From the sequence record MZ234013.1: a stretch of 64,000 bases of DNA; one strand, given 5' to 3'. Positions 1-64,000 of the stretch are shown here, piece by piece. Below the pieces are notes generated by a model, which saw nothing but the letters and a program-made list of their open reading frames with translations, had not been told where the DNA came from and searched no databases. Numbering within the stretch: the stretch's first letter is position 1; each line of letters opens with the position of its first letter. The DNA comes from Escherichia phage vB_EcoM-101112UKE3-1. The position numbers were made by a program, and so were the translations under genes.

Positions 1-1191
1 CTGGCTGATTCTCCAGAAGACCACAGCTGGTTAGTAAAAGAAACAGAAAAATATGTTCAGCAAAGGGCGATGTTTAATGCTACGTCTAAAATAATTGAAA
101 TTCAAACTAATGCTGAGCTTCCTCCAGAAAAACGAAATAAGAAAATGCCGGATGTTGGTGCTATTCCTGACATCATGCGTCAAGCATTATCAATTTCATT
201 TGATAGCTACGTTGGTCATGATTGGATGGATGACTACGAAGCACGCTGGCTATCTTATATGAATAAAGCTCGTAAGGTTCCATTTAGACTCAAAATTCTA
301 AATAAAATTACTAAAGGCGGAGCTGAAACAGGAACACTGAACGTTTTAATGGCTGGCGTTAACGTTGGTAAATCATTAGGACTTTGTTCATTAGCAGCAG
401 ATTATTTGCAGCTTGGTCATAACGTTCTTTATATCTCCATGGAAATGGCAGAAGAAGTCTGTGCTAAACGTATTGATGCTAACATGCTCGATGTTTCTCT
501 TGATGACATTGATGATGGACATATTTCTTATGCCGAGTATAAAGGAAAAATGGAAAAATGGCGTGAGAAATCTACTCTCGGTCGTTTAATCGTTAAGCAA
601 TATCCTACTGGTGGAGCAGACGCTAATACATTTCGATCACTTTTAAATGAATTAAAGCTCAAGAAGAATTTTGTTCCAACAATCATTATTGTCGACTATC
701 TAGGTATTTGTAAATCTTGTCGCATTAGAGTTTATTCAGAAAATAGTTACACAACTGTTAAAGCCATTGCAGAGGAATTACGTGCTCTGGCTGTTGAAAC
801 CGAAACTGTTCTTTGGACTGCAGCACAGGTTGGTAAACAAGCTTGGGATTCTTCTGATGTTAACATGAGTGATATCGCAGAATCTGCCGGTCTTCCAGCA
901 ACAGCTGATTTTATGCTTGCGGTCATTGAAACCGAGGAGCTAGCAGCTGCTGAACAACAACTCATTAAGCAAATCAAATCACGATATGGTGATAAGAATA
1001 AGTGGAATAAGTTTTTGATGGGTGTTCAAAAAGGAAATCAGAAATGGGTAGAAATTGAACAAGATTCTACTCCAACTGAAGTGAGTGAGGTAGCAGGTTC
1101 ACAACAGATACAAGCTGAGCAGAATCGCTATCAAAGAAACGAATCGACTCGAGCTCAGTTAGATGCTTTGGCAAATGAATTAAAATTTTAG
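1..1191 (+). CDS. 41: DNA primase-helicase gp41 (DnaB-like replicative helicase), 5'-truncated by window edge
   Basis: Open frame from nt 1 with no stop; translation matches T4 gp41 C-terminal two thirds; Walker-type GKS motif. Confidence 0.9.
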   Translation: MADSPEDHSWLVKETEKYVQQRAMFNATSKIIEIQTNAELPPEKRNKKMPDVGAIPDIMRQALSISFDSYVGHDWMDDYEARWLSYMNKARKVPFRLKILNKITKGGAETGTLNVLMAGVNVGKSLGLCSLAADYLQLGHNVLYISMEMAEEVCAKRIDANMLDVSLDDIDDGHISYAEYKGKMEKWREKSTLGRLIVKQYPTGGADANTFRSLLNELKLKKNFVPTIIIVDYLGICKSCRIRVYSENSYTTVKAIAEELRALAVETETVLWTAAQVGKQAWDSSDVNMSDIAESAGLPATADFMLAVIETEELAAAEQQLIKQIKSRYGDKNKWNKFLMGVQKGNQKWVEIEQDSTPTEVSEVAGSQQIQAEQNRYQRNESTRAQLDALANELKF

Positions 1192-1220
1192 TTTACAAGC
1201 TGACAAGACTATGGTATAGT
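1191..1220 (+). promoter_or_regulatory. T4-type early promoter (GTTTAC -35, TATAGT -10, 18-nt spacer); -10 lies in the loop of an 8-bp hairpin
   Basis: Motif spacing read from sequence. Confidence 0.5.
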
Positions 1221-1249
1221 AGTCTTGTTGGTTAAATGAGGAGATTGTT

Positions 1250-1432
1250 ATGGAATTGGTAAAGGTAGTTTTTATGGGGTGGTTTAAGAATGAAAGTATG
1301 TTTACTAAAGAAATCACAATGATGAAAGATGACGTTCAATGGGCTACTACTCAATATGCTGAAGTTAATAAAGCATTAGTTAAAGCTTTCATTGATGACA
1401 AGAAAGTATGTGAAGTAGATTGCCGAGGATAA
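1250..1432 (+). CDS. dmd: Dmd, discriminator of mRNA degradation (antitoxin against host RnlA/LsoA), 60 aa
   Basis: 60-aa ORF with GAGGAG SD; sequence recognised as T4 Dmd; position immediately downstream of 41. Confidence 0.85.
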   Translation: MELVKVVFMGWFKNESMFTKEITMMKDDVQWATTQYAEVNKALVKAFIDDKKVCEVDCRG

Positions 1433-1433
1433 T

Positions 1434-1691
1434 ATGCATATTGTTTTATTTAAACCTACTCCGTATAACGTCAGGAAAAATACTCAATTCAAAGCACTTA
1501 TTGCAGATACGTGGGAATTGGTGCTAGATATTCCAGCAGAAGAAAGTCCTCCATTTGGTCGAGTGGAATTTATTAAGTTTGCTGTACGTCCTACGAAGCG
1601 ACAGATTCGTCAGTGTAAAAGGTATTTTCGTAAAATCGTCAAGTTAGAGAAACAGTTTGTAACATGTGATTACGCAGAAGTTTTAAAATAA
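1434..1691 (+). CDS. hypothetical protein (T4 61.4 position), 85 aa
   Basis: ORF in T4 gene order between dmd and sp. Confidence 0.55.
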   Translation: MHIVLFKPTPYNVRKNTQFKALIADTWELVLDIPAEESPPFGRVEFIKFAVRPTKRQIRQCKRYFRKIVKLEKQFVTCDYAEVLK

Positions 1692-1693
1692 CT

Positions 1694-1723
1694 GTTTACT
1701 TTTGTTGGAAATTGAGATACTAT
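1694..1723 (+). promoter_or_regulatory. T4-type early promoter
   Basis: GTTTAC then 18 nt then TACTAT upstream of sp. Confidence 0.5.
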
Positions 1724-1751
1724 ATAAACATAAACTACTGAGGAGATTATC

Positions 1752-2045
1752 ATGAAAAAATTTATCTTTGCTACAATTTTTGCTTTAGCTTCTTGTGCTG
1801 CTCAGCCTGCTATGGCAGGTTATGATAAAGATTTATGTGAATGGTCTATGACTGCAGATCAGACTGAAGTTGAAACTCAAATTGAAGCGGATATTATGAA
1901 TATCGTTGAGCGTGATCGTCCTGAAATGAAAGCTGAAGTACAAAAACAGCTTAAATCAGGTGGTGTGATGCAGTATAACTATGTTTTGTATTGCGATAAA
2001 AACTTTAATAACAAAAATATCGTAACCGAAATCACAGGTGAATAA
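1752..2045 (+). CDS. sp: Spackle periplasmic protein (lysis from without / superinfection related), 97 aa
   Basis: N-terminal signal peptide MKKFIFATIFALASCAAQPAMA; size and position match T4 sp. Confidence 0.8.
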   Translation: MKKFIFATIFALASCAAQPAMAGYDKDLCEWSMTADQTEVETQIEADIMNIVERDRPEMKAEVQKQLKSGGVMQYNYVLYCDKNFNNKNIVTEITGE

Positions 2046-2046
2046 T

Positions 2047-2685
2047 ATGATTTATTACATGCACAAAAACGCGCCGTTTAAATATGGTAAATTTCCTAAT
2101 GCGCAATGTTATAATATAACGCCGAATGAAAATAATAATGGATACCATATCGGTGTAATTTTTGTAATTGTTAAAGATAACGAAATCGTTGCCTGGGCAG
2201 ATTTTAAAGGTACAACACATGATGTTAATCCGGTGCCTTTCACATATTACAATATAATGGATTTGGCATATGATTATAATTGGTTTAATCATGACACGTT
2301 GGCTCATATTCATATTGAAGGTGTAGGATTTGACATCTCTTATTCTAGCTACTCATTGTGTCCTATGAGTCGGGCTCATAAAGAACCTGAATATTTTTCA
2401 TTTAGGAAACGTGTAAACTTTAAACGCAGCACAGAGTATGTCGGTGGAATATTTGTTAAAGATAATCGAATTATTCGTATTAATTATCCTTTGGGCTGTG
2501 GTCAAAAAGATATTGATGTTGATTTAGATTTCACTGAAAATAATATTAATCATATTGCTTCTGTGTATTTTGGTATCGATCACAAAATTGTAATATGTGG
2601 ATATGAATTACCGTTTGAAGAACAGCCTAAAGTAAAAGTTTCTATTGACGATCAAATTTTTAATGCTTTTATGAATAGAGGTTAA
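2047..2685 (+). CDS. hypothetical protein (T4 61.2 position)
   Basis: ORF; ATG at 2047 overlaps sp stop; track ORF starts at upstream GTG. Confidence 0.55.
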   Translation: MIYYMHKNAPFKYGKFPNAQCYNITPNENNNGYHIGVIFVIVKDNEIVAWADFKGTTHDVNPVPFTYYNIMDLAYDYNWFNHDTLAHIHIEGVGFDISYSSYSLCPMSRAHKEPEYFSFRKRVNFKRSTEYVGGIFVKDNRIIRINYPLGCGQKDIDVDLDFTENNINHIASVYFGIDHKIVICGYELPFEEQPKVKVSIDDQIFNAFMNRG

Positions 2686-2686
2686 T

Positions 2687-2851
2687 ATGAAAACATATAA
2701 AGAATTTATTAAAGAAGATATGGTTGCTGGAGATTCAGGTGGTAATCCTGAAAATATCTCTACTGGAACAACATCAGGTGCTGTAGTAAATAAAGGTCCT
2801 GAACAGATTCCTAAAAAGAAAAAAGAGGAATCTAAAGAAAAAGAAGAGTAA
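2687..2851 (+). CDS. small acidic/lysine-rich protein (T4 61.1 position), 54 aa
   Basis: ATG overlapping previous stop (TAATATG), 55 codons, ends 3 nt before gene 61 start. Confidence 0.45.
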   Translation: MKTYKEFIKEDMVAGDSGGNPENISTGTTSGAVVNKGPEQIPKKKKEESKEKEE

Positions 2852-2854
2852 AGA

Positions 2855-3883
2855 ATGTCATCAATAGCTTGGATTGATAATGAGTTTGCATATCGTGCAT
2901 TAGCTCATTTACCTAAATTCACACAAGTAAATAATAGTTCAACTTTTAAATTACGGTTTAGATGCCCAGTTTGTGGAGATTCAAAAACCGACCAAAATAA
3001 AGCGCGTGGATGGTATTATGGTGATAATAATGAAGGAAATATTCATTGTTATAACTGTAACTATCATGCGCCAATCGGAATATATTTAAAGGAGTTTGAA
3101 CCTGATTTATATCGTGAGTATATCTTTGAAATAAGAAAAGAAAAAGGTAAAAGTCGTCCAGTAGAAAAACCTAAAGAACTTCCTAAACATCCTGAGAAGA
3201 AAATAATTAAATCTCTTCCGTCATGTGTTAGATTAGATAAACTGGCGGAAGACCATCCAATTATAAAATATGTAAAAGCTCGTTGTATTCCAAAGGATAA
3301 ATGGAAATATCTTTGGTTTACAACCGAATGGCCTAAATTAGTTAATAGCATAGCACCGGGAACATACAAAAAGGAAATTTCTGAGCCTCGTCTTGTTATT
3401 CCAATTTATAATGCTAATGGAAAAGCTGAGTCTTTTCAAGGACGTGCATTAAAGAAAGATGCTCCTCAAAAATATATCACCATCAAAGCTTATCCTGAGG
3501 CAACAAAAATATATGGAGTCGAACGAGTTAAAGATGGTGATGTATATGTTCTAGAAGGACCTATAGATTCACTTTTTATTGAAAATGGTATAGCTATTAC
3601 GGGTGGTCAATTAGACCTAGAAGTTGTTCCATTTAAAGATAGACGAGTGTGGGTTTTAGATAATGAGCCTCGTCACCCTGACACTATCAAGCGAATGACT
3701 AAATTAGTTGATGCAGGAGAAAGGGTTATGTTTTGGGATAAATCTCCCTGGAAATCAAAAGATGTTAATGATATGATTAGAAAGGAAGGTGCAACCCCTG
3801 AACAAATTATGGAATATATGAAAAATAATATTGCCCAGGGGTTAATGGCTAAAATGCGGTTATCTAAATATGCCAAGATTTAA
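2855..3883 (+). CDS. 61: DNA primase gp61, 342 aa
   Basis: N-terminal zinc ribbon CPVCGDS...CYNC; sequence matches T4 gp61; length 342 aa. Confidence 0.9.
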   Translation: MSSIAWIDNEFAYRALAHLPKFTQVNNSSTFKLRFRCPVCGDSKTDQNKARGWYYGDNNEGNIHCYNCNYHAPIGIYLKEFEPDLYREYIFEIRKEKGKSRPVEKPKELPKHPEKKIIKSLPSCVRLDKLAEDHPIIKYVKARCIPKDKWKYLWFTTEWPKLVNSIAPGTYKKEISEPRLVIPIYNANGKAESFQGRALKKDAPQKYITIKAYPEATKIYGVERVKDGDVYVLEGPIDSLFIENGIAITGGQLDLEVVPFKDRRVWVLDNEPRHPDTIKRMTKLVDAGERVMFWDKSPWKSKDVNDMIRKEGATPEQIMEYMKNNIAQGLMAKMRLSKYAKI

Positions 3884-4080
3884 ATTAACCCAACTAAAGC
3901 AAATGCTAGATCTACGAATGTATCAAGAGTAACTACTGGAATATTAACACCATGCGCAATTGCAATTGGTGATAAAATAAAGTTCCAGAGTAAAATTCCT
4001 ACCATAGCAGAAATAGTAAAAGCTATACGTTTTTTATTACCTTTTATGGCATTAACAAGTGCCATTAATTTTTGTGCCAT
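3880..4080 (-). CDS. small hydrophobic (membrane) protein, 66 aa, convergent with gene 61
   Basis: Minus-strand ORF with strong SD (AAGGAGGA then 3 nt then ATG); hydrophobic stretches; stop codon overlaps gene 61 stop (TTAA). Confidence 0.55.
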   Translation of the reverse strand: MAQKLMALVNAIKGNKKRIAFTISAMVGILLWNFILSPIAIAHGVNIPVVTLDTFVDLAFALVGLI

Positions 4081-4124
4081 ATGTCCTCCTTTAAATTAAT
4101 ATTTATCACAAATTTCATAAATTT

Positions 4125-4154
4125 GTTTACTTTCTCAGCTTGTTATGGTATTAT
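4125..4154 (+). promoter_or_regulatory. T4-type early promoter upstream of the 186-aa ORF/dam operon
   Basis: GTTTAC then 18 nt then TATTAT. Confidence 0.55.
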
Positions 4155-4179
4155 AAAATAAATTGCTGAGGATGATATA

Positions 4180-5519
<1,340 letters not shown>

Positions 5520-5579
5520 TTGCTTACATACTCAAATGATATAATTATTTAACTTATTGATGAATTGAAAGGAAAAATA

Positions 5580-6098
5580 ATGGCTTACTTTAACGAATGT
5601 AGTCAACTGATCGAAGGCGCTGATAAAGCTCAAAATGAATATTGGGATATTCTCGGTGATGAAAAAGACCCGCTGCAGGTAATGCTTGACATGCAGAAAT
5701 CTCTGCAGATTCGTTTAGCTAAAGATAAACCTGAATATAACCGTCATCCTGATGATTTGGCTACTGCAGGTGAAGTTGTTGATTGGCTGCGTAATCAGAA
5801 AGATTATATTGATGATGAATTCCGCGAACTTCTGACTTCTCTTGGTGGTATGAGCAATGGTGAAAAAGATGCATCTGCTGTATGGAAGCCTTGGAAAGCT
5901 CAACATGGTGAACGACGTGAAACTCTGATTACTGATTTGTCTCCACAAGACCAGTTGGAAATTAAATTCGAAATGATTGATATTCTTCATTTCGTTCTGA
6001 ACATGTTCCAAGGCCTCGGTCTTACGGCTGAAGAAATCTTTAAACTTTATTATCTGAAAAATGCTGAAAATTTCGCTCGTCAAGACCGAGGTTATTAA
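5580..6098 (+). CDS. 56: dCTP/dCDP pyrophosphatase gp56
   Basis: Sequence matches T4 gp56 (MAxFNEC...); follows dam. Confidence 0.9.
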   Translation: MAYFNECSQLIEGADKAQNEYWDILGDEKDPLQVMLDMQKSLQIRLAKDKPEYNRHPDDLATAGEVVDWLRNQKDYIDDEFRELLTSLGGMSNGEKDASAVWKPWKAQHGERRETLITDLSPQDQLEIKFEMIDILHFVLNMFQGLGLTAEEIFKLYYLKNAENFARQDRGY

Positions 6099-6128
6099 CA
6101 GCTCGTCTTAAAAGCCGCGAGAATTTAT

Positions 6129-6136
6129 TATAAATA
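6129..6136 (+). promoter_or_regulatory. T4 late promoter box TATAAATA upstream of soc
   Basis: Exact TATAAATA about 30 nt upstream of soc ATG. Confidence 0.5.
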
Positions 6137-6166
6137 ATCATGTAATTTAAATAAAAGGAGAATTAC

Positions 6167-6412
6167 ATGGCTAGTACTCGCGGTTATGTTAATATCAAAA
6201 CATTTGAGCAGAAATTAGATGGAAATAAGAAAATTGAAGGAAAGGAAATTTCAGTAGCTTTCCCTCTTTATTCTGACGTTCACAAAATTTCTGGTGCTCA
6301 TTACCAGACGTTCCCTTCAGAAAAAGCAGCATATACTACTGTATATGAAGAAAATCAGCGTACTGAATGGATTGCTGCAAACGAAGATTTGTGGAAAGTA
6401 ACTGGTGGTTAA
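6167..6412 (+). CDS. soc: small outer capsid protein Soc
   Basis: Sequence matches T4 Soc (MASTRGYVNIKTFEQ...). Confidence 0.9.
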   Translation: MASTRGYVNIKTFEQKLDGNKKIEGKEISVAFPLYSDVHKISGAHYQTFPSEKAAYTTVYEENQRTEWIAANEDLWKVTGG

Positions 6413-6418
6413 TAATTC

Positions 6419-6445
6419 AAGGACTCCTTCGGGAGTCCTTTTTTC
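6419..6445 (+). terminator. intrinsic terminator (GGACTCC-TTCG-GGAGTCC + T6)
   Basis: Perfect 7-bp GC stem with TTCG tetraloop followed by TTTTTT. Confidence 0.75.
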
Positions 6446-6454
6446 ATTTAAATG

Positions 6455-6484
6455 GTTTACTTTCCAAAATGAGTATGGTATAAT
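6455..6484 (+). promoter_or_regulatory. T4-type early promoter
   Basis: GTTTAC then 18 nt then TATAAT. Confidence 0.55.
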
Positions 6485-6510
6485 AGAATTATCTTATAGA
6501 GGAGAGCGCT

Positions 6511-6717
6511 ATGTTAAATCGTTGGATTAAACCGAATGAAGATTTAGATATTATCATTTCACGGCATGTAATGAAGAAATATGAACTACAGCCATGGTCT
6601 ACAGAAGTTGTTGTGCATTCATTTATGATGTACGCAGATGGTTCTGTTGAATTTAATGCAGAGATTCGATATGATTATGGCGAGAAGCAAGTTGAATTCA
6701 AAAGAGGCTTTTTGTAA
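6511..6717 (+). CDS. hypothetical protein, 68 aa (soc.1 position)
   Basis: ORF with GGAG SD. Confidence 0.5.
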   Translation: MLNRWIKPNEDLDIIISRHVMKKYELQPWSTEVVVHSFMMYADGSVEFNAEIRYDYGEKQVEFKRGFL

Positions 6718-7058
6718 TGTTTATCTTTAATTGGTTTAAAAGTTTCTTTACGGATTTTTTCTCTACAACTCCCGGAGAAGGTGTAGTTCCTATTTCAAAT
6801 GACTACCTTCCTTTAACTGTAGTTGAATATGTTTATATGGGAGATGGAACAGTAGAAGCAGTTACTATGACTTATGAAGAAGCCCAAGAATATTATAAAA
6901 ATCCTTGGCGCTGGTCAACACCTACTACATCATCTAATGCACAGAAAACACAGTCTAGTTCTGATTCATATGATACAAATGTTCCTGTTCACGTATGGGC
7001 AGGTGATTCATGTGGAAGTTCTTGTGATTCTAGTTGTTCATCTACATCTTGTGATTGA
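6717..7058 (+). CDS. hypothetical protein, 113 aa, with C-terminal Ser/Cys-rich tail ([16 protein letters not shown])
   Basis: ORF overlapping previous stop (TAATG). Confidence 0.5.
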
Positions 7059-7066
7059 GGAAAATT

Positions 7067-7552
7067 ATGGAAGCAATTTTGTTTGAAATGTTTATCAATA
7101 GTATTAGTATGGCGTTTGTCAAGGATGTTCCAATTACCGTAGCAGTAATGATTGATAAAAGATATGACAATAACATGTATCTAGTAGAAGATTTTATTTC
7201 AATGCCAATTCCAGAAGATGTTGAAATAAAACTTAAAAAGATCGGAATTATTGAAACTGTACAAAATTCTCCATTTATGGCAATTCAAGCATTTACTAAA
7301 TCTAACTATATTGATGTTAGTGAAGCATATTATAATAATAAACCGTTATCCTTCTATTCATATGATTCAATATATGATTGGAAAATAGATAAAGGAAATA
7401 AATTTATAATTACGGACGAAAGTGCGCTATCATATTTTATTACCTCTTTATGGAATAAGTTAAATCCAAATTTACTAAAAATTCATAAATTTGACGATGC
7501 TCCTACTATTGTTTTAGGTAAAATAAATGAAAGCTCCCAAGAAGATTCTTGA
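7067..7552 (+). CDS. hypothetical protein, 161 aa
   Basis: ATG with GAGGA SD; track ORF begins at upstream TTG. Confidence 0.5.
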
Positions 7553-7730
7553 ATGGTTCAATAGACCAAACTCAATGTATATTGACGATGGTTGGGTTGA
7601 ACAAGCAAATAAAGAAATGCAGAACGAATCGGAAGAATGGATGAAATCAATGATTAGTGCTGAGAAAGAAAAGAAATTAGAACGCTCAGCGCTTAAATTG
7701 ATGAGAGACATCTATGGTGATAAATCATGA
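7527..7730 (+). CDS. hypothetical protein, 67 aa
   Basis: ORF overlapping neighbours. Confidence 0.4.
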
Positions 7731-7891
7731 ACAAAGATATAACGTTAGAAGAGGCTAAAGCAAAAGCAAATGAAGCACTGGATTTGCTTCTTAAAATTGG
7801 CAGTAAAATGATGGAAGAAAATGAGAAATATATCCAGGAAAACAAAATTCCCGATGGTCCATTAGTAGGCAAAAGGAAATCACATGATTGA
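7727..7891 (+). CDS. hypothetical small protein, 54 aa
   Basis: ATG overlapping previous stop (ATGA). Confidence 0.35.
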
Positions 7892-8366
7892 AGTAGCAAA
7901 ACATTATTCAGTAGAATTCATGTCTAAAGAAGGTAAATCAGTAAATACTCTTGGTAAAAAATGCTCATTAATTATTCCTTTAGCAGAAAATCCGGATTTT
8001 TTAATTAAAGATATAAAAGAAAGAAAATATCCAGAAAATGTTATTCTAATTATAAAGCATACTGAAGATATTTTACAGAATACTGATTCACCGTTTTCTT
8101 CTTCTGAAGCTTTAACTATTAAAGGCTATAAAAGAGCTCATGAATATGGTCTTTTTGCCCTGTTTGAAGACGATAAAGTTAAATTAGCACTTAATTTAGC
8201 AGGTCAACCTTCTAAAAGTAAAACATTCATTATTGAAGATATTAAAGATATAAATGCATTTGTTAAGATGGTCTGGGCTCATTTTGATGTTGGACTACGC
8301 TGGAGAATATCTGAAGAAGAAAGAAAGATTATTGAAGCTAATCGTTATTTTGGTTTTTATCGCTAG
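7884..8366 (+). CDS. hypothetical protein, 160 aa (mrh region)
   Basis: ORF in T4 gene order between soc and modB. Confidence 0.5.
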
Positions 8367-8374
8367 GAATTAAT

Positions 8375-8557
8375 ATGGATTTATTTGAGATGTTAGAAGA
8401 TAATCATTCTACGAATATCCAGAATGATTCTAGTGATTATAAGAAAGAGTACCGTATAGTATTACAGAATTATGGAATTGAAGCCCCAGATGCTCTTCTA
8501 GAAGAACTAGCTTCATACCATCTTGACCCTCCGCCTTGGGCTCCCTGGGCAAAATAA
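8375..8557 (+). CDS. hypothetical protein, 60 aa
   Basis: ORF with ATG start. Confidence 0.45.
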   Translation: MDLFEMLEDNHSTNIQNDSSDYKKEYRIVLQNYGIEAPDALLEELASYHLDPPPWAPWAK

Positions 8558-8567
8558 TTCAAAAAGT

Positions 8568-8598
8568 TGTTTACTTTCCTTCCTAACAATGATATGAT
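8568..8598 (+). promoter_or_regulatory. T4-type early promoter
   Basis: GTTTAC then about 19 nt then TATGAT. Confidence 0.45.
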
Positions 8599-8624
8599 AG
8601 CTTCTGAAGTATATGGAGGCTATC

Positions 8625-9248
8625 ATGATTATTAATCTCGCAGATGTTGAACAGTTATCTATAAAAGCTGAAAGTGTCGATTTTCAATATGATATGTACA
8701 AAAAGGTCTGTGAAAAATTTACTGACTTTGAACAGTCAGTTCTTTGGCAGTGTATGGAAGCCAAAAAGAATGAAGCTCTTCATCGGCAGTTGAATAAAAT
8801 CGTTAAAAAGCATTTAACTAAATCGCCTTATCAGCTATATCGTGGTATATCAAAATCGACAAAAGAACTCATTAAAGATTTACAAGTTGGAGAAGTGTTT
8901 TCAACGAACAGAGTAGATTCATTTACTACTAGTTTGCACACAGCATGTGGTTTTTCTTATGTTGAGTATTTCACTGAAATAATATTTCGCTTAAAAACTG
9001 ATAAAGCTTTTAATTATTCTGACCATATCAGCGATATTATACTTTCTTCTCCTAATACTGAATTTAAGTATACATATGAAGATACTGATGGATTAGATTC
9101 AGAACGTACTGATAACTTAATGATGATTGTACGTGAACAAGAATGGATGATTCCAATTGGAAAGTATAAAATAACTTCTATTTCAAAAGAAAAATTACAC
9201 GATTCATTTGGAACATTTAAAGTGTATGATATTGAGGTAGTTGAATGA
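8625..9248 (+). CDS. modB: ADP-ribosyltransferase ModB, 207 aa
   Basis: R-S-E ADP-ribosyltransferase motif pattern (YRG...STS...EQEWMIP); size and position as T4 modB. Confidence 0.75.
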   Translation: MIINLADVEQLSIKAESVDFQYDMYKKVCEKFTDFEQSVLWQCMEAKKNEALHRQLNKIVKKHLTKSPYQLYRGISKSTKELIKDLQVGEVFSTNRVDSFTTSLHTACGFSYVEYFTEIIFRLKTDKAFNYSDHISDIILSSPNTEFKYTYEDTDGLDSERTDNLMMIVREQEWMIPIGKYKITSISKEKLHDSFGTFKVYDIEVVE

Positions 9249-9847
9249 AATATTCAGCAATGCAATTAAAAGATTTTAAAATCAAATCAATGGATGCATC
9301 TGTGCGTGCTTCTATTCGTGAAGAATTACTTTCCGAAGGATTTAATTTATCTGAAATTGAACTTTTAATTCATTGTATTACTAATAAACCAGACGATCAT
9401 TCTTGGTTAAATGAAATAGTCAAATCTCGTTTGGTTCCAAACGATAAACCTCTTTGGAGAGGTGTTCCAGTTGAGACTAAACAGGTGTTAAATCAAGGAA
9501 TTGATATTATTACATTTGATAAAGTAGTATCAGCTTCATATGATAAAAATATAGCTCTACATTTTGCTTCTGGATTAGAATACAACACACAAGTTATTTT
9601 TGAATTCAAAGCTCCTATGGTGTTTAATTTCCAGGAGTATGCTATAAAAGCTCTACGCTGTAAAGAATACAATCCAAACTTTAAGTTTCCGGATAGTCAT
9701 CGTTATCGTAATATGGAATTAGTTTCAGATGAACAAGAAGTAATGATACCAGCTGGAAGTGTATTTAGAATTGCAGATAGATATGAGTATAAAAAGTGTT
9801 CAACATACACTATCTATACTCTTGATTTTGAAGGATTTAATCTATAA
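9245..9847 (+). CDS. modA: ADP-ribosyltransferase ModA, 200 aa
   Basis: R-S-E motif pattern (LWRG...SAS...EQEVMIP); paralog of upstream ORF. Confidence 0.75.
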   Translation: MKYSAMQLKDFKIKSMDASVRASIREELLSEGFNLSEIELLIHCITNKPDDHSWLNEIVKSRLVPNDKPLWRGVPVETKQVLNQGIDIITFDKVVSASYDKNIALHFASGLEYNTQVIFEFKAPMVFNFQEYAIKALRCKEYNPNFKFPDSHRYRNMELVSDEQEVMIPAGSVFRIADRYEYKKCSTYTIYTLDFEGFNL

Positions 9848-9904
9848 TGGAAGGACTTAGATTCATTATACCATGAAATTTTTAAAGCATTTTTACATAA
9901 AGTT

Positions 9905-9934
9905 GTTTACAATCTGAAGTAAAAATGTTATAGT
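9905..9934 (+). promoter_or_regulatory. T4-type early promoter
   Basis: GTTTAC then 18 nt then TATAGT. Confidence 0.55.
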
Positions 9935-9972
9935 AATAAAGTATTAAATCGTCCGTAAGATGTGAGAAAAAT

Positions 9973-10719
9973 ATGAAGCTGTCTAATAACCAAATTCGTA
10001 AAATTAAACGTCGTCTAGAGCATACTCAGGCATCTGCAAAAAGACGTTCTAAAGATTTTAACTTAGACTTCAATTACATTAAGAACATTTTAGATCAGAA
10101 AGTTTGTGCTTACTCAGGAGAACCTTTTGATAATCGTGTTGAAGGAGAGAAATTATCATTAGAACGTTTTGATAATAACGTTGGATACATTAAAGGGAAT
10201 GTTATTGCAGTAAAGAAAAAGTATAATACATTTCGTTCTGATTATACTTTAGAAGAGTTGATTGAAAAGCGTGATTTATTTGCTTTGCGAATTGGTCGTT
10301 CATCTGCGAAAAAAGTTCATAAACTAAATTTAGATGAAAAGAAATGGGCTAAAATCAAAAAGACTTATAATCAAATTAAAGCTATACAGAAAAAACGTGA
10401 AAACCGAATTGAACACATTTCTCAGCTTTCTAAATCAAAACAGACCTCTGACATTAAGCTAAGGATTATAGCACTTAAAGCTCGTATTGATGGTTCTCAC
10501 ATAGCAGAAGGCGCTGAAGTTGTTAAATTGAACGTTCTTCTTAAAGGCTCGGATTGGAAAATTGTGAAAAAGTTGTCAGAAGCAGAAATGCAATATGATA
10601 TGTGTGATAAAATTATTCAAGGTGTAGAGCGGTATCAAAATTTGTCTTTTATTGATAAACTTAAACTGAAAAGAGGATACCCGCTAAATTGTTCAATTTT
10701 TAAACTTATCCGAGGATAA
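9973..10719 (+). CDS. hypothetical basic protein, 248 aa (position of T4 srd)
   Basis: ORF between modA and dda.1; assignment to srd is positional only. Confidence 0.55.
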   Translation: MKLSNNQIRKIKRRLEHTQASAKRRSKDFNLDFNYIKNILDQKVCAYSGEPFDNRVEGEKLSLERFDNNVGYIKGNVIAVKKKYNTFRSDYTLEELIEKRDLFALRIGRSSAKKVHKLNLDEKKWAKIKKTYNQIKAIQKKRENRIEHISQLSKSKQTSDIKLRIIALKARIDGSHIAEGAEVVKLNVLLKGSDWKIVKKLSEAEMQYDMCDKIIQGVERYQNLSFIDKLKLKRGYPLNCSIFKLIRG

Positions 10720-10720
10720 T

Positions 10721-11032
10721 ATGGTTTATGTATATGCGATAGTTTACCGAGACAAAGACGGATTTACGGCGCCAGTTCCGCTTGATGAACATCGTCCTGC
10801 TGTATTTTTTGAAAGGGAGATTGCTGATAAAGTATTTACTACTCTTAAAGAGCAGTATCGACTAGCTTTAGGTATGGGAATTCCGAGATTAGTTGAGACT
10901 CCACGCAAGTTTTGGTTTAATAAAATAGAAGTTAAACATGTTAAGCCTGATGTAGACACACAAAGATTATATCGGCGAATTTTAGATACTGGGCGTATTG
11001 TTAGTATACCAATTGCAGGGAATTTACGATGA
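10721..11032 (+). CDS. hypothetical protein, 103 aa (dda.1 position)
   Basis: ORF overlapping dda start. Confidence 0.5.
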   Translation: MVYVYAIVYRDKDGFTAPVPLDEHRPAVFFEREIADKVFTTLKEQYRLALGMGIPRLVETPRKFWFNKIEVKHVKPDVDTQRLYRRILDTGRIVSIPIAGNLR

Positions 11033-12348
11033 CATTTGATGATTTGACCGAAGGCCAGAAAAATGCCTTTAACATTGTTATGAAGGCTATTAAAGAAAAG
11101 AAACATCATGTAACTATTAATGGACCTGCTGGTACCGGTAAGACTACTCTTACTAAGTTCATCATTGAAGCTTTAATATCTACGGGTGAAACTGGTATTA
11201 TTTTAGCAGCTCCTACTCATGCGGCTAAAAAGATTCTTTCAAAACTATCAGGGAAAGAAGCAAGTACTATTCATAGCATTCTTAAAATTAACCCAGTAAC
11301 ATATGAAGAAAACGTTCTTTTTGAACAAAAAGAAGTACCGGATTTAGCTAAATGCAGAGTATTAATCTGCGACGAAGTGTCAATGTATGATAGAAAGCTA
11401 TTTAAAATTCTGCTTTCAACTATCCCGCCGTGGTGTACTATAATTGGAATAGGTGATAATAAGCAGATTAGACCTGTTGACCCAGGAGAAAACACTGCTT
11501 ATATCAGTCCATTCTTTACACACAAAGATTTTTATCAGTGTGAACTCACTGAAGTTAAACGCAGTAATGCTCCTATTATTGATGTAGCTACTGACGTTCG
11601 TAACGGTAAGTGGATTTATGATAAAATTGTTGACGGGCATGGAGTACGTGGATTTACAGGTGATACCGCTTTACGCGATTTTATGGTAAATTATTTTTCA
11701 ATCGTAAAATCACTAGATGATTTGTTTGAAAATCGCGTAATGGCATTTACGAATAAATCTGTTGATAAGTTAAATAGCATCATTCGTAAAAAGATTTTTG
11801 AAACTGATAAAGATTTTATTGTCGGTGAAATTATTGTAATGCAGGAACCATTAATTAAAACATATAAAATTGATGGAAAGCCTGTGTCAGAAATTATTTT
11901 TAATAACGGACAATTAGTTCGTATTATAGAAGCAGAGTATACATCGACGTTTGTTAAAGCTCGTGGTGTTCCTGGAGAATATCTAATTCGTCATTGGGAT
12001 TTAACAGTAGAAACTTATGGCGATGATGAATATTATCGTGAAAAGATTAAAATAATTTCATCTGATGAAGAACTGTATAAGTTTAACCTATTTTTAGGTA
12101 AAACGGCAGAAACTTATAAAAATTGGAACAAAGGCGGAAAAGCTCCATGGAGTGATTTTTGGGATGCTAAATCACAGTTTAGTAAAGTGAAAGCACTTCC
12201 TGCATCAACATTCCATAAAGCACAGGGCATGTCTGTAGACCGTGCTTTCATTTATACGCCTTGTATTCATTACGCAGATGCTGAATTGGCTCAACAACTT
12301 CTTTATGTTGGTGTCACCCGTGGTCGTTATGATGTATTTTATGTGTGA
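11029..12348 (+). CDS. dda: Dda DNA helicase (SF1B), 439 aa
   Basis: Sequence matches T4 Dda; Walker A GPAGTGKT. Confidence 0.92.
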   Translation: MTFDDLTEGQKNAFNIVMKAIKEKKHHVTINGPAGTGKTTLTKFIIEALISTGETGIILAAPTHAAKKILSKLSGKEASTIHSILKINPVTYEENVLFEQKEVPDLAKCRVLICDEVSMYDRKLFKILLSTIPPWCTIIGIGDNKQIRPVDPGENTAYISPFFTHKDFYQCELTEVKRSNAPIIDVATDVRNGKWIYDKIVDGHGVRGFTGDTALRDFMVNYFSIVKSLDDLFENRVMAFTNKSVDKLNSIIRKKIFETDKDFIVGEIIVMQEPLIKTYKIDGKPVSEIIFNNGQLVRIIEAEYTSTFVKARGVPGEYLIRHWDLTVETYGDDEYYREKIKIISSDEELYKFNLFLGKTAETYKNWNKGGKAPWSDFWDAKSQFSKVKALPASTFHKAQGMSVDRAFIYTPCIHYADAELAQQLLYVGVTRGRYDVFYV

Positions 12349-12354
12349 GGATAT

Positions 12355-12615
12355 ATGATTAACATCAATTCAAAATATTTAAATCGTCTAATAGATGGTA
12401 TAAGGAAGCATACTAATAAGCAAGATAATCTTAATGTTATGGTAACAGGAGCTGAGCTCCTTCATAAGCTTTATCTTATAAGTGATACTATATTAGCAAT
12501 TAAACGAATTGAAAAACAATCATATCACAGTAATACAGATACGGTAATTACACTAGATGAAAGTGTCTGTAAATTACTAATTAAATTTGAGGAAGCTATT
12601 CGTGGAAATAACTAA
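12355..12615 (+). CDS. hypothetical protein, 86 aa
   Basis: ORF; first of three tandem small ORFs. Confidence 0.45.
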   Translation: MININSKYLNRLIDGIRKHTNKQDNLNVMVTGAELLHKLYLISDTILAIKRIEKQSYHSNTDTVITLDESVCKLLIKFEEAIRGNN

Positions 12616-12847
12616 AGATCAGTTTTATCTTCTTCAGGATAAAGTTAGCGAAATTTATGAAATAGCTTATAGCAAAAATCGCAAAAATGTGAAAACTGAA
12701 TCAGGCAAGTTAATGCTTCAATTAGAAGAAATTGAACGAGATTTAATTGCGTTAGAATTCTTTTGTGGTGAAGTGAAAACTGTTACAATCAGTGATTATG
12801 TTTTAGGCGAAATTAGCCATCTTTATAAGGCGATTATTAATGATTGA
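12587..12847 (+). CDS. hypothetical protein, about 86 aa (non-ATG start; paralog of next ORF)
   Basis: C-terminal similarity to the following ORF (DYVLGEISHLYKAI vs DYTVGQIRDLARKI); start codon uncertain. Confidence 0.4.
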   Translation: MRKLFVEITKDQFYLLQDKVSEIYEIAYSKNRKNVKTESGKLMLQLEEIERDLIALEFFCGEVKTVTISDYVLGEISHLYKAIIND

Positions 12848-13082
12848 ATTAAGTTGGTATCAGTTTAAATCTCTTATGGCAAATGTTAAAGCTGTCATTG
12901 AAGAAAATCAGGGTCCTGAAAATATTACTATTCGCGAAAAAGCTTTAAAGATAGTATACAGTCTTGAAGAAATACAAAAAGATATTGAATCTATGGCAAA
13001 ATTTATTGATGAACCTATTAATAAAGTTTATATTCAAGATTATACTGTAGGTCAAATTCGCGATTTAGCAAGGAAAATTTAA
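12840..13082 (+). CDS. hypothetical protein, 80 aa
   Basis: ATG start; paralog of preceding ORF. Confidence 0.45.
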   Translation: MIELSWYQFKSLMANVKAVIEENQGPENITIREKALKIVYSLEEIQKDIESMAKFIDEPINKVYIQDYTVGQIRDLARKI

Positions 13083-13765
13083 TGTTTGATTTTATTATAG
13101 ATTTTGAAACAATGGGAAGCGGCGAAAAGGCAGCTGTTATTGATTTAGCTGTAATTGCTTTTGACCCTAACCCAGAAGTAGTTGAAACATTTGATGAATT
13201 AGTTTCACGCGGCATTAAAATCAAATTTGATTTAAAAAGCCAAAAAGGACATCGTCTTTTTACTAAAAGCACTATTGAATGGTGGAAGAACCAATCTCCT
13301 GAAGCTAGAAAAAATATTGCACCATCAGATGAAGATGTAAGCACTATCGATGGTATTGCAAAATTTAATGATTACATCAATGCACATAATATCGATCCTT
13401 GGAAATCTCAAGGCTGGTGCCGTGGAATGTCGTTTGATTTTCCAATTTTAGTCGATCTCATTCGTGATATTCAACGTCTTAATGGTGTTTCTGAGAATGA
13501 ACTTGACACATTTAAGTTAGAACCATGTAAATTCTGGAATCAGCGTGATATTCGTACCAGAATTGAAGCACTTCTGCTTGTTCGTGATATGACCACGTGT
13601 CCTCTTCCAAAAGGAACTTTAGATGGATTCGTTGCGCATGATTCTATTCATGACTGTGCGAAAGACATCCTGATGATGAAGTACGCTTTGCGATATGCTA
13701 TGGGTCTTGAAGATGCTCCATCAGAGGAAGATTGCGATCCTCTATCTCTTCCAACAAAACGATAA
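13082..13765 (+). CDS. dexA: exonuclease A (DexA), 227 aa
   Basis: Sequence matches T4 DexA; DEDDh-type exonuclease N-terminus (FDFETMG). Confidence 0.85.
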   Translation: MFDFIIDFETMGSGEKAAVIDLAVIAFDPNPEVVETFDELVSRGIKIKFDLKSQKGHRLFTKSTIEWWKNQSPEARKNIAPSDEDVSTIDGIAKFNDYINAHNIDPWKSQGWCRGMSFDFPILVDLIRDIQRLNGVSENELDTFKLEPCKFWNQRDIRTRIEALLLVRDMTTCPLPKGTLDGFVAHDSIHDCAKDILMMKYALRYAMGLEDAPSEEDCDPLSLPTKR

Positions 13766-13771
13766 AAAGTT

Positions 13772-13801
13772 GTTTACTTCCTCGGTTAGTTGTGGTATTA
13801 T
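13772..13801 (+). promoter_or_regulatory. T4-type early promoter
   Basis: GTTTAC then 18 nt then TATTAT. Confidence 0.55.
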
Positions 13802-13828
13802 AACACCATAGCTACTGAGGATAATAAA

Positions 13829-14329
13829 ATGAAAATTTATCGTGTTGAATCATCGTTTAGTATTCTTGATTATGAAGATGCTATAACAATACGTCGAAAT
13901 CTTTGTGTTCAAATAACGCCGTACAGGAGTATAATAGATTCATGGAGCGAAGAGTGGCTATTACACGTAGGTTATGACAGACCTAATTTTATGCATCATA
14001 GCGATAATAATAAAAGAATTCCTTTACCACACGAAGATAAACTATTAGTTAAAAACGCTAATATAGTAATTAATACTAAGTTCAAGAAAGATTATGTTGG
14101 AGTAGAATATCATATTCCAGGATGGTTTATAGGTCTTTATCATTTTGCTTTCGCTAGTGAATATGATATGATGAGATGGTTCACACGAGAAGAGCGGGAA
14201 GAATTATCTTCTAAAGGATTTTATCTCGCTGTATACGAAGTTCCTGAAGATGAAGTTATCATTGGTGGGCACCAAGTAATGTTCCGCAAATCGCATGCTG
14301 AACTCGTAGATTTTATTGAAATGAGATAA
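13829..14329 (+). CDS. hypothetical protein (position of T4 motB), 166 aa
   Basis: ATG with GAGGA SD; track ORF starts upstream. Confidence 0.5.
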   Translation: MKIYRVESSFSILDYEDAITIRRNLCVQITPYRSIIDSWSEEWLLHVGYDRPNFMHHSDNNKRIPLPHEDKLLVKNANIVINTKFKKDYVGVEYHIPGWFIGLYHFAFASEYDMMRWFTREEREELSSKGFYLAVYEVPEDEVIIGGHQVMFRKSHAELVDFIEMR

Positions 14330-14331
14330 TT

Positions 14332-14880
14332 ATGAAATTTAATTATAATCCTGAATACATACCAAATCCGGTAGCTAAACTGATTGATTTTGATGTTGTA
14401 AGCACTTATGTATGCCCTGTTAAACCACTGGAAATTAAGGAACCTACTATGACTACCGCTATTGAAATCGGCAAAACCTACAAACTGGTTGAACCTAAAA
14501 TTAAAACTAATGCCTTGATTTCTGGTCATAAAACTCTGACTGATGTTTTTGGCGAAGGCGAATTTATTGTTGAAGAATTTGCCAAAAGTGAGTGGTTTGA
14601 CAAATCTTACGTCATCCACGGTCGCCGGTTAGATAATAACAAAATAAAGAAAAACCTGGTTTATGAAGATGAGTTCATCCTGTTCCAAGAAGTTGAAGAA
14701 CAAGACCCTACAGACCTGTTGTGTGCTGCTGTGTCTATCCGTCGTCCTTTTGATAATCCTATCTGTGGTTGGGTAACAGACCAGTGGATTGAAGATGGCG
14801 TTGAACTTCTGAACGTAGTTCATGCTGGAGAATACTCTGTAGTTCCTCGTAGCGCAGTGATTAATGTTCGTGTAAGCTAG
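14332..14880 (+). CDS. hypothetical protein, 182 aa
   Basis: ORF; C-terminal region paralogous to 14954..15445 (TDQWIEDGVEL vs TDQWVEDGVKL). Confidence 0.5.
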   Translation: MKFNYNPEYIPNPVAKLIDFDVVSTYVCPVKPLEIKEPTMTTAIEIGKTYKLVEPKIKTNALISGHKTLTDVFGEGEFIVEEFAKSEWFDKSYVIHGRRLDNNKIKKNLVYEDEFILFQEVEEQDPTDLLCAAVSIRRPFDNPICGWVTDQWIEDGVELLNVVHAGEYSVVPRSAVINVRVS

Positions 14881-14909
14881 TTTACAAACTCTTGGGACCA
14901 GAGTATAAT
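14880..14909 (+). promoter_or_regulatory. T4-type early promoter
   Basis: GTTTAC then 18 nt then TATAAT. Confidence 0.55.
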
Positions 14910-14953
14910 GGTCCTGTGGAGTATAAAATCTTTTTAACAAGTGAGAGATAATT

Positions 14954-15445
14954 ATGAATATTAATATCGGTGAAATTGCTCGTGTATCTGATAAATCCCG
15001 TTCTAAAGCAGCAGGAAAATTGGTCGAAGTTGTAAGCATTCAGCTTAAACACGGTGTTAAAGATGAAGATTCTGAAGTAAAAGTACGTATCATTGCTAAA
15101 GATGGAATGTCTAAGCCCCAGTTTGGTTATGTTCGATGGAAATTTCTTGAGCCTGCGTTTTTGAAAGCTGTTCCTGCTAAAGGAATTGAAACGATTGATA
15201 CTTCGCATGTAGGTGTAGACTTTAAGTGGAAACTTGGTCAAGCTATCAAGTTCATTGCTCCTTATGAGTTTGAATTTATCGAAGGTGGACAACCACTTCC
15301 TCGGCGTACTCGCGCTATGTGTGCATACATTACTGATCAATGGGTAGAAGATGGCGTTAAGTTATACAACGCGGTATTTTTAGGAACATACAAAGTCATT
15401 CCTGAAAGTTGGATTAAACACTACAGCAAAGCTCGCTATGCATAA
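14954..15445 (+). CDS. hypothetical protein, 163 aa (paralog of upstream ORF)
   Basis: ORF with GAGAGA SD. Confidence 0.5.
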   Translation: MNINIGEIARVSDKSRSKAAGKLVEVVSIQLKHGVKDEDSEVKVRIIAKDGMSKPQFGYVRWKFLEPAFLKAVPAKGIETIDTSHVGVDFKWKLGQAIKFIAPYEFEFIEGGQPLPRRTRAMCAYITDQWVEDGVKLYNAVFLGTYKVIPESWIKHYSKARYA

Positions 15446-15475
15446 AGTTTAAAATTTTTTCATAAAACTATATAC

Positions 15476-15519
15476 ATCAGTAGTTGATTATGGTACTATA
15501 TCAATATCAACTACTGATA
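15476..15519. repeat. 13-bp perfect inverted repeat (ATCAGTAGTTGAT / ATCAACTACTGAT) with 18-nt spacer
   Basis: Read directly from sequence in an intergenic region. Confidence 0.8.
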
Positions 15520-15616
15520 CAGAAAACAACTTGAAGAATAAAATGGATAATTCGTTAAAGGTGCGCTGATACTCTTCTGAAACGCATCGCTCCAATGTTC
15601 AATTAATGAGGAAATT

Positions 15617-15835
15617 ATGATGAAACGTAAAATTGTTCAGAATTGCACTAATGATGAATTTGAAGATGTATTATTCGATCCAGATTTGGTAGTAGTTCAA
15701 AAGGAACACACTATCAAGTTTACTCACTTGACTTCGGTTTATGTATATGAGAAAGTCGGTGATAAACAACCAATTTACGGTGTATTTCGTGAAATCACTG
15801 AAGATGGTACAACTTACTGGAAGGAAATTTATTAA
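15617..15835 (+). CDS. hypothetical protein, 72 aa
   Basis: ORF with GAGGA SD. Confidence 0.5.
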
Positions 15836-16248
15836 TGGCTATTAAATTTGAAGTTAATAAATGGTATCAATTTAAAAATAAACAAGCTCAAGAAAATTTT
15901 ATTAAAGACCATACTGATAACGGAATCTATGCACGCCGTTTAGGTATGCATCCTTTTAAAATTTTAGATGTGGATGCTCTTGGGCGTCCTATTAAAATTA
16001 TGTCATTTGCTGGAAATTTAGTACTATCTTCTGGTAAAGATATTTTGGATGAAGATTTTATTTGGCTTTCATCGAATGAAGCTGAATTCTTTAATGAAGT
16101 TGAAAATCCATACCAGGCAGCTGAAGAGCAGGAAGAATCTGCACCGATAACTGATCAATCTAAATTCCCTGTAATGAAAGTTACTATTGAAAATGATGAA
16201 CAGGCATGGTCCTTGTATCAGATGTTGAAAGCTCACTTTAAGGAATAA
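15835..16248 (+). CDS. hypothetical protein, 137 aa
   Basis: ORF overlapping previous stop. Confidence 0.5.
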
Positions 16249-16250
16249 TT

Positions 16251-16427
16251 ATGCCGCTTTATGATTATAAATGTCAATCAAAAGACTGCGCAAAAGAATA
16301 CGAAAAAATCAAGAAAATTTCTGAAAGAGATACTGATGTATGTCATGATTGTCATCGGATTGCTATTCGGTTAGTCTCTGCCCCTAAGCATGTGAATGGC
16401 GGATTTTACGACTTACTTAAAGGGTAA
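16251..16427 (+). CDS. small zinc-ribbon protein (C-x2-C...C-x2-C), 58 aa
   Basis: CQSKDC and CHDCH cysteine pairs; below the 60-aa ORF track threshold. Confidence 0.45.
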   Translation: MPLYDYKCQSKDCAKEYEKIKKISERDTDVCHDCHRIAIRLVSAPKHVNGGFYDLLKG

Positions 16428-16429
16428 TT

Positions 16430-16801
16430 ATGTTTAAAATCGGTAAGAAATATCGCATTCGCGAAGGTGAAGAAAAGAAATATCTATTTTCTGCTATTTA
16501 TAGGAATGGTTCTATTAATGCTGTAATATCTACAAGCGAATTTATCGTTGAAGATATGAAAGGTAATAACGTTACAATGATTAGTACAGCATCTGGAAAT
16601 GACGGAAAAATTCTTCACAGTTTTCAGAGTAATGTTCTAATATATGATGAAGAATTTGACTTCTTCGAAGAAGTTCCCGAAGATTTTGATTTTGAATGCG
16701 CTATTACTATGAAGTCTGGTGACCCTCTTTCTTTTACAGTTAAAGATGAAAGAAGTCGCTTGAGAGTTATTAGTCTTCTTCAAGTCATTAAATTTAAGTG
16801 A
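16430..16801 (+). CDS. hypothetical protein, 123 aa
   Basis: ORF. Confidence 0.5.
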   Translation: MFKIGKKYRIREGEEKKYLFSAIYRNGSINAVISTSEFIVEDMKGNNVTMISTASGNDGKILHSFQSNVLIYDEEFDFFEEVPEDFDFECAITMKSGDPLSFTVKDERSRLRVISLLQVIKFK

Positions 16802-17067
16802 AAATTATGAAATATATTAATCGTTCTATCGCAGCATTAGTATTAGCAGTGTCTTTAATAGGATGTACTGATGCTGATAATGCAACCAAAGTTTTGTCTT
16901 CAAGTGGTTTTACTAATATTGAAATCACTGGATATAATTGGTTCGGTTGCTCTGAAAATGATTTCCAGCATACTGGATTTCGTGCTATTGGACCTACTGG
17001 GCAGAAAGTAGAAGGAACAGTATGTTCTGGACTATTCTTCAAGGATTCGACTATTCGTTTTAAATAA
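16798..17067 (+). CDS. putative lipoprotein, 89 aa
   Basis: Signal peptide with lipobox LIGC. Confidence 0.5.
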   Translation: MKIMKYINRSIAALVLAVSLIGCTDADNATKVLSSSGFTNIEITGYNWFGCSENDFQHTGFRAIGPTGQKVEGTVCSGLFFKDSTIRFK

Positions 17068-17083
17068 AAGGCCTTCGGGCCTT
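17067..17083 (+). terminator. GC hairpin (AAAGGCC-TTCG-GGCCTTT), weak terminator candidate
   Basis: Stem-loop after ORF; weak U tract. Confidence 0.4.
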
Positions 17084-17136
17084 TAGCTTTATGATTACCG
17101 GAGTATAATATTCCCGAAACCAAACGAGGATAAGTG

Positions 17137-18954
17137 ATGATTAAGAATGAAATTAAAATTCTGAGCGATATTGAGCATATCAAAAAGCGTAGTGGCATGT
17201 ATATTGGCTCTTCTGCTAATGAAATGCATGAGCGCTTTCTGTTTGGTAAATGGGAAAGTGTTCAGTATGTACCTGGTCTTGTTAAGCTTATTGATGAAAT
17301 TATCGATAACTCAGTAGATGAAGGTATTCGTACTAAGTTTAAATTCGCAAATAAAATTAATGTTACTATTAAAAACAATCAAGTAACAGTTGAAGATAAC
17401 GGTCGTGGTATTCCGCAGGCGATGGTTAAAACACCTACCGGTGAAGAAATTCCTGGTCCTGTTGCTGCATGGACTATTCCAAAAGCAGGTGGTAACTTCG
17501 GTGATGATAAAGAACGCGTCACTGGCGGTATGAATGGTGTTGGTTCTAGTTTGACAAACATTTTTTCTGTGATGTTTGTCGGTGAAACTGGTGATGGTCA
17601 AAATAATATTGTAGTTCGTTGTTCAAATGGCATGGAAAATAAATCATGGGAAACTATTCCTGGAAAATGGAAAGGAACTCGTGTTACTTTCATTCCTGAT
17701 TTTATGTCATTTGAAACTAATGAGCTGTCCCAAGTTTATCTTGACATTACACTAGATCGTCTCCAGACACTTGCAGTAGTTTATCCTGATATTCAATTTA
17801 CCTTTAATGGTAAAAAGGTTCAGGGCAATTTTAAGAAATATGCACGCCAATATGATGAGCATGCTATCGTTCAAGAACAAGAAAATTGTTCTATTGCGGT
17901 TGGTCGTTCACCGGATGGTTTTCGTCAATTAACATACGTCAATAACATTCACACTAAGAATGGTGGCCATCACATTGACTGTGTTATGGATGATATTTGT
18001 GAAGACCTTATTCCACAAATCAAACGTAAGTTCAAAATTGATGTAACTAAAGCGCGTGTTAAAGAATGTTTGACTATCGTTATGTTTGTTCGTGATATGA
18101 AAAACATGCGATTTGATTCTCAAACTAAAGAGCGTTTGACTTCTCCATTTGGCGAAATTCGTAGTCATATTCAACTTGATGCTAAAAAGATTTCACGCGC
18201 TATTCTAAATAATGAAGCAATTCTAATGCCGATTATTGAAGCTGCTTTGGCTCGTAAATTGGCGGCAGAAAAAGCAGCAGAAACTAAAGCAGCTAAAAAG
18301 GCTTCTAAAGCTAAGGTTCATAAACATATCAAAGCGAATCTTTGTGGTAAAGATGCTGACACTACTCTTTTCTTGACTGAGGGTGATTCGGCTATCGGAT
18401 ATCTTATTGATGTTCGTGATAAAGAACTTCACGGTGGTTATCCATTGCGCGGTAAAGTTCTCAACAGTTGGGGTATGTCTTATGCAGATATGCTTAAAAA
18501 CAAAGAACTATTTGATATTTGCGCAATCACTGGATTAGTTCTCGGTGAAAAAGCTGAAAACTTGAATTATCATAATATTGCTATTATGACTGATGCTGAC
18601 CATGATGGTCTAGGAAGCATTTATCCTTCTCTGCTCGGGTTTTTTAGTAATTGGCCAGAACTGTTTGAGCAAGGAAGAATTCGTTTTGTCAAAACTCCTG
18701 TAATCATCGCTCAGGTCGGTAAAAAACAAGAATGGTTTTATACAGTCGCTGAATATGAGAGTGCTAAAGATGCTCTACCTAAACATAGCATCCGTTATAT
18801 TAAAGGACTTGGCTCTTTGGAAAAATCTGAATATCGTGAGATGATTCAAAATCCAGTATATGATGTTGTTAAACTTCCTGAGAACTGGAAAGAGCTTTTT
18901 GAAATGCTCATGGGAGATAATGCTGACCTTCGTAAAGAATGGATGAGCCAGTAG
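17137..18954 (+). CDS. 39: DNA topoisomerase II large subunit, fused gp39+gp60 form (GyrB-like ATPase/TOPRIM), 605 aa
   Basis: Matches T4 gp39 N-terminus and continues through the gp60-homologous C-terminus (IAIMTDADHDGLGSIYPSLLGFF...) in one frame. Confidence 0.9.
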   Translation: MIKNEIKILSDIEHIKKRSGMYIGSSANEMHERFLFGKWESVQYVPGLVKLIDEIIDNSVDEGIRTKFKFANKINVTIKNNQVTVEDNGRGIPQAMVKTPTGEEIPGPVAAWTIPKAGGNFGDDKERVTGGMNGVGSSLTNIFSVMFVGETGDGQNNIVVRCSNGMENKSWETIPGKWKGTRVTFIPDFMSFETNELSQVYLDITLDRLQTLAVVYPDIQFTFNGKKVQGNFKKYARQYDEHAIVQEQENCSIAVGRSPDGFRQLTYVNNIHTKNGGHHIDCVMDDICEDLIPQIKRKFKIDVTKARVKECLTIVMFVRDMKNMRFDSQTKERLTSPFGEIRSHIQLDAKKISRAILNNEAILMPIIEAALARKLAAEKAAETKAAKKASKAKVHKHIKANLCGKDADTTLFLTEGDSAIGYLIDVRDKELHGGYPLRGKVLNSWGMSYADMLKNKELFDICAITGLVLGEKAENLNYHNIAIMTDADHDGLGSIYPSLLGFFSNWPELFEQGRIRFVKTPVIIAQVGKKQEWFYTVAEYESAKDALPKHSIRYIKGLGSLEKSEYREMIQNPVYDVVKLPENWKELFEMLMGDNADLRKEWMSQ

Positions 18955-18983
18955 TTTACTTTACCACAAGGATGTGGTATAAT
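18954..18983 (+). promoter_or_regulatory. T4-type early promoter
   Basis: GTTTAC then 18 nt then TATAAT. Confidence 0.55.
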
Positions 18984-19008
18984 TAATTGGGCAAATGAGG
19001 ATATTGAA

Positions 19009-19212
19009 ATGAAATCATATAAAGTAAATTTAGAACTTTTTGATAAAGCAGTTCATCGAGAATATAGAATCATTCAACGCTTTTTCGATATGGGAGAAGC
19101 CGAAGAATTTAAAAACCGCTTTAAAGATATTAGAGATAAAATTCAATCCGACACTGCAACTAAAGATGAATTACTAGAAGTTGCTGAAGTTATTAAGCGT
19201 AATATGAATTAA
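19009..19212 (+). CDS. hypothetical protein (rIIA.1 position), 67 aa
   Basis: ORF between 39 and rIIA. Confidence 0.55.
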
Positions 19213-19222
19213 TGAGGAAATT

Positions 19223-21400
19223 ATGATTATCACCACTGAAAAAGAAACAATTCTTGGCAATGGTTCTAAATCAAAAGCATTTAGCATCACAGCATCTCCT
19301 AAAGTATTTAAAATTCTGTCATCTGATTTGTATACAAACAAGATTCGTGCAGTAGTCCGTGAATTAATTACTAATATGATTGATGCCCATGCACTTAATG
19401 GAAATCCTGAAAAATTTATCATACAAGTTCCAGGACGATTAGATCCGCGATTTGTTTGTCGAGATTTTGGTCCGGGTATGAGTGATTTTGATATTCAGGG
19501 TGATGATAATTCTCCTGGGTTATATAATTCATACTTCAGTTCATCTAAGGCTGAATCTAATGACTTTATTGGCGGGTTTGGTTTAGGTTCTAAATCTCCG
19601 TTTAGTTATACTGATACATTTAGTATTACTTCGTATCATAAAGGTGAAATTCGTGGTTATGTAGCTTACATGGATGGTGATGGTCCACAAATTAAACCTA
19701 CATTCGTAAAAGAAATGGGTCCAGATGATAAAACTGGTATTGAAATCGTAGTTCCAGTTGAAGAAAAAGACTTTAGAAACTTTGCTTATGAAGTTTCTTA
19801 TATCATGCGACCATTCAAAGATTTGGCTATCATTAATGGTCTTGACCGCGAAATTGATTATTTTCCGGATTTTGATGACTATTACGGTGTAAATCCAGAA
19901 AGATACTGGCCTGATCGTGGTGGATTATATGCTATCTATGGCGGTATTGTTTATCCTATCGATGGTGTTATTAGAGACCGTAACTGGCTAAGCATTCGCA
20001 ATGAAGTGAATTACATTAAGTTTCCAATGGGTTCACTTGATATTGCTCCATCTCGCGAGGCTCTTTCACTGGATGATCGTACTCGTAAAAATATTATTGA
20101 ACGAGTTAAAGAACTCAGTGAGAAAGCATTTAATGAAGATGTAAAACGATTTAAAGAATCCACATCTCCCCGTCATACATATCGTGAATTGATGAAGATG
20201 GGGTATTCTGCTCGAGATTATATGATTAGTAATTCAGTCAAATTTACGACTAAAAATCTGTCATATAAGAAGATGCAAAGCATGTTTGAACCTGATAGTA
20301 AGTTATGCAATGCAGGAGTTGTGTATGAAGTAAATCTTGACCCTCGACTGAAACGCATTAAGCAAAGCCATGAAACTTCAGCCGTTGCATCAAGTTATCG
20401 TCTGTTTGGTATTAATACAACAAAAATTAATATCGTTATTGATAATATTAAAAATCGTGTTAATATTGTCCGTGGATTAGCACATGCGTTAGATGATAGT
20501 GAATTTAATAACACTTTGAATATTCATCACAACGAACGCCTTCTGTTTATTAATCCAGAAGTAGAATCGCAGATTGATTTGCTTCCTGATATTATGGCGA
20601 TGTTTGAAAGTGATGAAGTTAACATTCATTATTTGTCAGAAATTGAAGCTTTAGTTAAAAGCTATATTCCAAAGGTAGTTAAAAGTAAAGCTCCTCGTCC
20701 TAAAGCTGCTACAGCATTTAAGTTTGAAATTAAAGACGGGCGCTGGGAAAAAGAGGAATTATTTACGCTCACATCAGAAGCAGATGAAATTACTGGGTAT
20801 GTAGCGTATATGCATCGTTCTGATATTTTCTCTATGGATGGTACTACATCTCTTTGTCATCCATCTATGAATATTTTGATTCGTATGGCTAATCTTATTG
20901 GCATTAATGAGTTTTATGTTATTCGTCCGCTTTTGCAGAAAAAGGTAAAAGAACTCGGTCAGTGCCAATGTATTTTTGAAACTCTGCGTGATTTATATGT
21001 AGATGCTTTTGATGATGTAGATTATGATAAGTACGTAGGTTATTCAAGTTCAGCTCAACGATATATTGATAAAATTATCAAGTATCCTGAACTAGATTTT
21101 ATGATGAAGTACTTCAGTACAGATGAAGTTTCTGAAGAATATACACGACTCGCTAATATAGTTAGTTCATTGCGCGGTGTATATTTTAATGGTGGAAAAG
21201 ATACCATCGGTCATGACATCTGGACAGTAACTAATCTCTTTGATGAATTATCACGTAATGCTTCAAAAAATAGTGATAAAATGGTTGCTGAGTTTACCAA
21301 GAAATTCCGTATTGTTTCCGACTTCATCGGTTATCGTAACTCTTTGAGTGATGATGAAGTTTCCCAAATCGCTAAAACTATGAAGGCCCTTGCGGCCTAA
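19223..21400 (+). CDS. rIIA: rIIA membrane-associated protein, 725 aa
   Basis: Length 725 aa and sequence match T4 rIIA. Confidence 0.92.
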
Positions 21401-21411
21401 TAAGGAAAATT

Positions 21412-22350
21412 ATGTACAATATTAAATGCCTGACCAAAAACGAACAAGCTGAAATTGTTAAATTGTATTCAAGTGGTAATTACACCCAACAGGAATTGGC
21501 TGATTGGCAAGGTGTATCGGTTGACACAATTCGTCGTGTTTTGAAAAATGCTGAAGAAGCTAAACGCTCTAAAGTTACTATTAGCGGTGATATTACAGTT
21601 AAAGTTAATAGCGATGCAGTTATTGCTCCAGTTGCTAAATCTGACATTATTTGGAATGCATCTAAAAAATTCATTTCAATTACTGTTGACGGTGTAACTT
21701 ATAACGCAACTCCTAATACTCATTCAAACTTCCAGGAAATTCTTAATCTGCTTGTAGCGGATAAGTTGGAAGAAGCGGCACAAAAAATTAATGTTCGTCG
21801 CGCTGTTGAAAAATATATTTCAGGCGATGTTCGAATTGAAGGTGGAAGCTTATTCTATCAAAATATTGAATTGCGATCTGGTTTGGTTGATCGTATTCTT
21901 GACTCGATGGAAAAAGGCGAAAACTTTGAATTTTATTTTCCGTTCTTGGAAAATCTGTTGGAAAACCCAAGCCAGAAAGCGGTATCTCGACTCTTTGATT
22001 TCTTGGTAGCAAACGATATTGAAATTACAGAAGATGGTTACTTCTATGCTTGGAAAGTAGTTCGCAGTAATTACTTTGACTGTCATTCAAATACTTTTGA
22101 TAACAGTCCTGGTAAAGTAGTTAAAATGCCACGTACTCGTGTGAATGACGATGATACACAAACTTGTTCTCGTGGTCTGCATGTGTGTTCTAAATCTTAT
22201 ATTCGTCACTTTGGTAGTTCAACCAGTCGAGTTGTAAAAGTTAAAGTGCATCCTCGCGATGTGGTATCAATTCCGATTGATTACAACGACGCTAAAATGC
22301 GTACCTGCCAATACGAAGTAGTTGAAGACGTTACTGAACAATTTAAATAA
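21412..22350 (+). CDS. rIIB: rIIB protein, 312 aa
   Basis: Length 312 aa; adjacent to rIIA. Confidence 0.9.
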   Translation: MYNIKCLTKNEQAEIVKLYSSGNYTQQELADWQGVSVDTIRRVLKNAEEAKRSKVTISGDITVKVNSDAVIAPVAKSDIIWNASKKFISITVDGVTYNATPNTHSNFQEILNLLVADKLEEAAQKINVRRAVEKYISGDVRIEGGSLFYQNIELRSGLVDRILDSMEKGENFEFYFPFLENLLENPSQKAVSRLFDFLVANDIEITEDGYFYAWKVVRSNYFDCHSNTFDNSPGKVVKMPRTRVNDDDTQTCSRGLHVCSKSYIRHFGSSTSRVVKVKVHPRDVVSIPIDYNDAKMRTCQYEVVEDVTEQFK

Positions 22351-22364
22351 GGGCTTCGGCCCTT
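22349..22364 (+). other. GC hairpin AAGGGC-TTCG-GCCCTT (no U tract)
   Basis: Perfect hairpin; same 16-mer recurs at 22578. Confidence 0.6.
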
Positions 22365-22378
22365 AACTGAGGAAAATT

Positions 22379-22573
22379 ATGTTAGGTTATCAAGCACGAG
22401 TAAAAGAAGAATACGATCAATTAATGCTCAAAATTAATGCACTGAGCAAATTTTTAGAAAGCGCAAAGTTTCTAACAGTTAATGCAGTTGAGCAAGAACT
22501 GTTACTTTCGCAGTTTATCTCAATGAAATCTTATGCTGAATGTCTAGAGAAAAGAATTGCACAATTCAAATAA
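22379..22573 (+). CDS. hypothetical protein, 64 aa
   Basis: ORF with GAGGA SD. Confidence 0.5.
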   Translation: MLGYQARVKEEYDQLMLKINALSKFLESAKFLTVNAVEQELLLSQFISMKSYAECLEKRIAQFK

Positions 22574-22577
22574 AATA

Positions 22578-22599
22578 AGGGCTTCGGCCCTTTTGTTTT
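22578..22599 (+). terminator. intrinsic terminator (AAGGGC-TTCG-GCCCTT + TTGTTTT)
   Basis: Hairpin plus U-rich tract. Confidence 0.65.
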
Positions 22600-22659
22600 A
22601 AGAGAAATTATGATTTATTATATGAATACCAGTGATTCAGACATAAAAGGAAAGTTTAA

Positions 22660-23217
22660 ATGCAGAAAACGAATCCGGGGTTACAGAGACTATTTCAGAT
22701 TCCGACATTTACCCTATCGAACAGTGACTTGACTAGTGAAATGAAGGTCAAAATTGCTGATACTGCAAGATACTCTTTAAAACAAAACCCGAACCAGGAT
22801 AAAGCAGAAGTTATTGAAAGATGTCGTATTGCTGTATACGCAGAGTTTTTTGTAGCAGATTGGCTAAGCGGGTATGTTAATAAAGGTCAAGAAGATGTCG
22901 ATGATCCATATACATACGCGTGGGATGTTTTAGCACATCCAAAATACTGTGGGCTTCGTGTAGAAGTTAAGACACATCAAACTGGCTCACGTTGGATTTC
23001 TGTAACAACAGGATGCAGCGGAGAGTATCCATACGGTTCTGGAATAAATCTAGGGCCCATTCTAAATCATCAAGTCGCTGACTGTATAATTATATTCAAC
23101 ACTAAAGAAATTCATCCAGGTGTTATCCAGTACACTCCGAAGTTCATCGGTGACAGAGAAGACCTTCGTAAGGTTGTAAGAAAAAGCAACTACAATGGAT
23201 GGTATCTTTCCATTTAA
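22660..23217 (+). CDS. denB: endonuclease IV (DenB), 185 aa
   Basis: 185 aa; position downstream of rIIB as in T4. Confidence 0.8.
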   Translation: MQKTNPGLQRLFQIPTFTLSNSDLTSEMKVKIADTARYSLKQNPNQDKAEVIERCRIAVYAEFFVADWLSGYVNKGQEDVDDPYTYAWDVLAHPKYCGLRVEVKTHQTGSRWISVTTGCSGEYPYGSGINLGPILNHQVADCIIIFNTKEIHPGVIQYTPKFIGDREDLRKVVRKSNYNGWYLSI

Positions 23218-23235
23218 AAAAATTTTCACAAAACA

Positions 23236-23265
23236 GTTTACATACCACAAGGACCGTGGTACTAT
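23236..23265 (+). promoter_or_regulatory. T4-type early promoter
   Basis: GTTTAC then 18 nt then TACTAT. Confidence 0.55.
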
Positions 23266-23292
23266 ACAACTATCAGCTACGGAGGAGTAAAA

Positions 23293-23556
23293 ATGAAATT
23301 TAAATTTTATTATGCTAAACATAAAATTACCGGTGAATTTATTGCATTTACGACTTCAACTACAGATGAAGGAGATATTTTTACTGCAGTATTTTTATCA
23401 AAATGGGAATCAGATCAACCTTACTTATCATCACGTGAAGATCTCCAACGATTAGTTAATGGAGAATATAATGATTCATGGTCATATTTAGTCCATGATT
23501 GTGTTAAAAAGGCAATAAAACAAAAACACTTGGAAATCGTTGAGATTGAACTATGA
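23293..23556 (+). CDS. hypothetical protein, 87 aa
   Basis: ORF with GGAGGAG SD. Confidence 0.5.
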   Translation: MKFKFYYAKHKITGEFIAFTTSTTDEGDIFTAVFLSKWESDQPYLSSREDLQRLVNGEYNDSWSYLVHDCVKKAIKQKHLEIVEIEL

Positions 23557-23589
23557 GTTCATTATGTTGGTGTTTTGTTTGGTTAATTA

Positions 23590-23699
23590 GTATTCCAGTA
23601 ATTTGTTTAACATTTACTTTTGTGATGAGGTTATTATGAAAATTGTATTCCAGTAATTTGTTTAACATTTACTTTTGTGATGAGGTTATTATGAAAATT
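23590..23699. repeat. perfect tandem duplication, 2 x 55 bp
   Basis: 23590..23644 is identical to 23645..23699. Confidence 0.9.
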
Positions 23700-23789
23700 T
23701 TGAATTCTGTACTTATTGCGTGTGCATGGTGGGTTGCACAAGTTTCGGCAGTAGTGATTGGTATTCACATTTATTACGAATATTTTTAA
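23691..23789 (+). CDS. small hydrophobic peptide, 32 aa (start lies in second repeat copy)
   Basis: ATG with GAGG SD; hydrophobic; short. Confidence 0.3.
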   Translation: MKILNSVLIACAWWVAQVSAVVIGIHIYYEYF

Positions 23790-23796
23790 AAAAGTT

Positions 23797-23826
23797 GTTT
23801 ACAAGACTGTTCTTCCGTGGTACTAT
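23797..23826 (+). promoter_or_regulatory. T4-type early promoter
   Basis: GTTTAC then 18 nt then TACTAT. Confidence 0.55.
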
Positions 23827-23854
23827 TACCCTATCAACTACGGAGGAACAGAAA

Positions 23855-23968
23855 ATGAAAAAGATTGTTAAAGCTATATGGAATGTAGTTATAATACTAA
23901 TAGTTTTGAGTATATTCCCAATCGTTTTAATGATTGATGTATTAAACGTTTACTTTGGATTTATGTGA
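23855..23968 (+). CDS. small membrane protein, 37 aa
   Basis: ATG with GGAGGA SD; hydrophobic. Confidence 0.45.
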   Translation: MKKIVKAIWNVVIILIVLSIFPIVLMIDVLNVYFGFM

Positions 23969-23975
23969 GGAAAAT

Positions 23976-24173
23976 ATGAAGCGTAAACGCAGTGCTTTTA
24001 CATTTATTGAATGGTTTTTCGATAATATTTTTCCGGCTTTATTCATTTTCATGCTGATTTTTGCCTTAGGTTCAGTTGTAGTTGGAATTTATTTGATGAC
24101 GGTAGTCGGAATGGATATTCATCAAAATGGTTTAAAATCCGTGGTTGAAACAATTTGGAATGGTGTAAAATGA
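23976..24173 (+). CDS. small membrane protein, 65 aa
   Basis: ATG with GAGGA SD; hydrophobic. Confidence 0.45.
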   Translation: MKRKRSAFTFIEWFFDNIFPALFIFMLIFALGSVVVGIYLMTVVGMDIHQNGLKSVVETIWNGVK

Positions 24174-24280
24174 TGAATTTGATGAGTGGTTGGTTTTATA
24201 TTCTTATGTTTTACATTGGCGCAAATTTTCCATATTGGATGGGATGGTCAACAACTGCATTTGGATTTTATACTCCTTGA
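24170..24280 (+). CDS. small membrane protein, 36 aa
   Basis: ATG overlapping previous stop; aromatic/hydrophobic. Confidence 0.35.
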   Translation: MMNLMSGWFYILMFYIGANFPYWMGWSTTAFGFYTP

Positions 24281-24288
24281 GGTGAATT

Positions 24289-24504
24289 ATGAAAATCTTT
24301 AAAGATGTAAAAGTTGGTGAAATTTTTTGCTTGGATAGTGGTGATCAGTTAATTCGTATTTCACCTCTTAAGAGCACTAGCGAAAAAATGACAGTTAATG
24401 CTACTTTAGCAAATAACAGTAATGAACGTTTCTGTATTGAAAATGATACTGAAACTTATACCGTAGAAGAGTTTTGGGAATTGAGCGTCGACTGCGACGA
24501 TTAA
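24289..24504 (+). CDS. hypothetical protein, 71 aa
   Basis: ORF with GAGG SD. Confidence 0.45.
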   Translation: MKIFKDVKVGEIFCLDSGDQLIRISPLKSTSEKMTVNATLANNSNERFCIENDTETYTVEEFWELSVDCDD

Positions 24505-24564
24505 TTTAATGGCCGCGTGTATTCATGCGGCCTTGGAGTAGAAAATAATTTAGAGGAAATTAAT

Positions 24565-25023
24565 ATGAAATACATGACTGTTACTGATCTGAATAATGCA
24601 GGCGCTACTGTTATTGGTACAATCAAGGGTGGTGAGTGGTTTTTGGGAACTCCGCATAAAGATATTTTATCTAAACCTGGATTTTATTTTTTAGTAAGTA
24701 AATTAGATGGTCGTCCATTTAGTAATCCATGTGTGTCTGCACGATTTTATGTAGGTAATCAGCGTTCTAAGCAAGGATTCAGTGCAGTTCTAAGTCATAT
24801 TCGTCAACGTCGGTCTCAGCTTGCACGTACTATTGCAAATAACAATATGGTATACACAGTATTTTATCTGCCTGCTTCTAAGATGAAACCTCTGACGACG
24901 GGATTTGGAAAAGGACAGTTAGCTTTAGCGTTTACTCGTAATCATCATTCTGAGTATCAAACACTTGAAGAAATGAACCGTATGTTGGCTGATAATTTTA
25001 AATTCGTTTTGCAGGCGTATTAA
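24565..25023 (+). CDS. ndd: nucleoid disruption protein Ndd
   Basis: Sequence recognised as T4 Ndd; ATG with GAGGA SD. Confidence 0.85.
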
Positions 25024-25103
25024 TGAGTAATTTCCACAACGAACACGTGATGCAGTTCTATCGTAATAATCTTAAAACTAAAGGCGTCTTCGGACGCCAG
25101 TGA
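25023..25103 (+). CDS. stp: Stp peptide (26 aa; modulator of the host EcoprrI/PrrC system)
   Basis: 26-codon [29 protein letters not shown] recognised as T4 Stp; overlaps ndd stop (TAATG). Confidence 0.8.
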
Positions 25104-25110
25104 GGAAAAT

Positions 25111-25269
25111 ATGAATATCGCAAAATTATTAGGAGTTATTTCATTTATTTGTTGGATAGTAGCATGTGTTTTAACTATCTGTATTGATGCCAGCAGTGTG
25201 TTTTCGCAAGCTTTAGCTCAGGGTATGTGTGCATATTTAACATTTGTGTTGTTATCTACTAATGATTAA
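25111..25269 (+). CDS. small membrane protein, 52 aa (position of T4 ac)
   Basis: ATG with GAGGA SD; hydrophobic; ac assignment is positional. Confidence 0.5.
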   Translation: MNIAKLLGVISFICWIVACVLTICIDASSVFSQALAQGMCAYLTFVLLSTND

Positions 25270-25402
25270 GAAAATCTTGGGCTATTCATTAGCCCTTGCT
25301 ATTTTATTGATAGCATTATATTACGGAATAATGTTCGGATTAATTCAAGTCGTGCTTTTCATTTCTGATGTTATTATGGCACTACATTCACTAGTATGGT
25401 AA
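25262..25402 (+). CDS. small membrane protein, 46 aa
   Basis: Overlapping ORF with hydrophobic sequence. Confidence 0.4.
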   Translation: MIKKILGYSLALAILLIALYYGIMFGLIQVVLFISDVIMALHSLVW

Positions 25403-25406
25403 ATTT

Positions 25407-26735
25407 ATGCAACTGAATAATCGTGATTTAAAAAGTATCATTGATAATGAAGCATTGGCTTATGCTATGTACACGGTTGAAAATCGTGCCATTCCAAATA
25501 TGATTGACGGATTTAAGCCAGTTCAACGATTTGTTATTGCTCGAGCTCTTGATTTGGCACGAGGAAATAAAGATAAGTTTCACAAACTCGCTTCTATCGC
25601 AGGCGGTGTAGCGGACCTTGGATATCATCATGGTGAAAACTCTGCGCAAGACGCAGGTGCTTTGATGGCTAACACTTGGAATAATAACTTTCCTCTGTTA
25701 GACGGTCAAGGAAACTTTGGTTCTCGTACTGTCCAAAAGGCAGCAGCAAGTCGTTATATTTTTGCTCGTGTAAGTAAAAATTTCTATAACGTATATAAAG
25801 ATACTGAATATGCTCCAGTACATCAAGATAAAGAACACATTCCGCCTGCTTTCTATTTGCCTATTATTCCTACTGTTCTTCTTAATGGCGTTTCCGGTAT
25901 TGCAACTGGTTATGCAACTTACATTCTTCCTCATAGTGTTTCTTCTGTCAAGAAAGCTGTACTGCAAGCTCTTCAAGGAAAGAAAGTAACTAAACCGAAG
26001 GTAGAATTCCCAGAATTTCGTGGTGAAGTCGTTGAAATTGATGGGCAATATGAAATTCGTGGAACATATAAGTTTACTTCACGAACTCAAATGCATATCA
26101 CTGAGATTCCATATAAGTATGATCGTGAAACTTATGTGAGTAAAATCTTAGACCCGCTTGAAGATAAAGGCTTCATTACATGGGATGATGCTTGTGGTGA
26201 GCATGGCTTTGGCTTCAAAGTTAAATTCCGAAAAGAATACTCTTTGAGCGATAATGAAGAAGAACGCCATGCAAAAATTATGAAAGACTTCGGGTTGATT
26301 GAGCGTCGTTCCCAGAATATTACCGTCATTAATGAGAAAGGAAAGCTGCAAGTTTACGATAATGTAGTTGATTTAATCAAAGACTTCGTTGAAGTTCGTA
26401 AAACTTATGTCCAAAAACGAATTGATAACAAAATCAAAGAAACTGAATCAGCATTTCGTTTAGCTTTTGCCAAGGCACATTTCATTAAGAAAGTAATTTC
26501 AGGTGAAATTGTTGTACAAGGTAAAACTCGCAAAGAACTGACCGAAGAACTTTCTAAAATTGATATGTATTCTTCTTATGTTGATAAACTAGTTGGAATG
26601 AACATTTTTCATATGACTTCCGACGAAGCAAAGAAACTTGCTGAAGAAGCTAAAGCCAAAAAAGAAGAAAACGAATATTGGAAAACTACTGATGTAGTTA
26701 CAGAATACACCAAAGATTTAGAGGAAATCAAATGA
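25407..26735 (+). CDS. 52: DNA topoisomerase II medium subunit gp52 (GyrA-like), 442 aa
   Basis: Sequence and length match T4 gp52. Confidence 0.92.
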   Translation: MQLNNRDLKSIIDNEALAYAMYTVENRAIPNMIDGFKPVQRFVIARALDLARGNKDKFHKLASIAGGVADLGYHHGENSAQDAGALMANTWNNNFPLLDGQGNFGSRTVQKAAASRYIFARVSKNFYNVYKDTEYAPVHQDKEHIPPAFYLPIIPTVLLNGVSGIATGYATYILPHSVSSVKKAVLQALQGKKVTKPKVEFPEFRGEVVEIDGQYEIRGTYKFTSRTQMHITEIPYKYDRETYVSKILDPLEDKGFITWDDACGEHGFGFKVKFRKEYSLSDNEEERHAKIMKDFGLIERRSQNITVINEKGKLQVYDNVVDLIKDFVEVRKTYVQKRIDNKIKETESAFRLAFAKAHFIKKVISGEIVVQGKTRKELTEELSKIDMYSSYVDKLVGMNIFHMTSDEAKKLAEEAKAKKEENEYWKTTDVVTEYTKDLEEIK

Positions 26736-26881
26736 GTCCATTCATTGGTATCACAAGCGCTGCACTAGTATCTGGTGGCATTTTACTGGCGGGTTTAGGT
26801 GTTGTTCCTGCCGTAGCAGGAGGTCTTCTTGCGTTCGGAATTCAACGTGTTATCATGACAGTTATCACAGTCATGCAGTAA
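26732..26881 (+). CDS. small membrane protein, 49 aa
   Basis: ATG overlapping 52 stop (ATGA); Gly/Ala-rich hydrophobic. Confidence 0.45.
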   Translation: MSPFIGITSAALVSGGILLAGLGVVPAVAGGLLAFGIQRVIMTVITVMQ

Positions 26882-26886
26882 TTTTA

Positions 26887-26913
26887 GGGAGAGCCTCGGC
26901 TCTCCCTTTTTTA
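26887..26913 (+). terminator. intrinsic terminator (GGGAGAGCC-TCG-GCTCTCCC + T6)
   Basis: Hairpin plus U tract. Confidence 0.75.
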
Positions 26914-26937
26914 TTTCAAAAATTTTTTCACAAAACG

Positions 26938-26967
26938 GTTTACAACCAAAGCATACTGTGGTACTAT
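26938..26967 (+). promoter_or_regulatory. T4-type early promoter
   Basis: GTTTAC then 18 nt then TACTAT. Confidence 0.55.
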
Positions 26968-27016
26968 ACAACTATCAAATAAATGAACTGAAACAAACAA
27001 CCCGGAGATACAAAAA

Positions 27017-27244
27017 ATGAAATTTAAAATCGAAAACGAAATCGTTAAAGCTAAAAATGCTCTGACTGCTAACAAACTGGTTGTAGATGGTATTGAATAT
27101 GATATCTGTGGAGTTCGTGAAGAAAAACCTGGTGTTCTGACTTTCTTCACAATGATTTTTAAATTTAAAGGTGACACAGAATTCAAACAGTTTGATTTTG
27201 CCCATGAAGACGAAATCGAAGTTCGTAATCTGAACATTAAGTAA
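27017..27244 (+). CDS. hypothetical protein, 75 aa
   Basis: ORF with GGAGA SD. Confidence 0.5.
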   Translation: MKFKIENEIVKAKNALTANKLVVDGIEYDICGVREEKPGVLTFFTMIFKFKGDTEFKQFDFAHEDEIEVRNLNIK

Positions 27245-27283
27245 GTACTTTATTAGAGCTCTTGAAAAAGAGTGCAAAAAAGT

Positions 27284-27312
27284 GTTTACTTCTGCTTTAA
27301 ACATGATACTAT
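27284..27312 (+). promoter_or_regulatory. T4-type early promoter
   Basis: GTTTAC then 17 nt then TACTAT. Confidence 0.55.
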
Positions 27313-27349
27313 AGACCTATCAAATAAATGAACTGAAACGGAGATTAAA

Positions 27350-27985
27350 ATGTCTAAAGTAACTTACATCATCAAAGCTTCTAACGATGTTCTGAATGAA
27401 AAAACTGCTGCGATTTTAATTACCATTGCTAAGAAAGATTTCATTACAGCTGCAGAAGTTCGTGAGGTGCATCCAGATTTAGGTAACGCAGTAGTTAATA
27501 GTAATATTGGGGTATTGATTAAAAAAGGCCTGGTGGAGAAATCTGGTGATGGATTAATCATTACAGGTGAAGCTCAAGATATTATTTCAAACGCAGCAAC
27601 TTTATACGCGCAGGAAAATGCTCCGGAACTACTGAAAAAACGAGCAACTCGTAAAGCTCGTGAGATTACTTCTGATATGGAAGAAGATAAAGACCTCATG
27701 TTAAAACTTTTAGATGAAAATGGATTTGTTCTTAAAAAGGTTGAAACTTATCGTAGTAATTATCTTGCCATTTTAGAAAAACGCACTCACGGAATTCGTA
27801 ATTTTGAAATTAACAATAATGGAAATATGCGAATTTTTGGATACAAAATGATGGAACATCATATTCAGAAATTTACTGATATCGGAATGTCATGTAAAAT
27901 CGCTAAAAACGGTAATGTGTATCTTGACATTAAACGCTCGGCAGAAAACATTGAAGCTGTAATCACTGTAGCATCTGAACTGTGA
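27350..27985 (+). CDS. motA: MotA middle-transcription activator, 211 aa
   Basis: Sequence and length match T4 MotA. Confidence 0.9.
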   Translation: MSKVTYIIKASNDVLNEKTAAILITIAKKDFITAAEVREVHPDLGNAVVNSNIGVLIKKGLVEKSGDGLIITGEAQDIISNAATLYAQENAPELLKKRATRKAREITSDMEEDKDLMLKLLDENGFVLKKVETYRSNYLAILEKRTHGIRNFEINNNGNMRIFGYKMMEHHIQKFTDIGMSCKIAKNGNVYLDIKRSAENIEAVITVASEL

Positions 27986-27995
27986 GGAATAAATA

Positions 27996-28325
27996 ATGAA
28001 CAAGTTAGAAATTGTCAATGAACTTCGTCGTTGTGTAGAACCTACTCAAGAGGGTTGGGACATCTGGTACCATGGAGCTTATCTTGGAACTATCGTAAAG
28101 ATTAAGACTGGTAAATACATGATTATTCGTGAAAGTAAAGATGCTCCAGTAGGTATTCGCAATAATTTTATGGCAGCGATAAGTTCATTTACGGATGCAG
28201 CTTACGAAATTTACCTTGCTGATTATAAAGAATTTCAGGAATCTCAACCAGTTATTCGTTCAATTGGTGTTAACAAAGCTCAACAGAAAACTTTATGGCA
28301 ACGTATTAAAGGATGGTTTAAATGA
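27996..28325 (+). CDS. hypothetical protein, 109 aa
   Basis: ORF. Confidence 0.5.
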
Positions 28326-28783
28326 ACCCATTTATTAATCGTTTAAAAATGCTGAATGTTCCTTTATGTCGTGAAACTCCAGAAAGTCTTGTTGAAAAAT
28401 TTAAAGCGCATGGTTATAAATGCACAGAAGAAGATATTCTAAAAGAAGTTCCTGAAATCTGTTGGCAGACCGCATACTGGGATGAAAACCAAAAGTATCA
28501 ACGACGAATTGTTTGTGCCGCCAACCGTTTTAAATTAAAAGATGGACGAACTCTTGTTATTCCAGGTGCTCGTCATTATTCTAAAGATATGGCAGAAGTT
28601 TTAGATGTAGTTAAACCCCAATTAGTTACTCAGCAAGTTTGTGATGATGACCAAGGGTTTATTGATCAGTATAGCAATTACTGGACACGTGAAGAAGCAA
28701 TGATTATTGCAACTTACGCCGGACAAGTACGTATTGAACGTGGTGGTAGTGAAAAAGAACTTTACTCTGAGGACCTTTACTAA
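28322..28783 (+). CDS. hypothetical protein, 153 aa
   Basis: ORF overlapping neighbours by 4 nt. Confidence 0.5.
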
Positions 28784-29079
28784 TGAATATTAAAAAGTTT
28801 CAAATTGATGGAATTAAGAATCAAATCCAGGCGTTGGAATATGCCAATAAAATGATGTCAACTAATTGGGGAATTTATGCCAATGAACCGGCATTTCAGT
28901 TCTGTGATATGGAATTCACCAAAAAGCTCGTAGGAAAAGATTATGTATGTCCATTTAGTTCTCCAGTAAATGGAATGTTAAAACCTGCTTTACGCGATCT
29001 TTATATTGCGATGAACGAAGAAATGATAAAAGAACTAAAACGTCAACTGAAGGTGATTCAATTTGGCCAGGGAAATTAA
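28783..29079 (+). CDS. hypothetical protein, 98 aa
   Basis: ORF. Confidence 0.5.
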   Translation: MNIKKFQIDGIKNQIQALEYANKMMSTNWGIYANEPAFQFCDMEFTKKLVGKDYVCPFSSPVNGMLKPALRDLYIAMNEEMIKELKRQLKVIQFGQGN

Positions 29080-29281
29080 TTCAAAATCCGATTATTTTAA
29101 TTCTCTCAATGATAAAGATAAAAATCTAATAAGACATTTTATTGTTGAGATGGGATATACTGACACACGCGATTTAAGAGAACATATATTTGAATGTGGT
29201 GTAGCTAAAAAGTTTTCATTCACGTGCAAATGTTTGAGAGAGGTAATTCAGCACTATGAACAATTTAGTCGCAAAACATAA
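29063..29281 (+). CDS. hypothetical protein (start uncertain: TTG at 29063 or ATG at 29150)
   Basis: ORF track entry with non-ATG start. Confidence 0.3.
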   Translation: MAREINSKSDYFNSLNDKDKNLIRHFIVEMGYTDTRDLREHIFECGVAKKFSFTCKCLREVIQHYEQFSRKT

Positions 29282-29364
29282 TTTTAATAGAGCTTCTGTC
29301 CATAAAGATAAGAAGAAAGCGTTTAAAGAATCTAATCGCAAACAGAAACATAAGGGGAAGGTTT

Positions 29365-29643
29365 ATGATTATTGATTCTCAGTCTGTGGTTCAATATACA
29401 ATCAAAATTGATATTCTAGAAAAGCTATATAAGTTTCTACCAAATTTATACCACTCAATTGTCGATGAATTAGTTGAAGAACTACATCTTGAAAATAATG
29501 ATTTCTTGGTTGGAACTTATAAAGATAACTCAAAGGCGGGATATTTTTACGTAATTCCAGCTCCAGGAAAAAGTATTGATGATGTATTAAAAACTATAAT
29601 GATTTATATCCATGATTACGAAATTGAAGATTATTTTGAATGA
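29365..29643 (+). CDS. arn: Arn, anti-restriction inhibitor of McrBC, 92 aa
   Basis: Sequence recognised as T4 Arn; position upstream of asiA. Confidence 0.8.
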   Translation: MIIDSQSVVQYTIKIDILEKLYKFLPNLYHSIVDELVEELHLENNDFLVGTYKDNSKAGYFYVIPAPGKSIDDVLKTIMIYIHDYEIEDYFE

Positions 29644-29792
29644 GTCATAATCTTGAAAAGGTAATCGAGCATAATGTAGCTCAGGAACGTGAGTCGTTCA
29701 AGGAATTCGTAGAAAAAATTTTTGAAGAAAATAACACAGACCAGTTTACAAATCAAGCGTCTGATGATATTATAACAAAGTCAACTAATTGA
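29640..29792 (+). CDS. hypothetical acidic protein, 50 aa
   Basis: ATG overlapping arn stop (ATGA). Confidence 0.4.
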   Translation: MSHNLEKVIEHNVAQERESFKEFVEKIFEENNTDQFTNQASDDIITKSTN

Positions 29793-29804
29793 GTGGTATA
29801 GTTA

Positions 29805-30077
29805 ATGAATAAAAACATTGATACAGTTCGTGAAATTATTACTGTTGCATCTATTTTGATTAAATTTTCTAGAGAAGATATTGTTGAAAATCGTGCTAAT
29901 TTTATTGCATTTCTGAATGAGATTGGAGTAACGCATGAAGGTAGAAAGTTAAATCAGAATTCATTCCGTAAAATTGTTTCTGAATTAACTCAAGAAGATA
30001 AGAAAACCCTCATCGACGAATTCAACGAGGGTTTTGAGGGTGTATATCGATATCTAGAGATGTATACAAACAAATAA
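29805..30077 (+). CDS. asiA: AsiA anti-sigma70 factor, 90 aa
   Basis: Sequence matches T4 AsiA (MNKNIDTVREIITVASILIKF...). Confidence 0.92.
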   Translation: MNKNIDTVREIITVASILIKFSREDIVENRANFIAFLNEIGVTHEGRKLNQNSFRKIVSELTQEDKKTLIDEFNEGFEGVYRYLEMYTNK

Positions 30078-30734
30078 TTATTTAGCCCTTCCTAATATTC
30101 TGGCCGCCTGAGAACATATTGATTCAAGGCGGTCATTACTTATATGATCATTTCTATACCAGTACATGGTTATTGTTCCAGCATAGATATTATCCAAATT
30201 GAAATATGGACAACTGTACATGTAATTTATTTCGGGAGTAGGCTTTTTGGTTGGTAAAAAAGCAAATTTTGAGTCGGAATAATAATGACGTCCATTTAAA
30301 TGAACTGTATATTCATCCATAGTTTTATCAACAGGATATCCTCCAAGTGATTTTTCACTTATTGTTGAAGGTAATTTTCCTTCATATGCTATAATATCAA
30401 CAAAGTAGTTTAAGTTTTTAGGGCGGAAAGAATACACCGCACTAAAGTCTGCCTCAGATGATATATGAACTATCTGGAGTTGTTCCAGGGCGACAGATTC
30501 AAAGCGTGCATTTCTTTCCTTTTCAATAATTTCACTGTATGTTTCATACTTTGATTGCTTATAGTACTCAAAGAAACTATCTCCCCTATACCAAACAATC
30601 GCCATTATAAACAAAAGAATTACGACAGCCACTCGGGAAGCAAGAACCTTCCCGGTAGCGTTATCTTTGAACAAGCGATCTAGAACACCAAATAGAATAT
30701 CAGAGGGCGAAAATGATATTCTAGGTGCTGCCAT
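30078..30734 (-). CDS. t: holin T, 218 aa
   Basis: 218 aa; N-terminal TM segment; sequence matches T4 holin. Confidence 0.9.
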   Translation of the reverse strand: MAAPRISFSPSDILFGVLDRLFKDNATGKVLASRVAVVILLFIMAIVWYRGDSFFEYYKQSKYETYSEIIEKERNARFESVALEQLQIVHISSEADFSAVYSFRPKNLNYFVDIIAYEGKLPSTISEKSLGGYPVDKTMDEYTVHLNGRHYYSDSKFAFLPTKKPTPEINYMYSCPYFNLDNIYAGTITMYWYRNDHISNDRLESICSQAARILGRAK

Positions 30735-30764
30735 AGACCCTCCTTTTAAGGATATTTATTCAAA

Positions 30765-31544
30765 TTATACTCTTGGACCGTATATTGCTCCAACATTTTG
30801 CCATGTTGGAGCGGACCCTATGACAGCATAACCAGCAGCTCCGCCGTTATATTCTGCACCGTTACCATGAGTATTACATCTTCCTCCAGCAGCACCAACG
30901 TTACCGCCCGCACCGCCTGTATATGCACTAAGAGACCCATTACCGACAGATCCTGCACCCGGAGCGTAAATGGTGCCAGCGGTTGCGCCTGTATTCATAC
31001 CAATAGATCCGCCAGGTGCACCAAACGGACGCCCACCGCCGCCGCCAAATACTAGTCGACCCCTGTTACCGCCGCCACCGCCGCCACCGCCGCCTGCAAT
31101 AGCTCCACCATTATTAATTCTTAGTCTCCCACCAATATCGTTTTGAATACAATGACCTCCAGCTGAGCCAGGACTATCCATACCGCCATTACCGCCACGT
31201 CCATACATCGTTACGCCGTGTATATTCAGCTGAACATATTCATTCGGTGTATCTCCATACATGAAGAATAAAGGAACATCTCTAGAATATGATACTAAAT
31301 CACCTGTAATATTAAACACTATAGGTGCATTACCTGCCTCAAAACATCTATCTCGGAACCATTGACCATTGAAGTTATGGTCTGCTCCAAGCGTGTGAAT
31401 AATTTCTCGTGAGCGACCTGCAAATTGACTCATCCAGCAAGGAACACCCAATCTTAATTGACCAGCCGCTTGACTCATCCAGCGCTGACCCGTTTCATTT
31501 ACGGATGAACTTCCAATCCAACCGGGAACACCAACTACTGCCAT
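30765..31544 (-). CDS. 38: gp38 long-tail-fibre adhesin (T2-type, glycine-rich motifs)
   Basis: N-terminus [13 protein letters not shown]...; multiple poly-Gly motifs with intervening variable segments; immediately downstream of gp37. Confidence 0.85.
31033..31095. repeat. low-complexity GCC/ACC repeat encoding poly-glycine of gp38
   Basis: ccgccgccaccgccgccaccgccgcc run on + strand. Confidence 0.8.
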
Positions 31545-31576
31545 AATTATCTCCAAAGGGGCAAAGCCCCTTGTTG

Positions 31577-34561
31577 TTAGAATTTAAAATAATTACTAAT
31601 TTTGCGAGCAATTTTAGTGAAGAAAGGCGTTTTTAATTCTTTAATTTCTTCGCTCATTTCTTGGATAGCCTTAATTAAAAGAGCATTTACAGCGGAGTTA
31701 GAAATTGTCAGAACATCAGAACCATCAACTTCAACTTTAGACACAGCTTCCGGTAATTCCTTTTCAAGGTCCTGAGCAATAATACCAACTTCGCGTTTAA
31801 TAACACTACGGTCTTTAATAGACTTAACCTTATCGTAAATATAAACTTTCAGTCGGCATACTTTTTCAAGTGCTCCGTTTTCTAGCTCTTTTTTATTAAT
31901 CTTAAGACGACCATCGGAACGAATATACACATCGTTAAAGTTACCATTACCAGGAGAATAGAAAGTACCGTCGTAATGAAATTCAAATACCGCGTTAGGG
32001 TGTCCAGTCGCTGGCGATGCCTCTGCAGATCCAACACGAATAATTGCTTGCCCCCAATTGTTAGGGACACGACGAATACCAAGATCGACGGCAGTTACAA
32101 ACCCTTGATTGGTGATTACACTTTTTCCTTTAATAATTGGATAATAACAATCCTGTGAAACATAACCATGATCGACGAATAATGGAGCTTCTACTCGCCA
32201 TTGGTTGCCCCAATCACCCGGTTGTCTAGCAATCCATCCAGAACCGTTAATGTGTACACGATCGCGGTTAACGTTAACCATTGCGATATTTTGTGGATTT
32301 AGCGAAATCTCACCATTGTTTGTGATATGTACTGCCGCCTGAGTAGCATAGCTATAAAATGCTAGCGAATTATCAGCACCACTCTTACCAATATACCAGT
32401 TACCACTCCCGTCTACGTCACCACGAATATACAAAGCATTACCAGCAGTTGTTGATAATACAATAGAATCACCCGGACGTTTAATAATCAATCTACCTTC
32501 GGATTCAACTTCACCAAAGAATTTAGTTTTAATTGCACCAGTCGCTAAAGTACGTTCAGTGGAAAAATGAACGCCTTTGCTGTCTTCTAACTGAATAATG
32601 TTATCGCGCGCATTATTACTATCACCCCAATGGTTAAATTTAAAATAATCTCGTGATCCTAAACGTCCGGCATCAAAAGTCATCAAGCCTTTTATATTAA
32701 TATCACCACCAAAAAATGCGGTGAGAGAATCGCGTTTTAATTTTAAAACGTTAGCACCACTAGTACCACCCAAAGTAACATCACCAGTTCTTAATTCATA
32801 ACGGAAAGGTCTATTTGTATTAAAGTTTCCATCTTGATCATTTTCGTCGGTGGAAAGAATATAAAGACTCTCTCCATCATTACGGAAAATTGTACCAAAT
32901 TTTCCGCCATACATACGGAATGCATTAGATGAGCGGAATTTAACTTCTGTTTTAAATGTGGTAGTGTTATTAAGGTTAACAGTAGAGTTAAAATTGGTAG
33001 GAGCACCGAAGTTAACAGCACCATTAAAATCTTGTTGAGCTGTCCATGTGTGGCGACCATCTTCAAGAACAACACGGCGGACTGTGCAAGTTCTATTTCC
33101 AGAATTACCGAACACACGAACGACAAAATAACGGTAGTTTGTCTGGGATACAGTACCGCGCCAAACCTGAACAGTACGCCCTGTGCTAGTATGTTCACTA
33201 GGACCAACGGAAAACATAACCAGGTTTCCGTCAATCGTCCCCCAATCCATATTTGCTGGCATGTTCTTTATTTTGTTCAAAGGAACGCTAAACATACTAC
33301 CAGGAACAAAATCAAAGGTTTGCCAATCTAACTCCGCTAATTGAGCTTTAATACCACCCATACCCAAAGTAATTGGAAGAGAATAAGATGTATATACTTC
33401 GTTCCATGCACCCCACGCACCACCAGTATATGCACGCTCAAAAATACGATCGCGAGTAGTTGCACCCGTTCCGGCAGTAGTAAATTTTTGGAAAATAGCA
33501 CCACCAGAAGCACGCTGTTTAACTTCCAGCAAACCAACAATAACGGCTGGTAAACCTTCACCAGTAGGACAGTTAATAACGGCATCAGTGCCTAAAATGT
33601 TATATAACCCAGGAGTTTTAAAATCATTCAGATCTCCATCATAGAAAGTCGCTGGTGTGCCATGACCAACCTGCTTCCATTCCTCCCACTTAGGTGCACT
33701 AGCATCCCATGCAGCAGCGAGACAACGAGTATAAACCATACCCATGCGGGTAGTATAACGCTGCGTTCTTGTGTATAAACCACCTTCAAATATTTCTAAA
33801 AATCCTTGTGCGGCTGATCCTTCTTCTGGATAATGGCGATCAAATGATGCGATTGCGCTTGAACTGTTTCTCCATAAGCCACAATGTTCTAATTCTCCCA
33901 AGCTATCAAGGTCAATCGTTTGTGAAAGTGGACGAGTTGACGCTTGAACATTACGCCACACACCCCATGGACCATCGACGCCATTCCATTTAGCAGATAA
34001 GGAACGAATATAGACGTTACCAGATCTTACAGTATAACGCTGAGTGCCAGCAAATTGGCCGGCCACAAATACTTCTAGTACACCTACGGCATTTTCTTCT
34101 GGGAATTTATTTGCTGGTTGCGCATTTGTTGAAGTAGATTTCGACCAAACACCAAGATATTCTTCAATGGGCCCATACGTATCTAAATTAGCATCAGTAG
34201 GTAATTCGCCATTATTTTTTATAAATGTTGTGCTATTGACATTTATGTCAGATGGAGTTAAGGTAATGTCCTTTGACCCATCAAAAGATATACCATTAAT
34301 TTTCCTAGGTGTTTGCAATTTAGTAGCTGTGCTAGAATTTCCAATTAAAGTCCCAGTTATATTTTCTGTAACCTCTAAAGACCCATTTATAGTTCCTCCA
34401 TATTTTAAACCTAATTCTATAACACTACCTGAGTCATCTTTTGTGAAAATTGTTTTATCTTTTAAGTTTATAGCCAATTCACCTTCGGCTAATACTGAAG
34501 CAGCAGGACGTTGACCTGCAGTTTTGCTTCTTTTAAATTGTATTTGTTTTAAAGTAGCCAT
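31577..34561 (-). CDS. 37: long tail fibre distal subunit gp37, 994 aa
   Basis: Sequence matches T-even gp37 N-terminus; gene order 34-35-36-37-38. Confidence 0.9.
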
Positions 34562-34569
34562 AAGTCCTC

Positions 34570-35220
34570 TTAATAATAGCCGAAATCTTGAACAGAATCC
34601 TTCATTACGATTTGGTCAAATCGTGGAACGTGTGAAGGTTGAGATGCAGGATTCTGTGAAAAAAGGTTTGGCGCAGTTAAATTTCCTGTCATAGTGTCTC
34701 CAGAGCGTAATACCCTAGAGTTTGCATTTGCTGTAACAGTATTTATTGCTCCATCAACATAATCTTTACGAGTAACATCAGATGCTGCGGAAGGAGTAGA
34801 TGTAACAGTTACAGATGGAGCCGTTACAGCTTTGGTAAATGTTGTCAAACCTTCTGGCGTAATCGTAATTTGTCCAGTAGTGATTTCACTACCTGCTGGT
34901 CTAAAACTAATACCGCCAGAAGAGCCACCAACTACAAGAGTATTACCAGTGCCGCCACCAGAACGAATTCGGATGGGGGTTTCATTATTACTTAATTGAA
35001 GATAACTATTTACCCCGTAATTAATAGTAATTGGACCGGTGTAAGTACCACCATTAGCTTTAGAAACGAAATCGTTATCAGCTGCCTGCGGTTTATTATA
35101 TTCTGAATATATTTTAAATGATTTGTAGAGTACATCGTCACCGGCTGAATTCAATGGAAAATTTCCTTGATGCCAAATGACAGATCCACCCACAGTTGAA
35201 CCTACTTTTAAATCAGCCAT
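34570..35220 (-). CDS. 36: long tail fibre distal connector gp36, 216 aa
   Basis: Size and position. Confidence 0.85.
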
Positions 35221-35243
35221 TATATGCCCCTTTATTTTAATAT

Positions 35244-35251
35244 TATTTATA
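35244..35251 (-). promoter_or_regulatory. T4 late promoter TATAAATA (minus strand) upstream of gene 36
   Basis: Exact box on minus strand. Confidence 0.5.
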
Positions 35252-35279
35252 AAGAAAAAGGGAACCCGAAGGCTCCCTC
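35252..35279 (-). terminator. intrinsic terminator after gene 35 (GGGAGCC-TTCG-GGTTCCC + U tract on minus strand)
   Basis: Hairpin plus U tract. Confidence 0.6.
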
Positions 35280-35282
35280 AGT

Positions 35283-36398
35283 TTAAACTTCTCTAAATTC
35301 CTGTCCAAACACTTTGCCAGTTTTAGAAGAGGCTTGTGTAGGAAGTACCATTATATCTGGAGGTGAAGCCGATTCACAGACATAATTAACGCGAATACCG
35401 TTGACGCCAAATTCTGCAGGTTTTGAAATGCCGCCATTTCTTGATACTTCAGAAAAACTTAAATTTCTCATGCCGCCTTGACCTGCTTGAGCAGTTCTTT
35501 GTGCATATATCGTAAATCCTACTGCATTTTCAGGAACAACTACATAATCTTCTTTTAATTCCCAAGACCCAGCTTGCCCAGTAAACTCAGCTTGGGTCGA
35601 GGAAATATATCCATTTGATGCATCATAAAAACGAATAGATATATTTGTAGTTCCAAGATCAAGTAAATCAGCATCAGCATATAGTTGTGCTTTAAGATAA
35701 AGAACATCACCAGGAATTAAATTGTAGTCAGAAAGTTTACTTATAGCAGCTGAAGTTGGCAATCGCGCAATTTCATTATTAGTTCCTCCAACCGCAGACA
35801 TAAATTGCTCAACGCTTTCGTATGTTCTTTTAGGAAATCCTGTAGCTCCGACGTCTTCTAAACTATCAAATACAACATCTAAAATAGTTTGATAATCATC
35901 TGTGCTTTTTCTATTACTTAGTTTAACATGCTCTAATGCAATAGCTCTTTTAGAAGAAGTATAAAAAGCAGCATATGACACGTCAAATCTTGACAATACT
36001 GAATCTGATGGAAAAACTGAAGTTCCTGCTCCCCTTAACCAAGATACCACTTCAGGAGGAAAATTAACCTTTCCGCTAGTTAATATAGCAACAAGTCTAT
36101 TGTTTGACAAAGAATTCATGAAACTGACAAAAGCGGCAGATGTTGTATTGTTTGAAGCAGAAAAAGCATATGACTTACTATCAACTAATGCTCCCGTAGA
36201 AGGGTCAAAAACTCTTAAATGAAGACCTGCACTAAATGTTTGATTTCCAACGGGATTATCCTGAAATTTAACATACGGTCCTGCGGTAGAAAGCGGGCAA
36301 GAACCCGCTATGCTTATTTTATATCTTACTGAATTGCTTTCCGATAAAAATGGCGTTTGGACATATCCTTGTCCAAACTCTGCCATAAATTTTTCCAT
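35283..36398 (-). CDS. 35: long tail fibre hinge gp35, 371 aa
   Basis: Sequence matches T4 gp35 N-terminus. Confidence 0.85.
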   Translation of the reverse strand: MEKFMAEFGQGYVQTPFLSESNSVRYKISIAGSCPLSTAGPYVKFQDNPVGNQTFSAGLHLRVFDPSTGALVDSKSYAFSASNNTTSAAFVSFMNSLSNNRLVAILTSGKVNFPPEVVSWLRGAGTSVFPSDSVLSRFDVSYAAFYTSSKRAIALEHVKLSNRKSTDDYQTILDVVFDSLEDVGATGFPKRTYESVEQFMSAVGGTNNEIARLPTSAAISKLSDYNLIPGDVLYLKAQLYADADLLDLGTTNISIRFYDASNGYISSTQAEFTGQAGSWELKEDYVVVPENAVGFTIYAQRTAQAGQGGMRNLSFSEVSRNGGISKPAEFGVNGIRVNYVCESASPPDIMVLPTQASSKTGKVFGQEFREV

Positions 36399-36406
36399 AA
36401 TACCTC

Positions 36407-39400
36407 TTATTCAACCCATTCAAATTTAACAGTTTTATTCACTGGGTCAGGAATAATGCGAACATTACCAATTCGCAAGAAATCGCGAATAGTAAGATTA
36501 CCTATTATTCCATTATCAGATGGGATCGCTCCTATATCTGAAGGTTGAGGAGGGTTACCTCCGTCAAATACCTGAACAAAACTTGACCAAGAGTTTTTGG
36601 TTTTCTGCCATGTACGTGTCCAGCGAGTGGTACGTGCTTCTGGGGTCGTTGGATAAGTAATCCAATCTTGGTAAAGTGAATCAAGTGTGTTACCAAACTG
36701 AGTCAATGTACCAGGAGATTTAACTTCTTCACCACGTTCTAAGTATGGAAGTCCAGTCACTTCATTAGTTTTTTCAACCATTTTAAAATAACCCGGGAAC
36801 TGGTTATAAGTGGCTGAATCATTAATATCGATTGACCAGAATCCTACTGTATCAGATGTTGGCGCACGGGTATATAAATCAGAGGTTTTAGTACCCTGAG
36901 AACGAATTCTCGAGTTAACAGTCAAACCACCCGAACTTATAGTAGCACCTTTTGCAATGATTAAGCTTTCACCAATCGTTACTTGGCCAGATGCATTATT
37001 AATAGCTAAAGGACGCAATCCATTAAATCCGCCAGTTTGATCACCCGATGCAGTAAGCATAAAATTCGTTACTGACCCGTCATTGCGAACAATGAAACCA
37101 TAATTTCCGCTAATAGCACGGAAAGCATTTGCGCTTCGAGAAATAATTTCACCAGTTGCAGTGACTGAATTACCAAATGTTGCTACACCATTTGCATTCA
37201 ATGTTCCTGAAGCATTAACATTTATCGGTGTTACTGTACCGTTGATATTAAATGTTATATTTCCAGCTTTATTACGCTGAGAATAAAAATGACTAGACGT
37301 TTCATCACTAACTTCAAATACGGTAGAACGTGTTGTGTCTGATTCCCCGCTAAATTGATTTCCCCACACTCTGACTGTCATCGTTTGAGCCGGGTTTGTT
37401 CCAGTTTGAGGTCCTTTCTCAAAAATCAGACGAGTTGCCGTTCCAGTATTAGAAATAGTTAATGTACTATTTGCTGAAACTGATCCACCGAATGTAGCAG
37501 TACTAGATGATACAAGAGGGGCACTCAGATTCGTTTGTTGGGTTAAGGTTAGTGAACCATTAACTGTTTGTGCAATGTCCCTACGAATGAACTGGAGCGA
37601 ATCTAGACCATCTAATAAATTACTATCTACAGCTTTTGCTTTTAATGGCAAATAATTTGCTAATACGCGATTTAATTCATATGGTGATACTGCATAACCA
37701 TTTTTCTCATATGATTCTAATGGCTGTGTTGAACCTACCGTATCATTACCAACAAACGTTAATGAACCAGAAGAAGTTTTAACAAACCCTCTTATCAGAG
37801 TAGTTGCTGCCCAAGTTGGTTCACTCTGCACAATCCATTTTAAATTTTTTGGAGATACAGCAGTATTTGCTGACGTTCCAGTCACAGTTTCAGACTGAGT
37901 TGCAACTTTAATAACACCTTCTTGCGATTCGGTAGATTTAGTACCTAAAAGCTTTTTAGGAGTTATTAAAACATTATCTAATGTTCCTGCAGCAGCTTCA
38001 ACTTGTGTAGCTACACGAAGTGTACCACGCTGTGTCTCATTTGCTTCAAGAATATTAAGGGTATAATGGTCCCAGAGAGTTCCTGATTCAACTAATCCAG
38101 ATAGAGCAACAACAGAAGTACGATCAGTACTATTAAATCTGGTTTTAATTTTTAATGGTGTAGAGATACGAGTATCGTCGACGCCTGCGTCGAATTCAAC
38201 CTGTGTAGCAATTTCAGCTATACCACTTAAACTTTCAGTTGCTCTACGGTCATTTAAAGTTTTAGGAGTGACTGCACGAGTATAGTCAGTTCCTGTATTA
38301 ACTTCACTTTGCGTAGCAATTTCAATTAAACCAATTCTTCCATCAGTTGATGTCTTTTTATGTAACGTTTCTGGCGTTACAACCGCATTTGCCCATCCTT
38401 CTTGGCTTTGTCCAGCAATTACTTCACTTTCAACTGCTAAAATTACTGCGCCTTGTTGCGTTGGAGTAGCTTTATACTGATCCAAAGCTTTAGGTGAAAC
38501 AACTAAATTATTAGTGTTTTTATTATAAACATTCGTACCATTTAATTCACGACTAGAAGCTGGAGTAGCTCCTGCGGTAGATACAAAAGTTACAATACCA
38601 GATAATGATTCAGAACCTTGGCGAGCTTGAAGCTTTTTAGGAGTAATGATTGTAGTATCATCAGTACCTGTATTAGTTTCCTGCTGCGTAGCAATTTCAG
38701 CGACACCTCTGCGAGTTTCTGTAGCAGTTCTTTCATTCAGCTTTTTAGGAGTGATGATAAGGTCATCTGCAAAAGAGAATGCGGTGTTCTGATTCACTTG
38801 AGCAGTAGTTGCTATTCTTGCAATACCTCTGCGAGTTTCTGTAGCAGTACGATTAGCTAACGTTTCTGGAGTAATTGCCAATTCTTTTTGCGGAGAATTT
38901 TCTAAATCAGCATTTGCTTGAGCTTGTGTAGCTAAAGCAATTACGCCTAATCTTGCTCTAGTAGAATTATTTAAAGAATCGACTCTTTCAACTGTTGGAA
39001 CGTTTTGCTGTACAACCCAGTATTTTCCATCAGAATCTTCTATATAAGCAAGTTGCAAAACTTGTACATAATCAGTTTCACCGTTAAAAACTAATTCTTG
39101 AACTGTTACCCATTCAGCTTCAGGCGGATATTCTGAACGTTTTGGGAATTGCAGCAATTGAACTGAAGAAGCAATTTTATCTTCACCAGCAGCTTTGATT
39201 TTAACTGTTTGTCCTTTTCTCATGTAATTCATGGAAATTTTAACAGTATCACCAACAGAAATATCAGTCGGAAGCTGAAGTTCAATTGTTTGGGTTGTTC
39301 CATTATTCGCGCCAAATACCATGACTTCTTCATTTGGACGAATATTTGAATTAGTTGTTATAATGCGTAAACGTGCTTTACTATCCCCGTCAAACAATCT

Positions 39401-40276
39401 CCACAATTTCTCATTATCGTCAAACATCAAGAAACCGTCAATCGATGTACGGCCTTCAATGGAATGAGTTCCAACTTCTTGTACTGAAGTCGTTTCATCG
39501 TATGTAGTAACAATTGTATGATAAAGTGGATTCAGTTTATCTAAATCAACGAAATTAATAATATCGCCATGATTAGCAAATCTCGGAAGTTTAACATTAA
39601 TTGGTGCAGCAGAAGTAAATCTACGTACGATAAAATCATTAGATTGTGCTTGATATGCAGTCGATGGAGTAACAATCGCAGCTTCTCTGCTATAATCAGC
39701 AATATACATTTGCCACAAACGATTATTAAAAATGAATACCATCTGTGACTTTGGATGAGTCATTAAAACTGAACGTACCTGTTCACCTCTAAAATTGACA
39801 ATACTCTGATTTGAAGAATTTATTTTAACCTGATTTATGCCAGGTTTTCCACCGATATCTTGAATTATTACGGTTTCTCCATCAAGCGGAGAAGGTGGTA
39901 AAGTAAACTCAATGTCATTGCCAACTGATGTATCTACTGAAATTGCTTCTCCGGATTTTAATTGATATGGTCCAGATGATACGGTTGTATATACGGCATC
40001 AGTACGTAATGCTTTCCAACGAATTCTATTAAAATTTCCAGCAGGTTTTGGAATATTATCCGTTGCTGCCCAAAAACGATTATTATAAATGATTACAAAA
40101 TCTTTTAAATATCCACGAGTTGGATCATATTGCTGAACTGTGTTTTCTTGAATTAAGTAATCAACGTTAACACCGTCAGTTCCTACGGTACGATCAGCTA
40201 AAGCTACGTTGATTATTTTATCGCCACCTGCGTCCAGACCATCTTCTGCTCTGAACTTTCTTTTAATCTCGGCCAT
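36407..40276 (-). CDS. 34: long tail fibre proximal subunit gp34, 1289 aa
   Basis: Length 1289 aa as T4 gp34; sequence match. Confidence 0.9.
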   Translation of the reverse strand: MAEIKRKFRAEDGLDAGGDKIINVALADRTVGTDGVNVDYLIQENTVQQYDPTRGYLKDFVIIYNNRFWAATDNIPKPAGNFNRIRWKALRTDAVYTTVSSGPYQLKSGEAISVDTSVGNDIEFTLPPSPLDGETVIIQDIGGKPGINQVKINSSNQSIVNFRGEQVRSVLMTHPKSQMVFIFNNRLWQMYIADYSREAAIVTPSTAYQAQSNDFIVRRFTSAAPINVKLPRFANHGDIINFVDLDKLNPLYHTIVTTYDETTSVQEVGTHSIEGRTSIDGFLMFDDNEKLWRLFDGDSKARLRIITTNSNIRPNEEVMVFGANNGTTQTIELQLPTDISVGDTVKISMNYMRKGQTVKIKAAGEDKIASSVQLLQFPKRSEYPPEAEWVTVQELVFNGETDYVQVLQLAYIEDSDGKYWVVQQNVPTVERVDSLNNSTRARLGVIALATQAQANADLENSPQKELAITPETLANRTATETRRGIARIATTAQVNQNTAFSFADDLIITPKKLNERTATETRRGVAEIATQQETNTGTDDTTIITPKKLQARQGSESLSGIVTFVSTAGATPASSRELNGTNVYNKNTNNLVVSPKALDQYKATPTQQGAVILAVESEVIAGQSQEGWANAVVTPETLHKKTSTDGRIGLIEIATQSEVNTGTDYTRAVTPKTLNDRRATESLSGIAEIATQVEFDAGVDDTRISTPLKIKTRFNSTDRTSVVALSGLVESGTLWDHYTLNILEANETQRGTLRVATQVEAAAGTLDNVLITPKKLLGTKSTESQEGVIKVATQSETVTGTSANTAVSPKNLKWIVQSEPTWAATTLIRGFVKTSSGSLTFVGNDTVGSTQPLESYEKNGYAVSPYELNRVLANYLPLKAKAVDSNLLDGLDSLQFIRRDIAQTVNGSLTLTQQTNLSAPLVSSSTATFGGSVSANSTLTISNTGTATRLIFEKGPQTGTNPAQTMTVRVWGNQFSGESDTTRSTVFEVSDETSSHFYSQRNKAGNITFNINGTVTPINVNASGTLNANGVATFGNSVTATGEIISRSANAFRAISGNYGFIVRNDGSVTNFMLTASGDQTGGFNGLRPLAINNASGQVTIGESLIIAKGATISSGGLTVNSRIRSQGTKTSDLYTRAPTSDTVGFWSIDINDSATYNQFPGYFKMVEKTNEVTGLPYLERGEEVKSPGTLTQFGNTLDSLYQDWITYPTTPEARTTRWTRTWQKTKNSWSSFVQVFDGGNPPQPSDIGAIPSDNGIIGNLTIRDFLRIGNVRIIPDPVNKTVKFEWVE

Positions 40277-40310
40277 TCTCCCGGGCTCCTATTGTGTTTT
40301 CAATAATAAG

Positions 40311-40318
40311 TATTTATA
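40311..40318 (-). promoter_or_regulatory. T4 late promoter TATAAATA (minus strand) upstream of gene 34
   Basis: Exact box on minus strand. Confidence 0.55.
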
Positions 40319-40321
40319 CCT

Positions 40322-40351
40322 GTTTACTTTAAGATTTAGATAGTATATAAT
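40322..40351 (+). promoter_or_regulatory. T4-type early promoter for rnh
   Basis: GTTTAC then 18 nt then TATAAT. Confidence 0.55.
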
Positions 40352-40380
40352 AGAAATCTCACTAATTGAACGAGGTTCAT

Positions 40381-41298
40381 ATGGATTTAGAAATGATGCT
40401 GGATGAAGATTACAAAGAAGGAATTTGCTTTATTGACTTTAGTCAAATTGCTCTTTCAACTGCTCTGGTAAACTTCCCAGATAAAGAAAAAATTAATTTA
40501 TCAATGGTTCGTCATTTGATATTGAACTCAATTAAGTTTAATGTCAAAAAAGCAAAAACGCTTGGATACACTAAAATTGTACTGTGTATTGATAACGCGA
40601 AATCTGGATATTGGCGTCGTGATTTCGCGTATTATTACAAGAAAAACCGTGGAAAAGCACGAGAAGAATCTACTTGGGACTGGGAAGGTTATTTTGAATC
40701 CAGTCATAAAGTTATAGATGAATTGAAAGCTTATATGCCATACATTGTTATGGATATTGATAAGTATGAAGCAGATGACCACATTGCTGTTCTTGTTAAA
40801 AAGTTCTCTTTAGAAGGACATAAGATTTTAATCATTTCATCGGACGGTGACTTTACTCAACTTCACAAATATCCAAATGTTAAGCAATGGTCACCGATGC
40901 ACAAGAAATGGGTTAAAATTAAAAGCGGTTCTGCTGAAATTGATTGTATGACTAAAATTCTTAAGGGTGACAAAAAGGATAACGTTGCTTCAGTTAAAGT
41001 ACGATCTGACTTTTGGTTTACCAGAGTTGAAGGTGAACGAACTCCTTCAATGAAAACTTCAATCGTTGAAGCTATTGCTAATGACCGTGAGCAAGCTAAG
41101 GTGCTTCTCTCAGAATCTGAGTATAATCGTTATAAAGAAAATTTAGTTCTAATTGATTTTGATTATATTCCTGATAATATTGCTTCAAACATTGTGAATT
41201 ACTATAATTCATATAAATTACCACCGCGTGGCAAAATTTATTCATATTTTGTAAAAGCGGGTCTTTCTAAATTAACTAATAGCATTAATGAATTTTGA
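40381..41298 (+). CDS. rnh: RNase H (5'-3' exonuclease, FEN family), 305 aa
   Basis: Sequence matches T4 RNase H. Confidence 0.9.
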   Translation: MDLEMMLDEDYKEGICFIDFSQIALSTALVNFPDKEKINLSMVRHLILNSIKFNVKKAKTLGYTKIVLCIDNAKSGYWRRDFAYYYKKNRGKAREESTWDWEGYFESSHKVIDELKAYMPYIVMDIDKYEADDHIAVLVKKFSLEGHKILIISSDGDFTQLHKYPNVKQWSPMHKKWVKIKSGSAEIDCMTKILKGDKKDNVASVKVRSDFWFTRVEGERTPSMKTSIVEAIANDREQAKVLLSESEYNRYKENLVLIDFDYIPDNIASNIVNYYNSYKLPPRGKIYSYFVKAGLSKLTNSINEF

Positions 41299-41306
41299 GG
41301 TGAATA

Positions 41307-41576
41307 ATGGCTAAAAAAGAAATGGTTGAATTTGATGAAGCTATCCATGGCGAAGACTTGGCTAAATTTATTAAAGAAGCATCTGATCATAAACTGAAAA
41401 TTTCCGGTTATAATGAACTGATTAAAGATATTCGAATTCGTGCTAAAGATGAACTTGGCGTTGATGGTAAGATGTTTAATCGTCTATTAGCTTTGTATCA
41501 TAAAGATAATCGTGATGTGTTTGAAGCTGAAACTGAAGAGGTAGTTGAACTTTATGACACAGTTTTCTCTAAATGA
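41307..41576 (+). CDS. dsbA: dsDNA-binding protein DsbA, 89 aa
   Basis: Size and position. Confidence 0.8.
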   Translation: MAKKEMVEFDEAIHGEDLAKFIKEASDHKLKISGYNELIKDIRIRAKDELGVDGKMFNRLLALYHKDNRDVFEAETEEVVELYDTVFSK

Positions 41577-41892
41577 CATTCGTCCGGTCGATGAGACCGG
41601 TCTTTCAGAAAAAGAACTTTCAATCAAGAAAGAAAAGGATGAAATAGCAAAGCTTCTTGATCGTCAAGAAAATGGATTTATTATTGAAAAAATGGTAGAA
41701 GAGTTTGGAATGAGTTATCTTGAAGCTACAACAGCATTCTTAGAAGAAAACTCTATTCCTGAAACTCAATTTGCTAAATTTATTCCTTCGGGTATAATTG
41801 AAAAAATTCAGTCAGAAGCCATTGACGAAAATCTTTTACGTCCTTCTGTTGTTCGTTGTGAAAAAACTAATACATTAGATTTTCTGCTATGA
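41554..41892 (+). CDS. 33: late transcription co-activator gp33, 112 aa
   Basis: Sequence matches T4 gp33. Confidence 0.85.
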   Translation: MTQFSLNDIRPVDETGLSEKELSIKKEKDEIAKLLDRQENGFIIEKMVEEFGMSYLEATTAFLEENSIPETQFAKFIPSGIIEKIQSEAIDENLLRPSVVRCEKTNTLDFLL

Positions 41893-42542
41893 TTAAACTC
41901 CGCATGCCTGCTGGTGGTGAAAGATACATTGATGGTAAATCAGTTTATAAATTATACTTAATGATAAAACAACATATGAATGGAAAGTATGATGTAATTA
42001 AGTATAATTGGTGCATGCGGGTGTCTGATGCCGCTTATCAAAAGCGAAGGGATAAGTATTTTTTCCAGAAGTTATCAGAAAAATATAAATTAAAGGAACT
42101 TGCTTTAATCTTTATAAGTAATTTGGTTGCTAACCAAGATGCTTGGATTGGTGACATCTCTGACGCTGATGCACTTGTGTTTTATCGTGAATATATCGGA
42201 CGCTTAAAGCAAATTAAATTTAAGTTTGAAGAAGATATTCGCAACATTTATTATTTTAGTAAAAAAGTTGAAGTTTCTGCTTTTAAAGAAATCTTTGAAT
42301 ATAATCCAAAGGTTCAGTCAAGTTATATTTTTAAACTTCTGCAATCGAACATAATTTCGTTTGAGACGTTTATCTTGCTTGATTCGTTTTTAAATATAAT
42401 CGATAAACATGATGAACAGACTGATAATTTAGTTTGGAACAATTATTCTATAAAGTTAAAAGCTTATAGAAAAATTTTAAATATTGATTCACAGAAAGCT
42501 AAAAATGTTTTCATTGAAACTGTGAAATCTTGCAAGTATTAA
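41889..42542 (+). CDS. 59: helicase loader gp59, 217 aa
   Basis: Size and position. Confidence 0.85.
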   Translation: MIKLRMPAGGERYIDGKSVYKLYLMIKQHMNGKYDVIKYNWCMRVSDAAYQKRRDKYFFQKLSEKYKLKELALIFISNLVANQDAWIGDISDADALVFYREYIGRLKQIKFKFEEDIRNIYYFSKKVEVSAFKEIFEYNPKVQSSYIFKLLQSNIISFETFILLDSFLNIIDKHDEQTDNLVWNNYSIKLKAYRKILNIDSQKAKNVFIETVKSCKY

Positions 42543-42550
42543 TTGCTTAT

Positions 42551-42558
42551 TATAAATA
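42551..42558 (+). promoter_or_regulatory. T4 late promoter TATAAATA upstream of gene 32
   Basis: Exact box. Confidence 0.55.
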
Positions 42559-42575
42559 GATTATAATTATCTCAC

Positions 42576-42607
42576 TGACCAGCTATGAGGTCATACATCG
42601 TCATAGC
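42576..42607 (+). promoter_or_regulatory. gene 32 autoregulatory leader pseudoknot
   Basis: TGACC / GGTCA and GCTATGA / TCATAGC interleaved pairing, followed by A/U-rich operator to the ATG. Confidence 0.7.
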
Positions 42608-42641
42608 ACCAACTGTTAATTAAATTAAAAAGGAAATAAAA

Positions 42642-43550
42642 ATGTTTAAACGTAAATCTACTGCTGAACTCGCTGCACAAATGGCTAAACTGGCTGGAAA
42701 TAAAGGTGGTTTTTCTTCTGAAGATAAAGGCGAGTGGAAACTGAAACTCGACAATGCGGGTAACGGTCAAGCAGTAATTCGTTTTCTTCCGTCTAAAAAT
42801 GATGAACAAGCACCATTTGCAATTCTTGTAAATCACGGTTTCAAGAAAAATGGTAAATGGTATATTGAAACATGTTCATCTACCCACGGTGATTACGATT
42901 CTTGCCCAGTATGTCAATACATCAGTAAAAATGATCTGTACAACACTGACAATAAAGAGTACAGTCTTGTTAAACGTAAAACTTCTTACTGGGCTAACAT
43001 TCTTGTTGTAAAAGACCCAGCTGCTCCAGAAAACGAAGGTAAAGTATTTAAATATCGTTTCGGTAAGAAAATCTGGGATAAAATCAATGCAATGATTGCA
43101 GTTGATGTTGAAATGGGTGAAACTCCGGTTGATGTAACTTGCCCGTGGGAAGGTGCTAACTTTGTACTGAAAGTTAAACAAGTTTCTGGTTTTAGTAACT
43201 ACGACGAATCTAAATTCCTGAATCAATCTGCGATTCCAAACATTGATGATGAATCTTTCCAGAAAGAACTGTTCGAACAAATGGTTGACCTTTCTGAAAT
43301 GACTTCTAAAGATAAATTCAAATCATTTGAAGAACTGAGCACTAAATTCGGTCAAGTTATGGGAACTGCTGTGATGGGCGGTGCCGCTGCAACTGCTGCT
43401 AAGAAAGCTGATAAAGTTGCTGATGATTTGGATGCATTCAATGTTGATGACTTCAATACAAAAACTGAAGATGATTTTATGAGCTCAAGCTCTGGCAGTT
43501 CATCTAGTGCTGATGACACGGACCTGGATGACCTTTTGAATGACCTTTAA
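42642..43550 (+). CDS. 32: ssDNA-binding protein gp32
   Basis: Sequence matches T4 gp32 including acidic C-terminus. Confidence 0.95.
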
Positions 43551-43573
43551 TAGATTATATTACTAATTAATTG

Positions 43574-43601
43574 GGGACCCTAGAGGTCCCCTTTTTTATT
43601 T
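43574..43601 (+). terminator. intrinsic terminator (GGGGACC-CTAGA-GGTCCCC + T-rich)
   Basis: Hairpin plus U tract. Confidence 0.75.
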
Positions 43602-43621
43602 TAAAAATTTTTCACAAAACT

Positions 43622-43651
43622 GTTTACATCCTTGTTCTTCCATGGTACTAT
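43622..43651 (+). promoter_or_regulatory. T4-type early promoter
   Basis: GTTTAC then 18 nt then TACTAT. Confidence 0.55.
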
Positions 43652-43694
43652 ACAACTATCGGCAATACTGCTGATGATTAAAGAGGAAAACAAT

Positions 43695-43922
43695 ATGGCT
43701 AAAGTTGATATTGACATCGTTGATTTTGAATATATTGAAGAAATTATTCGTAATCGTTATCCTGAACTTAGTATCACAAGCGTACAAGATTCTAAGTTTT
43801 GGAGTATTCAAATCGTTATTGAAGGTCCTCTTGAAGACCTCACCCGCTTTATGGCTAATGAATATTGTGATGGCATGGATTCTGAAGACGCAGAATTTTA
43901 CATGGGACTGATTGAACAATAA
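43695..43922 (+). CDS. hypothetical protein, 75 aa
   Basis: ATG with GAGGA SD; track ORF starts upstream. Confidence 0.5.
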
Positions 43923-43967
43923 TTATCAAGGGGCTATTAAGCCCCTATTAAAATGAGGAAAATCAAA

Positions 43968-44354
43968 ATGGAAATCGGCAAAAAATACGAGTTAAATCCA
44001 CACCGTATTAAATCTTTCATTGATATTAGTTCATCAAATGCTAATATGGTTGGCATCATTCAAGAAAATGGTGGTTGGTTTGAAGTTAAATCAATATCAA
44101 GTTTAGATGGCTTTGATTATGTAACTGAAATCATTTGTGCTAATGGCGAAATCTATAATGATGATGGTATGGGTGATGATTATTTTGAACTTAGTGAAGA
44201 AGAGTTTTATTGTTTCCGCGAGTATAAAGAACCGACTTCTGAAGAAGATGAAGTCAAAGACAAGGTTTCTGGCGTAACAAAAATTCACTGCATTGTTGAC
44301 GAAAACAATGTAGATGAAATCATTGAACTTTTGCGAAAAACTTTCAAAAAGTAG
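43968..44354 (+). CDS. hypothetical protein, 128 aa
   Basis: ATG with GAGGA SD. Confidence 0.5.
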   Translation: MEIGKKYELNPHRIKSFIDISSSNANMVGIIQENGGWFEVKSISSLDGFDYVTEIICANGEIYNDDGMGDDYFELSEEEFYCFREYKEPTSEEDEVKDKVSGVTKIHCIVDENNVDEIIELLRKTFKK

Positions 44355-44383
44355 TTTACAGAAGGGTAGTAGTGTGATACTAT
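44354..44383 (+). promoter_or_regulatory. T4-type early promoter
   Basis: GTTTAC then 18 nt then TACTAT. Confidence 0.5.
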
Positions 44384-44413
44384 TACCCTATCAAAACTAA
44401 TGGAGAAAAGAAA

Positions 44414-44482
44414 ATGTTCGCACCTTATATTATGGCAGCAGTTATGTTGGTCTGTTTATATCTTTTGATTAAAGCTTGCTAA
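44414..44482 (+). CDS. tiny hydrophobic peptide, 22 aa
   Basis: ATG with GGAGAAAAG SD; very short. Confidence 0.25.
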   Translation: MFAPYIMAAVMLVCLYLLIKAC

Positions 44483-44492
44483 GGAGAATAAA

Positions 44493-44735
44493 ATGAGATT
44501 ACAACGCCAGAGCATCAAAGATTCAGAAGTTAGAGGTAAATGGTATTTTAATATCATCGGTAAAGATTCTGAACTTGTTGAAAAAGCTGAACATCTTTTA
44601 CGTGGCCTGGGCTGGGAAGATGAATGTGATGGATGCCCTCTTTATGAGGATGGAGAAAGCGCAGGATTTTGGATTTACCATTCTGACGTCGAGCAGTTTA
44701 AAGCTGATTGGAAAATTGTGAAAAAGTCTGTTTAA
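44493..44735 (+). CDS. hypothetical protein, 80 aa
   Basis: ORF with GGAGAA SD. Confidence 0.5.
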   Translation: MRLQRQSIKDSEVRGKWYFNIIGKDSELVEKAEHLLRGLGWEDECDGCPLYEDGESAGFWIYHSDVEQFKADWKIVKKSV

Positions 44736-44745
44736 GGAAAATAAT

Positions 44746-45774
<1,029 letters not shown>

Positions 45775-45775
<1 letters not shown>

Positions 45776-46323
45776 TGAAACAATACCAATTTTTAATTAA
45801 AGATATCCTGGAAAATGGCTACGAAACCGATGACCGAACAGGCACAGGAACAATTGCTTTGTTCGGTACTAAATTACGCTGGGATTTAACTAAAGGTTTT
45901 CCTGCAGTAACAACTAAGAAGCTCGCCTGGAAAGCTTGCATTGCTGAGCTGCTTTGGTTTTTATCGGGAAGCACAAATGTCAATGATTTGCGATTAATTC
46001 AACATGATTCGTTAATCCAAGGCAAAACAGTTTGGGATGAAAATTACGAAAATCAAGCAAAAGATTTAGGATACCATAGCGGTGAACTTGGTCCAATTTA
46101 TGGAAAACAGTGGCGTGATTTTGGTGGTGTAGACCAAATTATAGAAGTTATTGATCGTATTAAAAAATTGCCAAATGATAGGCGTCAAATTGTTTCAGCA
46201 TGGAATCCAGCTGAACTCAAGCAGATGGCATTACCGCCTTGTCATATGTTCTATCAGTTTAATGTGCGTAATGGCTATTTGGATTTGCAGTGGTATCAAC
46301 GATCAGTAGATGTTTTCTTGGGT
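45775..46323 (+). CDS. td: thymidylate synthase, exon 1 (183 codons)
   Basis: Matches T4 TS from MKQYQ to ...VDVFLG; frame breaks at the group I intron 5' splice site. Confidence 0.9.
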
Positions 46324-46643
46324 TAATTGAGGCCTGAGTATAAGGTGACTTATACTTGTAATCTATCTAAACGGGGAACCTCTCTAGTAGACAATCCCGT
46401 GCTAAATTGTAGGACTACCCTTTAATAATTTCATCAGGATTAGTTACTTATCGTGTAAAATCTGATAAATGGAATTGGTTCTACATAAATGCCTAACGAC
46501 TATCCCTTTGGGGAGTAGGGTCAAGTGACTCGAAACGATAGACAACTTGCTTTAACAAGTTGGAGATATAGTCTGATCTGCATGGTGACATGCAGCTGGA
46601 TATAATTCCGGGGTAAGATTAACGACCTTATCTGAACATAATG
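46324..46643 (+). ncRNA. group I self-splicing intron in td, 320 nt, lacking an intact homing endonuclease ORF
   Basis: 5' end TAATTGAGGCCTGAGTATAAGGTGACTTATAC... and 3' end ...GGGGTAAGATTAACGACCTTATCTGAACATAATG match the T4 td intron core; TS frame resumes at 46644. Confidence 0.85.
46431..46496 (+). pseudogene. probable remnant of intron homing endonuclease I-TevI (3' terminal codons only)
   Basis: In-frame SSGLVTYRVKSDKWNWFYINA then stop, with no start codon; recalled as the I-TevI C-terminus. Confidence 0.5.
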
Positions 46644-46955
46644 CTTCCATTTAATATTGCATCATATGCTACGTTAGTTCATATTGTAGCTAAGATGTGT
46701 AATCTTATTCCGGGAGATTTGATATTTTCCGGTGGTAATACTCATATCTATATGAATCACGTAGAACAATGTAAAGAAATTTTGCGTCGTGAACCTAAAG
46801 AGCTTTGTGAACTGGTAATAGGCGGATTGCCTTATAAATTCCGCTATCTTTCTACTAAAGAACAATTGGAATACATTCTTAAACTCAGGCCTAAAGATTT
46901 CGTTCTCAAAGATTATCAGTCCCACGGCGTCTTGAAAGGAAAAATGGCGGTGTAA
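46644..46955 (+). CDS. td: thymidylate synthase, exon 2 (103 codons)
   Basis: LPFNIASYATLVHIV... continues the TS sequence to stop. Confidence 0.9.
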   Translation, partial: LPFNIASYATLVHIVAKMCNLIPGDLIFSGGNTHIYMNHVEQCKEILRREPKELCELVIGGLPYKFRYLSTKEQLEYILKLRPKDFVLKDYQSHGVLKGKMAV

Positions 46956-46978
46956 TTTTAATTTAATTGTGAGGATTT

Positions 46979-47242
46979 ATGATTTTACGATTTAAAGATA
47001 CTTCTGGTGTAGTTCTTTTTACACTTCCTAACCCAAGTGAGTTAGAAGTTCCAGGACCAAATCAGCCTATTATCATTTATGGCAAAAAATATTATACTCA
47101 TAAAATGACTCGTGAGTATTTTGATAATAAAATTTCTACAGTTAAAACTTCTTCTGATTGTTACTATGATATTACTGTTTTAACGGAAAAACAATATGAC
47201 GAATTATCACCGCGCGGGCCGTCTATGTCGGGTAGTGAATAA
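46979..47242 (+). CDS. hypothetical protein, 87 aa
   Basis: ORF with GAGGA SD. Confidence 0.5.
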
Positions 47243-47522
47243 ATATAAATCCGACTTTGATGTCAATATTCACCGCGGTACATTTTGGGGAAATTACGTT
47301 GGTAAAGATGCTGGCAGCCGGGAGGCTGCCATTGAATTATTCAAAAAAGATTTTATACGTCGAATTAAATCCGGAGAAATAACTAAAGCACATTTAGAGC
47401 CTTTACGTGGAATGAGGCTAGGATGCACATGTAAACCAAAGCCGTGTCATGGTGATATAATAGCTCATATAGTTAACCGACTGTTTAAAGACGATTTTCA
47501 AGTTGAGGACTTATGCAATTAA
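47196..47522 (+). CDS. hypothetical protein, 108 aa
   Basis: ORF overlapping previous ORF in another frame. Confidence 0.45.
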
Positions 47523-49777
47523 TTAATGTTATCAAAAGTAGTGGTGTTTCTCAGAGCTTTGACCCACAAAAAATTATTAAAGTTTTATCTTGGGCAGCTG
47601 AGGGAACATCAGTAGATCCTTATGAATTATATGAAAATATTAAATCTTATCTCCGTGATGGAATGACAACTGATGATATTCAGACTATTGTCATTAAGGC
47701 CGCTGCGAATTCTATTTCGGTTGAAGAGCCTGATTATCAATATGTAGCTGCACGTTGTCTAATGTTCGCTCTTCGTAAGCATGTTTATGGGCAGTATGAA
47801 CCGCGTTCATTTATTGACCATATTTCTTACTGTGTAAATGAAGGTAAATACGACCCTGAACTGTTGTCAAAATATTCAGCAGAAGAAATTACATTTTTAG
47901 AATCAAAAATTAAGCACGAGCGGGATATGGAATTTACTTATTCCGGGGCGATGCAATTAAAAGAAAAATATCTAGTTAAAGATAAAACCACTGGTCAAAT
48001 TTATGAAACTCCACAGTTTGCATTTATGACTATTGGAATGGCATTGCATCAAGATGAACCTGTTGATAGATTAAAACATGTTATTCGTTTTTATGAAGCA
48101 GTATCTACTCGACAGATTTCATTGCCAACTCCTATTATGGCTGGTTGCCGTACTCCGACTCGACAGTTTAGTTCATGCGTTGTTATTGAAGCTGGTGATT
48201 CATTGAAGTCAATTAATAAAGCTTCTGCTTCAATTGTTGAATATATTTCTAAACGCGCTGGAATTGGAATTAACGTAGGTATGATTCGTGCTGAAGGTTC
48301 TAAGATTGGCATGGGTGAAGTACGCCATACTGGTGTTATTCCTTTTTGGAAACATTTTCAGACTGCAGTTAAATCATGTTCACAGGGTGGAATTCGTGGC
48401 GGCGCTGCTACTGCTTATTATCCTATTTGGCATTTGGAAGTTGAAAATCTTCTCGTTTTGAAAAATAACAAAGGCGTAGAAGAAAACCGCATTCGTCATA
48501 TGGATTATGGTGTTCAGCTGAATGATTTGATGATGGAACGATTCGGAAAGAACGATTACATTACTTTGTTCAGTCCGCATGAAATGGGTGGCGAGCTTTA
48601 TTATTCTTATTTTAAAGACCAAGACCGTTTCCGTGAATTATACGAAGCAGCAGAAAAAGACCCTAATATTCGTAAAAAGCGTATTAAAGCCCGTGAACTA
48701 TTTGAATTGCTCATGACTGAACGTTCAGGAACAGCAAGGATTTATGTGCAGTTCATTGATAATACGAATAACTATACTCCGTTTATTCGTGAAAAGGCAC
48801 CTATTCGTCAGAGTAACTTGTGCTGTGAAATTGCTATTCCAACAAATGATGTGAATAGTCCTGATGCTGAAATTGGATTGTGTACTCTCTCTGCATTCGT
48901 ACTGGATAATTTTGACTGGCAAGACCAAGATAAAATTAATGAATTGGCAGAAGTTCAAGTTCGTGCTCTTGATAATCTTTTGGATTACCAAGGATATCCA
49001 GTTCCTGAAGCAGAAAAAGCTAAAAAGCGTCGAAACCTTGGTGTAGGTGTTACTAACTATGCAGCTTGGCTGGCAAGTAACTTTGCTTCTTATGAAGATG
49101 CTAACGATTTAACACATGAACTATTTGAGAGATTACAGTATGGACTCATTAAAGCATCCATTAAGCTCGCCAAAGAAAAAGGACCTTGCGAATATTATTC
49201 AGACACTCGTTGGTCTCGAGGCGAATTACCTATCGACTGGTACAATAAAAAGATTGACCAAATCGCAGCTCCAAAATACGTTTGTGACTGGTCGTCGCTG
49301 CGGGAAGACCTTAAGCTCTTTGGCATCCGTAATAGCACATTATCAGCACTTATGCCATGTGAGTCATCTTCCCAAGTTTCTAACAGTACAAACGGTATCG
49401 AGCCTCCACGTGGACCAGTCTCTGTTAAAGAATCAAAAGAGGGCTCCTTTAATCAAGTCGTGCCCAATATTGAGCATAACATAGACCTTTACGACTATAC
49501 ATGGAAATTAGCTAAGAAAGGTAATAAACCTTATCTTACGCAGGTAGCTATTATGCTGAAATGGGTATGTCAATCAGCTTCAGCGAATACATACTATGAC
49601 CCGCAGATTTTTCCAAAAGGAAAGGTTCCAATGTCAATAATGATTGATGACATGCTATACGGATGGTATTATGGCATTAAAAACTTCTATTATCATAATA
49701 CTCGTGATGGTTCCGGTACTGATGATTATGAAATAGAAACTCCAAAAGCCGATGATTGCGCAGCGTGTAAATTGTAA
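47513..49777 (+). CDS. nrdA: ribonucleotide reductase large subunit NrdA, 754 aa
   Basis: Length 754 aa; ATP-cone N-terminus; class Ia RNR motifs. Confidence 0.95.
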   Translation: MQLINVIKSSGVSQSFDPQKIIKVLSWAAEGTSVDPYELYENIKSYLRDGMTTDDIQTIVIKAAANSISVEEPDYQYVAARCLMFALRKHVYGQYEPRSFIDHISYCVNEGKYDPELLSKYSAEEITFLESKIKHERDMEFTYSGAMQLKEKYLVKDKTTGQIYETPQFAFMTIGMALHQDEPVDRLKHVIRFYEAVSTRQISLPTPIMAGCRTPTRQFSSCVVIEAGDSLKSINKASASIVEYISKRAGIGINVGMIRAEGSKIGMGEVRHTGVIPFWKHFQTAVKSCSQGGIRGGAATAYYPIWHLEVENLLVLKNNKGVEENRIRHMDYGVQLNDLMMERFGKNDYITLFSPHEMGGELYYSYFKDQDRFRELYEAAEKDPNIRKKRIKARELFELLMTERSGTARIYVQFIDNTNNYTPFIREKAPIRQSNLCCEIAIPTNDVNSPDAEIGLCTLSAFVLDNFDWQDQDKINELAEVQVRALDNLLDYQGYPVPEAEKAKKRRNLGVGVTNYAAWLASNFASYEDANDLTHELFERLQYGLIKASIKLAKEKGPCEYYSDTRWSRGELPIDWYNKKIDQIAAPKYVCDWSSLREDLKLFGIRNSTLSALMPCESSSQVSNSTNGIEPPRGPVSVKESKEGSFNQVVPNIEHNIDLYDYTWKLAKKGNKPYLTQVAIMLKWVCQSASANTYYDPQIFPKGKVPMSIMIDDMLYGWYYGIKNFYYHNTRDGSGTDDYEIETPKADDCAACKL

Positions 49778-50508
49778 TGAATTATCAAAAAATCTATAAC
49801 GACCTAATTTCCCGAGCTCAGGCTCGGGAATCTTTACTAGAATATAAAGAGACACATCATATAATCCCTAAATGCATGGGAGGTTCTGATGATAAGGAAA
49901 ATTTAGTTGAATTAACAGCCAGAGAACATTTTATAGCTCATCTATTACTATGTAAGATAAATGAAGGCCATTTTGGTCTTGCCTCTGCGTTAACGTTACT
50001 GGCAACAGATAAAGCTGGCAATAGAATTAATAACAGATTGTACAGCTTACACAGAAAATTATTTGCTAAAGCTAATTCTGAGTTCTTTAAGAAATATTGG
50101 AAAAATAATCCTCATCCTAAAGGGATGCTAGGCAAGCATCATAAAAACGAAACTAAACAGCATGTATCTAACGTGAATAGATATGCGTGCCCATCTGTAG
50201 AAATACATAAATTCTCATTAGATGGGGATTTCATAGAAACCTTTCACTCTATTGCGGCAGCGTCCCGGTCAGTTAATGGAAACGGGTCAAATATCAAATA
50301 TTGTGCCGAGGGTAAATTTCAATATGCTTATGGATTTAGATGGTCATATCAACTTGATGCAAAGTTTGACAAAATAAAACCAAGAGATTATAAAGGAATC
50401 CGCGGTAAGAAATGGATTAATAATGGAAGTGAATGCACGCTTATAGGTAAAGATGATATTATACCGCCAGGTTGGAAACACGGCAGAATTTTAAAGAGGA
50501 AAAATTAA
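49777..50508 (+). CDS. mobE: free-standing HNH homing endonuclease (MobE-like), 243 aa
   Basis: HNH motif HHIIPKCMGGSDDKENLVELTAREHFIAH; sits between nrdA and nrdB with TAATG overlaps at both ends. Confidence 0.7.
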   Translation: MNYQKIYNDLISRAQARESLLEYKETHHIIPKCMGGSDDKENLVELTAREHFIAHLLLCKINEGHFGLASALTLLATDKAGNRINNRLYSLHRKLFAKANSEFFKKYWKNNPHPKGMLGKHHKNETKQHVSNVNRYACPSVEIHKFSLDGDFIETFHSIAAASRSVNGNGSNIKYCAEGKFQYAYGFRWSYQLDAKFDKIKPRDYKGIRGKKWINNGSECTLIGKDDIIPPGWKHGRILKRKN

Positions 50509-51686
50509 TGTCTACAGTTTTTAATACAAATCCAGTTGATGTTTTAAAAGAACCTATGTTTTTTGGTTCAGGTCTTGGTATTGCGCGTTATGATATTCAA
50601 CGCCATAAAGTTTTTGAAGATTTAACCGAAAAGCAGTTGTCATTTTTCTGGCGTCCTGAAGAAGTAAACTTAATGATGGATGCTGCACAGTTTAATAAGC
50701 TTCCTCAATATCAGCAAGATATTTTTACTAATAACCTGAAGTATCAATCACTTTTGGATAGCATTCAGGGTCGTGCGCCGTCTGCTGTACTTATGTCATT
50801 AATTTCAGACCCTAGCCTTGATACATGGGTTGCTACGTGGACTTTTAGTGAAACTATTCACAGCCGTTCATATACACATATCATGCGAAATCTTTATACT
50901 GATCCATCGAAGGTGTTTGATGAGATTGTATTAGATGAAGCTATTATGAAACGTGCTGAATCAATTGGACGTTATTATGATGATGTTCTGATTAAAACTC
51001 GTTATTGGGAAAACGCTAAAGCTGATATCGAATACCAAAAAGAAATTAATGCAGACGAAGACGTTATTGAAGATGCTATTGAGCATGAGACATATTGGAA
51101 GCATGAGCTAATGAAATCTCTTTACCTCTGTTTGCATGTAATCAACGCATTGGAAGCTATTCGTTTTTATGTATCTTTCGCATGTACCTTTAACTTCCAT
51201 AAAAACATGGAAATCATGGAAGGTAATGCCAAGATTATGAAGTTCATTGCGCGCGATGAGCAACTTCACCTTAAAGGTACTCAATATATTATTCGTCAAC
51301 TTCAACTTGGCACTGATGGCGATGAATGGGTTAAAATTGCTCAAGAGTGTGAACAAGAAGCAGTTGATATTTTCATGGAAGTTAACCGCCAAGAAAAAGA
51401 TTGGGCGGTTCATTTATTTAAAGATGGCGATGTTCCTGGATTAAATACAAATAGCATGTGGAGCTTTATTGATTACTTAACTGTATCTCGTATGAAACAG
51501 TGCGGTCTTCCATGTCCAATTACCGATGCTCCGGTTAAACATCCGTATCCTTGGATTCGTGAATATCTTAATTCTGATAATGTTCAATCCGCGCCACAAG
51601 AAGTAGAACTGTCATCTTATCTTGTAGCACAGATTGATAATGACGTTGATGATAAAGTTATGATGAGTTTTAAAAAATATTTTTAA
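50508..51686 (+). CDS. nrdB: ribonucleotide reductase small subunit NrdB, uninterrupted
   Basis: Sequence matches T4 NrdB from MSTVFNTNPVD; continuous ORF, no intron. Confidence 0.92.
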   Translation: MSTVFNTNPVDVLKEPMFFGSGLGIARYDIQRHKVFEDLTEKQLSFFWRPEEVNLMMDAAQFNKLPQYQQDIFTNNLKYQSLLDSIQGRAPSAVLMSLISDPSLDTWVATWTFSETIHSRSYTHIMRNLYTDPSKVFDEIVLDEAIMKRAESIGRYYDDVLIKTRYWENAKADIEYQKEINADEDVIEDAIEHETYWKHELMKSLYLCLHVINALEAIRFYVSFACTFNFHKNMEIMEGNAKIMKFIARDEQLHLKGTQYIIRQLQLGTDGDEWVKIAQECEQEAVDIFMEVNRQEKDWAVHLFKDGDVPGLNTNSMWSFIDYLTVSRMKQCGLPCPITDAPVKHPYPWIREYLNSDNVQSAPQEVELSSYLVAQIDNDVDDKVMMSFKKYF

Positions 51687-51690
51687 GGAG

Positions 51691-51713
51691 TGGGCCGCAA
51701 GGCCCATTTTATT
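51691..51713 (+). terminator. intrinsic terminator (TGGGCC-GCAA-GGCCCA + U tract)
   Basis: Hairpin plus TTTTATTAT. Confidence 0.6.
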
Positions 51714-53301
<1,588 letters not shown>

Positions 53302-53304
53302 GCT

Positions 53305-53334
53305 GTTTACAAGTCCCTCGTGTTGTGTTATAGT
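53305..53334 (+). promoter_or_regulatory. T4-type early promoter
   Basis: GTTTAC then 18 nt then TATAGT. Confidence 0.55.
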
Positions 53335-53365
53335 AGTCTTACTGACATAACATGAGGACTTTATG

Positions 53366-53869
53366 ATGGATTTGCAGCTTATTACTACTGAAATGGTCGT
53401 TGAAGCATACGGTGATACTACAGATGGGATTTCTGTATTTAAAGGAAATCGTCGAGTTGGATATATCACCGATCTTAAGAAAGATTTAGCTAAGCAAGTC
53501 AAGCGGAAAACGACCATTAAAGAATATCGAAATCGTCGTCTTGAGCAAGCCCGTGATATGCTTCCTGATGCGGTTGAGGAGATGAAAGTCTTTTTAGAAA
53601 ATCAGCTTGCGAAATATGATTGCGATGTGTTCATTAATCAGACTCAACCTAATGTTCATATTAACAACTGTAAATGCTATATCATCGTTAATCCTTTAAC
53701 GGGAAAACATCGTCTTGGAATTAGTAATCCAAATCGTAGCGCATCGGATATGGCAGAAGATGTTGAGGCATGCTTTAAAATTTCTAAATCTCCGGCTGAA
53801 CATCATATTTTAATTAACGGTCTTTCTCAAGACGATATTATAGAGGTTATTAAAACTTTATGCAATTAA
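53366..53869 (+). CDS. alc: Alc (arrests host transcription on cytosine-containing DNA), 167 aa
   Basis: Sequence, size and position match T4 Alc. Confidence 0.8.
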   Translation: MDLQLITTEMVVEAYGDTTDGISVFKGNRRVGYITDLKKDLAKQVKRKTTIKEYRNRRLEQARDMLPDAVEEMKVFLENQLAKYDCDVFINQTQPNVHINNCKCYIIVNPLTGKHRLGISNPNRSASDMAEDVEACFKISKSPAEHHILINGLSQDDIIEVIKTLCN

Positions 53870-54213
53870 GTAATACGACAGCAGGTTTGCTATTAATTGT
53901 AATTGCATTAGGCGGAACTTCTTTAATTTTAAAAAATAAAATTGAAAGATTAGAAACGTCTGTTGTAGAAATTACAAAAACGGCCAATGAAAACGCCTTA
54001 GCATTAAATAATTTGCGAATTCAGTATAATTATATTGATGCGATGAATAATAAAAATCGTGAGGCGATTGCTGCTATTGAGCGTGAAAATGAAAAACTGC
54101 GCAAAGATGCAAAGAAGGCGGATGTGGTGGCTCGTAAGCCAGGATTGGTTGAAAAACAAATCAACAACTCCTTCAACAAGTTCGCAGAAGACATCCAGGA
54201 CCTTTCTAAATGA
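53860..54213 (+). CDS. hypothetical membrane-anchored protein, 117 aa
   Basis: ORF with N-terminal hydrophobic segment. Confidence 0.5.
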   Translation: MQLSNTTAGLLLIVIALGGTSLILKNKIERLETSVVEITKTANENALALNNLRIQYNYIDAMNNKNREAIAAIERENEKLRKDAKKADVVARKPGLVEKQINNSFNKFAEDIQDLSK

Positions 54214-54509
54214 TTAGACTATCAGCAGTAATATTATCTATCGGTCTTCTAGCTGGTTGTTCGACAAAGCCTCTAGAAGTAAAGAAAGAAACAGTTCATC
54301 CTAATTGGCCTGTACAGATAAAGTCATATGATGAAGCTAAACTATCTTGGCAAGTTAAAGTTATTGATGGTAAAGCTTGGGTCGGTATGCCATTTGAAGA
54401 TTCCCAGGAATTTCGTATTTGGCTTAATGATGTAAAACGATATGTACATGACCAAAAAACTATGATATGTTATTATCGTCAAGAGTTAAAAGAGGATAAA
54501 TGTAAATGA
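54210..54509 (+). CDS. putative lipoprotein, 99 aa
   Basis: Signal peptide with lipobox LAGC. Confidence 0.5.
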   Translation: MIRLSAVILSIGLLAGCSTKPLEVKKETVHPNWPVQIKSYDEAKLSWQVKVIDGKAWVGMPFEDSQEFRIWLNDVKRYVHDQKTMICYYRQELKEDKCK

Positions 54510-54732
54510 TTTCATGGCATCAATTTGAACATCTCAAAGGATTGATTTATGAATCCGAGATGGCTGCAATGATTTATGGACGCCAGATTCAGCGGTTAGA
54601 ATCTTTACCTCCAACTAATGATGTTTTATTAGCTCAATCCCGTGCTAATCTCAAAAATGAATATCAAAATAAGTGGGGTAAAGCATCTAAAGACCTGCAT
54701 GATTATATTCAATCATTAGTTGAGAAAAATAA

Positions 54733-54736
<4 letters not shown>
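54506..54736 (+). CDS. hypothetical protein, 76 aa
   Basis: ORF. Confidence 0.45.
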
Positions 54737-55954
<1,218 letters not shown>

Positions 55955-55955
<1 letters not shown>

Positions 55956-56152
55956 TGGCTTGGCACCATGAAACTTGGGCTATTGTTATTGTAAATAGCG
56001 GTTTAGTTGGTACTAGTAATGGGCAATTTTGTGTATTTACTAGTGAAAATAGAGCATGGGAGGAATGCCTTAAATTAAGAGAAAAGAATCCTGATGTTGA
56101 ACTAGTAGTAAAGAAAACTAAACTGCCTTTACCATGGAAAACGTATGAATAA
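55955..56152 (+). CDS. hypothetical protein, 65 aa
   Basis: ATG overlapping pseT stop. Confidence 0.45.
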
Positions 56153-56345
56153 CCTAGAAAAGATTTATCGTCTTTGTGATAAAATTGAAAAAGAAAAGAA
56201 ATATCTATTTTGTCTATGGCCTATTGTTGACGGAAGAGTAGGCCTAGATGTTCTTGATTATGAAACAGAAGACAAAGTAGATGGCGCAACTTTTGATAAC
56301 GCTTTGGATGTTATTGATTGGCTTGAAGAAAATTATGTGAGGTAA
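56145..56345 (+). CDS. hypothetical protein, 66 aa
   Basis: ORF. Confidence 0.45.
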   Translation: MNNLEKIYRLCDKIEKEKKYLFCLWPIVDGRVGLDVLDYETEDKVDGATFDNALDVIDWLEENYVR

Positions 56346-56347
56346 AT

Positions 56348-56623
56348 ATGTTTCCGACTTACTCTAAAATCGTAGAAGTAGTGTTTAGCCAAATTATCGC
56401 TAATAATATGTTTGAAAAACTTGATAACGCAGCTGAGCTTCGAATCCATGCTCAAGTGACTCATGTATTGAACACTTTGCTTCCAGACCAGGTGGATTCT
56501 GTTGCCATCACGTTGTATCCAGGTTCCGCGCATATCATTGTCGTATTCGGTCTTGATGCTGAGCTAGTCATCAAAGGCGATATTCGCTTTGAATCACAGA
56601 CATCAGAATTCAAAGCAATTTAA
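56348..56623 (+). CDS. hypothetical protein, 91 aa
   Basis: ORF. Confidence 0.45.
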   Translation: MFPTYSKIVEVVFSQIIANNMFEKLDNAAELRIHAQVTHVLNTLLPDQVDSVAITLYPGSAHIIVVFGLDAELVIKGDIRFESQTSEFKAI

Positions 56624-56624
56624 A

Positions 56625-56654
56625 GTTTACTTTACGGTAGAGTTGTGATATTAT
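56625..56654 (+). promoter_or_regulatory. T4-type early promoter
   Basis: GTTTAC then 18 nt then TATTAT. Confidence 0.55.
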
Positions 56655-56684
56655 AGCTCTACCAAAACAAACGAGGAAATTGAA

Positions 56685-57212
56685 ATGAGCGAATGGTTTG
56701 AAGAAGATAAGGTTTATCGCTTTAAAACTGGGTATAAAGATATTTTTAATGAAACTTGCGGGGCTAATAAACGAATTGCCCAGTTTATTGGGGAAAATTC
56801 ATTTAAAGTAAAAATAGATCCTGCGAAAAATGTTATTAGCATTAAACGCGAAATTGATGACTGCTGGTATAAAGCTGTTGATGTAATGGGCGAATCCTAT
56901 AAAGTTAGCCCGTTATTTTCAATTGCTTATATGTTAGAATATTCTTTTTTCGAAGAAGTTCAAAAAGATGATTCTGCCAGTAAATTTGAAATTAAAACTG
57001 ATAAAGAAATTAAGTGGAAAGTAGTAGGTATTACTGGTTGTATGTTTTATATCTATGCTCAAACTGATACGAAGGAAGAAGCTAAAAATAAAGCTCTAGA
57101 ATATCTTGAAGAGTATGAAGAAGGTCCGGTAATGATTACTCAAGATGCTGAATTAGTTTCTGTCAAATTAGTTAAAAACGTTGAAAGTAAGGAGCTGGGA
57201 TCAACATGCTAA
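56685..57212 (+). CDS. hypothetical protein, 175 aa
   Basis: ORF with GAGGA SD. Confidence 0.5.
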   Translation: MSEWFEEDKVYRFKTGYKDIFNETCGANKRIAQFIGENSFKVKIDPAKNVISIKREIDDCWYKAVDVMGESYKVSPLFSIAYMLEYSFFEEVQKDDSASKFEIKTDKEIKWKVVGITGCMFYIYAQTDTKEEAKNKALEYLEEYEEGPVMITQDAELVSVKLVKNVESKELGSTC

Positions 57213-57442
57213 GTGAAAAACCAATTACTGTTAAAGAATTCCAAGAAAAAGTTAAACTATTTGCACAGGAATTAGTAAATAAGGTTTCTGAACGATTTCC
57301 TGAAACGTCGGTTCGTGTTATTACCGAAACTCCTCGTTCAGTATTAGTAATTGTGAATCCAGGTGATGGCGATCAAATATCGCATCTTAAACTGGATTTT
57401 GATGGATTAGTTGAAGCACAAAGGGTGTATGGCGTACTATGA
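57206..57442 (+). CDS. hypothetical protein, 78 aa
   Basis: ORF. Confidence 0.45.
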   Translation: MLSEKPITVKEFQEKVKLFAQELVNKVSERFPETSVRVITETPRSVLVIVNPGDGDQISHLKLDFDGLVEAQRVYGVL

Positions 57443-57777
57443 TGAATTTAACTGATATAATTGATAATTGTCTTGAAAATGATACTGGCGATCATAGAGC
57501 GCTTGACTCTGAAACAGTACAGTTCATTAGAATAACTTTAATGAATGACACTCTAGTGAATAGTATTCATCCTTCTGTGTATGATGCTATTATTGTGACG
57601 AAGTATCCAGTTGAGCTTCACAAAAAGATGGTTGGCGCAATTTTTATTGATAAGAAAAACCGCTTTAAAGATGGGCAGAATATAATTAGTTCTGTTATTA
57701 AAAGTATAACTAAACTTCGTCACGAAATTTATCGTGTTGAAACTGCTAAATCTGCTTATCTGGTGATTATGAAATGA
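57439..57777 (+). CDS. hypothetical protein, 112 aa
   Basis: ORF. Confidence 0.45.
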   Translation: MMNLTDIIDNCLENDTGDHRALDSETVQFIRITLMNDTLVNSIHPSVYDAIIVTKYPVELHKKMVGAIFIDKKNRFKDGQNIISSVIKSITKLRHEIYRVETAKSAYLVIMK

Positions 57778-58355
57778 AAGCGAGTACAGTACTTCAAATT
57801 GCATATTTAGTATCACAAGAATCAAAATGTTGCTCCTGGAAGGTAGGAGCAGTAATTGAAAAGAATGGACGTATTATTTCTACTGGGTATAATGGTTCAC
57901 CCGCAGGGGGTGTGAACTGTTGTGATTATGCTGCTGAGCAAGGTTGGTTGCTGAATAAACCTAAACATACTATCATTCAAGGTCATAAGCCTGAATGTGT
58001 ATCATTTGGTTCAACTGATCGCTTTGTCTTGGCGAAAGAACATCGTAGTGCTCACTCGGAATGGTCATCTAAAAATGAAATTCATGCTGAACTAAATGCG
58101 ATTTTGTTTGCTGCACGAAATGGTTCTTCAATTGAAGGTGCTACTATGTATGTAACACTTTCTCCTTGTCCGGATTGTGCAAAAGCGATAGCTCAATCTG
58201 GTATTAAAAAGCTGGTTTATTGCGAAACATATGATAAAAATAAACCTGGCTGGGATGATATTCTGCGAAATGCAGGTATTGAAGTGTTTAATGTTCCTAA
58301 GAAAAACTTGAATAAGTTAAACTGGGAAAATATCAACGAATTCTGTGGTGAATAA
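57774..58355 (+). CDS. cd: dCMP deaminase, 193 aa
   Basis: Zinc-binding deaminase motifs HAE and PCxxC; matches T4 Cd length. Confidence 0.9.
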   Translation: MKASTVLQIAYLVSQESKCCSWKVGAVIEKNGRIISTGYNGSPAGGVNCCDYAAEQGWLLNKPKHTIIQGHKPECVSFGSTDRFVLAKEHRSAHSEWSSKNEIHAELNAILFAARNGSSIEGATMYVTLSPCPDCAKAIAQSGIKKLVYCETYDKNKPGWDDILRNAGIEVFNVPKKNLNKLNWENINEFCGE

Positions 58356-58591
58356 TGAAATTTCGTTTGGTACAACTCACAGCAATTAGTTCTTATTCCA
58401 ACGAGAACATTTCATTTGCTGTAGAGTATAAGAAATATTTTTTCTCTAAATGGAAGCAGTATTATAAGTCAGAATGGGTTTGTATTGATAGACCATATAG
58501 TTGGAAATCTGATTTAGAAAAATGCCAAAAATTACTTTCCACCCTTAAAGAACGTGGAACAACTCATATTAAAACTGTAATAGGTAAATAA
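58355..58591 (+). CDS. hypothetical protein, 78 aa
   Basis: ORF. Confidence 0.45.
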   Translation: MKFRLVQLTAISSYSNENISFAVEYKKYFFSKWKQYYKSEWVCIDRPYSWKSDLEKCQKLLSTLKERGTTHIKTVIGK

Positions 58592-58900
58592 ATGAAACTG
58601 ACAACTGAGCAGAAAGTAGCAATTCGTGAAATTTTGAAAACTAAATTGTCCATGGGTGTTTCAAACGTAGTTTTTGAAAAGTCTGACGGTACTATTCGTG
58701 TTATGAAAGGTACTCGCGACGCGGACTTTATGCCAACCATGCAAACTGGCAAATTGACTGAATCTACTCGGAAAGAATCTACTGACATGATTCCGGTATT
58801 TGATGTTGAGCTTGGTGCATGGCGAGGTTTTTCTATTGACAAATTGATTTCCGTTAATGGTATGAAAGTTGAGCATTTGCTTCAATTTATTGGTAAATAA
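58592..58900 (+). CDS. hypothetical protein, 102 aa
   Basis: ORF. Confidence 0.5.
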   Translation: MKLTTEQKVAIREILKTKLSMGVSNVVFEKSDGTIRVMKGTRDADFMPTMQTGKLTESTRKESTDMIPVFDVELGAWRGFSIDKLISVNGMKVEHLLQFIGK

Positions 58901-58956
58901 ATGCTTTAAGAATTATTTGTTATTATTAATTCATCTGTTAACAAAAAGGAAAAACG

Positions 58957-59292
58957 ATGTCTGAAGTACAACAGCTACCAATTCGTGCTGTCGGTGAATA
59001 TGTTATTTTAGTTTCTGAACCTGCACAAGCCGGTGATGAAGAAGTTACAGAATCAGGACTTATTATCGGTAAACGTGTTCAAGGTGAAGTTCCTGAACTG
59101 TGTGTAGTTCACTCTGTCGGTCCTGATGTTCCTGAAGGTTTCTGCGAAGTTGGCGATTTGACTTCTCTTCCAGTTGGTCAAATTCGAAATGTTCCGCATC
59201 CTTTTGTAGCTCTGGGTCTTAAGCAGCCAAAAGAAATTAAACAAAAATTCGTTACCTGTCACTATAAAGCTATTCCGTGTCTTTATAAGTGA
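58957..59292 (+). CDS. 31: co-chaperonin gp31 (GroES-like), 111 aa
   Basis: Sequence matches T4 gp31. Confidence 0.9.
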
Positions 59293-59300
59293 TATAAATA
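59293..59300 (+). promoter_or_regulatory. T4 late promoter TATAAATA upstream of rIII
   Basis: Exact box immediately after gene 31 stop. Confidence 0.5.
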
Positions 59301-59439
59301 ATAATATGAATTGGGTGTCGGAATAATAAGTTAACCGAACAATTCTATGTGGTAGTCTACAACTGAGAGATCTGTCGAAAGAAGATGAAATTCAGAAGAA
59401 CGTGACTACCGAGTTTTAATCTCTAACGAGAATTTTTAA

Positions 59440-59688
59440 ATGATTAAACAATTACAACACGCTCTTGAACTGCAACGAAACGCATGGAATAATGGTCACG
59501 AAAACTATGGCGCATCTATTGATGTTGAAGCCGAAGCTCTTGAAATCCTGCGTTATTTCAAACATCTGAATCCTGCTCAAACTGCATTAGCTGCTGAGCT
59601 TCAGGAAAAAGATGAACTTAAATATGCTAAGCCTTTGGCTTCTGCTGCGCGAAAAGCAGTTCGTCACTTTGTGGTAACATTGAAGTAA
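59440..59688 (+). CDS. rIII: rIII lysis inhibition accessory protein, 82 aa
   Basis: Sequence and length match T4 rIII. Confidence 0.85.
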   Translation: MIKQLQHALELQRNAWNNGHENYGASIDVEAEALEILRYFKHLNPAQTALAAELQEKDELKYAKPLASAARKAVRHFVVTLK

Positions 59689-59932
59689 TTTATTGGAGAT
59701 TCACTGCCTTAGTGTGAGCTAAATCGAGGAGCCGTCGAACTGTCTGATTAATGATTTGCGAATCATTATAGTTTTAAGACCCCGGCAGTTTTACGGTGTA
59801 CATCTTGAATGTGAATGATGACGGGTTTATGGTTATCCTGGTCGTTAAATATCCAAAAACCTATGTTCCCCTTGAGGGCTTGCGCAGGCAATGCCAATAA
59901 GTCCTGCATTTTCATTTAAAAGAGAATTTATA

Positions 59933-60109
59933 ATGGCAAAACAAGCTAAAGCAAAGAAAGCAGTTGAAAAGAAAGTTGGTGATTCTAAACGCGCTGGCTA
60001 CAAGCGTGGGTCGAACTCTCGTATTAATCAAACTGTTGAGAAGATCATGCGTCGAGCACGTGCGGTTCTTCGAGATGATGCTTCTCGTTTTGGTAAGCAG
60101 AAAGCATAA
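59933..60109 (+). CDS. small highly basic protein, 58 aa
   Basis: ATG with GAGAA SD; Lys/Arg-rich. Confidence 0.5.
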   Translation: MAKQAKAKKAVEKKVGDSKRAGYKRGSNSRINQTVEKIMRRARAVLRDDASRFGKQKA

Positions 60110-60113
60110 GTTG

Positions 60114-60143
60114 AGGACTCCTTCGGGAGTCCTTTTTTATTTT
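60114..60143 (+). terminator. intrinsic terminator (GAGGACTCC-TTCG-GGAGTCC + T6)
   Basis: Hairpin plus U tract; same stem as the terminator at 6419. Confidence 0.75.
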
Positions 60144-60162
60144 CCAAAGATTGCACAAAGTT

Positions 60163-60192
60163 GTTTACAGTACGGTTCCTTTGTGATAGTAT
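60163..60192 (+). promoter_or_regulatory. T4-type early promoter
   Basis: GTTTAC then 18 nt then TAGTAT. Confidence 0.5.
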
Positions 60193-60219
60193 TATCTTAC
60201 ACAAACAAAGGAGAATAAA

Positions 60220-60552
60220 ATGAAAACGATTAATCTGAACGCTACAGTTAAAACTAAATGCTTCAATGGTAAATATGATGAAACTATGTGGTTCTTAATG
60301 GCAGTTGAAGGTGATATTATTGAAGTAGAAACAACAGAAGGTATGGGAACAGATTTCACCTTTACAATCCAAGTTCATAATTTCTTTACTGGTTGGATTT
60401 ATGAATTGAATACAGTAATCGTTGGAAAAATTGAACAAAATGAATTAGGTGAATGGTATTATGTTACAGCTCGCCAACGTGCCGAACGCTTAATTGAGAA
60501 GATGAAAAAAGTTGGTAAACTTGACATGAAGCATTGGAAAGTAGTAAAATAA
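60220..60552 (+). CDS. hypothetical protein, 110 aa
   Basis: ORF with GGAGAA SD. Confidence 0.5.
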   Translation: MKTINLNATVKTKCFNGKYDETMWFLMAVEGDIIEVETTEGMGTDFTFTIQVHNFFTGWIYELNTVIVGKIEQNELGEWYYVTARQRAERLIEKMKKVGKLDMKHWKVVK

Positions 60553-60554
60553 TT

Positions 60555-60583
60555 GTTTACTTTGGTACAGGATATGATATTAT
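60555..60583 (+). promoter_or_regulatory. T4-type early promoter
   Basis: GTTTAC then 17 nt then TATTAT. Confidence 0.45.
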
Positions 60584-60620
60584 ATATCTGTACCGCAATT
60601 AAACATCTCGGAGAATAAAA

Positions 60621-60986
60621 ATGAACTACATCAACTTTGAACGTAAATATGTTTCTAACGGTATTGCAGGTTCTATTGATACTATCTGCCTTTGGAAACA
60701 TCAAAATGGATCAGTATGCGAAATTGAACAGTATATGACTCCTAACTACGTTTATATGCGATTTGAAAATGGCATCACGGTTTCAATCACGAAAGAAGGT
60801 TCTTCTTTTAAAATCGCATTAGATGATGATTTTCGTCAACGTGATTTAGGGACTCATCCTTGCTGGAATGGCGTCAATCGTAAGCTTCTGGTTAAAACTT
60901 GGATTCGTCATATTCTGAGTAACAGAGCTAAACCTGAACATCTTGAAGCAATCTTTGATGTAGTTCTTAACGAATTTGATATTTAA
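60621..60986 (+). CDS. hypothetical protein, 121 aa
   Basis: ORF with GGAGAA SD. Confidence 0.5.
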   Translation: MNYINFERKYVSNGIAGSIDTICLWKHQNGSVCEIEQYMTPNYVYMRFENGITVSITKEGSSFKIALDDDFRQRDLGTHPCWNGVNRKLLVKTWIRHILSNRAKPEHLEAIFDVVLNEFDI

Positions 60987-61026
60987 AATAAAACAGGGGC
61001 TTTGGCCCCTTACTGAGGAAAATGTT

Positions 61027-61314
61027 ATGTTTATGACTACTTATTTTGATACCCGTAAAAACTTCTGCGAAGTAGTTTTCTCAAAGGCACCTAAAGACCT
61101 TCCTGCACATTTGCAACCTACTAGCGAATCGATTAAAAACTACGTTGATGTGGTTTGTCCTTTAGAGTTTCGTACTGTAAATGGGCGCGATACTTTAGCT
61201 ATCACTAAACTCAATCGCGAAATTGACATTGACCCTTCAATTGCGCGTGAAATTAACATTTCTGATATTGGCGGCGGTAATGTTAAATCGCACGGTTTTC
61301 AGATGAGGTTTTAA
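61027..61314 (+). CDS. hypothetical protein, 95 aa
   Basis: ATG with GAGGAAAA SD; track ORF starts upstream. Confidence 0.45.
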   Translation: MFMTTYFDTRKNFCEVVFSKAPKDLPAHLQPTSESIKNYVDVVCPLEFRTVNGRDTLAITKLNREIDIDPSIAREINISDIGGGNVKSHGFQMRF

Positions 61315-61511
61315 TGAAATTCTTTTTAGGTCAAACCGTTGAATTAAAGGGAGTTGGTATACCTGGATTAATTTCTAAGGTTTTACCTCCATTTAAATGG
61401 AGTGGTATTCAAATAAAAGAGGCTTATATTGTTTCCTGGGTAGATGGAAATGAAGACCTTCGTATGGGTGATGAATTATCTCCTATCTACGGATTAAAGG
61501 AATTAGTATGA
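61314..61511 (+). CDS. hypothetical protein, 65 aa
   Basis: ORF. Confidence 0.45.
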   Translation: MKFFLGQTVELKGVGIPGLISKVLPPFKWSGIQIKEAYIVSWVDGNEDLRMGDELSPIYGLKELV

Positions 61512-61714
61512 ATATAATTAATAAGATTTTTGGAATTCAGTACATTAAGGTCACATATAAAGTAACAGATAAAAATCCATATACCGATGAACATGAAGAA
61601 CCACAAATTGAGTCTATTATATTAGAAAAAGGCAGTGACTGGCCAGTTGAATTTCGTCTACCAAACTATGGTCATTGGGCTGATGTTGAAATTATAAGCA
61701 TTGAAAATGTCTGA
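61508..61714 (+). CDS. hypothetical protein, 68 aa
   Basis: ORF. Confidence 0.45.
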   Translation: MNIINKIFGIQYIKVTYKVTDKNPYTDEHEEPQIESIILEKGSDWPVEFRLPNYGHWADVEIISIENV

Positions 61715-62165
61715 GTTAGAGATTAGAAGTAATTTTAGGTGGCCATCATGTGCATTAAGTAATTTCGCCCATTGGCCTTTCGTTATGGATGGTATTCAAT
61801 TTGGAGGTCTTGAAGGATTCCTCCAAGGATGCAAGGTGAAAAACGTTGAACAACAACGTCGTATATTTGGGTTATCCGGGCTTGCCGCTCAACAAGCTGG
61901 AAGGTCTTATGCTAGAGCTCAGGACCGTGGGACCCTCTTCTGGCTTGGAGTTCCATTTTCAAGATACTCCCCGGCGTGGAAAGAATTATACACAAATGCA
62001 TATTTTGAAGCAGCGATTCAAAACAAGGGCTTTCGTGATGCATTACAAGCCTCGAAAGGAAAAGTTTTGAAGCACAGCATGGCTAGTGGTCTAACAAAAG
62101 ATGATACAATACTAACCGAAGCTGAATTTATTGATGTGTTAAACCTATTAAGAGACTCTCTATGA
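61707..62165 (+). CDS. NADAR-family (YbiA/DUF1768-like) protein, about 152 aa
   Basis: Motif SNFAHWPFVMDGIQFGGLEGFLQGCK parallels E. coli YbiA SNFAAWPIKVDGKTWPTSEHYFQAQK; start at ATG 61707 (track ORF starts at TTG 61701). Confidence 0.65.
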   Translation: MSELEIRSNFRWPSCALSNFAHWPFVMDGIQFGGLEGFLQGCKVKNVEQQRRIFGLSGLAAQQAGRSYARAQDRGTLFWLGVPFSRYSPAWKELYTNAYFEAAIQNKGFRDALQASKGKVLKHSMASGLTKDDTILTEAEFIDVLNLLRDSL

Positions 62166-63001
62166 AGCCTACTATTTTAACTGATATTGATGGAGTATGT
62201 TTAAGCTGGCAATCAGGTCTTCCTTATTTTGCTCAGAAATATAATCTTCCGTTAGAACATATTTTAAAAATGATCCAGGATGAGAAATTTATTTCTCCAG
62301 GTAAACTCTTTAATTGTGACGAAGAACTTGGCGTCAAGCTAATTGAAAAATACAATCGTTCAGATTTTATTCGTTACTTGTCTCCATATAAAGATGCTCT
62401 GTGTGTAATTAACAAATTAAAAGAAGATTATAATTTTGTAGCTGTTACAGCATTGGGTGATTCTATTGACGCTCTGCTGAATCGTCAATTTAATTTAAAC
62501 GCTCTTTTTCCTGGTGCCTTCTCAGAAGTACTGATGTGTGGTCATGATTCTTCAAAAGAAGAGTTGTTTAAAAAGGCAAAAGAGAAATATAACGTGATTT
62601 GTTATATTGACGATCTCGCTCACCATTGCGATCATGCGAGTGAAATATTAAATGTTCCTGTTTATTGGATGGCTCGAGGAGAGCGTGACAATATTCCAAA
62701 AACTGCTCAGCGAGTTTATACATGGAATGATGTAGAAAATAAGCTTTTTTCACCGAAGGAAAATAAAGAAAGTTTTGATAGTGAAAAAGCTATAAAAGAT
62801 GTAATTGAAAAGATGATTAAAAACGATTCTTTTCCTTGGAACACTACCTGGAGAACTCCTGGATTTAATCCTTATAATCATCCATATCATCCATATCAGA
62901 CGCATCCGTTTCAGACATGGAACTATATTAAACCCGGTGGCATAGAGTATTTGTATAATAGACCTACTGGTGCTAATAATATTTTCCAAGGAGCATTCTA
63001 A
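62162..63001 (+). CDS. HAD-superfamily hydrolase-like protein, 279 aa
   Basis: N-terminal motif LTDIDGV (DxDx[TV]); position upstream of gene 30. Confidence 0.55.
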   Translation: MKPTILTDIDGVCLSWQSGLPYFAQKYNLPLEHILKMIQDEKFISPGKLFNCDEELGVKLIEKYNRSDFIRYLSPYKDALCVINKLKEDYNFVAVTALGDSIDALLNRQFNLNALFPGAFSEVLMCGHDSSKEELFKKAKEKYNVICYIDDLAHHCDHASEILNVPVYWMARGERDNIPKTAQRVYTWNDVENKLFSPKENKESFDSEKAIKDVIEKMIKNDSFPWNTTWRTPGFNPYNHPYHPYQTHPFQTWNYIKPGGIEYLYNRPTGANNIFQGAF

Positions 63002-63270
63002 TGTTTGTTGTTCACACTATTTATGAAAATGAAGGTAATACTACACGTGATTACGGTCACGTAAATCAATTTTTTAGATGCAATCCAGAATTCCGAGCTC
63101 AAAAAGACGAACGAATTTTTAAAAAATGCGTAGAGCAAGGTTTCATTTACGTCAAGCACTGGATGCAAGGAAATAAAGTTAGAACCACGTACCACAGGTC
63201 TTTGACTGAGCTTAATGATGAATTGATTTATAATAGAGCTGTAAACCAAACTCTAAAGGATGAACAATGA
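63001..63270 (+). CDS. hypothetical protein, 89 aa
   Basis: ORF. Confidence 0.5.
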   Translation: MFVVHTIYENEGNTTRDYGHVNQFFRCNPEFRAQKDERIFKKCVEQGFIYVKHWMQGNKVRTTYHRSLTELNDELIYNRAVNQTLKDEQ

Positions 63271-64000
63271 TTCTTAAAATTCTGAACGAAATAGCATCTA
63301 TTGGTTCAACTAAGCAGAAGCAAGCAATTCTTGAAAAGAATAAAGATAATGAATTGCTTAAACGAGTATATCGTCTGACTTATTCTCGTGGGTTACAGTA
63401 TTATATCAAGAAATGGCCTAAACCTGGTATTGCTACCCAGAGTTTTGGAATGCTGACTATTACTGATATGCTTGACTTCATTGAATTTACATTAGCTACT
63501 CGAAAATTGACCGGAAATGCGGCAATTGAGGAATTAGTAGGTTATATTACTGACGGTAAAAAAGATGATGTTGAAGTTTTGCGTCGAGTGATGATGCGAG
63601 ACCTTGAATGTGGTGCTTCAGTATCTATTGCAAACAAAGTTTGGCCAGGTTTAATTCCTGAACAACCTCAAATGCTCGCAAGTTCTTATGATGAAAAAGG
63701 CATTAATAAGAATATCAAATTTCCAGCCTTTGCCCAGTTAAAAGCTGATGGAGCTCGGTGCTTTGCCGAAGTCAGAGGTGATGAATTAGATGACGTTCGT
63801 CTTTTATCACGAGCTGGTAATGAATATCTAGGATTAGATCTTCTTAAGGAAGAATTAATCAAAATGACCGCTGAAGCCCGCCAGATTCATCCAGAAGGCG
63901 TGTTAATTGATGGCGAATTGGTATACCATGAGCAAGTTAAAAAGGAGCCAGAAGGCCTAGATTTTCTTTTTGATGCTTATCCTGAAAACAGTAAAGCTAA
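63267..64000 (+). CDS. 30: ATP-dependent DNA ligase gp30, 3'-truncated by window edge
   Basis: Sequence matches T4 DNA ligase from MILKILNEIASIGSTKQKQ. Confidence 0.92.
   Translation, partial: MILKILNEIASIGSTKQKQAILEKNKDNELLKRVYRLTYSRGLQYYIKKWPKPGIATQSFGMLTITDMLDFIEFTLATRKLTGNAAIEELVGYITDGKKDDVEVLRRVMMRDLECGASVSIANKVWPGLIPEQPQMLASSYDEKGINKNIKFPAFAQLKADGARCFAEVRGDELDDVRLLSRAGNEYLGLDLLKEELIKMTAEARQIHPEGVLIDGELVYHEQVKKEPEGLDFLFDAYPENSKA

Follow-up and report, generated by a model that had tools for sequence, protein, structure and literature searches.

The open reading frame at positions 61707-62165 of the window (the whole stretch of 64,000 nucleotides from Escherichia phage vB_EcoM-101112UKE3-1, sequence record MZ234013.1) very probably encodes an N-glycosidase that removes ADP-ribose from guanine and counters the DarTG1 system of the host, as an ortholog of adfN of phage T4. 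By sequence comparison it is the ortholog of gene 30.3 of T4, which has been renamed adfN (anti-DarT factor NADAR). The finding is already known, in that each of the checks which the initial annotation had proposed for this gene has been published for the 99%-identical protein of T4.

Reading frame and T4-type context

The listing of open reading frames carries the 30.3 frame upstream to a TTG at 61701; judged from the sequence, the ATG at 61707 is taken as the 30.3 start, being the start annotated in T4 and the one that gives the published residue numbering (E36, K43). The upstream neighbor of adfN is a gene of 68 codons and the downstream neighbor a gene of 279 codons. The features of the gene and its junctions are as follows.

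61707-62165, plus strand: coding sequence of adfN (gene 30.3), ATG at 61707, TGA ending at 62165, 152 codons plus TGA
61707-61714, plus strand: overlap of the 30.4 stop and the 30.3 start (ATGTCTGA), read off the sequence
62162-62165, plus strand: overlap of the 30.3 stop and the 30.2 start (ATGA), read off the sequence
62162-63001, plus strand: gene 30.2, 279 amino acids, its start overlapping the adfN stop through the ATGA
61846-62070, plus strand: internal open reading frame 30.3', annotated in T4 as a second gene, in the +1 frame inside adfN

No clear Shine-Dalgarno sequence was seen upstream of 30.3, and translation of 30.3 may be coupled to that of 30.4. A promoter scan of positions 59300-63400 yielded 16 sites against 14.4 expected from shuffled sequence, which is no excess, and no promoter is claimed. 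When 30.3 was compared with its counterparts in the relatives RZ and CLB_P2 (approximately 80% nucleotide identity), 60 of the 94 and 55 of the 89 differences, respectively, fell on third codon positions, and the ratio of synonymous to non-synonymous changes among the changed codons was 49:21 (RZ) and 45:22 (CLB_P2). Since third-position and synonymous changes predominate, the 30.3 reading frame is under purifying selection, and the open reading frame at 61707-62165 is confirmed as a real gene.

The encoded protein is identical to T4 gp30.3 at 150 of 152 positions and of equal length, the only differences being Q22H and I125M, and phages Shinka and SHFML-26 encode exactly the window protein. 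Both substituted columns are variable across the family (alignment A1, see below), with methionine as the consensus at column 125. The protein matched the Pfam family PF08010 (Phage_30_3) in hmmscan with an E-value of 7e-70 and a score of 233.6 bits (cut-off 36), the match covering the whole profile (positions 1-138 of 138). The window keeps the T4 gene order 30.4-30.3-30.2-30.1-ligase (tblastn with T4 proteins; annotated T4 and Shinka records), cd, rIII, 30.4, 30.3 and 30.2 were placed in T4 order in the window by the same tblastn search, and the 30.x order also recurs in a metagenomic relative that is 58% identical. The 2.3 kb around adfN showed 99.3% identity with several Yersinia and Escherichia T4-like phages. 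On these sequence grounds the source phage of the window is placed in Tequatrovirus. T4 adfN and the window gene have the same neighbors, the same overlaps at both gene junctions, the residues E36, K43 and H123 and the C-terminal helix in common, whereas the ATG of the internal 30.3' frame of T4 is an ACG in the window.

That substitution is synonymous in 30.3. Within the 30.3' region, synonymous and non-synonymous changes relative to RZ and CLB_P2 numbered 22:10 and 20:12 when read in the 30.3 frame, whereas the same substitutions read in the 30.3' frame gave 7:29 (RZ) and 9:29 (CLB_P2); 10-29% of synonymous-codon shuffles produced a stop-free stretch that equalled or exceeded 30.3' in length. 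With its ATG lost, its changes mostly non-synonymous and its length reached by shuffles, 30.3' is unsupported as a second gene.

The initial annotation had described local GC as noticeably higher than the flanks, and this was borne out at a modest level: the adfN open reading frame has a GC content of 41.8%, compared with 35.4% on average over the window, and ranks among the top 3.2% of segments of its size. GC peaks inside the frame at 0.44-0.45, the flanks lying at 0.31-0.36. By codon position, GC is 0.50 (first), 0.43 (second) and 0.32 (third), the last being under the window mean of 0.354. Because the excess lies in the first and second positions and GC3 is low, the raised GC reflects amino-acid composition, and its reading as a sign of horizontal acquisition was rejected on the same figures.

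Elsewhere in the window the following features were located.

2038-2685, plus strand: adfA (homologue of T4 gene 61.2), intact, the other known anti-DarT factor
8625-9245, plus strand: modB
9245-9844, plus strand: modA
30078-30734, minus strand: open reading frame of 218 amino acids, presumably resembling the T4 holin
30765-31556, minus strand: open reading frame of a glycine-rich protein of 263 amino acids, the GC-richest stretch of the window (0.52-0.53)
31577-34561, minus strand: open reading frame of 994 amino acids, by its position apparently the long-tail-fibre gene 37
46314-46595, plus strand: group I intron (RF00028, 66.9 bits), the sole Rfam match in the window

The glycine-rich protein is presumed, from its position, to be a gp38 adhesin of the T2/T6 type and not of the T4 type, and the 994-residue and 218-residue frames beside it are likewise presumed to be gene 37 and holin-like; these putative identities suggest that the phage is not T4 itself. 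The group I intron is, by position, probably the td intron.

NADAR homology, fold and subfamily

In a direct hmmscan the protein gave no match to the Pfam NADAR family PF08719 at E<=1, and single-sequence searches gave no match in NCBIfam or PADLOC; phmmer of the protein against the PDB returned just a chance-level match to the unrelated entry 3rjz (E 0.61). The direct NADAR match is missing because gp30.3 has a Pfam family of its own (PF08010), and its lack is an artefact of that split and not a true negative; it took profile and structure methods to bring out the NADAR relationship. A total of 104 homologues were collected, of which 56 full-length sequences were aligned (alignment A1), and PF08719 was matched by 21 of these 56, with a best E-value of 1.5e-7. 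The Pfam check suggested by the initial annotation thus came out divided, failing for the protein itself and succeeding for the homologues, and the absence of a significant NADAR profile hit, which had been offered there as grounds for refutation, would have misfired.

When the A1 profile was searched against all PDB sequences, E. coli YbiA (2b3w) ranked first (E 0.005), the match lying over the core motif. Comparison of A1 with YbiA in hhalign gave a probability of 93.4% and an E-value of 2.5e-7 over 90 columns, aligning residues 15-122 of the window protein with YbiA residues 27-124 (the YbiA sequence used was verified to be identical to 2b3w, residues 1-160), and pairwise BLASTP of the window protein against YbiA gave 33% identity over 57 amino acids with an E-value of 1e-5, calculated for a single comparison. 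The resemblance to YbiA exceeds chance. The two peptides on which the earlier comparison had rested were traced in the protein: the N-terminal peptide SNFAHWPFVMDGIQFGGLEGFLQGCK corresponds to residues 18-43 and is aligned to YbiA by BLASTP, hmmsearch and hhalign, and the downstream helix ELYTNAYFEAAIQNKGFRDAL corresponds to residues 93-113 and falls within the hhalign alignment; the YbiA core motif quoted alongside them is a correct string present in 2b3w. An AlphaFold2 model built on A1 (mean pLDDT 91.8) has the alpha+beta fold of NADAR proteins, with a helical core flanked by small beta-hairpins, and the closest solved structure, by sequence as well as by Foldseek, is YbiA. Membership of the NADAR superfamily, as the initial annotation had claimed, is supported by fold, by profile homology and by the catalytic residues E36 and K43. 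The residues and structural parts concerned are listed below.

61755-61835, plus strand: NADAR core motif, residues 17-43 (LSNFAHWPFVMDGIQFGGLEGFLQGCK), aligned to YbiA residues 29-55 by hmmsearch, BLASTP and hhalign
61812-61814, plus strand: codon GAA of the catalytic glutamate E36, invariant in A1 and aligned to YbiA E48
61833-61835, plus strand: codon AAG of the phosphate-contacting lysine K43, shared by no fewer than 90% of the A1 sequences and paired with K55 of YbiA
62073-62075, plus strand: codon of H123, invariant in the 56 homologues of A1
62118-62162, plus strand: C-terminal helix, residues 138-152 (modelled helix 138-151), intact here

Residues L17, S18, N19, F20, E36, G37, F38 and Q40 are invariant in the 56 homologues. 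The protein carries the E-x6-K pattern, the E36-K43 spacing of seven residues equalling that of E88 and K95 in E. coli C7 DarG1. In the literature the classes are separated by one residue of the last beta-strand, a Glu in proteins of the YbiA type, an Asp in DarG1 and a His in the gp30.3-type NADARs of phages; the hhalign alignment ends at K122, paired with YbiA V124, and by extension H123 would face YbiA E125. Histidine, not Glu or Asp, thus appears to occupy the last strand of the window protein, and together with the conserved E36 and K43 this class-defining position makes the protein a NADAR of the phage class, outside the YbiA and DarG1 subfamilies.

The protein differs from YbiA (approximately 20% identity) in having His123 in place of Glu125, in an extra beta-hairpin (residues 76-85) where YbiA has a gap, and in the absence of the DAxWGxG segment which follows the last strand in both YbiA and the NADAR of Phytophthora nicotianae; the role of YbiA is housekeeping, whereas that of the window protein would be counter-defence. 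Although YbiA is the closest solved structure, a YbiA-like function as a housekeeping N-glycosidase destroying reactive intermediates of the riboflavin pathway is extremely improbable: the class-defining Glu of YbiA (E125) is His here and in 56/56 homologues, the DAxWGxG stretch is lacking, and damage control of riboflavin has no evident use for a lytic phage. The P. nicotianae protein (8bau, a complex with ADP-ribose), which is eukaryotic and has Glu in the last strand, shares 19% identity with the window protein. The NADARs of the DarG1 type (BC4488 family; G. lovleyi 8bat, E. coli C7) are 15% identical to it; unlike them it is core-only (152 versus 219 amino acids), lacks the N-terminal extension of DarG1, has His123 where DarG1 has its catalytic Asp, and stands as an orphan, with no DarT gene beside it where DarG1 has DarT1 as its operon partner. 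No Pfam domain was found in the flanking genes 30.4 and 30.2, and no DarT-like or other ADP-ribosyltransferase (ART) domain was detected beside adfN. T4 AdfN, in addition, cannot substitute for DarG1 in uninfected cells.

Anti-DarT activity and substrate

The initial annotation had suggested that the protein could act in counter-defense against DarT-like toxins of the host, and for the 99%-identical T4 protein this has been shown experimentally (PMC11825919, PMC11125620). Resistance of T-even phages to DarTG1 was mapped to gene 30.3, which was renamed adfN (Johannesman et al., Nat Commun 2025, PMC11825919). The deletion phenotype that had been proposed as a check is published there, T4 and T2 without adfN forming no plaques on DarTG1 hosts, whereas ectopic adfN rescues RB69, a DarTG1-sensitive phage whose own adfN allele has lost its last 15 residues through a frameshift; T4 AdfN truncated at the RB69 frameshift point has lower activity (PMC11825919). 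DNA modified by DarT1 is freed of its ADP-ribose by purified AdfN but not by the E36A mutant; in vivo, E36A, although inactive in vitro, as well as K43A, still gave partial rescue only (PMC11825919). The in vitro hydrolysis proposed earlier on is likewise available from an independent study in Toxins 2024 (PMC11125620), in which the T4 protein hydrolyzed guanine-ADP-ribose but not thymine-ADP-ribose, and a 2026 study gave the substrates of the phage class as guanine-ADP-ribose on DNA and RNA, but not cytidine-ADP-ribose.

The mechanism that would follow for the window protein begins with host DarT1 (of the DarTG1 system) ADP-ribosylating guanines in replicating phage DNA. AdfN, a minimal, core-only N-glycosidase of the NADAR fold, would bind the ADP-ribose, placing the distal ribose next to E36 and H123 and the phosphates next to K43, and would cleave the N-glycosidic bond between ribose and guanine, leaving unmodified DNA on which replication could continue. 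The allele with H22 and M125 would be expected, with high confidence, to behave like T4 AdfN, because the catalytic residues and the C-terminal helix are kept and both substitutions lie at variable columns.

The gene is already explained by the plaquing failure of adfN deletions on DarTG1 hosts and by the de-ADP-ribosylation of DNA in vitro. These results make it unlikely that AdfN acts mainly on soluble derivatives of ADP-ribose, such as immune signals of the host or products of RNA repair, and not on DNA, as was proposed for phage NADARs in general by Iyer et al. 2022 (PMC9503650). The comparative genomics behind that proposal (PMC9503650), the free ADP-ribose bound in the NADAR pocket of 8bau and a distant gp30.3-type gene (locus L004) with a Nudix gene ~2.6 kb and a Thg1-family gene ~3.8 kb away are in keeping with a soluble substrate; none has been demonstrated for gp30.3.

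The second role that the initial annotation had considered, tuning of ADP-ribosylation driven by the phage itself, found no support. Such a role, in which AdfN would tune or clean up the modifications made by the phage transferases Alt, ModA and ModB, could draw on the presence of modB and modA within the window (the genes being located as that annotation had stated), on the position of alt directly downstream of the ligase gene in close relatives, and on the early joint expression of NADAR and ARTs in T4-like phages (Iyer et al., PMC9503650). It is nonetheless very improbable, given that the annotated targets of Alt and Mod are proteins (RNA polymerase alpha, S1 and EF-Tu), whereas the demonstrated NADAR activities are all on nucleobase N-glycosidic bonds, those of guanine for the phage class, and that no such phenotype has been reported.

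One of the proposed checks turned out differently from what counter-defense by removal of guanine-ADP-ribose might suggest. Rescue of DarT toxicity in E. coli has been tried for T4 AdfN and was negative outside T-even infection: both groups found no rescue of DarT1 toxicity in uninfected E. coli, and T4 AdfN barely helps phages outside the T-even group (PMC11825919, PMC11125620). The picture of a free-standing eraser enzyme is incomplete, because AdfN of T4 fails without T-even infection.

Gene 30.2, distribution and annotation

T-even AdfN might need an obligate partner encoded by the phage, for which the HAD-phosphatase-like gp30.2 is a candidate because its start overlaps the adfN stop and, among the loci examined, its adjacency is confined to T4-like genomes; this is a decidedly doubtful proposal, and it is speculation that gp30.2 might bring AdfN to replicating DNA or act on the ADP-ribose once it is set free. 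The protein gp30.2 contains motifs resembling those of HAD phosphatases (TDIDGV close to the N-terminus, with YIDD at a later position) and matches PHROG 420 (function unknown), with a weak match to a polynucleotide-kinase PHROG (E 0.0027) and no sequence match in Pfam, NCBIfam or the PDB. Among the loci examined with tblastn, 30.2 lies beside gp30.3-type genes only in T4-like contigs (L010, L011) and was not found in the more distant contigs L004-L009; on this distribution, the idea that gp30.2 is a conserved partner was rejected.

Of 50,697 phage records, 1510 have a gene of the gp30.3 type, the carriers being mainly T4-like phages of Escherichia, Klebsiella, Aeromonas, Acinetobacter and Vibrio. 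Several T4-like phages (P0007, P0014, P0016, P0017, P0049, P0093) have truncated gp30.3 fragments, or fragments joined to parts of gp30.7, of gp30.8 or of other proteins, suggesting that the 30.3-30.8 cluster has undergone deletion repeatedly and that adfN is lost in nature. At loci L004-L006 (~5001-5468), a gp30.3-type NADAR 38% identical to the window protein lies on a 308-kb metagenomic contig in a context that differs from the T4-like one, with a Nudix hydrolase gene ~2.6 kb downstream on the opposite strand and, at L004 and L006, a Thg1-family gene ~3.8 kb downstream, also on the opposite strand.

The window holds both known T-even anti-DarT factors, adfN and adfA, of which adfA is present as a divergent allele (only 75% identity with its T4 counterpart, whereas the neighbors sp, 61 and dmd reach 95-100%). 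In almost all of 40 sampled records with gp30.3-type genes the label is 'hypothetical protein', despite the published function. The value of the present assignment lies in annotation, with nothing new on mechanism: carrying over the adfN label would improve the prediction of host range on strains bearing DarTG1, including that of therapeutic T4-like phages.
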